A stretch of DNA of 34,985 nt. Origin: Pseudomonadota bacterium. GTDB lineage: Bacteria; UBA10199; 2-02-FULL-44-16; JAAZCA01. The stretch lies in NCBI GenBank assembly GCA_043798915.1, contig JAZDOG010000077.1, forward strand, positions 1 to 34,985. The letters are read 5' to 3'. The notes under the pieces are model-generated. The model had not been told where the DNA came from. It searched no databases and saw only the letters and a list, made by a program, of their open reading frames with translations. Position numbers and translations under genes: made by a program. Shown here piece after piece: positions 1 through 34,985 of the stretch; position 1 is the stretch's first letter; the number at the start of each line of letters is the position of its first letter.

Positions 1-198
1 GGAGGGGAGGGTGGCGACCGCGACCTCGATCCCGGTGGATTTTTCGAACGAGGAGAGGAGCCCCTCGACCTTCGACTTCGATCCGGCGGACATCACGCCC
101 GCGAAGTCGTTCACGAAGCCGGCCGGCTTGGGAAACGCCGCAAATGCCGCAATCGGAATGATGACGGCGATGATGGCTATGAGGGCTCTTCGAAACAT
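1..198 (-). CDS. TPM (TLP18.3/Psb32/YgcG-like) domain protein, 5' part; continues off the left edge
   Basis: Not in the ORF track. The minus strand from ATG at 198 reads MFRRALIAIIAVIIPIAAFAAFPKPAGFVNDFAGVMS...EKSTGIEVAVATLPS: a signal peptide followed by the typical TPM start (G-F-V-N-D-x-A ... E-V-A-V-A-T-L-x-S). Confidence 0.8.
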   Translation of the reverse strand, partial: MFRRALIAIIAVIIPIAAFAAFPKPAGFVNDFAGVMSAGSKSKVEGLLSSFEKSTGIEVAVATLPS

Positions 199-281
199 CG
201 GGCGATCTATAACAGAAACGAAGAGAAAGGCAAGGAAGCAGGGTTGTGGCGAAAAACGAGGATGTGTTTTGCGACAATTAG

Positions 282-926
282 AATCTCGGCGTATCCAGCC
301 GGGGAGCATTCAGTTCCAAAAACGCCGCCGATTGCTGCGGACTTCAACTTGAAGCCAATGTTCAAAATAAACGCGAAAAGCACGCTGAATTCGATGGTCC
401 TAGCCAACCCGTGATCGGTATCGATTGGAACGAGGCCCGTGCCTATTGCAAGTCGATAGGCGGCGATCTCCCGAGTGAGGCCCAGTTTGAATATGCCGCG
501 AGAGGACCTCTTAAGGGCTACACACCTGGATTTGATTACGGGACCGCAAGCGGACAGCTGAACCATGAAGAGGCACACTATGGTTCCGAGACCACAGCAG
601 ATGTCTGTACGCATGGCAGAAATGGATTTGGTCTTTGCGATATGGCCGGAAATGTATGGAAATGGATGCGTGATACTTACTCGGAAAAATTTTATAGCAA
701 CATGCCGGCAAAGGACCCTGTCAATCTGACCGATGGTCCCACAAAAAGCCTTCGCGGCGGTTCCTGGGGCGGCAGCGATGACTTTGCCTCGCGCCACCTG
801 CGGGCCGCGAGTCGCAGCTTAGATGGTCCAGTTTACCGCAGCAGAGTTGTCGGCTTTCGTTGTGTTGTTCCTCCCCAGTCCGCTACTGAACTGACGGTGG
901 GCAAACTGCCGGACTCCAGGAAGTGA
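282..926 (+). pseudogene. FGE-sulfatase (SUMF1/EgtB-like, C-type lectin fold) domain fragment lacking its N-terminal part
   Basis: Motifs QPVIGIDW.EA..YC, LPSEAQFEYAARG, NGFGLCDMAGNVWKW and LRGGSW...GFRC are present. The frame is open only back to TAG 279-281, and the GTG at 411 falls inside the domain. Confidence 0.65.
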
Positions 927-955
927 TGTAGACTTATACCATCTGGTTTTTACCC

Positions 956-989
956 TTGGTCCGCCCTTGAACAGACGGACCAATTTTTT
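956..989 (+). terminator. Putative intrinsic terminator
   Basis: TTGGTCCG/CGGACCAA 8-bp stem followed by T6, 30 nt after the FGE stop. Confidence 0.5.
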
Positions 990-1024
990 ATGATGATCAA
1001 GAACTGCATAATATAGTGATGTTT

Positions 1025-1116
1025 CCCTCCCCTTTGTAAGGGGAGGGTCAGGGTGGGGTAGGCCGCTGTTTCAATGCTGATCTACCTCCCCTATCCCCTC
1101 CTTACAAAGGAGGGGG
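1025..1116. repeat. Inverted doublet of a REP-like palindromic element (copies A and B)
   Basis: CCCTCCCCTTTGTAAGGGGAGGGtcaGGGTGGGGTAG (+, 1025-1061) and an inverted copy (-, 1116-1079) reading CCCCCTCCTTTGTAAGGAGGGGataGGGGAGGTAGATC. The stem differences are compensatory. Confidence 0.85.
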
Positions 1117-1197
1117 AAGTCGGTAACGAGTTCCTTCAAGGTTCTTGATTGCAACCCCTGTCTGTGGTCTAATTGTTTGTGTGAACGGGAGGTGCTC

Positions 1198-1500
1198 ATG
1201 GCCCCGAAAATGACATGGGAAGAGATCAGGACGAGATATCCCGATCAGTGGGTGTCGCTGGCCGAGGTAGATTGTGGGGAAGACGGGGGTGTTAAATCAG
1301 GCATTGTCGTGACGGCCGGCCCGGATTTAAAATCTGTCGTTGAAAAATCGAGGAGCGGCCCTTTCGCCTCCCACCAGTTCAAGTACACAGGGGTCGTCAA
1401 AAACTTTCTCGGTTTCGCCAAATGGGATGTGGAAAATGCTGCGCCTCGCTGTAATTCGGGGGACATGAGACTTAATTCGTGCCCCGAATTCCCGAATTAA
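1198..1500 (+). CDS. DUF5678-like small protein (MTWEEI..YPDQW motif); C-terminus runs into a hairpin element
   Basis: GGAGG RBS at 1188-1192 and ATG at 1198. Clear paralog of 27872-28114 (MTWEE....YPD.W....D..E.G....G.V ... FKYTG). Confidence 0.7.
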   Translation: MAPKMTWEEIRTRYPDQWVSLAEVDCGEDGGVKSGIVVTAGPDLKSVVEKSRSGPFASHQFKYTGVVKNFLGFAKWDVENAAPRCNSGDMRLNSCPEFPN

Positions 1501-1520
1501 GTCTCGTGTCCCCCAAATTA
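1452..1520. repeat. 28-bp inverted repeat hairpin (MITE/REPIN-like)
   Basis: Arms 1452-1479 TAATTCGGGGGACATGAGACTTAATTCG and 1493-1520 CGAATTAAGTCTCGTGTCCCCCAAATTA are reverse complements with 2 mismatches. Confidence 0.85.
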
Positions 1521-1593
1521 TTCCGAATTATTCCCTAATTATTTCACCACACCATGTAACTGGACATCTGACACAACGACAGATTCCTGCAGT

Positions 1594-2856
1594 TCACTCC
1601 AGACCGAAGATGTGTCGGAAGAAGTCGAGCATGCGGTTCCTGTGTTCGGGGGCGAGGGCGCCTTTTTTGAGCGTGATGATCGGGTCGTGGAGTATCTTGC
1701 TGATGATGGAGGTCGTGCAGACGTCGACCACCTGCCTGTGCTCGGGCGGCATCTCGCCAAGGCGATCGAAGGCCCTCTCGAGTTCTTTCTTCCGGATCTC
1801 CTCGCACTTTTGCATGAGCCTTGCGATCGTGGGCTCGAGCCCCGATTCGAGCAGGGCCGCCGACGTGCGTTTTGCCTCCGCCGCGACTATCTCCTCGGCG
1901 TGAGCGACCTCCCGCCGCCTTTGATCGAGGTTTCGCTCCGCCGACTGTTTGAGATCGTCGATGTTATAAAGCGCGACGCCAGGGATCGCTCCTGCTTCGG
2001 GCTCCACATCCCTCGGTACGCCGAGGTCTATTATGACGAGCTGGCTTCGCGATGCCCCGACCCTGGAAGCGCCGATCATCGACGATGTGAGTGTCGGCGC
2101 GCCGGTCCCACACGAGGTGATGACCGCGTCGGCGTGTTCCATGAGATCGCAGAGCTTCTCCCAGGGCCCTATCTCGGCCCCGAGTTCGGATGCGAGTTCG
2201 TCCGCCTTTTTCCTGGTCCGGTTGACGAGGATGAGCTTGCCCAGCCCCCTGTCCTTGAACGTCCTGGCTGCGGAGGCCCCGACATCGCCGGTGCCGACGA
2301 TGAGGAGGGTCGGCGCATAGCGCTGGCAGACGCTCGATTCGATTAGGTCCACAGCGATCGAGCTCACCGACGTGGAGCCCAGCCCGATCCCGGTCTCGGT
2401 GCGCACGCGCTTGGCGACGAAGAACGCGCGATGCATGATCTGGTTTATGATGTTTCCGGTGCTGCCGGCGCCGAAGGCCAGCCGGTATGCGTCTTTGAGC
2501 TGGCTGAATATCTGGGGTTCCCCCACGACCATCGAGTCGAGGCTCGATGCTACGCGGAAGAGGTGGCGGACGGCGTCGCCGTTTGCGTGCGCGTACCAGC
2601 GCCCGCCGATATTCCCTGGCGCGATGGAAGTCTCATCACAGAGCGCGCGTTTGAGCCCCGGGACGACTTCGGCCGAAGCGGCCACGGCGTGGATCTCAGT
2701 GCGGTTGCACGTGGAGAGGAGGAGGCATTCGCTCACGCCCTCTGTGGCGAGGAGCCGCGCGAGGAGCCCGGCCTGTCGATCAGGCCTCACCGATATCTTT
2801 TCCCTGATCTCAATCGGGAGCGTCTTATTGCTGACGCCGGTGATTAGGTATTCCAA
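1594..2856 (-). CDS. hemA: Glutamyl-tRNA reductase
   Basis: LSTCNRTE, HLFRVASSLDSMVVGEPQI, IDLGVPRDVE and LYNIDDL motifs; 420 aa. Confidence 0.97.
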   Translation of the reverse strand: MEYLITGVSNKTLPIEIREKISVRPDRQAGLLARLLATEGVSECLLLSTCNRTEIHAVAASAEVVPGLKRALCDETSIAPGNIGGRWYAHANGDAVRHLFRVASSLDSMVVGEPQIFSQLKDAYRLAFGAGSTGNIINQIMHRAFFVAKRVRTETGIGLGSTSVSSIAVDLIESSVCQRYAPTLLIVGTGDVGASAARTFKDRGLGKLILVNRTRKKADELASELGAEIGPWEKLCDLMEHADAVITSCGTGAPTLTSSMIGASRVGASRSQLVIIDLGVPRDVEPEAGAIPGVALYNIDDLKQSAERNLDQRRREVAHAEEIVAAEAKRTSAALLESGLEPTIARLMQKCEEIRKKELERAFDRLGEMPPEHRQVVDVCTTSIISKILHDPIITLKKGALAPEHRNRMLDFFRHIFGLE

Positions 2857-2880
2857 TTTAATACTCCCTGGAATTGTTCC

Positions 2881-4077
2881 CTATGCGTTTTTTGCCGACT
2901 GAAGATTTCTGGTGAGCTCCGGCACTATCTGGAAGAGATCCCCGATCAATCCATAGTCGGCGACGCGGAATATCGGGGCGTGCGGGTCGCGGTTGATGGC
3001 GAGTATTTTGCTAGACGACTGCATCCCGACGAGGTGCTGGATCGCGCCCGAGATGCCGACGGCGATGTAGAGCTTGGGACAGACGGTCTTGCCGGTCTGG
3101 CCGACCTGATGCGCATAGCTGATCCATCCCTTGTCCACCGCGCCGCGGGAGGCGCCGACCGCGCCGCCGAGCGCCTTCGCGAGGTTCTCGATGATCTTGA
3201 AGTTGTCTCCCTTTTGGAGGCCTCGGCCTCCGGATACGATTACGTCGGCTTCGGCCAGATTCACCGCCCCCGCCAGCTCCTCGACGGAATTCAGAATCTT
3301 CACGCGGCTTTTGAGCTTCTCGCTTTCGATGCCGGCGTCGATGACTTTGCCTGAGCGATGCGGGTCGAACGGGGCCTCCTTCATCACCTTGTGGCGGACC
3401 GTCGCCAGCTGGGGCCTGAAGCGGGTGCAGAGGATCGTCGCCATGATGTTGCCGCCGAACGCCGGCCGCGTCTGCATGAGATTGCCGTCGGCGTCTATGG
3501 CGAGCCCCGTGCAATCCGCCGTGAGCCCCGTGCGGAGCCTGGCCGCCACGCGCGGGATGAAGGAGCGGCCGATGCTCGTCGCGCCGGTGAGGACGATCTC
3601 CGGCTTGTGCTCGTTCACGAGTTCCACCATCGCGGCTGCGTAGCTCTCGTCCCGGTAATGTTCCAGCTCCGGGTTGTCGACCACGTAGACCTTGTCCGCG
3701 CCGCGCGAGATGATTTCGTCCGCGCGGTTGCGGATCCCGGAGCCCATGAGAACGCCGCACAGCTCCTGCCCTCTGGTGTCGGCGAGCTTTCGCCCCTCGC
3801 CCAGAAGCTCGTACGAGACGCTCTGTACGACGCCTTTCTTCTGCTCGCAGAATACCCATACGTCGCGGTATTTGGAGAGATCGACGGCCGCCTCGCCTTC
3901 CGGTTTTTCAAAGAGGATCGCGTCGAAGGGGCAGGCTTCGGTGCAGGCGCCGCACATGGTGCACTTGTCGTAGTCGATGACGGCAGATTTGCCGGCGGTC
4001 CGGATTGCGCCGAAGGGGCATTCCTTCACACAGAGGCCGCAGCCGTTGCATTTAGCGATGAGGATTTCGATGCCCAT
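2881..4077 (-). CDS. etfA: Electron transfer flavoprotein alpha subunit with N-terminal 2x[4Fe-4S] ferredoxin domain
   Basis: Two CxxCxxCxxxCP motifs, then GLTADCT, RPAFGGN, SGGRG, QVGQTG and GISGAIQH. Confidence 0.96.
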   Translation of the reverse strand: MGIEILIAKCNGCGLCVKECPFGAIRTAGKSAVIDYDKCTMCGACTEACPFDAILFEKPEGEAAVDLSKYRDVWVFCEQKKGVVQSVSYELLGEGRKLADTRGQELCGVLMGSGIRNRADEIISRGADKVYVVDNPELEHYRDESYAAAMVELVNEHKPEIVLTGATSIGRSFIPRVAARLRTGLTADCTGLAIDADGNLMQTRPAFGGNIMATILCTRFRPQLATVRHKVMKEAPFDPHRSGKVIDAGIESEKLKSRVKILNSVEELAGAVNLAEADVIVSGGRGLQKGDNFKIIENLAKALGGAVGASRGAVDKGWISYAHQVGQTGKTVCPKLYIAVGISGAIQHLVGMQSSSKILAINRDPHAPIFRVADYGLIGDLFQIVPELTRNLQSAKNA

Positions 4078-4094
4078 ATAAAATTCCGCGCCCG

Positions 4095-4889
4095 CTAGTC
4101 GCGAGTTGCGAGCAGCGAGTCGCAGATCGTTTTGGAAATATGCGCTATGTTCTCAACCGTGCCAGCCAGCGGCTCTCCGCCTTTGCGGACCGGAGGCGAA
4201 AATATCTTCTGCACCCACGTCGGCGATCCGGCCAGCCCCAACCTGCTCGTGTCGCAATTCAAATCGGCCGGCCCCCACGTCGGTATCCGGCTTCTCCTCG
4301 CCCGCACCTTGCCGACGAGGGAGGTGTAGCGCGGGGTGTTGATCTCCTTCACGACCGTCAGGAGGCACGGGAGGGGGAGTTTCACGGCGTCGTAGCCCTC
4401 TTCGGTCATCCTCTCCACGGTGAGCGATCGTTTCTCGACCTGTTCGATTTTTTTCACGAAGGCGGCCTGCGGCAGCATCAGGTGAACTGCGATGCCAGGC
4501 CCCACCTGCGCAGTGTCGCCGTCCAGGGCCTGTTTGCCGCATATTATTACGTCGAACTTTCCGATCTTCTTTATCGCCTGCGAGAGCGTGTAGCTCGTGG
4601 CGAGGGTATCGGAACCCGCGAACGCGCGATCGGATATCAGGACCGCTTCGTCCGCCCCCATCGCCAGCGCTTCTCGCAGCGCATCCTTCGCCTGGGGCGG
4701 CCCCATCGCGATGATCCAGACCTTTCCGCCGTGCTGTTCGCGGAGCCTTATGCCCTCCTCTATCGCATAGAGGTCGAAGGGGTTGATCACCGAGCGGACG
4801 CCCTCGCGGATGAGCGTGTTAGTCTCGGGGTTGATTCTGACGTCGGTCGTGTCCGGGACCTGTTTTATACAGACTATTATCTCCATCAC
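4095..4889 (-). CDS. etfB: Electron transfer flavoprotein beta subunit
   Basis: CIKQVPD, INPFDLYAIEE, DRAFAGSDT and GKQALDGDTAQVG. Start is GTG 4889 or ATG 4886, overlapping the upstream stop. Confidence 0.96.
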   Translation of the reverse strand: MMEIIVCIKQVPDTTDVRINPETNTLIREGVRSVINPFDLYAIEEGIRLREQHGGKVWIIAMGPPQAKDALREALAMGADEAVLISDRAFAGSDTLATSYTLSQAIKKIGKFDVIICGKQALDGDTAQVGPGIAVHLMLPQAAFVKKIEQVEKRSLTVERMTEEGYDAVKLPLPCLLTVVKEINTPRYTSLVGKVRARRSRIPTWGPADLNCDTSRLGLAGSPTWVQKIFSPPVRKGGEPLAGTVENIAHISKTICDSLLATRD

Positions 4890-6526
4890 ATGCCCTTGTA
4901 ATTGGGCCCGCCTCCACCCTCAGGGGGCGCCCAGGTGATTACTTCATACGGATCCTTGATGTCGCATGTCTTGCAATGGACGCAATTTGTGGGGTTGAGC
5001 TGCAGGACTTTTTTGCCGTTTTCGTCCTCCACCATCTCGTAGACGCTGGCCGGGCAGAAGAACTGGCATGGATTGCCATACTCTTCGGCGCAGCGGCCGT
5101 TGCAGATCGACATGTCCTCGATCTTCAGATGGCAGGGCTGGTCCTCGTCGTGCTTTGTGCCGGAGGCGAAGACGCAGGAGAGTTTGTCGAACGAGACGTG
5201 TCCATCCGGCACGAATGCGGGCTTTGGGAGCGAGCTGTCCTTCTTGAGCATCCGCATGCATCGCCAATCCTCTTTGGCAGGCATGCGCTCCTTGAGGCCG
5301 CGGCCGCCGGTGATAATCTGGAGGCCGGTGTGTATCATCCCCGGGATCAACCCGTGATGATAGCCCTGATGGAAATTGCGGCGGCGCCACAGCTCTTTCT
5401 TGATGTAGCTTCCGTCGATGCGTTTTTTATAAGAGCTGAGCGCTGCGGCGCTGCAGTCGCGCTTCGTGAGGGCTTCCAGGATTGCTTCCGCGGCGAGCAT
5501 TCCGGATTTCATCGCAAGATGCACCCCTTTGAGCCTCATCGAATCCAGGAATCCCGCGGCCTCGCCGATGATGAGGAAGCCGTCGCCGTACAGGCGCGGG
5601 ACGGAGAACCAGCCGCCCTCGGAGAGCGTCTTTGCCCCGTATGCGATGAGCTTGCCGCCGCGGATCGTCCGGTCGACGAAAGGGTGCATCTTCCATCTCT
5701 GAAAGAGTTCGAAGGGATGAAGTTCCGGGGATCGGTAGTCCAGGCTCACGACCAGCCCCAGGGCCACCAGCCGGTCCTTGTGGTGATACATGAAGCTGCC
5801 GCCGAAATTTGTGAGGCCGAGCGGATAGCCCATCGTGTGCGCGACGCGGCCGGGGCGGAAATTTTCTTCCTTCACCTCCCACACTTCTTTGAGGCCTGCC
5901 GCATGGCCTTGGGGCGTGCAGCCTGAGTCGAGGCCCAAGCGCTTGATGAGCCGCTTCGTCAGATGGCCGCGCGAGCCTTCGCCGAGCACGGTCACCCTGG
6001 CCGCGACCTCCGTGGGTTCCAGATAATTTGGTTTTCGTTTGCCTTCTTTGTCGAGGCCTTTGTCTTTGACGACGACGCCGCCCACAGCGCCGGCTTCAGT
6101 CATGATGAGGTCGTCCGCCGGTTCGCCTGTGTATATCTCGACGCCTTCCCGTTCGCACTGGCCTGCAAGCCACTTCGTGAATTCGGATAAGGATACGATG
6201 TAGCAGCCGTGGTTGGACATCTGAGGAGGAACGATTGGAGACGGGATGTGGAGGCCCTTCGTCAGGAAGCCGAGCGATTCGCCCGCGACCTTCGGCCCGA
6301 AGAGGGCCATGTGTTTTTCAAAGTCGGGAAACAGCTCGGCCAGCGCGCGCGTATCCAGAGAGGCCCCGGAGAGGCTGTGGTCGCCGACGTTCGGCGCCTT
6401 CTCGAGGACGGCGATCGAGATATCCTTGAGCCCCGGGGTTTGATTCGCAAGCCTCCTCAAATGCAGGGCGCCCGAGAGAGATGCGGGACCGCCGCCGATG
6501 AAGAGGATGTCGAATTGCTGTTTCAT
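4886..6526 (-). CDS. ETF:quinone oxidoreductase (FixC/FixX-like fusion)
   Basis: GGGPA FAD motif, GLKEVW, KGVHLAMKSG, and C-terminal FCPA...NCVHCKTCDIKDP...PEGGGGPNY. Confidence 0.93.
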   Translation of the reverse strand: MKQQFDILFIGGGPASLSGALHLRRLANQTPGLKDISIAVLEKAPNVGDHSLSGASLDTRALAELFPDFEKHMALFGPKVAGESLGFLTKGLHIPSPIVPPQMSNHGCYIVSLSEFTKWLAGQCEREGVEIYTGEPADDLIMTEAGAVGGVVVKDKGLDKEGKRKPNYLEPTEVAARVTVLGEGSRGHLTKRLIKRLGLDSGCTPQGHAAGLKEVWEVKEENFRPGRVAHTMGYPLGLTNFGGSFMYHHKDRLVALGLVVSLDYRSPELHPFELFQRWKMHPFVDRTIRGGKLIAYGAKTLSEGGWFSVPRLYGDGFLIIGEAAGFLDSMRLKGVHLAMKSGMLAAEAILEALTKRDCSAAALSSYKKRIDGSYIKKELWRRRNFHQGYHHGLIPGMIHTGLQIITGGRGLKERMPAKEDWRCMRMLKKDSSLPKPAFVPDGHVSFDKLSCVFASGTKHDEDQPCHLKIEDMSICNGRCAEEYGNPCQFFCPASVYEMVEDENGKKVLQLNPTNCVHCKTCDIKDPYEVITWAPPEGGGGPNYKGM

Positions 6527-6532
6527 TCCGCT

Positions 6533-7801
6533 TTAGAAGGTGTAGACAAGATTGGAGAAGATGACATTGGCGGTCGATGTCCCGTGACCCTTGTAGGCCG
6601 TTTTCAGATATTCGTATTCGATGCCGAAGTAGAACGGCTTGACCGGGAAGAATCTGAAATTGGCGAAGAACATCTGGTTTTTGTTTACGTTTCCCGCTGC
6701 GATCTTCGAATAACCCATTTTATCTATACCATAGCCCACGGCCGTGTCGAATTTCTCATGCCACTGGCTCGTGATCTGCCCCCATGCCGCAACGCTCCAG
6801 TTTTTGAATTGGTTGCCCGTGGCATTGACGTAGCTCAGGAAGACTCCCGGGTCCTGGCCGTACTGGAACTCGCCCGAAAGTTTCAAAAATTTGTGGAACG
6901 GGATTGAAAGGCTCCCGGCCACTCCGGCCATCTTGTCATATGAGCTGTTGACGCTGTTCGCGCCGAAAAACCCGGAGAGGGCGGCGATGAAGTCGCCGCT
7001 CTTCATCTTCCTGTTGTACTGCGCCAGCGCCTCTCCCATGGGCATCCCGCTGTTGGCGCCGGTGCTGCTGACAAGGTCGTCGGTGTTCGTCGGAAGGTTT
7101 GCGCTGATCGCGACCTTCAGCTTGTTCGTGTCATCGAGCGGGGCGTTGTAGGTCAGCCTCACCTGCGGGCGTCTGAAGCCCTGGTTTCCCAGGAACCACA
7201 TATTGCCGCCGAGGCTCAAAGAGGCCGTGTTCAGCGGCGAGAAGATATCCCAGTTCTGGCCGGCGATCAGAGACCACCTGTCCGAGAAGAGATCGAGGTA
7301 GAGATGCCTGATGCGCGGGATCGGGGATGTGCCGTACGATGTCTGGTTGAGGACGTTCACGAAATCCATTTCAAATATTCCGCCCATGGAGAGCTTGTCC
7401 GACACCTTGCTCCCCTTCCAGTCGAAGCCGACGCGGCTGTTCTGCGGGGTCGCGCCAAACCAGGTGTGGCGACCGCCGGTCGCTGTCGCCTTGTCGATGA
7501 CCCTCGACTGGGCGGCGACCGAATTCAGCCCGCCGTACATCTGCGTGCGGGCCGTTCCGAGGAAGAGCTGGGCTGCGACGAAGCCGTAGAAGTCGACCGG
7601 GAATTTTGCGCCGACGGAGGTCTTCTTTTCTCCCTTGTCCTGCTTCTCCTTCTCCTGCTGATCCTTCAGATCGTCGACCTGCTTCTGCAGATTCTCGATC
7701 CTGGAATTTAAATTCTCTTTTTTCTCCTTTGCAAAAGATGGCGCCGATGTGACGACCATCGCCACTGCAACGAGGAGCACTGCGGCTGCTTTCGCTTTCA
7801 T
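6533..7801 (-). CDS. Outer-membrane porin, DcaP-like
   Basis: ATG 7801 after GGAG. Signal peptide, N-terminal coiled coil, amphipathic beta-strands (FYGFV, PRIRHLY, AGQNWDIF, RRPQVRLT) and a C-terminal Phe (LVYTF). Confidence 0.7.
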   Translation of the reverse strand: MKAKAAAVLLVAVAMVVTSAPSFAKEKKENLNSRIENLQKQVDDLKDQQEKEKQDKGEKKTSVGAKFPVDFYGFVAAQLFLGTARTQMYGGLNSVAAQSRVIDKATATGGRHTWFGATPQNSRVGFDWKGSKVSDKLSMGGIFEMDFVNVLNQTSYGTSPIPRIRHLYLDLFSDRWSLIAGQNWDIFSPLNTASLSLGGNMWFLGNQGFRRPQVRLTYNAPLDDTNKLKVAISANLPTNTDDLVSSTGANSGMPMGEALAQYNRKMKSGDFIAALSGFFGANSVNSSYDKMAGVAGSLSIPFHKFLKLSGEFQYGQDPGVFLSYVNATGNQFKNWSVAAWGQITSQWHEKFDTAVGYGIDKMGYSKIAAGNVNKNQMFFANFRFFPVKPFYFGIEYEYLKTAYKGHGTSTANVIFSNLVYTF

Positions 7802-7854
7802 TGGTTCTCCCTTTCCTGGCCCCGATTGCCTCACGGCCCTGATTTGAGGTGGGG

Positions 7855-7883
7855 CTGATAACTCGGAGGCAGGTCTCTGTCAA
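7855..7883 (-). promoter_or_regulatory. Putative sigma70 promoter for the porin-ETF-hemA operon
   Basis: Minus strand TTGACA (7883-7878), 17-nt spacer, TATCAG (7860-7855). Confidence 0.4.
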
Positions 7884-7965
7884 CAATTCTTACACCCGGA
7901 TACCTTCCTTGACTTTTTGCGCGGGCTGCAGATAAATGCGCGGACTTCCCAAAGGAGCGCTTGAG

Positions 7966-9708
7966 ATGAAACAGGAACTCGAAAAGCGAATCAGCGGCAT
8001 CGCCGGCCGGTATCCCCGCAAGAGGTCGGCAATCCTGTCCGCCCTGGATATTATGCAGAGGGAGGGCGGCGGGAGCCTCTCCTCCGACGCGATCAAAGAG
8101 ACGGCGAGCGCCTTCGGCATCTCCGTCGGCGAGGCCTATGGAATCGCGTCATATTATTCGATGTATAATACGAAGCCGGTGGGAAAGTACCATGTTCAGG
8201 TGGACACATGCGTGCCGGCCTTTTTGAGCGGCGCCGGCGAGATACTGAGTCATCTGCAGGGCGCCTTCGGCATCCTGCCCGGGGAGACGACAAAGGACGG
8301 CATGTTCACCTTGTCGGAGGTGCAGGACCTGGCTTCATGCGGGACATTGCCCGTCATTCAGGTGAACGATGTTTATTATGAAAATCTGACTGTCGAGAAG
8401 GCGGATGAGCTCATCGCCGTCCTCAAGACCGGAAAGATGCCCAGGCCGGATCAGAGTTCGAATTTCGGCACTGTCTGCAACATCCTTCTGAAAAATCGCG
8501 GGGAGCCCAGGGCGACCGATATCGCCGTTTACAAAAAGGGCGGCGGCTATGCGGCGCTGGCCAAGGCCCTCAAAATGCAGCCGGCTGCCATAGTGCAGGG
8601 GGTGAAGGAAGCGATGCTGCGCGGCAGGGGCGGGGCCGGATTCTCCGCTGGAACGAAATGGAGCTTTCTTTCCAAAGGCGATGCTCGGCCCGTGTATCTA
8701 ATATGCAATGCAGACGAGGGCGAGCCCGGCACATTCAAGGACCGGCAGATCATGCAGTACGATCCTCACCTGCTCGTCGAGGGCATCGCCATCTCGGCGC
8801 ATGCGATCGGCGCCAGGAAGGCCTTCATCTACATACGCGGAGAATTCCGCTGGATCTCGGAGATACTGGAAAAGGCCGTCGAACAGGCAATGGTTGATGG
8901 ACAGCTCAAGCACGTGGAGATCGTGGTGCACAGGGGCGCAGGCTCCTATGTCTGCGGCGACGAGACGGCGCTCATCGAATCGCTGGAGGGCAAGCGGGGC
9001 AATCCGCGCGTGAAGCCGCCGTTCCCGGCCAATATCGGGTTGTACGGCTGCCCCACCATCGTCAACAACGTGGAGACGCTCTCATGCGTCCCCTTCATAG
9101 CGCAAAACGGGCCGGGGGCGTTCAAGGCGATCGGCACGGCGGGCAATTTTGGGCCGAAGCTCTACGGCGTCTGCGGCGATGTCCAGAAGCCGGGCGTGTA
9201 TGAGTACCCCATGGGCACCCGGCTCGAGACGATCCTGGAGGCCGCGGGCGGCGTGAAGGGGAGGCTGAAGGCGGTGATCGTTGGCGGGCTCTCCGTGCCG
9301 ATCCTCAAGGCGGAGGAGTGCAGGGGGCTTGCGCTGGACTTCGACTCCTGCCTGAAGGCGGGCACGATGCTCGGCTCCGGCGGCATCATCGTCATAAACG
9401 ACACCGTCTCCATTCCGGACCTGGCGCTGCGCACGATCAAGTTCTATGCCCACGAGTCATGCGGGCAGTGCGTGCCATGCTGGAGCGGTTCGCATGCGAT
9501 CGAGCGCCTGCTCCACGGGATTGTGCACGGCAGCGGCGCGGCAGCGAATATCGACCTCATCCTCGATCTGTGCAGGACGATCAAGGGTTCGACGATCTGT
9601 CCTATGGGCGATGCGTTCTCCATCCCTGTCGAAGCGATGGTGAAGAAGTTCAGAGATGAATTTGATGCGCTGGTCCGCCGCTCGGAGGGGGGTGCTGCAC
9701 ATGGATAA
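7966..9708 (+). CDS. NuoE-NuoF fusion (FMN/NADH-binding diaphorase), likely partner of the FDH
   Basis: AGGAG RBS and ATG 7966. N-terminal NuoE-like domain, then RGRGGAGF, CNADEGEPGTFKD, GSYVCGDETAL, NNVET and HESCGQCVPC...C. Confidence 0.92.
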   Translation: MKQELEKRISGIAGRYPRKRSAILSALDIMQREGGGSLSSDAIKETASAFGISVGEAYGIASYYSMYNTKPVGKYHVQVDTCVPAFLSGAGEILSHLQGAFGILPGETTKDGMFTLSEVQDLASCGTLPVIQVNDVYYENLTVEKADELIAVLKTGKMPRPDQSSNFGTVCNILLKNRGEPRATDIAVYKKGGGYAALAKALKMQPAAIVQGVKEAMLRGRGGAGFSAGTKWSFLSKGDARPVYLICNADEGEPGTFKDRQIMQYDPHLLVEGIAISAHAIGARKAFIYIRGEFRWISEILEKAVEQAMVDGQLKHVEIVVHRGAGSYVCGDETALIESLEGKRGNPRVKPPFPANIGLYGCPTIVNNVETLSCVPFIAQNGPGAFKAIGTAGNFGPKLYGVCGDVQKPGVYEYPMGTRLETILEAAGGVKGRLKAVIVGGLSVPILKAEECRGLALDFDSCLKAGTMLGSGGIIVINDTVSIPDLALRTIKFYAHESCGQCVPCWSGSHAIERLLHGIVHGSGAAANIDLILDLCRTIKGSTICPMGDAFSIPVEAMVKKFRDEFDALVRRSEGGAAHG

Positions 9709-10162
9709 GATAGAACTGAATCAGCTGTTCTCGGTTGCGATCCAGCGGGAGGTAGAATCGCATGAGTTTTACCTTCAGGTGGCCGGGCGGGTTGAAAATC
9801 CGAATGTGAAGGAGGTGTTCAACCGGCTTGCCCAGGACGAACTCGGGCATAAAGAGCTGCTGGAAAGGTTCAAGAGCGATCCCACCCTCGTCATGAAGTT
9901 CAATGGAACTCCTCTCGTCGATTTCAAGATAGCGGAATCATCCGGGTTGCCCCGCCTGTCGATCGATATGAAGCCAGCCGATGCCATAGCGCTTGCCATC
10001 AAGAAGGAACAGCAGGCGATGGAATTCTATCTGGGCCTGGTTCGAAAGGCGGGCGATCCGGAGATGAAAAAGATATTTGAGAGCCTCTCCAAAATGGAGC
10101 TGGGCCACAAGGTCAAACTCGAGAACGCGTTCGTCGAAATCGGCTATCCGGAAGTATTCTAG
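9701..10162 (+). CDS. Ferritin-like/rubrerythrin-family di-iron protein
   Basis: Two E..(FY)...ELGH di-iron repeats. GGAGG RBS; ATG overlaps the nuoEF end. Confidence 0.88.
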   Translation: MDKIELNQLFSVAIQREVESHEFYLQVAGRVENPNVKEVFNRLAQDELGHKELLERFKSDPTLVMKFNGTPLVDFKIAESSGLPRLSIDMKPADAIALAIKKEQQAMEFYLGLVRKAGDPEMKKIFESLSKMELGHKVKLENAFVEIGYPEVF

Positions 10163-10167
10163 CCGAT

Positions 10168-10259
10168 AGAAAGGATGGGACTGGTGTCCCATCTGGCCTT
10201 CAAAGCCAGCAGCGGGCGGATAACACCGTCTGTGGCAGGTTCGATTCCTGCCCTTTCTG
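10168..10259 (+). tRNA. selC: tRNA-Sec (anticodon UCA), 7/5 fold, CCA not encoded
   Basis: Acceptor AGAAAGG/CCTTTCT with G discriminator. D arm TGGGAC-TGGT-GTCCCA (6 bp stem, 4 nt loop). Anticodon arm CTGGC-CTTCAAA-GCCAG. Long variable arm GCGGGCGG/CCGTCTGT. T arm GCAGG-TTCGATT-CCTGC. Confidence 0.96.
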
Positions 10260-10261
10260 CA

Positions 10262-11650
10262 ATGCGCCTCCCTGCGGTCGGCAGGATCATCACGCGTCCG
10301 ATGCTCATCCCGATGGTTGAGCGATACGGGCATGCATTCGTGGCGAAAGCCATCCGCGACGAAATCGGATATCTTTGTTCAGATGCCGGCGTGGATGTTT
10401 CCGATATCGAACTCATCTGCCGGCGCGTCGCCGCTCGAATCGAGAGCCTTGCCGCGCCATCCATCGTTCGCGTCCTGAATGCCACCGGCGTCGTCCTGCA
10501 TACGAATCTTGGCCGGGCGCCGCTTGGCAGATCCACGGCCGAACGAATCGCCGAGATCGCGGCTGGGTACAGCAATCTGGAGTTCGACCTCAATCGCGGA
10601 AGGCGGGGAGACAGGCAGGCGCGCTTGAGGGAGCTTCTGAGCATCATCACCGGCGCCGAGGATTCGCTTGCAGTGAACAACAATGCGGCCGCGGTGCTGC
10701 TCGTGCTCAAACGGCTGGCGGCGCGAAAGGAAGTCATCGTCAGCCGCGGCGAGCTCATCGAGATAGGCGATTCCTTCCGCCTCCCCGAGATCATGCGGGA
10801 GAGCGGCGCGAAGCTGGTGGAGGTGGGCACCACCAATCGCACTCGGATTTCGGATTACGAGCGCGCGATCAGCGACAGGACCGCGATCCTCTTCAAGGTG
10901 CACCACAGCAATTTCCGGATGGAGGGCTTTGTCGAGGATGCGCCGATCGGCAGCCTCTCGAAACTCGCGCGCGAGCGCGGGCTGATCGCTGTCTATGACT
11001 TGGGCTCCGGCCTGCTCGCGCGCCCGGAGGGGCTGCCGCTCAAGGACGAGCCCACGGTGCGCGATGCGATCGAGGCCGGAGCGGATCTCGTCACCTTCAG
11101 CGGCGACAAGCTGCTCGGGGGCGCGCAGGCCGGGCTCATCGCGGGCCGCAGGGAGCTCGTTGCCAAGCTTGCAAAATCCCCTCTCATGCGGGCGCTGAGG
11201 CCGGGCAAACTCACGATGGTTGCGATCGAGGACCTGGCCCTGCAATACCTCGATGGAGCGAGGCTGCTTCAGGAAAATCCTGTATTCAGAATGATCGGCC
11301 GCGGCGCAGATGATCTTCGCGCCGTTGCGGAGTCCTTCGCCGCGCGCCTGCAGAAAGCAGATATCGCAGTGCGGATAGTCGAGAGCGACGGGCAGGTCGG
11401 CGGCGGCGCGCTGCCCGGCACGTTGCTCCCGGGCTGGGCCGTGGAGATCGAGCCGCCTGTCGATGGAACGCGCGCGGCAAAGCGTTACGCCGAAGCGCTC
11501 TTTGCAGCGCTTCTCAAGGCCAAGCCTCCGGTCCTGGGCATTCTGCGCGAGGGGAGATTCATGCTGGATGTGCGCACGCTCGATGGGGAAGATATTGAGA
11601 TCGCTGCCAGCGCAGCCATTGCGGCTGTGCGAGTTGTTTCAGAACCCTGA
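10262..11650 (+). CDS. selA: L-seryl-tRNA(Sec) selenium transferase (start uncertain; frame is open from ATG 10175)
   Basis: NATGVVLHTNLGRA, YSNLEFDL, VNNNAAAV, SRGELIEIG, EVGTTNRT and FSGDKLLGG (PLP lysine). Confidence 0.96.
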   Translation: MRLPAVGRIITRPMLIPMVERYGHAFVAKAIRDEIGYLCSDAGVDVSDIELICRRVAARIESLAAPSIVRVLNATGVVLHTNLGRAPLGRSTAERIAEIAAGYSNLEFDLNRGRRGDRQARLRELLSIITGAEDSLAVNNNAAAVLLVLKRLAARKEVIVSRGELIEIGDSFRLPEIMRESGAKLVEVGTTNRTRISDYERAISDRTAILFKVHHSNFRMEGFVEDAPIGSLSKLARERGLIAVYDLGSGLLARPEGLPLKDEPTVRDAIEAGADLVTFSGDKLLGGAQAGLIAGRRELVAKLAKSPLMRALRPGKLTMVAIEDLALQYLDGARLLQENPVFRMIGRGADDLRAVAESFAARLQKADIAVRIVESDGQVGGGALPGTLLPGWAVEIEPPVDGTRAAKRYAEALFAALLKAKPPVLGILREGRFMLDVRTLDGEDIEIAASAAIAAVRVVSEP

Positions 11651-13621
11651 AGCGCTCTGTGCGAGCCTCGCCGTGCCCGCCTGAGTGATAAAGCGAAAAT
11701 CCCCTTCGCGGCGCGTGAGACCTTCCCGGTCGTAGAGGCCGATCAGAAGCAGGCATATCCTGCGATTGCCGTTCACGATATCCCGGAATTGCGCGACCGT
11801 GGTCCCATCTTTGTTCCGATGGAGATGTTCGAGCAGCCGCATGCGGCAGCGATCCACCGTCTCTCTCCAGACATAGACATCCTCGATGGGCACGATCTCG
11901 CCGTTTTCCGCAAGATGTTTGAGGAGTATCTTTGAATCCTTTGCGCCGATCTTGAATTGTTTTTCAACTTCGGATTCGAGATCGGAGAGAGAGGCCACGT
12001 TCATCCTGGCTTCCGAGAATCTTTTTCGAAGATGCGAGAGCGAGGCCTCCTGCGCCCGGGTCGGAGCCGGTTTGAAACCCGCCAGCAGCCAGCCGCCGGA
12101 TGCCGAGCGGACGATCTTCCCGGCATCGGACATCATCTGCAAGAGCCCCTCCGTGATGATCGCGCCGTGTTCCTTTGCGCCGACGCCCAGTCTTGCCGCA
12201 AAGCTCGCGGCGTCCAGCCCCTTTGAGCTCAAGGGATATTGATGATGGCGCTCGACCAGGGCCCGCCGCACGATGCGCCACATGCGCTCCTGCGTTGTCG
12301 CGGAGAGCAGTGCTCCTCCCGCAGCGGTTGTGATGGAAATGATGTCGGCCTCGATGTCTCCCTCTTCGATCGCCGCCGCGATGTCATCGCTCTTCCTGCC
12401 CAGCGCCTGCGCCAATTCCGCGATGCCCACAAACGTGATGTGCTTTCGCACCTCGGATGCGATTTGCTCTTTGAGCCCGCCCTCAGCCCTGCTTCGCACC
12501 TGCTCGATGAGTTCTGCGGTCCTCCGGCGATGGTGAAGCGGTGCGGGATCGATCACGCGGCCGCCGCCGAGCGTGCGATCCGCCGAGCAGCTGCGGAGTA
12601 TGAAGCGATCGCCTGTCTGCAGCGTCGGCGGCCGTTCGAGTTCGATCTGGGCCAGGACCTTTTCGCCTGAGCGCGCCAGGTCGCGATCGAGAAGATGTAT
12701 CCGACAGATGCTTTCATGAGTTCCGGCATAGAAGAGAGCCTTGCTGTATAGCTTGAGCTGGGCCCTGGGATCGATGAGCCTCAACTCGGCATCGACGCGC
12801 GGCGTGGCATCGAGCAGCCGATCTGCGAGGAGCATCCCTTTCTCGAATTCGCTGCACGCGAACCCCGCGAGGTTGAGCGATGCCCTGTCCCCGGCGACGA
12901 CCTCCTGAACTTCCTTTCCGTGGTTCTCTATCCGGCGCACGCGGACTTCGATGCCCTTGGGCGCGACGTAGAGAGTGTCCCCGCTTCGTATCCTGCCGCC
13001 CATGACCGAACCGGTCACCACAGTCCCGAAGCCGGCCACGGAAAACGCCCGATCGATGTACATGCGAAAAGTTCCGCTGCATTCCCTTTCCGGAAGCCTC
13101 GCGACGACGCCCTCGATGGCCTTGATCAACTCGCCGATGCCTGCGCCCGTCAAGGCGCTGACCGGTATGATCTCGGCGTCCTTCAAGAAAGTTCCGGACA
13201 ACGCCTCGCGCGTTTCCTCCACTGCCATGCCGACGAGATCGCCGCCCGCAAGATCGGACTTCGTGATGGCAACCAGCCCGTCAGCTACGCCGAGATTTTC
13301 AAGTATCGCTATGTGTTCCGTCGTCTGGGGCATCACCCCGTCGTCGGCTGCGACGGTGAGCAGGGCGAAATCCACGGAGCATGCGCCCGCCAGCATGTTG
13401 TGAATGAAGCGCTGATGGCCCGGCACATCGACGATGCCGATGCGCTGCGGTCCCGCGCTGCCGTCATCCGGCAGGTCGAGATGCGCAAAGCCCGGGTTGA
13501 TGGTGATGCCGCGCTCCTTCTCCTCCGGGTGGGTGTCGCAGTCGATGCCGGTGAGCGCCTTTATGAGAGTGGTCTTGCCATGATCCACGTGGCCGGCTGT
13601 GCCCATGATAAGATGTTTCAT
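11639..13621 (-). CDS. selB: Selenocysteine-specific elongation factor
   Basis: MKHLIMGTAGHVDHGKT, EEKERGITI, DVPGH, TKSD and C-terminal winged-helix region (D..GLTRR.GD.R). GGGAG RBS before ATG 13621. Confidence 0.96.
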   Translation of the reverse strand: MKHLIMGTAGHVDHGKTTLIKALTGIDCDTHPEEKERGITINPGFAHLDLPDDGSAGPQRIGIVDVPGHQRFIHNMLAGACSVDFALLTVAADDGVMPQTTEHIAILENLGVADGLVAITKSDLAGGDLVGMAVEETREALSGTFLKDAEIIPVSALTGAGIGELIKAIEGVVARLPERECSGTFRMYIDRAFSVAGFGTVVTGSVMGGRIRSGDTLYVAPKGIEVRVRRIENHGKEVQEVVAGDRASLNLAGFACSEFEKGMLLADRLLDATPRVDAELRLIDPRAQLKLYSKALFYAGTHESICRIHLLDRDLARSGEKVLAQIELERPPTLQTGDRFILRSCSADRTLGGGRVIDPAPLHHRRRTAELIEQVRSRAEGGLKEQIASEVRKHITFVGIAELAQALGRKSDDIAAAIEEGDIEADIISITTAAGGALLSATTQERMWRIVRRALVERHHQYPLSSKGLDAASFAARLGVGAKEHGAIITEGLLQMMSDAGKIVRSASGGWLLAGFKPAPTRAQEASLSHLRKRFSEARMNVASLSDLESEVEKQFKIGAKDSKILLKHLAENGEIVPIEDVYVWRETVDRCRMRLLEHLHRNKDGTTVAQFRDIVNGNRRICLLLIGLYDREGLTRREGDFRFITQAGTARLAQSASGF

Positions 13622-13661
13622 CAGCGATCGCTCCCGGCAAAGGTTGATAAAATGGAGCTTC

Positions 13662-13733
13662 GCTCTAGCAGAGGCCGTGAACAGGGTCAACCCCCACGAA
13701 TGCCCTTGACGATCTTCGCGCAATCCGTATATT
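13662..13733. promoter_or_regulatory. Back-to-back sigma70-like promoters for selB (-) and fdh (+)
   Basis: Plus strand: TTGACG (13706-13711)-N16-TATATT. Minus strand: TTGACC (13690-13685)-N17-TAGAGC, with TG one base upstream of the -10. Confidence 0.4.
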
Positions 13734-13785
13734 TCGGCGCTGATCTATATTTCCCGATAATCGCTGAAGATGCGGAGGGTGCTCC

Positions 13786-16524
13786 ATGGCGATGAAGATG
13801 ACCATCGATGGGCAGGACGTCGCTTTCAATGAAGGCCAGACGGTTCTGCAGGCGGCGCGTGACAACGGGATATACATTCCCTCGCTCTGCTATCACCGCA
13901 AGACGGGCGCGGCAGGCCGCTGCAGGGTCTGCGTCGTAGAGATCAAGGGCATGCGCGGCCTGCAGACTGCATGCACGGTGATCGCCGGCGACGGCATGGG
14001 CGTGCTGACGGACACGCAGCTGGTGCAGGATACGCGCCGCATGGTCGTGAATCTGCTTCTCTCCAGCGGCCAGCACAATTGCATCTCCTGCGAGCAGAAT
14101 GCGGGCTGCGAGCTCCAGGATGCCGCTTATCATCTGGGCATCGAGACGCCGGCCTTCGTAATCGATGAGCCGCAGCCTGCCAGGGACGACTCCAGCGAGA
14201 TGGTCGTCCGCGACATGCGCAAGTGCATTCAGTGCGGCCGATGCGTCGCGGGCTGCAAATCGGTCGTGGTCAACGAGGTCCTGGAATTCGAGCAGCGGGG
14301 GGCGAGCGCCAGGGTCGTCTGCGACTTTGACCTCCCGATGGCGGAATCCACCTGCGTGCAGTGCGGCGAATGTTCGCAGCTTTGCCCGGTCGGCGCAATC
14401 ATCGACAAGAAGTCGGTGGGCATGGGCAGGCCGTGGGAATTGAAGGCCATGAACACGACGTGCCCCTACTGCGGCGTCGGCTGCCAGCTCACGCTGCACG
14501 TGGATGAGGCAAAGAACCGGATCGTAAAGTCGACGGGCCGCGAGGTCCTGCCCAACGACGGCATGCTCTGCGTCAAGGGCCGCTATGGCTTCGAGTTTCC
14601 GTCGAGCCCGAAGCGCCTTGCGCATCCGATGATCAAGAAGAACGGCAAGCACGAGCGCGTCTCGTGGGACGAGGCGCTCGACCACACGGCGGGCCGCATC
14701 AAGGAGATAGTGGCCCGCGACGGGCCGGACGTGTTCTCTGCCTTCGGCTCGGGCCGCATCACGAACGAGAACAACTACGCTATCGCCAAATTCGCGCGCG
14801 CGGTGATCAAGACGAACAACGTCGATCACTGCGCTCGAACTTGACACGCCCCCACCGTCGCCGGTCTGGCGGCAAGCTTCGGAAGCGGTGCGATGACGAA
14901 CTCGATCCGGGAGATTGAGGACGCCCACGTGCTCTTCGTCATCGGGTCGAACACCACAGAGGCGCACCCGATCATCTCCTACTACATGAAGCGCGCGGTG
15001 AAGAAGGGCGCGACGCTCATAGTCAACGACCCGCGCAGGATCGACCTCACGCGCTGGGCCACTCTGCACATTCAGCACAAGGTCGGCACCGACGTCGCCT
15101 ACATCAACGGCCTCATCAACGAGATATTCAAGAACGGATGGGCGGATGAGGAGTTCCTCAAAAATTGCACCGAAAACCCTGACGACATCCGCAAATGGGT
15201 GGAAGGCTATCCGGTCGAGAAGGCCTCCGATATCTGCGGCGTGCCTGTGGAGGCTATGAAGAAGGTCGCGCGGATACTGGGCGAATCCAGGAGCGTCTCC
15301 ATCTGCTATACCCTGGGTATCACCGAGCACATCTGCGGCACGGACAATGTGAAGGCGCTGGCAAACCTGCAGATGGTGCTCGGCAACATCGGCATACCTT
15401 CGGCCGGGGTGAACCCGCTTCGCGGCCAGAACAACGTGCAGGGCGCGTGCGACATGGGCGCGCTGCCCAACGTCCATCACAATTATCAGCCCGTGGATAA
15501 CCCGCAGGTCGCGGAGAAGATGGAGAAGGCCTGGGGAGTCACGGGCCTCTCGCTGAAGCCCGGCTACAAGATGCCCACGATGCTGCGCAAGGCGCGGGAT
15601 GGCGGCACCAGGATACTCTACTGCGTCGGCGACAACACGGTGCAGACCGAGCCGAACATGGCGCACACGATCAAGGAGCTCGAGGCCCTGGAGTTCTTCG
15701 TCGTCTGCGACATCTTCCCCACGATCACCACGCAGTACGCGGACGTCATCTTCCCCGACACCTCCTGGGGCGAGGAGGACGGCACGTTCACCAACACCGA
15801 GCGCCGCGTCCAGCGCGTGCGCCGTGCGCTGACGCCGCCGGGCGAGGCGCGTTCTCACTGGTGGGTCATGCAGGAGCTGGGAAAGCGCCTCGGCGTCGAT
15901 CTCGGCTTCACTTCGGCCGAGGCCATCTGGGAGGATATGCGCCGCACCGCCACGAGCTGTGCGGGTATCACCTATGATCGCATCGAGAAAATCGGGCTCC
16001 AGTGGCCCTGCCCCACGCTCGAACATCCGGGCACGCCGTTCCTCCATGTGTCCGGAAAGTTCACGCGTGGCAAGGGGCTCTTTCACAAGCTCGATCACAT
16101 ACCGCCCGCCGAGGTGCCGGACAAGGAGTACCCATTTGTCCTTTCGACCGGCCGCCGCCTCTATCACTACCACTCGGCCACGCAGACGCGGAACTCGGCC
16201 GGATTCGAGGGGCTTTTTCCGGAAGAGCTGCTCGAGCTGCATCCCGGCGATGCCAAAAAGCTCGGCATCAAGACGGGCGATATCGTGAAGGCGAAGAGCC
16301 GCCGGGGCGAGATCACGCTCAAGGCATGGGTCACCGAGCGCTCGGCGCCGGGCGTATGCTGGACGTCGTTCCACTTCGTCGAGGCATGCGGCAATGTGCT
16401 CACGAATGACGCGTTCGATACGGTCACGGAAACGGCCGAGTACAAGGCCTGCGCGATCAACGTCGAGAAGGTGTCCGATGGCGCGGCGCCCTTGATGCGC
16501 ATAGAGCGACAGGCGAGGCCATGA
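13786..16524 (+). CDS. fdhA: Selenocysteine-containing formate dehydrogenase alpha subunit (Mo/W-bisPGD) with NuoG-like Fe-S N-terminus, 912 aa
   Basis: ORFs 13786-14844 and 14893-16524 share one frame, joined through TGA 14842-14844 in NNVDHCART-U-HAPTVAGL. Also PLRGQNNVQGACDMG, CPYCGVGC, and [2Fe-2S] and [4Fe-4S] motifs. The selABCD genes are adjacent. Confidence 0.96.
14845..14880 (+). promoter_or_regulatory. Bacterial SECIS element
   Basis: Stem GTCGCC/GGCGGC with GGTCT apical loop starting 12 nt after the UGA. Same layout as the fdhF-type SECIS. Confidence 0.85.
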
Positions 16525-16536
16525 CGGAATTGCTTC

Positions 16537-16576
16537 CCCTCCCCTTTGTAAGGGGAGGGCTGGGGTGGGGTAGATC
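16537..16576 (+). repeat. REP-like element copy C
   Basis: CCCTCCCCTTTGTAAGGGGAGGGctgGGGTGGGGTAGATC, matching copies A, B and D. Confidence 0.88.
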
Positions 16577-16762
16577 ATGTTGCGCGAAGAGATCAAGCAT
16601 GCTGTCATCCGAGCCGCTGTTGAAACGGGCGGAAAGAAGCGGCTCTCCTGCGCGGATGCTCTCAGGCTCGCCGCAGAGCACGGCATCGCTCCGCAGGAGA
16701 TCGGCAGGATCTGTGACCAAGAGAACATCAAACTCCAGTCGTGCCAGCTCGGTTGCTTCTGA
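16577..16762 (+). CDS. Small Cys-containing hypothetical protein (LSC...IC...CQLGCF)
   Basis: 61 aa with natural composition and GC-ending codons; directly downstream of fdh. C-terminal CQLGCF motif recognised from uncharacterised anaerobe proteins. Confidence 0.7.
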   Translation: MLREEIKHAVIRAAVETGGKKRLSCADALRLAAEHGIAPQEIGRICDQENIKLQSCQLGCF

Positions 16763-16793
16763 AGGCCCGGGCAAGCTGACGCATATCCCGCAC

Positions 16794-17903
16794 ATGCTGC
16801 TCGTCGGTGCTGCCGGCCGCAATGCCGGCAAGACTGCTCTCGCCTGTTCCATCATCCGCGGGGCCTCGCGGTATCATCGCGTCATCGGAGTCAAGGTAAT
16901 GGCGGTTGGCGATGAACGTGCTGCATGCCCGCATGGAGACGGATGCGGCGCATGCGGGACGCTGCAGGGCAATTTCTCCATAGTCGAAGAAAATAGACGC
17001 GGTTCCGGCAAGGACACCGCGCGCATGCTCGGCGCCGGCGCCTCGCGCGCCTTCTGGCTGCGGGCCCGCAGCGGGCATCTGCGAGAAGGCGTTGCGGCGC
17101 TGATGAGCGAGGTGGGTGAGGGTGAGGTCGTGGTTTGCGAATCCACAAGCGCGCGCTCCGTCATCGAGCCCGCGATATTCCTCATCGCAAAACGCGCGGA
17201 CTCCGACGAACGCAAAAAATCTGCGCGCGCCGTCTGGGATGACGCCGACAGGATCGTGTCGTTCGACGGCCGCTCGTTCGATCTTGAAATAGAAGATATT
17301 CGCTTTGCCGACGGAAGATGGGCGCTGCGGGGGGATGCCAGCGCAATCGTGATGGCGGGCGGCGAAAGCAGCCGCATGGGCGCTGACAAGGCGCTGCTCG
17401 ACCTCGCGGGCCGCCCGATGATCGAGCGCATCGTGAGCATGCTCCGGCCGCATTTTCGAGAGCTGATCATCGGCGCCAATGATGCCGGGAAGTATGCGTT
17501 CACAGGAGTCAGGGTCGTCCCTGATCGCCTGAGAGGCCGCGGGCCGCTGATGGGAATCGCCTCGACCCTGGCGGCATCATCTCACGATCTCAATTTTATC
17601 CAGGCATGCGACATCCCGCACACCGAGCTCCGCTTCGTGCGGAGGATGCTCAGGCTCGCCGAAGGCTGCGATGCCGTGATCCCCAGAACTCCGGATGGGC
17701 ACGAGCCCCTCTTCGCCGTGTATAGAAAGAGCGCCCTCGCCGCGATCGACGAGGCGCTGAAGATCGGCGACGGCAGGATCAGCCGGATATTCGGGATGTG
17801 CAACGTGAAGTTTCTGGATCTGCCAGAGGGGGTGAGGTTTACGAATCTGAATACGCCAGAAGAGTATTCATCCTGCGTGCGCTCCCTGGCGGAACGGTTT
17901 TAG
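16794..17903 (+). CDS. mobA: Molybdenum cofactor guanylyltransferase with N-terminal P-loop (MobB-like) domain
   Basis: N-terminal GAAGRNAGKT Walker A. C-terminal MAGGESSRMGADKA, GPLMGI, ACDIP, EPLFAVY and NLNTPEE. Start 16794 is inferred; the ORF-track extension to 16521 overlaps the small gene. Confidence 0.85.
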   Translation: MLLVGAAGRNAGKTALACSIIRGASRYHRVIGVKVMAVGDERAACPHGDGCGACGTLQGNFSIVEENRRGSGKDTARMLGAGASRAFWLRARSGHLREGVAALMSEVGEGEVVVCESTSARSVIEPAIFLIAKRADSDERKKSARAVWDDADRIVSFDGRSFDLEIEDIRFADGRWALRGDASAIVMAGGESSRMGADKALLDLAGRPMIERIVSMLRPHFRELIIGANDAGKYAFTGVRVVPDRLRGRGPLMGIASTLAASSHDLNFIQACDIPHTELRFVRRMLRLAEGCDAVIPRTPDGHEPLFAVYRKSALAAIDEALKIGDGRISRIFGMCNVKFLDLPEGVRFTNLNTPEEYSSCVRSLAERF

Positions 17904-19103
17904 CTTGAACAAGAGCGCGAGCGCAAATCCCAGCAAGAATCCCACGGCGATGTTGATAGCGAGGCAGGCTCCTGCGGTCATGAGCATGATCAGCGCCGCC
18001 GGGCGCTCTGTCTGATCGCGCGTGACGAGGGCCAGCTCCATGCCGCTCACGGTCAGCATGACGCCAAGCACGCTCGCGGGGAAGGCCCTGCAGAGCGACA
18101 TGAGAGACGCGCCGAACAGAATTGCGATTATTATCTTTGCGGCTCCGAGAAAGAGGATCGAGCCGTTGGTGCGAGCCCCGAAGCGATACTGTCCAGCGAG
18201 ACCTCCTGCGCCGTGGCACATCGGCATCCCGCCGAACCATGCGGAGACAAGGTTCATGAGCCCCACCGATATCGCGACCCTCCGCGGCGACGCCTCACGA
18301 TCCGGAAATAGATCGGCCGATAGCGCGCAGACCGCTACCACGGAGTTCAGCGTGGTCAGGGGTATTTGCGGCAGGGCCGCCTTTGGAAAGGCGGTGATAA
18401 AATCGTGCCATCCGGGCGGCGACCAGCCTGGCAGCGAGAACCCCACGCCGAGCGAACTCAACACGCCAGGATTTTTTACAACGGCAAGCGCAATGCCTGC
18501 TCCGAAGAGGACAAGGGCTGCGGGCACCCGGTTGGAGAAAAAGAGGCCAAGAACCACCAGTGCCGCCAATGCGCCGGTCAGATAGCTGTCTGGGCCAAAC
18601 ACCGCGCCTGTGCCGGCGACCATCTGAAGGCCCTTCATTAGAAGGGAGAGGCCCAGCGCTAGCTGAACGCCGCGGACCACGCTCTTTGGAATGGCCCTAT
18701 TGAGGGTATCGATGAGGCCCGTGAGCCCGAGCACGAGGATGATGATGCTCACGGTGGCGCCTGCCGCCAGGATTTCGTTCACCGTGAGCCCCTGCGTGAG
18801 CGCCACTGCGGCGATCGCCTTCATCGGCTGGACGGCCATGGGGATGGAGAAGGCGAGCCCCGTGATGATGTTGAAGAGCCCGGCGAAGAAGAGGGCGGCC
18901 GCGAAGTTGAGGCCGTTCTGCGCTGACATCGCAACGAGCAGCGGCAGAAACGTCCCCATATCGCCGAGCGAGCCGGCGATCTCATGACGGTCGAGCCGCG
19001 CATACTTAAGCGCGCGGGGCAGAGAGAACCTCGATCTACCCCTCCCTTGCCCTCCCCTTACAAAGGGGAGGGCAGGAGTTTTTGAAACTTCATTCTGAGA
19101 CAT
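17868..19103 (-). CDS. MOT1-family molybdate (sulfate) transporter
   Basis: EIAGSLGDMGTFLP, PMAVQPMKAIAAVA, QIPLTTLNS and PMCHGAGGLAGQYRFGAR. GGTGA SD upstream of ATG 19103. Confidence 0.9.
   Translation of the reverse strand: MSQNEVSKTPALPFVRGGQGRGRSRFSLPRALKYARLDRHEIAGSLGDMGTFLPLLVAMSAQNGLNFAAALFFAGLFNIITGLAFSIPMAVQPMKAIAAVALTQGLTVNEILAAGATVSIIILVLGLTGLIDTLNRAIPKSVVRGVQLALGLSLLMKGLQMVAGTGAVFGPDSYLTGALAALVVLGLFFSNRVPAALVLFGAGIALAVVKNPGVLSSLGVGFSLPGWSPPGWHDFITAFPKAALPQIPLTTLNSVVAVCALSADLFPDREASPRRVAISVGLMNLVSAWFGGMPMCHGAGGLAGQYRFGARTNGSILFLGAAKIIIAILFGASLMSLCRAFPASVLGVMLTVSGMELALVTRDQTERPAALIMLMTAGACLAINIAVGFLLGFALALLFKLKPFRQGAHAG
19033..19072 (-). repeat. REP-like element copy D (in-frame inside the transporter gene)
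   Basis: Minus strand CCCTCCCCTTTGTAAGGGGAGGGcaaGGGAGGGGTAGATC. Confidence 0.88.
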
Positions 19104-19130
19104 TGTTTGATATCACCATTCTGATAGAAA

Positions 19131-20171
19131 TTATGCGATGACCGTTATCCGCCCGCTCCCGTCGAATTCGCCTATCCTGTAAACATCGACGCCGCGTTTT
19201 TTCGCCTCTTCCTCGAAACGCGCTGCCATCTCGGGAGCGATTGCCGCCATGAGTCCGCCGGAGGTTTGCGGGTCAAATATTGCGATGCGGTACGCATCGT
19301 CGACGCCTGCGCGAATGTCGACGCGGCCTCCGAACGTATCGCGATTGCGGAATGCGCCGCCGGGAACGGTCTCATCAGCGATATGGCGAAGGACGCCGGG
19401 CAGGAGCGGCAGCGGCGCGCAGGAGATCGATGCGCCGAGTTCCTTTGCCTCTCCAAGCATTCCGCATAAGTGTCCGATGAGGCTGAAGCCCGTGACATCG
19501 GTGAGGGCATGCGCCCCGGCTGCGATTGCCGCCTCGCTCGCGCCGCGGTTCAAGGTCGTCATGCTGGCCACCGCCGCCGTTTTTTCCTCTTCGGTCGCCG
19601 TTCCTCCCTTGAGCGCAGTGCAGATGATCCCCGTTCCCAGGGGCTTCGACAGATAGATGAGATCGCCCGGCCTTGCGCCTCGGTTACACAGGATGCGATC
19701 GGGGTGCACCGTGCCTATGACGGCCATGCCGTACTTCGGCTCCTTGTCGTGGATGGAGTGCCCGCCGCCTACGATGCATCCCGCCGCCTGTGCGGCGTCG
19801 GCGCCTCCGGCCAGGACTTCCGACAGCATCCCCATCGGCAGGCAGTTGGACCAGCACACGAGGTTGAGCGCCATGAGAGGCGTTGCGCCCATCGCATAGA
19901 CATCGGAGATGGCGTTTGTGGCTGCGATCCTGCCCCAGTCGCGCGGGTCGTCGACGAGCGGCGTGATAAAGTCCGTCGTGAAACATACCGCGAGATCGTC
20001 TGAGACTCTTACCACCGCCGCGTCATCCAGCGTTTCCGGCCCCACGAGCAGCCTGGGATCCACGCAGCGTGCCAGGCGCGCAACTACTTTTTTGAGATCG
20101 CCAGGCCCCATCTTGGCGGCACAGCCGCCGGCTTCCACCATCTGAGTGAGTCGAATGGATTTTTCAGACAT
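19131..20171 (-). CDS. selD: Selenide, water dikinase (Cys form)
   Basis: GGCAAK, DDAAV, DFITP, AATNAISDVYAMG, GGHS, TDVTGF and DPQTSGGL. GAGGAG RBS before ATG 20171. Confidence 0.96.
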   Translation of the reverse strand: MSEKSIRLTQMVEAGGCAAKMGPGDLKKVVARLARCVDPRLLVGPETLDDAAVVRVSDDLAVCFTTDFITPLVDDPRDWGRIAATNAISDVYAMGATPLMALNLVCWSNCLPMGMLSEVLAGGADAAQAAGCIVGGGHSIHDKEPKYGMAVIGTVHPDRILCNRGARPGDLIYLSKPLGTGIICTALKGGTATEEEKTAAVASMTTLNRGASEAAIAAGAHALTDVTGFSLIGHLCGMLGEAKELGASISCAPLPLLPGVLRHIADETVPGGAFRNRDTFGGRVDIRAGVDDAYRIAIFDPQTSGGLMAAIAPEMAARFEEEAKKRGVDVYRIGEFDGSGRITVIA

Positions 20172-20361
20172 AAAATTGCTCCTCTCGTTCATGAAATTGC
20201 GATGATGCGCTAAATATAGCGTCATCTCTGCCATTGCGGCCGGGCAATCTAGGAGGTTCAACAGTGGATGTCAACATGCGGAGGCGTATCCATTTTTGCC
20301 TCGACATTTCAATTGGGTTCAACTAAGGGGCTTCCGTTCTTGGGGGAGCTGACAAGACAGT

Positions 20362-20375
20362 TTGACGCGTGTCAA
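20362..20375. promoter_or_regulatory. TTGAC-N4-GTCAA palindrome (possible CRP/FNR-family site)
   Basis: Perfect 5-4-5 palindrome in the selD/formate-channel divergent intergenic region. Confidence 0.35.
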
Positions 20376-20422
20376 TGTGCGCGCGAGGCGTGGCGCCGCT
20401 GACTGCCTAAAAGGAGGAGAAT

Positions 20423-21283
20423 ATGAGCAGTATGAGCAACATCAACACCCCTGCCGAAATTGCGCAGGCAGTGGTCAATGCATGCAAGATCAAGGTGAAG
20501 CTGTCATGGCGGCCGATGTTTATCCTGGGTATCCTGGCCGGGGCATACATCGCATTTGGGGCGGAGCTTGCCACTCTCATCAGCACCGGGGTTGCGGATA
20601 AAGTCGGTTTGGGCTTCGCGAAGTTTCTGGCGGGCAGCGTGTTCAGCGTGGGCCTCATGCTCGTGGTCATCGGCGGTGCTGAACTCTTCACGGGCAACAA
20701 CCTCATCTTCACAGGTTTTATTATGGGAGAGGTCGGCTGGGTGGAGATGATGCGCAACTGGATCATCGTTTACTTCGGCAATCTCGCGGGTTCGCTGCTC
20801 ATGGTCTACATCATGACGCACAGCGGGCTCGTCGATGGGGCGGTCGGCGTGACGGCCCTCAAGATCGCATCCGCCAAGGTGAGCCTGCCATGGGATCAGG
20901 CCTTCTTCCGCGGGATCGGCTGCAACTGGCTTGTTTGTCTTGCGGTGTGGCTCGCCTTTGGCGCCAAAGATGTGGTGGGCAAGATATTCGCCGTCTATTT
21001 CCCGATCATGGCCTTCGTCGCTTCGGGTTTTGAGCACTGTGTAGCCAATATGTATTTCATCCCTATGGGCATTGCGCTCAAGGCAAATGCGGCGGTCGTC
21101 GCCGCTTCTGAAATCGCGCCTGAGCAGCTGGCCAATCTCACATGGCGGGGATTTGCAATCAATAACCTCGTGCCGGTCACATTGGGCAATATCCTGGGCG
21201 GCGCGGTCTTCGTCGGCGCGGTTTACGCCCTTGCGTATCTCAAAGGCAAGCCGGTGTGCAAGTTAGAGCCTGCAAGCAAGTAA
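20423..21283 (+). CDS. Formate/nitrite transporter (FocA/FdhC family)
   Basis: LAGAYIAFG, GAELFTGN, GNLAG, CNWLVCLA, FEHCVANM and LGNILGG. AGGAGG RBS. Confidence 0.96.
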   Translation: MSSMSNINTPAEIAQAVVNACKIKVKLSWRPMFILGILAGAYIAFGAELATLISTGVADKVGLGFAKFLAGSVFSVGLMLVVIGGAELFTGNNLIFTGFIMGEVGWVEMMRNWIIVYFGNLAGSLLMVYIMTHSGLVDGAVGVTALKIASAKVSLPWDQAFFRGIGCNWLVCLAVWLAFGAKDVVGKIFAVYFPIMAFVASGFEHCVANMYFIPMGIALKANAAVVAASEIAPEQLANLTWRGFAINNLVPVTLGNILGGAVFVGAVYALAYLKGKPVCKLEPASK

Positions 21284-21367
21284 GCGATCTGTTCGTATTT
21301 ATACCATGTGGGGCGCAACGATCGTGTTGCGTCCCATATTATTTGAGGCGATATTCGTGGAGGTGCC

Positions 21368-22552
21368 ATGATCACAAGCGAGCGCGCGCTGGAATTGATC
21401 ACGCGAAAGGCGACCCGCTTGCCCGTCGAGCGGCGGGCCCTGGATCGTTCGCTCGGTTATGTCCTCGCCCGAGACGTCAGGACCGCCATCGATTTCCCCC
21501 CTTTCGACAGATCCGCGATGGATGGATATGCGGTGGCGGGAGGCGATGCCGGTTCGGTGCTGACTGTCAAAGGCGAGATATGCGCGGGTGGACGTCCCAG
21601 GGCTAAAGTCGGGCCGGGGGAGGCCGTGAAAATCATGACCGGGGCGATGCTTCCGCCGGGAGCGGCGCGCGTGGTCATGAAGGAGAACGCCGACATCCTT
21701 GACGGCGGGAGGGTCAGGATAAGGATTGCCGAGGGAAAGGATAACATCAGCCGGAAAGGCGTGGATCTCAAGAAGGGGAGCGTGCTCTACGGCGCCGGGC
21801 AGGCCATCACGCCGGTCGTGCTTGCAAACCTGGCGGCTGCCGGCATCGGCGATGTGAGAGTCTATCGCAAACCCCGCGTTGCGATCCTCGTGACGGGGAG
21901 CGAGCTCTTGAAGCCCGGCGTGAAATATGAAATGGGAAAGATCTACAACAGCAACGGTCCTCTGCTCCATTCGCTTCTCACAGCCCGCGGTTTCAGCGAG
22001 GCGGCGCAGGGGGGGGCGGCCGATTCGCTGCCTGCCCTCGTCTCTGCCCTCAGGAAGGCGTTCGCGGCGTCGGATGTCGTCATCATCACCGGCGGCGTCT
22101 CTGTGGGCGATTATGATTTTGTCCAGCGGGCCTTCGATTCCATCGGATGCAGGTTGCATTTCAGCAAAGTGGCGATTCAGCCGGGCAAACCTTTCACATT
22201 TGCGACGCATGGGAAAAAAACGGTGTTTGCGCTTCCAGGAAACCCGGTCGCGGTCTTTGTCACCTGGTTCCTGTTCGCATTGCCCGCCGTGATGAAGATG
22301 AGCGGAATTGAATTTACGCACAGGAGGCACGCCTGCATCTTCAAGGGCACGCACGTCCGCCGCAATGCAGAGCGCGAACAATATGTCCCCGTGCGGTTCG
22401 CGGCCGGCGATTCGGTCGAGGCGATTCCTTTCCACGGTTCGGGTGACCTCTACTCCTTGAGCAGGGCGGATGCGCTGATGAAGCTTCCGATCGGGAAATC
22501 GAAGGTCGCTGACGGCGAAATGGTTGAGGTTCTGAAGTTGGATGTTTATTGA
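21368..22552 (+). CDS. moeA: Molybdopterin molybdenumtransferase
   Basis: PPFDRSAMDGYAV, IMTGA, TGSEL, GGVSVGDYD, QPGKP and LPGNP. Confidence 0.96.
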   Translation: MITSERALELITRKATRLPVERRALDRSLGYVLARDVRTAIDFPPFDRSAMDGYAVAGGDAGSVLTVKGEICAGGRPRAKVGPGEAVKIMTGAMLPPGAARVVMKENADILDGGRVRIRIAEGKDNISRKGVDLKKGSVLYGAGQAITPVVLANLAAAGIGDVRVYRKPRVAILVTGSELLKPGVKYEMGKIYNSNGPLLHSLLTARGFSEAAQGGAADSLPALVSALRKAFAASDVVIITGGVSVGDYDFVQRAFDSIGCRLHFSKVAIQPGKPFTFATHGKKTVFALPGNPVAVFVTWFLFALPAVMKMSGIEFTHRRHACIFKGTHVRRNAEREQYVPVRFAAGDSVEAIPFHGSGDLYSLSRADALMKLPIGKSKVADGEMVEVLKLDVY

Positions 22553-23043
22553 TGGCTGTGCACGTCGTCGCCGCGGAGCATGTGCCACGCGTGTTCCAGC
22601 GTTTCGCCCAGGCAGGAAACTATCTCCTTCACGGCCTTCGGACTGCCGGGGAGATTGACGATGAGCGTTGTGCCCGCGATGCCTGAGGTTGCGCGAGAGA
22701 GCATCGCGTTCCTGGTGATCGCCATCGAATACGCCCGCATTGCTTCGCAGATGCCCGGGATCTCCTTGTCGATGACGTTCCTTGTGGCTTCGGGCGTTAT
22801 GTCCCTCGGCCCGATGCCGGTTCCTCCGGTCGTGAAGATGAAGTCGAACCGCTTCTGAACGAATTCGTTCAATATATCCTGAAGCATGGAGGGTTCGTCA
22901 GGGACGATCCTCAGTTCGAACCCGACCTGATGATCGCGCAAAAGTTCGGCAAGGGCCTCGCGCGCCGCCGGCCCGCTCTTGTCCTCGTACACGCCCTGCG
23001 ACGCCCGGTCGCTCACCGTGATGATTGCGATGCTGAGGTTCAT
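22546..23043 (-). CDS. mogA: Molybdopterin adenylyltransferase (MogA/MoaB)
   Basis: TVSDR, DKSGP, TTGGTG..PRDITPEAT and NLPGSPKAV. Confidence 0.92.
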   Translation of the reverse strand: MNLSIAIITVSDRASQGVYEDKSGPAAREALAELLRDHQVGFELRIVPDEPSMLQDILNEFVQKRFDFIFTTGGTGIGPRDITPEATRNVIDKEIPGICEAMRAYSMAITRNAMLSRATSGIAGTTLIVNLPGSPKAVKEIVSCLGETLEHAWHMLRGDDVHSHQ

Positions 23044-23045
23044 TT

Positions 23046-23483
23046 TTACCCCTTCGCGCCGCTGTCTCCTGCGTGGAGCATCCCCCCGCGCAAAATCCGC
23101 GCAAACACGCCTTCACGGGGCATCACGCAGTCGCCTGCCTGCTCAAATATCGCGCATCGGCTGTGGCATTCCTTGCCGATCTGCGTGATCTCGATTTCAA
23201 TTGAGTCGCCGAGCTTTAACCTGGCGCCGATCGGCAGTGCGCAGAGGCCGATCCCCTTTGTGGTGATATTCTCGGCAAAATCGCCGGGCCCCGCATTGAG
23301 TCCCGCGGCGCGCATCTTTTCGATGCTCTCGACGGCCAGCAGGGAGAGCTCCCTATGGCCGCTGCCGGCGTGCGCATCGCCGACGATTCCCAAGCCCTTT
23401 TGTATCTCGGCGCGCGGCACAGGCCTTTTTTTCTCGCCCTTATCCCTGCTGATATTGACGGAGACGATGGTGAACGAATGCAT
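23046..23483 (-). CDS. Stand-alone MOSC-domain protein
   Basis: GIVGDAHAG, RELSLL, PGDFAENI and TQIGKECH...C......C.MPREG. Confidence 0.9.
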   Translation of the reverse strand: MHSFTIVSVNISRDKGEKKRPVPRAEIQKGLGIVGDAHAGSGHRELSLLAVESIEKMRAAGLNAGPGDFAENITTKGIGLCALPIGARLKLGDSIEIEITQIGKECHSRCAIFEQAGDCVMPREGVFARILRGGMLHAGDSGAKG

Positions 23484-23504
23484 CAGTGGCTCCCTTTGAT
23501 GTCA

Positions 23505-23948
23505 TCAGAGTTTCTCTTTGCTCACGAGCCTGATCTCGCCGAGCACCATCCCCTTGTCCACCGCCTTGCACATATCGTAGATCGTGAGCAGCGCGCAAGA
23601 GACCGCTGTGAGCGCCTCCATCTCCGCGCCGGTCTTGCCGATGCACGTGATGGCGCTCTCGGCCCCGATCCTGTCCGGCCCCACGTTGAACGCCACGCTT
23701 ATATGCGAGAGGGGGATGTTGTGGCACAGCGGTATCATTTCACCAGTGCGTTTTGCGGCCTGGATGCCCGCGATCTGCGCGGCTGCAAGGACGTTCCCCT
23801 TTGCGATCGCGTTGTCCTGGATCTTCCGGATGGTGTCCGGCGCGAGCGCGATCTCGCCCGACGCCTGCGCAGTGCGGACCTGGTCGGGTTTTTTGCTCAC
23901 GTCGACCATGCGTATATTGCCCGTGTCGTCCAGATGCGAAAAAGTCAT
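23505..23948 (-). CDS. moaC: Cyclic pyranopterin monophosphate synthase
   Basis: MVDVS.K, IPLCH, TGAEMEAL and YDMCKAVD. Confidence 0.97.
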   Translation of the reverse strand: MTFSHLDDTGNIRMVDVSKKPDQVRTAQASGEIALAPDTIRKIQDNAIAKGNVLAAAQIAGIQAAKRTGEMIPLCHNIPLSHISVAFNVGPDRIGAESAITCIGKTGAEMEALTAVSCALLTIYDMCKAVDKGMVLGEIRLVSKEKL

Positions 23949-23949
23949 T

Positions 23950-24762
23950 TCATCCTCCGATCTGACACATCACTTCCTTCTCGTTTTTGACGCCCGCCTC
24001 CGGTTTATTGCGGAGGGCGAGGGCGAACGCCTCCGCGATCCCCGCCTCACGGACATTGACGCCATACCCTGAAAAAAGACACGGCTTGAGCAGGCCGTCG
24101 CAGGTGAGCCTCAAGCGGTTGCAGCGGTCGCACAACCCCACCATCGTGTCGCATTCGACCACGCCCCGGTGGCCGGTCTTGAGATCCATCCTGGGGATAA
24201 ACCGCACTTCAATATCTTTCTCTCGTCCAAAGGCAAGAAAGCTGTCCTTCTCATCGTCGTTCCAGCCATGTATCAGCACGACGTTCAACTTGATAGGGAT
24301 GAGCCCCGCTGCCCTGGCCGCGTCGATCCCCTCAAACACCCTTTGAAGGTCGCCCCCGCGCGTGATCTCGCGGTATTTTTCAGGCTCGAGTGAATCGAGG
24401 CTGATGTTGACGCGATGGAGACCCCGCGCCTTGAGCTTATGGGCGAAATCCGCCAGCATCGAGCCGTTCGTCGTCATCCCGAAGTCCTTGAGTCCCGGCA
24501 GCCTGCCGATCTCTTCGACGAGGAATTCGATGTTTTTTCGGACGAGCGGCTCTCCCCCGGTCAACCGTATCTTGGTGAAGCCCGTGCTCACGGCGTATGC
24601 CGCCACTTCGTGGAGTTCCTCGAGGCTTAAGATTTCCTCGTGTTTCTTCAGCACGATTCCGGCTTCGGGCATGCAATATCGGCAGCGCAGATTGCACTTA
24701 TCCGTCACGGAGATCCGCAGATAGTTGATATGGCGCTGGAAGCGGTCGATGAGCATGGCCAT
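23950..24762 (-). CDS. moaA: GTP 3',8-cyclase
   Basis: YLRISVTDKCNLRCRYC, TGGEP, C-terminal CxxC-x13-C and a terminal IGG. AGGAG RBS before ATG 24762. Confidence 0.95.
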   Translation of the reverse strand: MAMLIDRFQRHINYLRISVTDKCNLRCRYCMPEAGIVLKKHEEILSLEELHEVAAYAVSTGFTKIRLTGGEPLVRKNIEFLVEEIGRLPGLKDFGMTTNGSMLADFAHKLKARGLHRVNISLDSLEPEKYREITRGGDLQRVFEGIDAARAAGLIPIKLNVVLIHGWNDDEKDSFLAFGREKDIEVRFIPRMDLKTGHRGVVECDTMVGLCDRCNRLRLTCDGLLKPCLFSGYGVNVREAGIAEAFALALRNKPEAGVKNEKEVMCQIGG

Positions 24763-24859
24763 GGGAGACAATCTCCTAATCCAGGAAGGACACGGAGCGC
24801 AACGAAAATAAAAAGGTTCATCGCGCAATCGGATATCAGAAAGAATACGGGGATGAGTA

Positions 24860-26248
24860 TCATAGATAGATGTCGCGCTTGCCCTGTCTTAAATTTTCAA
24901 GCGCTTCTTCGGTCCGACGGAGGGTTTTTTTGTCGGTGATTTCGAGCAGCGATTGACTGATGAGCGCTTCGCCCCTCTGCCTCTCTTCCGTGCTGCCGTG
25001 GTCCAGGAGATATTCCTCGAATGTGATGAGGCAGTTCGGATGACAGAGCTTTTTGATCTCGCCCGGCTTTGCCAGATCCATGAAGGACTCGCCGGTCCGC
25101 CCCGATCGGTAGCAAGCGGTGCAGAAACTCGGCAGATGGCCGTTGGCCAGGAGCGCCGCTATCGTCTCGCGCTGGCCCCGCGTGTCGGAGAGGGAAAACT
25201 GGCACGACTCCGCCGTCTTGTCTGTGTATCCGCCGGGGGATGTCCGGGAGCCGGAGCTGATCTGCGATACTCCGAGGCCTATCACCTCGTCGCGGAGCGC
25301 CGGCGGTTCGCGTGTCGAGAGGATGATGCCGGTGTATGGCACCGCGAGGCGGAGGCAGGCCACGATCTTTCGGAAATCGGCGTCGGAGACGGGGGAGGGC
25401 GGCCTTGCGGCGGCTGGCGCGTTGGATGCCGGCTCTATCCGCGGCACCGATATGGTGTGAGGTCCGACCCCGAATCTGCGGTCGAGATATTCCGCGTGCG
25501 CGAAGATCGAGAGGACTTCGAAGCGAAAATCCGCAAGGCCAAACAGCGCGCCGATCCCGATGTCGTCGATCCCGGCCTCTATCGCCCTGTCCGGCGCCTC
25601 GATCCGCCATGCGTAGTCGGCCTTCGGGCCGGAGGGATGCATCCTGGAATAAGTCTCAGGGTGATATGTCTCCTGGAATACCTGATATGTCCCGATCCCG
25701 GCTGCTTTGAGTCGCCGAAACTCCTCGACCGTCATCGGCGCGGCATTGACGTTCGCGCGCCTGATCCGCTCTTCCCCGCGGCGTGCCGCGTAGATTCGGG
25801 CGATCGCGCCTTCGATGTAGTCGATGCCAGTTGCCCTGCCCTCGCCAGCGACGACGAGGAGCCTCTTGTGGCCCTCGGAGAGGAGGGCCTCCGTCTCGCG
25901 GCCGATTTCATCCATCGAGAGCGTCCTGCGCACCATCTCCGCATTGGACCGACGGAAGCCGCAGTAGAGGCAGTCGTTGGCGCACTCGTTGCTCAAGTAG
26001 AGCGGGGCGAAGAGGACGATCCTCTTTCCGTACACGGCCTCCTTCACAAAGCGTGCCGCTTCGAAGATCGCTTCAATCTGCTGCGGGTCGTCGGCAGCGA
26101 GGAGTCGCGCCGTCTCGTCAAGCGTGAGCCCTTTGAGTGCGCAGGCCTTTGAAAGGAGATCGCGCATCTCGCCCTCGGACGGGCGCGCATTTCCCTCGAG
26201 CAGCCGCTCGATGCGCTTGCGGTCGATGATGTCGCAGTGTTTCGTCAT
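24860..26248 (-). CDS. hydG: [FeFe]-hydrogenase maturase HydG
   Basis: LFAPLYLSNECANDCLYC, QETYH, GIDDIGIG and GPHTISVPR. The C-terminal CxxC-x22-C (CTACY...C) distinguishes it from ThiH. Confidence 0.9.
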   Translation of the reverse strand: MTKHCDIIDRKRIERLLEGNARPSEGEMRDLLSKACALKGLTLDETARLLAADDPQQIEAIFEAARFVKEAVYGKRIVLFAPLYLSNECANDCLYCGFRRSNAEMVRRTLSMDEIGRETEALLSEGHKRLLVVAGEGRATGIDYIEGAIARIYAARRGEERIRRANVNAAPMTVEEFRRLKAAGIGTYQVFQETYHPETYSRMHPSGPKADYAWRIEAPDRAIEAGIDDIGIGALFGLADFRFEVLSIFAHAEYLDRRFGVGPHTISVPRIEPASNAPAAARPPSPVSDADFRKIVACLRLAVPYTGIILSTREPPALRDEVIGLGVSQISSGSRTSPGGYTDKTAESCQFSLSDTRGQRETIAALLANGHLPSFCTACYRSGRTGESFMDLAKPGEIKKLCHPNCLITFEEYLLDHGSTEERQRGEALISQSLLEITDKKTLRRTEEALENLRQGKRDIYL

Positions 26249-27540
26249 TATCTTCCCAGGTCCGTAGGCGCGCGGCCGATGCTCTTCAGGAGCTCGATCG
26301 TAGAATGTATCTGTTCCTGCAGCGAGTCGCTCGTCACTTTGCCCGGATAGAGATTGTATTCCGCGCGCATCGCCTGAGGGGTCACGTTGAGCATCAGCGA
26401 GTTGCCCCCTGCCTTGAGCGAGAGTTCGCGGGCCTTGGGCGACAACTGCTCCGTCGCGGTGGTGACCAGTATCCGGGCGTTCGGTACCATGAAGCGGATG
26501 ACCGAGATGAGCTTTATCATCTCGTCGAGCGTTGGCAGCGCCGCATTCTCCAACGGCGTTCCTGGCGAGGGGACGATCGGCGAGAAGGAATACATCTCCG
26601 CCTTGAGCGTCGCCGCGAGCCTTATGTCCTCGATGATATCGCGATGCGTCTGACCCGGCAGGCCCAAGAGCGAGCCGGTGGCGATCATGTATCCCATCCT
26701 GGCCAGCGAATGGAGGAGCGCGATCCTCTCATTATAATCGGAAGTGGGATGCAGCTTGCGATATATCTCGGGGTTCGACGTCTCGAATCGGAGCAGCGCG
26801 CCGCGCGCGCCGGCCGCGTACATCCGCCGGTAGCATTCCTCGCTCCGTTCGCCCACGCTCATGAAGATCAGCACGCCGCACGAGGAGCGCACGCGCCGGA
26901 CGATCTCCACGAGGTCGTCGTCCGAGAACGAATAGTCGTCGCCGGATTGGAGCAGCAGCGTCTTGAAGCCGTGGACGTTGACTGCCTCCACGGAGGCCCG
27001 GACGATCTCGCCGGCTGTGAGCCTCATCCGGCGGATGGATTTGTTCGACGCCCTTATCCCGCAGTAGAGGCAGTCGTGTTTGCAGAAATTTGAGAACTCG
27101 AGGATGCCGTGGACGCAGCATGAGTTGTCAAGCCACCGGTGGCGGATGCTGTTCGCCGTCCCGGCCATGAATTCGATCTCTTCGGCTTTAGTTGAGGATA
27201 AAAGCCGCAGGAGGTTGCCGTCGGTGAGTCTGGCGCCGTTTGCCGTCCTGAGCAGGAGCCGGCTGAGCTCCCTGTCTGCGGGCTGCTTCTCAGGCGGCTG
27301 GGATTGTTTCTCATCCTCAGCCTTGAGTTTATCGAATACGCCGCGCCAGGTCTCCAGAATCTCCAGTGCCTCGTCGTGCGGGACCTTGCGGATGATGAAG
27401 CCGTTCTGGGCGTAGACGTAATCCCCTTTGACAAGGCCCTCCATGCCGTCCGTGACCGCCTCGCGGCGCTGCCCGAAATAGTCGATGGCGACATGGTCCC
27501 CCTCGACCGACTCGATTTTGCCTGGCATTGCGTAACACAT
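26248..27540 (-). CDS. hydE: HypC-like domain fused to a HydE-like radical SAM enzyme
   Basis: N-terminus MCYAMPGKIESV...GDYVYAQNGFII..V..DEA resembles HypC/HupF. Then GILEFSNFCKHDCLYCGIR, LQSG, LRFET and NVTP...YNLYPGK (HydE). TAATG overlap with hydG. Confidence 0.82.
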   Translation of the reverse strand: MCYAMPGKIESVEGDHVAIDYFGQRREAVTDGMEGLVKGDYVYAQNGFIIRKVPHDEALEILETWRGVFDKLKAEDEKQSQPPEKQPADRELSRLLLRTANGARLTDGNLLRLLSSTKAEEIEFMAGTANSIRHRWLDNSCCVHGILEFSNFCKHDCLYCGIRASNKSIRRMRLTAGEIVRASVEAVNVHGFKTLLLQSGDDYSFSDDDLVEIVRRVRSSCGVLIFMSVGERSEECYRRMYAAGARGALLRFETSNPEIYRKLHPTSDYNERIALLHSLARMGYMIATGSLLGLPGQTHRDIIEDIRLAATLKAEMYSFSPIVPSPGTPLENAALPTLDEMIKLISVIRFMVPNARILVTTATEQLSPKARELSLKAGGNSLMLNVTPQAMRAEYNLYPGKVTSDSLQEQIHSTIELLKSIGRAPTDLGR

Positions 27541-27618
27541 GGTTGCCCGCAAAACACGTTATGGCGCTATTGTCAACGAGTTCCATCCTCGCAAAATCGG
27601 AAAAGTGGATCACGATAT

Positions 27619-27739
27619 GTATCGAGCCGGGGAGTTGTCTATTGCTGGACGAACTTCGGAGGGGGAACCCCCCTCCCCGCGCCTGACGGCGCGGTTCCCC
27701 TCCCCACGTCCTGCAATAGACAACTCCCCGGCTCGATAC
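27619..27739. repeat. 121-bp element with 33-bp terminal inverted repeats (MITE/REPIN-like)
   Basis: 27619-27651 GTATCGAGCCGGGGAGTTGTCTATTGCTGGACG matches the reverse complement of 27707-27739 with 1 mismatch. Internal hairpin CCGCGCC-TGAC-GGCGCGG. Confidence 0.88.
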
Positions 27740-27871
27740 GTTCTCCTTAGCCACTTTTCCGAATTTCACGCAGATTCCATCTGTGCTGGATCACCGGTGG
27801 TTTCAATAGATTTCCGTTGAATAGTGAACGACGGCTGGCTTACAATATCGCCAAACGATAGGGGGTGCCAT

Positions 27872-28114
27872 ATGGGACAGAGGATGACTTGGGAAGAGAT
27901 GAAAACGGTTTATCCGGACGAGTGGCTTTTGATTATAGATTGTGAAGAAAATGGAGCGGGCCAACTTCTCTCCGGTGTTGTTGCAAGACATTCGATGGAT
28001 GATCAGGAAGTTTTTCACCCGCCAGCCTTGGACAAGGACTGCACTTTTAAATATACCGGAGAATGCCAATTTCCCGGCGGGTGGAGGGCCCATGCCGACC
28101 ATAACCACTTTTGA
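27872..28114 (+). CDS. DUF5678-like small protein
   Basis: MTWEEMKTVYPDEWLLI...FKYTG. Paralog of 1198-1500; overlaps the downstream protease by 23 nt. Confidence 0.72.
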   Translation: MGQRMTWEEMKTVYPDEWLLIIDCEENGAGQLLSGVVARHSMDDQEVFHPPALDKDCTFKYTGECQFPGGWRAHADHNHF

Positions 28115-28487
28115 TGTAAGCAAACGCTATATTTTTACCTTCGCGTATGTGATCACAAAAACCGGCAATCGACATAAGTTTGATGTCCTCCTTGATACCG
28201 GGGCCCCTCTGACGGAATTTTCGGATGAGGCATTGCAAGTGGCCGGGCTTCTGAAGGATACAAAAGAGAATGTTGAATTGAAGCGAGGATTTCAAACGCA
28301 GAAGTATGGCAAGGTTGTGCTTCCCATGATTGAGATATGTTCCCATCCCATCAACAACCTGGAAGTCTATGTTTCACATTTTGATAAATCCTGGGGAGTC
28401 AAGGCTCTCATTGGCCTCGATTTTTTCAGGCGGTTCCGTGTGACAGTTGACTATAAGGCAGGGCAGCTCATCACTGAGCCATTTTAA
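28092..28487 (+). CDS. Retropepsin-like (clan AA) aspartyl protease
   Basis: LLDTGA catalytic motif and C-terminal ALIGLDFF. GGAGG RBS before ATG 28092; 131 aa. Confidence 0.88.
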   Translation: MPTITTFDVSKRYIFTFAYVITKTGNRHKFDVLLDTGAPLTEFSDEALQVAGLLKDTKENVELKRGFQTQKYGKVVLPMIEICSHPINNLEVYVSHFDKSWGVKALIGLDFFRRFRVTVDYKAGQLITEPF

Positions 28488-28504
28488 GCCACTCTTCCAA
28501 TGTG

Positions 28505-29503
28505 CTAACCGTTTTTTCGAAACGCGCGGTAGATCCACACATGATAGAGGATGACGAGCGGCATGCCGATGGCGGCGATGACTAGCATCGCCTTGAGTGT
28601 GAGGGCCGAGGAAGCGGAGTTGGAGATCGTTACGCTGAAGGCTGGGTTTCCGATAGATGGGACGATGTTTGGAAAGATCGCCGCGGCGACGGTGGCGACC
28701 GACATTGCCGAGGCCAGGGCCGATGCGGCGAATGCCGCTTTTGGTTTTTGGCCCCAGCTCAAGATCGCCGCGGCGAGGAGCGACAGCAAGGCCAGGATGG
28801 GGATCATGGCGAGGCCGGGGAATTGGCGGAAATTTGCAAAGAGCGATGGATGGTGGATCGCCGATGCCGCGAGGAATATTGCGAAGATGTTGAGTGCGAC
28901 GATTGCTCCGGCGCCCGCGCGCTTCTGCCAGCGTGCTGCCAGCGCTGCCTCCGTCTTCGTGGCGAGGAATGCCGCACCGTGCGCGGCGAAGAGGGCCAGC
29001 GTGGCCGCGCCGGCAAGGAGGGCGAGCGGGTTCATGAAATCCGCGATGCCTATGGTGGACCACATCGAGCTGTCGAGCGGGATGCCCTGCAGGAGGTTCC
29101 CTGCCGCCATCCCGAAGATGACCGGCGGGGCTGCGCTCCCAAGGCCGAAGGCCAGATCCCAGAGCCGCCGCCACGGCCTGCTCTCAAGCTTTTCACGAAA
29201 CTCGATCGCTATTGCGCGAAGGATGAGTGCCACGATCAGGAGGAGGATGGCGGGGGAGAAGGCGCTGAAGAGAGTCGCATAGGCTTGCGGGAACGCGGCG
29301 AAGAGTGCCCCGCTGCCGGTGATGAGCCAAACCTCGTTGCCGTCCCAGAAGGGTTCGACGGCCGCGATGATCGCTTCCCGGCCTTCATCATCCCGCTCGA
29401 AGAGCGACCAGAAGCCCGCGCCGAGGTCGAATCCATCCAGGACCGCATAGACGGTGATGAATGCGGCGATGATCAGAAACCAGACGAAAGCGAGCGGGCT
29501 CAT
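28505..29503 (-). CDS. cydB: Cytochrome bd oxidase subunit II
   Basis: VYAVLDGFDLG, PFWDGNEVWL and LFAAFP.AY. Confidence 0.96.
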   Translation of the reverse strand: MSPLAFVWFLIIAAFITVYAVLDGFDLGAGFWSLFERDDEGREAIIAAVEPFWDGNEVWLITGSGALFAAFPQAYATLFSAFSPAILLLIVALILRAIAIEFREKLESRPWRRLWDLAFGLGSAAPPVIFGMAAGNLLQGIPLDSSMWSTIGIADFMNPLALLAGAATLALFAAHGAAFLATKTEAALAARWQKRAGAGAIVALNIFAIFLAASAIHHPSLFANFRQFPGLAMIPILALLSLLAAAILSWGQKPKAAFAASALASAMSVATVAAAIFPNIVPSIGNPAFSVTISNSASSALTLKAMLVIAAIGMPLVILYHVWIYRAFRKNG

Positions 29504-30852
29504 TCGGCTGCCCCCTTTCTCTCATCCTCCGGTCCCCGTCGCACCTTTCGCACGACGAGGAAGAGCCAGGCGGCGAAGATCAGCGCATAGAGGAACGAGA
29601 AGATCACGAGCTGGGCGAGTGGCCGCGACGCCGGAAGAAATGCTGAAATCGCATCGCGGGTCTTGAGCACATGGTAGACCGCCCACGGCTGGCGCCCGAC
29701 CTCCGCCGTGATCCACCCCAGCTCGTTGGCGATGAATGGCAGCGGGATCGCAAGGATGGCGATTACAGAATACCAGCGCGACTCGAAGAGCTTGTTTTTG
29801 CGGAGGAGGATGAGGCCCAGGAGCGCAAACGCGATCAGGAAGAGGCCGATGGCCACCATGAGATGAAAGGAGATGAATGTGAGCGCCAGCGGCGGCCGCT
29901 CGTCGAGAGGGATTTCACTCAGCCCCATCACCACCGCGTTGAAGTCTCCAAACGCGAGAAGGCTCAAGAGGCCGGGGATGCGAACGGCGTGGCGCACGGT
30001 TCCCGCCGCCTCGTCGGGGATGCCGAAGAGAAGGACCGGGGCATGGGACTGCGTCGTGAGGACGCCTTCGATCGTCGCAAGCTTTTCCGGCTGCGTCGCG
30101 GCCACCTGGATCGCATGGTAGTGCCCGAGTCCCAGCTGTGCCACCGAGGAGATCGCTGCCACGATGAGCGCCATGCGCATCGAGCGCCTCGCGAACTCGG
30201 CGTGCCTTTTTTTGAGCAGATAGAAGGCCGATACACCCGCGACGAAGAATGCGCCGGTCATGACGGCGCTCGCCAGCGTGTGCGAGAGCCTCGGCAGCAG
30301 AGAAGGATTGAAGACCGCGGCCCAGAAGTCGGTGAGGGTAGCGCGCCCTCCGACGACGGTGAAACCGGCCGGCGTCTGCATCCAGGAGTTGGCGACGAGG
30401 ATCCAGAATGCCGAGAGCGTCGCCCCCAAGGCTACGAGGAGCGAAGAGCCCCAGAGCGATCGCACCGACAGGCGCTTCCAGCCGTAGATGAGCGCGGCGA
30501 CGAAGATCGATTCGACGAAGAAGGCCAGAATCCCCTCGGCCGCCAGCGGCGCCCCGAAGACGTCGCCCACGAAGAGGGAGAAGCGGCCCCAGTTCATCCC
30601 GAACTGCATCTCCATCGTGATGCCTGTCGCGACCCCGACGACGAAGGTGACGGCAAAGATGGATGTCCAGAAGCGCGCCATGCTGCCCCACACCTCGTCG
30701 CCCGTCCGCCTGTATTTCGTCATCATCCAGAAGATGAGCCAGCTCATGCCGATCGTGAGCGGCGGGAAGAGGTAATGAAACCCGATGGTGAAGGCGAACT
30801 GTATCCTGGCGAGCAGCGCGGCGTCCATAGAGAGCGGCATATTACTACGCAT
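29500..30852 (-). CDS. cydA: Cytochrome bd oxidase subunit I (true start probably ATG 30828 or 30840)
   Basis: ARIQFAFT..FHY, QFGMNW, ANSWMQTP, QPEKLA..E, FHLMV and GW..AEVGRQPW. Confidence 0.96.
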   Translation of the reverse strand: MRSNMPLSMDAALLARIQFAFTIGFHYLFPPLTIGMSWLIFWMMTKYRRTGDEVWGSMARFWTSIFAVTFVVGVATGITMEMQFGMNWGRFSLFVGDVFGAPLAAEGILAFFVESIFVAALIYGWKRLSVRSLWGSSLLVALGATLSAFWILVANSWMQTPAGFTVVGGRATLTDFWAAVFNPSLLPRLSHTLASAVMTGAFFVAGVSAFYLLKKRHAEFARRSMRMALIVAAISSVAQLGLGHYHAIQVAATQPEKLATIEGVLTTQSHAPVLLFGIPDEAAGTVRHAVRIPGLLSLLAFGDFNAVVMGLSEIPLDERPPLALTFISFHLMVAIGLFLIAFALLGLILLRKNKLFESRWYSVIAILAIPLPFIANELGWITAEVGRQPWAVYHVLKTRDAISAFLPASRPLAQLVIFSFLYALIFAAWLFLVVRKVRRGPEDERKGAAE

Positions 30853-30878
30853 GTAGTGGCGGGCAAGCGGTTTTTACA

Positions 30879-33800
30879 CTAGTTCTGGAGCAAAACGGAG
30901 ATATCGCCGGCAACATCGTCAGTTATCGCTAAATCGACCTTGCCGTCCTTGTCAAAGTCAGCGGCAATCAAACTGTTGTTGTTTCCAATAGTGGGGCCAG
31001 CATCGTAATAAGAAGTCGCGAATATCCCGGTGCCATTATTCAGCAAAAGGGCGATGTTCCAATCGGCGCCCTTAAAGGTTCCTACCGCCAGATCTATGTC
31101 GTTATCCCCGTCAATATCCGCGGCGATTATACGGCGTGGATCGCCGTCGGCGATAGGATAATCGGTCTTTGCTAGAAACGTCCCGTCGCCGTTGCCGAGA
31201 AGGACAGAAACATTGGCCGCAGGCAAAAACGAAAGGGCAGCCAGATCGATATTGCCGTCGCCGTTGAAGTCGCCCGAGATTAGCCATGCCTTGGCGCCTG
31301 CGCCGAGCCCTCCTGCTTCGTAGCCGGCCGCCGCATTGAATGTCCCATTGCCAACGCCTAGCCAAACGGAGACACCATCGCCACCGGCATTCTCCGTCGC
31401 CAGATCGATATTGCCGTCGTTATTGAAATCCGCCGCCACTATATACCACGGGAGGGAGCCAACACCGCTGGTGTTGTATGTGACAGGCGCCGCAAATACC
31501 CCGGCGCCGTTGTTGATCAGGACGGCAATGTAGTTGTTGGTAAAATTGGTCACTGCCAGATCGACATCTCCATCCCCGTCAAAATCTGCCGCGGTCGAAC
31601 AATACGGGCTATTTCCGGCGGCATAAGCCGCCGCCGCTCCGAACGTCCCGTCGCCGGCGCCAAGGCGGACGGAAACAGTAGCATTGGCAGGGACGCCAGA
31701 TCCATTGTAGACAGTCGCCATATCCATGTTCCCGTTGCCATTGAAATCCGCCGCGACCACGCAAACGGGAGACACTTTTCCTCCGCCGCCGTAATCCGCG
31801 TTGAACACGAACGCCCCGGCGCCGTTGCCGAGGTATATCGTAGTGGCTCCGTCCACAAGATTAACATCAGTTACTGCAAGATCGAGTTTGCCGTCGCCGT
31901 CGAAATCCGCCGTCGCGATCCCCCCCTGTGGTACGATACCGGCTCCGGAGTGCGCCGGCGCAGCAAAACCCGGAACTGATGTTGCCACAAAGATGTCTGT
32001 GAGAGCGGCTATCTCCACGTCATTCGTGGACGCGTCCCCGTCGAAATTAGCTGTGTCGTCGGCCGCATTCGTGGCGACCATGCCGACCGTGGGCTTTGTG
32101 AGCCCGGTCGGTATCTTGAGGGTGGACGTGCGATAGAGATTTAAGTTTGCAGGCGTCAGGAATATCCAGCCGATGCTGTTATTCAAGAGGGGCACTGCGC
32201 CGCGAATGTATTCCTTGCCGTCGGTCACGCCTCCGCCGTCCAGATCGTTTATAGTAAACACCTGATTTGCTGTGAGGGTCGGGTCCGTGGATCCCTCGCA
32301 GGTGTACGTCACGGAAGCGGCGGTATAAGCACCTGCCGGCAAGTTCCCGCCGCCATTTACGGTGATGGCACGGGTCGCGGGGGTAAAGGTGAGCCACGCC
32401 GGCAGATCGGGTATCGAGTACGTGAGGGCCGGGCCGTAATTCGTGGGCGTGCATACAGGGAGCGTGATCGCACCGAGCGCCTGACCCACCACCATGCCGT
32501 AGGTGTTGTTTAAACCCAGCTGAGTGCGGATTGCCACCAGTGTGGGGGGCGTCAAAATCGCCCAAATCGCGTACAGGTCGACGTTGGCCCCGCCCATGGG
32601 GAATACGTCCGCCGGTGCATAGGTTGTCCCGCTTACATCCGCCGCTGTATTCCAGCCCTCGAAGGCGTAACCGCCGGCCTTTACGAGGTTGCCTGTGTTG
32701 CCGAGGACCGTGACGTTCTGGGCCACCCAGTAGTTGTTCAAGTCGACCGGCACAGCGCCGCCGGTGTTGGTATTGCCATGATAGGTGACCGTGTATGTCG
32801 GATCGGCCGTCCACTGCGCAAAGAGCGTCACATTAGCCCCACCCATGGCAAATATGGCCGCCGGCGCATAGGTGTCTCCGCCTCCGCCCGTCTGTGTATT
32901 CCAGTTCGCGAAAGTAAAATTCAATCTCACGAGTGTGTTTTGGCCGAGGACCGTCACGTTATCGCCAGTCTCGTAGTTATTGCCGTCGGCGGGCGCAGCT
33001 CCTCCAGTGTTGCCGTTGCCGTTGTAGGTGACCGTGTATGTCGGATTGGCTGTCCATCTGGCATAGAGCGTCACATTGGCCGCGCCTATGGCAAATATGT
33101 CCGCCGGTGCATAGGTGGTCCCGCCTCCACCCGCCTGTGTGTTCCAGCCCGAGAAAGTAAAATGGTCTTTCACGAGCGCGCCTGTATTGCCGAGGACCGT
33201 GACCGTCTGGCCATTTTCGTAATTGGTTGCGTCGGCCGGCGCAGCTCCGCCAGTGCTGACGTTGTCATTGTAGGTGACGGTGTATGTGGGCGTCCACTGT
33301 GCGTAGAGCGTCCTGTTGGCCGCGCCCATGGCAAATGTCTGCCCCCCTGTGTAGGTGGTCCCGCCTCCGTTCGCCTGTGTGTTCCAGCCCGCAAAAATAG
33401 AATTGGTTTTTACAAGATTTCCGGTATTGGCAAGGACCGTGACTATCTGGCCATTTTCGTAATTGGTCAGGTCGGCCGGCACAGTGCCGCCTGTATTGGC
33501 GTTGCCGTCGTATGTGACCGTGTAGGTGGGATTGGTCGTCCACTTTGCATAGAGTGTCACATTGGCCGCGCCGATGGTGATTGTCGTGGACTGCGTATAG
33601 GTGGTCCCGCCTCCGTTCGCCTGTGTGTTCCAGCCCGAGAAGGTAGATCCGGCTTTTACGAGGGTGCCTGTATTGGCGAGAACCGTAGCGGCCATGTCCT
33701 GTTCATAGTTGGTCGTGTCTGTCGGCACGGCGCCGCCGGTATTGGTGTTGCCGTCGTAGGTGACCGTGTAGGTAGGGCTGTTCGTCCACCTCGCATAGAG

Positions 33801-34160
33801 CGTCACATTGGCCGAACCGATGGTGAATGTTTGTCCCTGCGTATAGGTGGTTCCGCCTCCGTCATCCCGTGTGTTCCAGCCTGAGAAGGCATAATCAGTT
33901 CTTGCAAGATTTCCGGCATTGCCAGGGATCGTGACGATCTGGCCCGGCACGTACGTGGTTGTGTCGGTCGGCGCAGTGCCGCCGGTATTGTAATTGCCGT
34001 CATAGGTTACGGTGTATGTGTTTAGACCGCCGCCTTCGGAGCTGTTCGACGTCAACAGGTCAAAGCCTCCCTTGCATCCACACACCACCACCATCGGGAG
34101 CAGGATCAGAAGGAACCCGACAAACAGCTTCGAATAGAACCCTTTTGAGTTTCTATTCAC
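30879..34160 (-). CDS. Large surface lipoprotein or adhesin: 6 InlB B-repeats, Ig-like domain, 7 FG-GAP/VCBS repeats
   Basis: Lipoprotein-like signal (VVVCG-C). Six TYTVTY.GN...GW/NWNT...YA.W units and seven (A/G)DF(N/D)xDGxxDLA-type blades. GAGGAG RBS before GTG 34160. Confidence 0.85.
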   Translation of the reverse strand: MNRNSKGFYSKLFVGFLLILLPMVVVCGCKGGFDLLTSNSSEGGGLNTYTVTYDGNYNTGGTAPTDTTTYVPGQIVTIPGNAGNLARTDYAFSGWNTRDDGGGTTYTQGQTFTIGSANVTLYARWTNSPTYTVTYDGNTNTGGAVPTDTTNYEQDMAATVLANTGTLVKAGSTFSGWNTQANGGGTTYTQSTTITIGAANVTLYAKWTTNPTYTVTYDGNANTGGTVPADLTNYENGQIVTVLANTGNLVKTNSIFAGWNTQANGGGTTYTGGQTFAMGAANRTLYAQWTPTYTVTYNDNVSTGGAAPADATNYENGQTVTVLGNTGALVKDHFTFSGWNTQAGGGGTTYAPADIFAIGAANVTLYARWTANPTYTVTYNGNGNTGGAAPADGNNYETGDNVTVLGQNTLVRLNFTFANWNTQTGGGGDTYAPAAIFAMGGANVTLFAQWTADPTYTVTYHGNTNTGGAVPVDLNNYWVAQNVTVLGNTGNLVKAGGYAFEGWNTAADVSGTTYAPADVFPMGGANVDLYAIWAILTPPTLVAIRTQLGLNNTYGMVVGQALGAITLPVCTPTNYGPALTYSIPDLPAWLTFTPATRAITVNGGGNLPAGAYTAASVTYTCEGSTDPTLTANQVFTINDLDGGGVTDGKEYIRGAVPLLNNSIGWIFLTPANLNLYRTSTLKIPTGLTKPTVGMVATNAADDTANFDGDASTNDVEIAALTDIFVATSVPGFAAPAHSGAGIVPQGGIATADFDGDGKLDLAVTDVNLVDGATTIYLGNGAGAFVFNADYGGGGKVSPVCVVAADFNGNGNMDMATVYNGSGVPANATVSVRLGAGDGTFGAAAAYAAGNSPYCSTAADFDGDGDVDLAVTNFTNNYIAVLINNGAGVFAAPVTYNTSGVGSLPWYIVAADFNNDGNIDLATENAGGDGVSVWLGVGNGTFNAAAGYEAGGLGAGAKAWLISGDFNGDGNIDLAALSFLPAANVSVLLGNGDGTFLAKTDYPIADGDPRRIIAADIDGDNDIDLAVGTFKGADWNIALLLNNGTGIFATSYYDAGPTIGNNNSLIAADFDKDGKVDLAITDDVAGDISVLLQN
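32560..34020 (-). repeat. Intragenic tandem repeats (about 240-246 bp unit) encoding InlB B-repeats
   Basis: For example, CCGCCTCCGTTCGCCTGTGTGTTCCAGCCCG recurs at 33361 and 33607. Boundaries are approximate. Confidence 0.85.
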
Positions 34161-34236
34161 GTTTAATCTCCTCGGTTACAACTCAAGCCTCAGCTACTGG
34201 ACCACGCCTTAGGGCGCCGCCCCCCTGCAGTAAGTG

Positions 34237-34253
34237 TGCAATTGTCATGCCGA
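34237..34253 (-). promoter_or_regulatory. Putative sigma54 (-24/-12) promoter
   Basis: Minus strand tcGGCATgacaaTTGCa gives GG-N10-GC, about 75 nt upstream of GTG 34160. Confidence 0.6.
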
Positions 34254-34420
34254 TACCCCACTCGTTTTTCGCGCAATAATACTCTTTAATATCGAATAGT
34301 TAAAAAACAGAGGAGGGGTTGAAAAGCGGCCTGATGGGTGTTTTTTGACTCAAATTGTCAACTTTTTGACGATCAAAATGAGATTCCCAAAGGGTCCGCT
34401 TCGTCTGATGTTGTTATAGA

Positions 34421-34984
34421 TCAGGGCTGGAGCAGGACCGAGACGGCGAGGGCGGCCTGGCTATTCGCCGTGGCCAGATCGATCTTGCCGTCGCGATTGA
34501 AATCCGCGGCGACCAGGAAAAAGGGCGAGGCCCCGGTGGCATAATCGGCGTAGGCAGTAAACGTGCCGGCCCCATTGTTCCGCAGGACGGTCACATCGTT
34601 GTCGCCCGCATTTCCCACCGCTATATCCACATAGCCGGAGCCAAAGAGATCGGCTGCGATAATACCCCACGGGTTGGTTCCAACGGCGTAGTCCGCTCTG
34701 CTCCCAAACGTCCCGTCGCCGTTGCCAAACAACACGGAAACATTGCCGTTGTTCGATGTGGCCAGATCGAGATTGCCGTCGCCGTTGAAATCGCCTGCAA
34801 TCAGCCCAAAGGGGCCCGCCCCGACGGCGTAATCGACATTCCCCGCAAACGTGCCATCGCCGTTGCCCATCAGGATGGAGACGCTATTTCCGGTCCAGTT
34901 CGCTGCCGCCAGGTCGAGTCTGCCGTCGTTGTTGAAATCCCCGGCAATCAGGCCTCTCGAGAAGGATAAATTCGAACCGGCTCC
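34421..34984 (-). CDS. C-terminal part of a second FG-GAP/VCBS repeat protein; continues off the right edge
   Basis: Frame is open to the window end. GDFNNDGRLDLA, GDFNGDGNLDLA and ADFNRDGKIDLA repeats; ends SVLLQP, like its neighbour's SVLLQN. Confidence 0.88.
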   Translation of the reverse strand, partial: GAGSNLSFSRGLIAGDFNNDGRLDLAAANWTGNSVSILMGNGDGTFAGNVDYAVGAGPFGLIAGDFNGDGNLDLATSNNGNVSVLFGNGDGTFGSRADYAVGTNPWGIIAADLFGSGYVDIAVGNAGDNDVTVLRNNGAGTFTAYADYATGASPFFLVAADFNRDGKIDLATANSQAALAVSVLLQP

Positions 34985-34985
34985 A

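Follow-up and report, generated by a model that had tools for sequence, protein, structure and literature searches.

A tRNA-Sec gene ending two nucleotides before selA in an uncultured bacterial order: a possible case of bacterial tRNA punctuation

The window, by which I mean the whole 34,985-nt stretch of DNA analysed here, carries a tRNA-Sec gene (selC) directly between two protein-coding frames of the same strand, with 5 nt on its 5' side and 2 nt on its 3' side, where selA begins. The reading that I favour, with a probability of about one half, is that these genes are co-transcribed as an mRNA-tRNA-mRNA precursor and that 3' processing of the tRNA frees a near-leaderless selA message. With about the same confidence, the junction may be seen as a bacterial version of tRNA punctuation, and the same tight spacing recurs in this clade at tRNA-Leu(UAA) before a pyrE-like gene and at tRNA-Arg(CCU) before a gene for a 209-aa protein.

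Results

The features needed for the argument are listed below in window coordinates.

7936..9708, forward strand: NuoF-like flavoprotein gene (Pfam Complex1_51K, 2Fe-2S thioredoxin-like and NADH_4Fe-4S)
9656..10162, forward strand: rubrerythrin/ferritin-like ORF, start uncertain (PF02915, E 6.4e-17)
10163..10167, forward strand: 5-nt gap from the rubrerythrin-like stop to the tRNA 5' end (from the sequence)
10163..10261, forward strand: selA frame without stops across the tRNA, with in-frame ATG 10175, GTG 10184 and GTG 10232
10168..10259, forward strand: selC, tRNA-Sec(UCA), 7/5 'Cloacimonetes type' (ARAGORN, Rfam, architecture table of 26 relatives, MFE fold)
10260..10261, forward strand: spacer 'CA' (C10260, A10261), which is all that lies between G73 and the selA ATG (from the sequence)
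10262..11650, forward strand: selA (TIGR00474, PF03841, N-terminal alignment)
11639..13723, reverse strand: selB (Pfam GTP_EFTU, Beta-barrel_SelB, SelB-wing_3)
13786..16524, forward strand: formate dehydrogenase alpha subunit; in-frame selenocysteine codon TGA, 14842-14844
19131..20261, reverse strand: selD, selenophosphate synthetase (TIGR00476 at 363.6 bits, above cut-off; AIRS, AIRS_C)

The same-strand block opens with the NuoF-like gene, whose product is likely the diaphorase subunit of formate dehydrogenase and which also precedes the rubrerythrin-like gene in the relatives L002 and L003. The C-terminus of the rubrerythrin-like protein (...VEIGYPEVF) is identical in those two loci, where the gap from its stop to the tRNA measures 133 nt and 73 nt, respectively. 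On the far side of selA, selB is convergent with it, their 3' ends sharing 12 nt, and its start is likely the ATG near 13621 (MKHLIMGTAGHVDHGKT). The gene for the formate dehydrogenase alpha subunit (fdhA) is called as two ORFs of one frame, the break falling in the Molybdopterin domain, with the TGA in the context CART*HAPTVAG; it encodes a client selenoprotein that requires selC and SelA. Because the Sec system is in use, with one selC (the sole tRNA-Sec called in the genome's tRNA census), selB, selD and a TGA-containing fdhA, SelA must be made. The genome itself is a metagenome-assembled genome of 2.3 Mb in 105 contigs, and its 16S rRNA has a normal anti-Shine-Dalgarno sequence.

ARAGORN places the tRNA-Sec at 10167-10260 with anticodon UCA (tca), and Rfam RF01852 matches 10167-10259 (65 bits, gathering score 47, E 2.7e-12); both add one 5' base because both assume a 13-bp acceptor/T stack. 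The 26 distinct related tRNA-Sec sequences that I compared fit an architecture of a 7-bp acceptor, a 1-nt linker, a 6-bp D stem and a 5-bp T stem. All 26 have G73, and in the nine that encode CCA it follows directly after G73. The ends of the window's tRNA were set at A10168 and G10259 because of this comparison. It forms 7, 5 and 6 pairs in the acceptor, T and D stems and matches the published 'Cloacimonetes type', which, in the accessible part of its description, has a 12-bp (7+5) acceptor/T stack, one linker nucleotide ahead of a D stem of 6 bp with a 4-nt loop, and G73 (PMC5330540). An MFE fold of the stretch recovers the cloverleaf and pairs its flanks with each other. As a practical aside, standard tRNA finders set the ends of this 7/5 tRNA-Sec gene wrong by one base.

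The initial annotation had placed the tRNA 5 nt past the ferritin-like stop, and the coordinates agree, the stop being TAG 10160-10162 and the tRNA running from A10168. Its description of G10259 as the discriminator, followed by 'CA' and by no encoded CCA, is borne out by the sequence and by the comparison of the 26 relatives. The ATG of selA follows at 10262 (protein MRLPAV...), and the 20 nt upstream of it, which are the 3' strand of the tRNA plus CA, hold no Shine-Dalgarno core, just as had been claimed for the space outside the tRNA. The selA frame was also correctly said to be open through the tRNA with three potential starts (ATG 10175, GTG 10184 and GTG 10232); it is open back to 10163, and AAAGGA lies 8 nt 5' of GTG 10184. 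One of the three reading frames of the tRNA-Sec is stop-free, and I judge the three codons to be chance features and not used starts. The longer in-frame ORF through the tRNA, 10175-11650, could be picked by gene callers.

Read from ATG 10262, SelA is complete by its family profile. TIGR00474 scores 504 bits against a cut-off of 267.9, covering profile positions 3-448 of 455 from residue 2 of the protein; PF03841 matches with E 4.8e-126, and PF12390, with 22.0 bits, just equals its cut-off of 22. Because Pfam Se-cys_synth_N and TIGR00474 begin at residue 2-3, with the conserved R-[LI]-P block directly after, the start does not lie downstream of 10262, and a SelA beginning at a later ATG, the case that the initial annotation had set against its own proposal, is excluded. 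The window's SelA has the shortest N-terminus among 16 aligned sequences. The gene is intact, with 72-75% identity to its closest relatives, and its 5' end folded alone gives z = -0.7.

selC lies directly upstream of selA on the same strand in all six relatives having SelA and in 13 of the 80 wider SelA loci. Conservation in relatives, to which the initial annotation had looked for support, extends to the gene order, which is kept in 20 selC-selA loci, but not to the spacing or the frame. Spacers usually measure 15-190 nt, being at most 4 nt in 2 of the 20 loci and at least 15 nt in the other 18, and the selA frame is open through the tRNA in only 4 of the 20, about what chance would give with one stop-free frame in three. 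The frame is interrupted by stops in the spacer in L002-L005, and by stops within the tRNA itself in L006, L009, L014, L017, L034 and L093. Spacers of at most 4 nt before selA are seen in the window, in L006 and in the metagenome contig L093. The junction of L006 reads G73-CAAA-ATG and that of L093 G73-CCCG-ATG, and in the latter 19 residues precede LPAV and no alternative start exists; in both, the selA-frame stop inside the tRNA is followed by no further start codon within it. On a third locus, the metagenome contig L101, the abutted gene is selD (G73-CGCC-ATG). In these three independent abutments, translation could begin at no codon other than the abutting ATG. The metagenome scan for abutting starts returned 15 matches, 13 of which are chance ATGs; among these 13 are L090 and L100, where the real selA start lies about 60 nt further on.

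Two other tRNAs of the clade end close to a start codon. tRNA-Leu(UAA) lies 1 nt before the ATG of a pyrE-like gene in this genome and 4-5 nt before it in four relatives, so that 5 of the 13 loci keeping the tRNA abut, all five with matching N-termini. tRNA-Arg(CCU) lies 3 nt before the conserved 209-aa gene here and 2, 6, 8 and 9 nt before it in four relatives (again 5/13); one of the abutting starts is TTG, and in the relative L161 the tRNA-Arg gene encodes CCA, the last base of which is also the A of the following gene's ATG. Five pyrE-like genes that no tRNA abuts (L104-L106, L108 and L109) carry GGAGG-type Shine-Dalgarno sequences, whereas the abutting ones carry none. Across the genome's 47 tRNA genes, N73 followed by C-A is the norm (28 genes), and CCA is encoded in 10 and not in the other 37. 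The tight junction is a general habit of tRNA genes in the clade, not something specific to selenocysteine.

Several further candidates were set aside. The ATG of CysE, 8 nt past N73 of tRNA-Pro(GGG), is probably not its start, with relatives aligning only from query residues 11-28. A PBP1-type gene with an ATG 8 nt past N73 of tRNA-Ser(UGA) has an ambiguous start and was left out of the count. The 827-aa ORF after tRNA-Glu(CUC) is spurious, being of low complexity and beginning in a terminator-like hairpin, and so are the ORFs after tRNA-Arg(UCU) and tRNA-Tyr, which overlap the next tRNA.

The genome contains an RNase P RNA (RF00010, 288 bits) and a member of the CCA-adding enzyme family (PF01743, 76.5 bits, in a 491-aa ORF), an activity needed anyway because only 10 of the 47 tRNA genes encode CCA. 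Canonical RNase Z (TIGR02651) was above cut-off in none of the 22 genomes of the order, so a precise cut after G73 is not assured. The sole RNase Z candidate is a conserved, weakly RNase-Z-like metallo-beta-lactamase protein of 282-330 aa. This genome encodes it on contig C99 (91849-92733); where the cut-offs stand at 252-293 bits it reaches 68-70, and by sequence it matches RNase Z and nothing else in the PDB (E 2e-9 to 5e-4). RNase E/G and RNase Y are also present in the genome.

A crude census found the Shine-Dalgarno core missing at 673 of 1179 first-ATG starts, and because about 57% of genes lack it, its absence before selA is not special in itself here; cores precede 41% of starts versus 16.5% of internal controls. 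Among the starts without it, the -10-like TANNNT is only weakly enriched at -16 to -12, and no clear genome-wide sign of leaderless genes was seen. A search of sequencing runs for the stretch listed no RNA run, only two DNA runs sharing 0.05 of its words. Promoter and terminator scans of the window, L093, L006 and L103 returned nothing above shuffles near the tRNAs. TATTCT, 7 nt before A10168, was rejected as a promoter, since it is made up of the final codons of the preceding ORF and lacks a -35 partner. Base pairing between 10150-10167 and 10260-10299 comes to -14.6 kcal/mol, a value reached by 3-5% of shuffles, and was dropped as evidence for a leader-trailer interaction because it is too weak. 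A SECIS-like leader hairpin of the kind used in E. coli-type selAB autoregulation is absent from the 2 nt between tRNA and ATG; that stem-loop lies between the promoter and the selA Shine-Dalgarno sequence, according to the available portion of a preprint on mycobacteria (10.64898/2026.03.03.709296).

Discussion

Under the favoured reading, selC would be transcribed inside an mRNA-tRNA-mRNA precursor from a same-strand operon of the NuoF-like gene, the rubrerythrin-like gene, selC and selA. RNase P would cut at A10168 and a 3' endonuclease at or just past G10259, and the CCA-adding enzyme would then finish the tRNA. The selA mRNA would be left with a 5' end 0-2 nt before AUG 10262, making it a leaderless or near-leaderless message whose translation would proceed with no Shine-Dalgarno sequence. 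I infer that the genes are co-transcribed, where and by which enzyme the 3' cut is made, and that translation is leaderless. The initial annotation had offered this release by 3' processing and, as its other alternative, initiation inside the tRNA; L006, L093, L101 and the other abutting tRNAs favour the first; the second finds no support in a frame that is not conserved. More tentatively, and at rather less than even odds, this uncultured order may use true tRNA punctuation, in which excising a tRNA would give the gene after it a translatable 5' end, with the 3' cut made by the divergent RNase-Z-like enzyme on tRNA genes that mostly read N73-C-A. It would serve selA, selD (in one lineage), the pyrE-like gene and the 209-aa gene.

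Some observations count against processing of this kind. One is the TTG start in the tRNA-Arg case, since leaderless messages are initiated poorly at TTG in E. coli, and a second is the lack of a clear genome-wide sign of leaderless genes. Another is that RNase E/G or RNase Y could cut inside selA instead.

What else could explain the junction? SelA might be initiated at ATG 10262 on an unprocessed or only 5'-processed transcript, independently of a Shine-Dalgarno sequence and with the folded tRNA 2 nt upstream, so that excision is not required. Initiation without a Shine-Dalgarno core is common in this genome, as the census shows, and translation from the co-transcript is considered in the accessible part of the mycobacterial preprint (10.64898/2026.03.03.709296). 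The AUG would, however, sit 2 nt from a stable acceptor helix, in a predicted fold that keeps the cloverleaf and pairs the flanks, and the tRNA would be wholly transcribed before the AUG emerges. A 30S subunit requires about 15 unpaired nucleotides upstream of the start. I regard initiation on such a transcript as rather unlikely.

Alternatively, RNase E/G or RNase Y would cut in the 5' part of selA and exonucleases would mature the tRNA 3' end, so that each transcript yields either tRNA-Sec or a selA message and the two outputs compete. This would suit a genome with RNase E/G and RNase Y, in an order where no canonical RNase Z was found in 22 genomes, and the shared A of L161 means that one molecule there cannot yield both products intact without CCA repair. 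In studied bacteria, CCA-less tRNA genes go with a precise 3' endonuclease, which makes the 37 such genes of the 47 here a point against the scheme, as is the existence of the conserved RNase-Z-like protein; moreover, the selA message would still require the tRNA to be removed or unfolded for translation. Alternative expression has been proposed for a nested selC/selB arrangement, as the available text of Mukai (2021; PMC8124441) has it, yet for the present junction the odds are well against it.

Initiation inside the tRNA, at GTG 10184, ATG 10175 or GTG 10232, would add a tRNA-encoded extension of 10-29 residues and pit translation against tRNA folding. The frame is open throughout, the SD-like AAAGGA is well spaced before GTG 10184, and a start at GTG 10232 would give SelA an N-terminus as long as those of its relatives. 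Against this stand the open frame in only 4 of the 20 loci, near the expectation of one stop-free frame in three, and, at the abutting junctions of L006 and L093, the in-frame stops within the tRNA. All 26 relatives also have the purine-rich 5' acceptor strand as a tRNA feature, the candidate starts sit inside stable helices, and SelA is already complete by profile from ATG 10262. Such initiation is unlikely, and I would give it only a small chance.

An origin of the junction in misassembly, or in a recent deletion silencing selA, is very improbable: although the window comes from a 105-contig metagenome-assembled genome and its own junction was not found in another assembly (in a search that may omit records of this genome), selA is intact and close to its relatives, selB, selD, the single selC and the TGA-containing fdhA are all kept, and comparable junctions occur in the independent assemblies L006, L093 and L101 and at two other tRNAs.

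The junction has a counterpart in a termite-gut lineage, where the tRNA-Sec of a selCAB operon ends at -2 of the selA start, as mentioned in passing in the accessible part of Mukai (2021; PMC8124441). The gene pair and order are the same, the spacing is essentially so, and there is no room for a leader. That mention, as it stands in the part of the paper available, comes without analysis of start, frame or relatives, whereas here 20 selC-selA loci are compared, the frame is found not to be conserved and the habit is common to other tRNAs. In Alphaproteobacteria selC is nested in the selB ORF, and its excision is predicted to give a leaderless downstream mRNA (same source and portion). There, too, tRNA-Sec lies inside an mRNA of the Sec machinery and the tRNA and protein outputs are thought to be linked, but the tRNA is described as translated into a conserved C-terminal extension of SelB, whereas here it precedes selA in a frame that is not conserved. 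For mycobacteria, the available portion of the preprint deduces selC-selA-selB co-transcription, often without a Shine-Dalgarno sequence, from paired-end RNA-seq (10.64898/2026.03.03.709296). As here, selC is immediately 5' of selA on the same strand, several species lack a Shine-Dalgarno sequence, and that portion proposes that the tRNA acts in regulation; the spacers given there differ, being 11-75 nt with CCA encoded versus 2 nt without CCA, and the tRNA is of another type.

In animal mitochondria, Ojala, Montoya and Attardi reportedly described in 1981 a tRNA punctuation that yields leaderless mRNAs. ORFs directly flank tRNAs in both cases, and in both RNase P and a 3' endonuclease would free mRNAs starting at or near the start codon, with CCA added afterwards. 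The present case differs in concerning a free-living bacterium and few tRNAs, with no canonical RNase Z detected, and in being known from sequence alone. The thrU-tyrU-glyT-thrT-tufB operon of E. coli, which presumably also carries its tRNAs and protein gene on one transcript, has the same tRNA cluster as contig C82 of this genome. It shares with the junction this joining of tRNAs and a protein gene, but a leader with a Shine-Dalgarno sequence separates its last tRNA from tufB, in place of the 2-nt spacer here.

Neither tRNA-mRNA co-transcripts nor leaderless mRNAs are new in bacteria. A search for bacterial tRNA punctuation or leaderless genes abutting tRNAs, conducted mainly outside subscription journals, turned up Mukai (2021) and the mycobacterial preprint alone; the literature searched, including the accessible parts of these two, gave no account of the wider tRNA-abutting habit, while the single selC-selA junction had already been noted by Mukai. 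If the favoured reading is true, a free-living bacterial lineage would have starts placed repeatedly, and with different tRNAs, 1-5 nt past tRNA 3' ends, and tRNA processing would be a step that makes mRNA translatable, a role so far linked to mitochondria. The junction gives a concrete place to test ideas that the available portions of Mukai (2021) and the preprint put forward without testing them.

The initial annotation saw in the junction a coupling of SelA to its substrate. Co-transcription is plausible and the gene order is conserved, which keeps the idea alive, but abutment is general in the clade and any coupling would not be SelA-specific. For selenocysteine biology, the arrangement would be a simple way to tie the supply of SelA to the transcription and maturation of its tRNA substrate. 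Were punctuation true, each SelA message would arise as a by-product of maturing one tRNA-Sec, and both outputs could be gated by SelA or SelB binding to the tRNA before it is processed.

Results

The tRNA-Sec gene (selC) and selA of the window belong to a selenium and formate dehydrogenase island with the following features:

7936-9708, +: NuoF-like gene
stop codon TAG 10160-10162, +: rubrerythrin-like ORF
downstream of the rubrerythrin-like ORF, +: tRNA-Sec, then selA
11639-13723, -: selB, converging on selA
13786-16524, +: formate dehydrogenase alpha gene (in-frame TGA: 14842-14844)
beyond selB, with the formate dehydrogenase alpha gene: MobA-like gene, molybdate transporter, selD and formate transporter

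ORF calling breaks the formate dehydrogenase alpha gene in two at the TGA, which is a selenocysteine codon (context CART*HAP), and a 1014-aa ORF antisense to this gene (13687-16731), with no family match, is probably spurious. ARAGORN finds a single tRNA-Sec in the entire 2.34-Mb genome. The Sec system looks complete and in use, and thus selC and selA of the window must both be expressed. The 3' ends of selA and selB overlap by 12 nt (11639-11650) with no terminator between them at this convergent junction; in several other lineages, by contrast, selC, selA and selB form an operon in that order.

ARAGORN places the tRNA-Sec at 10167-10260 and Rfam at 10167-10259, but both presuppose the usual 13-bp acceptor/T stack. 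The 26 distinct related tRNA-Sec genes drawn from the loci compared all share one architecture: the acceptor has 7 bp, the D stem 6 bp (closing a 4-nt loop) and the T stem 5 bp, and a single linker base precedes the D stem. Every one has a G directly after the acceptor, immediately followed by CCA in the nine that encode it. Pair 1:72 is variable (A:U in 19, G·U in four, U·G in one, mismatched in two). The window's gene and this comparison set are thus of the 12-bp "Cloacimonetes type" named in the Secmarker paper (PMC5330540). This architecture sets the tRNA at A10168-G10259, with G10259 as discriminator and "CA" alone as the spacer to ATG 10262, so that the initial annotation was right, and more accurate than either program. 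One Cloacimonadales MAG carries, directly upstream of selA, a 95-nt tRNA of tRNA-Sec architecture with a GCA (Cys) anticodon (L011:1383-1477); such anticodon variants were reportedly described by Mukai and colleagues in 2016.

From ATG 10262, SelA matches positions 3-448 of the 455 of TIGR00474, beginning at residue 2 (504 bits; cut-off 267.9), and the Pfam N-terminal SelA domain starts at the LPAV motif. Its N-terminus, MR before LPAV, is the shortest of 16 aligned, the others having 5-19 poorly conserved residues there. Profile coverage and alignment exclude a downstream start, and any upstream start would lie inside the tRNA. The tRNA ends, the 2-nt spacer and the SelA profile together confirm the abutment that had been read from the sequence.

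SelA is present in 6 of 40 related genomes, each time with a same-strand tRNA-Sec immediately 5' of it, at distances from G73 to the likely selA start of 120 (L002), 37 (L003), 78 (L004), 69 (L005), 4 (L006) and 68 nt (L007). A tRNA-Sec or Sec-like gene also directly precedes 13 of 80 further SelA loci from species-representative genomes (gaps of 15-190 nt), several of the 80 having too little upstream sequence to judge. Gene order is therefore conserved, with selC before selA in 20 loci, but tight spacing is not: abutment is limited to the window and L006. In the two nearest relatives (SelA identity 72-75%) the order nuoF-like, rubrerythrin-like, selC, selA is kept, but the tRNA is set off by 133 and 73 nt on its upstream side and by 120 and 37 nt on its downstream side. 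Both spacers were lost in the window's lineage. Where relatives retain a spacer after a tRNA gene (L002, L003, L104-L106, L112 and L144), it is taken up, as judged by eye, by short repeats, tandem or inverted, with units of 6-9 nt.

Metagenome contigs were scanned for the 3' end of this tRNA with an ATG no more than 5 nt behind it, which gave 15 matches. One is a genuine selA abutment (L093, G73-CCCG-ATG, with an acceptor sequence identical to the window's) and one a genuine selD abutment (L101, G73-CGCC-ATG); the remaining 13 are chance ATGs. In L101 the tRNA-Sec lies at 457-549 (-) and is followed by selD, not selA, with the selD frame open across the whole tRNA.

Two further tRNAs in the window's own genome abut gene starts:

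C83:35393-36173, -: tRNA-Cys, tRNA-Leu(UAA) and pyrE-like gene in a row (L103)
C80:5127-5832, +: tRNA-Arg(CCU) and gene for a 209-aa protein (L142; relatives L161, L157, L156, L152)

A pyrE-like ORF (230 aa) follows tRNA-Leu(UAA) after one base (N73-C-ATG); it scores 61 bits against TIGR00336, under the cut-off of 106.8, and its name thus denotes likeness only. The protein is encoded in 21 of the 41 genomes searched, and tRNA-Leu is kept upstream in 13 of 20 loci examined (L119, cut by a contig end, was left out). In these 13 the distance from N73 to ATG is 1 nt in this genome, 4 or 5 nt (two loci each) among L114, L115, L118 and L120, 19 and 31 nt in two more, and 48-108 nt in the other six. 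The N-termini all agree (M-x(1-3)-F-D/N), and GGAGG-type Shine-Dalgarno (SD) sequences precede five non-abutted genes (L104-L106, L108, L109) and none of the abutted ones. Three bases after tRNA-Arg(CCU) comes the TTG start, ATG in relatives, of a conserved 209-aa protein (N-terminus MNIPFFPNTGDGTHC) with no family match, found in 20 of 22 genomes searched. Here tRNA-Arg is kept upstream in 13 loci, five of them with 2, 3, 6, 8 or 9 nt between N73 and the start, and L161 encodes a CCA whose A doubles as the A of ATG. Abutment is thus not confined to selenocysteine, and start codons touching tRNA 3' ends are a recurring, tolerated feature of this order.

All 47 tRNA genes of this genome have C at position 74; CCA is encoded in 10, N73-C-A in 28, and N73-C with another base in nine, so that the "CA" after G10259 is the norm of the genome. 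Such a uniform 3' trailer, one encoded C and then A, is odd. The genome has a CCA-adding enzyme family match, RNase P RNA, RNase E/G and RNase Y; a search for RNase J was negative. None of the 22 genomes examined in the order has a canonical RNase Z above the cut-off, though most tRNA genes counted in the window's genome lack CCA. The sole candidate is a conserved, weakly RNase-Z-like metallo-beta-lactamase protein of 282-330 aa (C99:91849-92733, -, with counterparts in relatives). The 16S rRNA retains CCUCC as its anti-SD, and an SD core lies ahead of 41% of first ATGs as against 16.5% of internal controls, indicating that SD-independent initiation is common here.

Discussion

How, then, might selA be expressed? 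Most economically, selC would be transcribed within a polycistronic precursor, and RNase P together with a 3' endonuclease would excise tRNA-Sec, leaving a selA mRNA with 0-2 nt ahead of AUG that would be translated as a leaderless message. I infer co-transcription, cut site and leaderless translation alike. In mitochondrial tRNA punctuation, tRNA excision releases mRNAs, and this is the nearest mechanistic analogue of the junction. In the folded unprocessed transcript AUG lies 2 nt from the stable acceptor helix, a position that should hinder 30S binding.

A serious variant is that exonucleases form the 3' end after a cut inside selA, making the tRNA and the SelA message alternative products of each transcript. 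The tRNA 5' leader (10150-10167) can also pair with selA codons 5-10 (within 10260-10299), enclosing tRNA and start codon, in a marginal duplex (-14.6 kcal/mol, equalled by 3-5% of shuffles).

Initiation inside the tRNA, the second route initially proposed, is quite improbable: although the selA frame is open across the tRNA in the window, L011 and L023, and across most of it in L007, these are 4 of 20 loci when one stop-free tRNA frame in three predicts about a third by chance; stops interrupt the spacers of L002-L005; L006 and L093 have a stop inside the tRNA and no later start codon, making the abutting ATG the sole possible start; and the AAAGGA ahead of GTG 10184 is the purine-rich 5' acceptor strand common to all these tRNAs. 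Release of a near-leaderless selA mRNA by tRNA 3' processing is the favoured hypothesis. The proposed coupling of SelA to its substrate is better put as conserved co-location and probable co-transcription, the abutment reflecting how genes are placed behind tRNAs across the clade.

The selC-selA junction alone has a one-line precedent: a sentence in the Discussion of Mukai 2021 (PMC8124441) mentions a termite-gut lineage whose tRNA-Sec terminates at position -2 relative to the selA start, and the same paper describes selC nested in selB, predicting leaderless downstream mRNAs after tRNA excision. A mycobacterial preprint (10.64898/2026.03.03.709296) places selC 11-75 nt upstream of selA, with co-transcription from read pairs, a frequently missing SD and speculation on regulation. 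Beyond these two, the literature searched does not describe bacterial gene starts abutting tRNA 3' ends. What deserves attention is the recurrence at several tRNAs, taken with the N73-C-A form of the tRNA genes and the lack of a canonical RNase Z.
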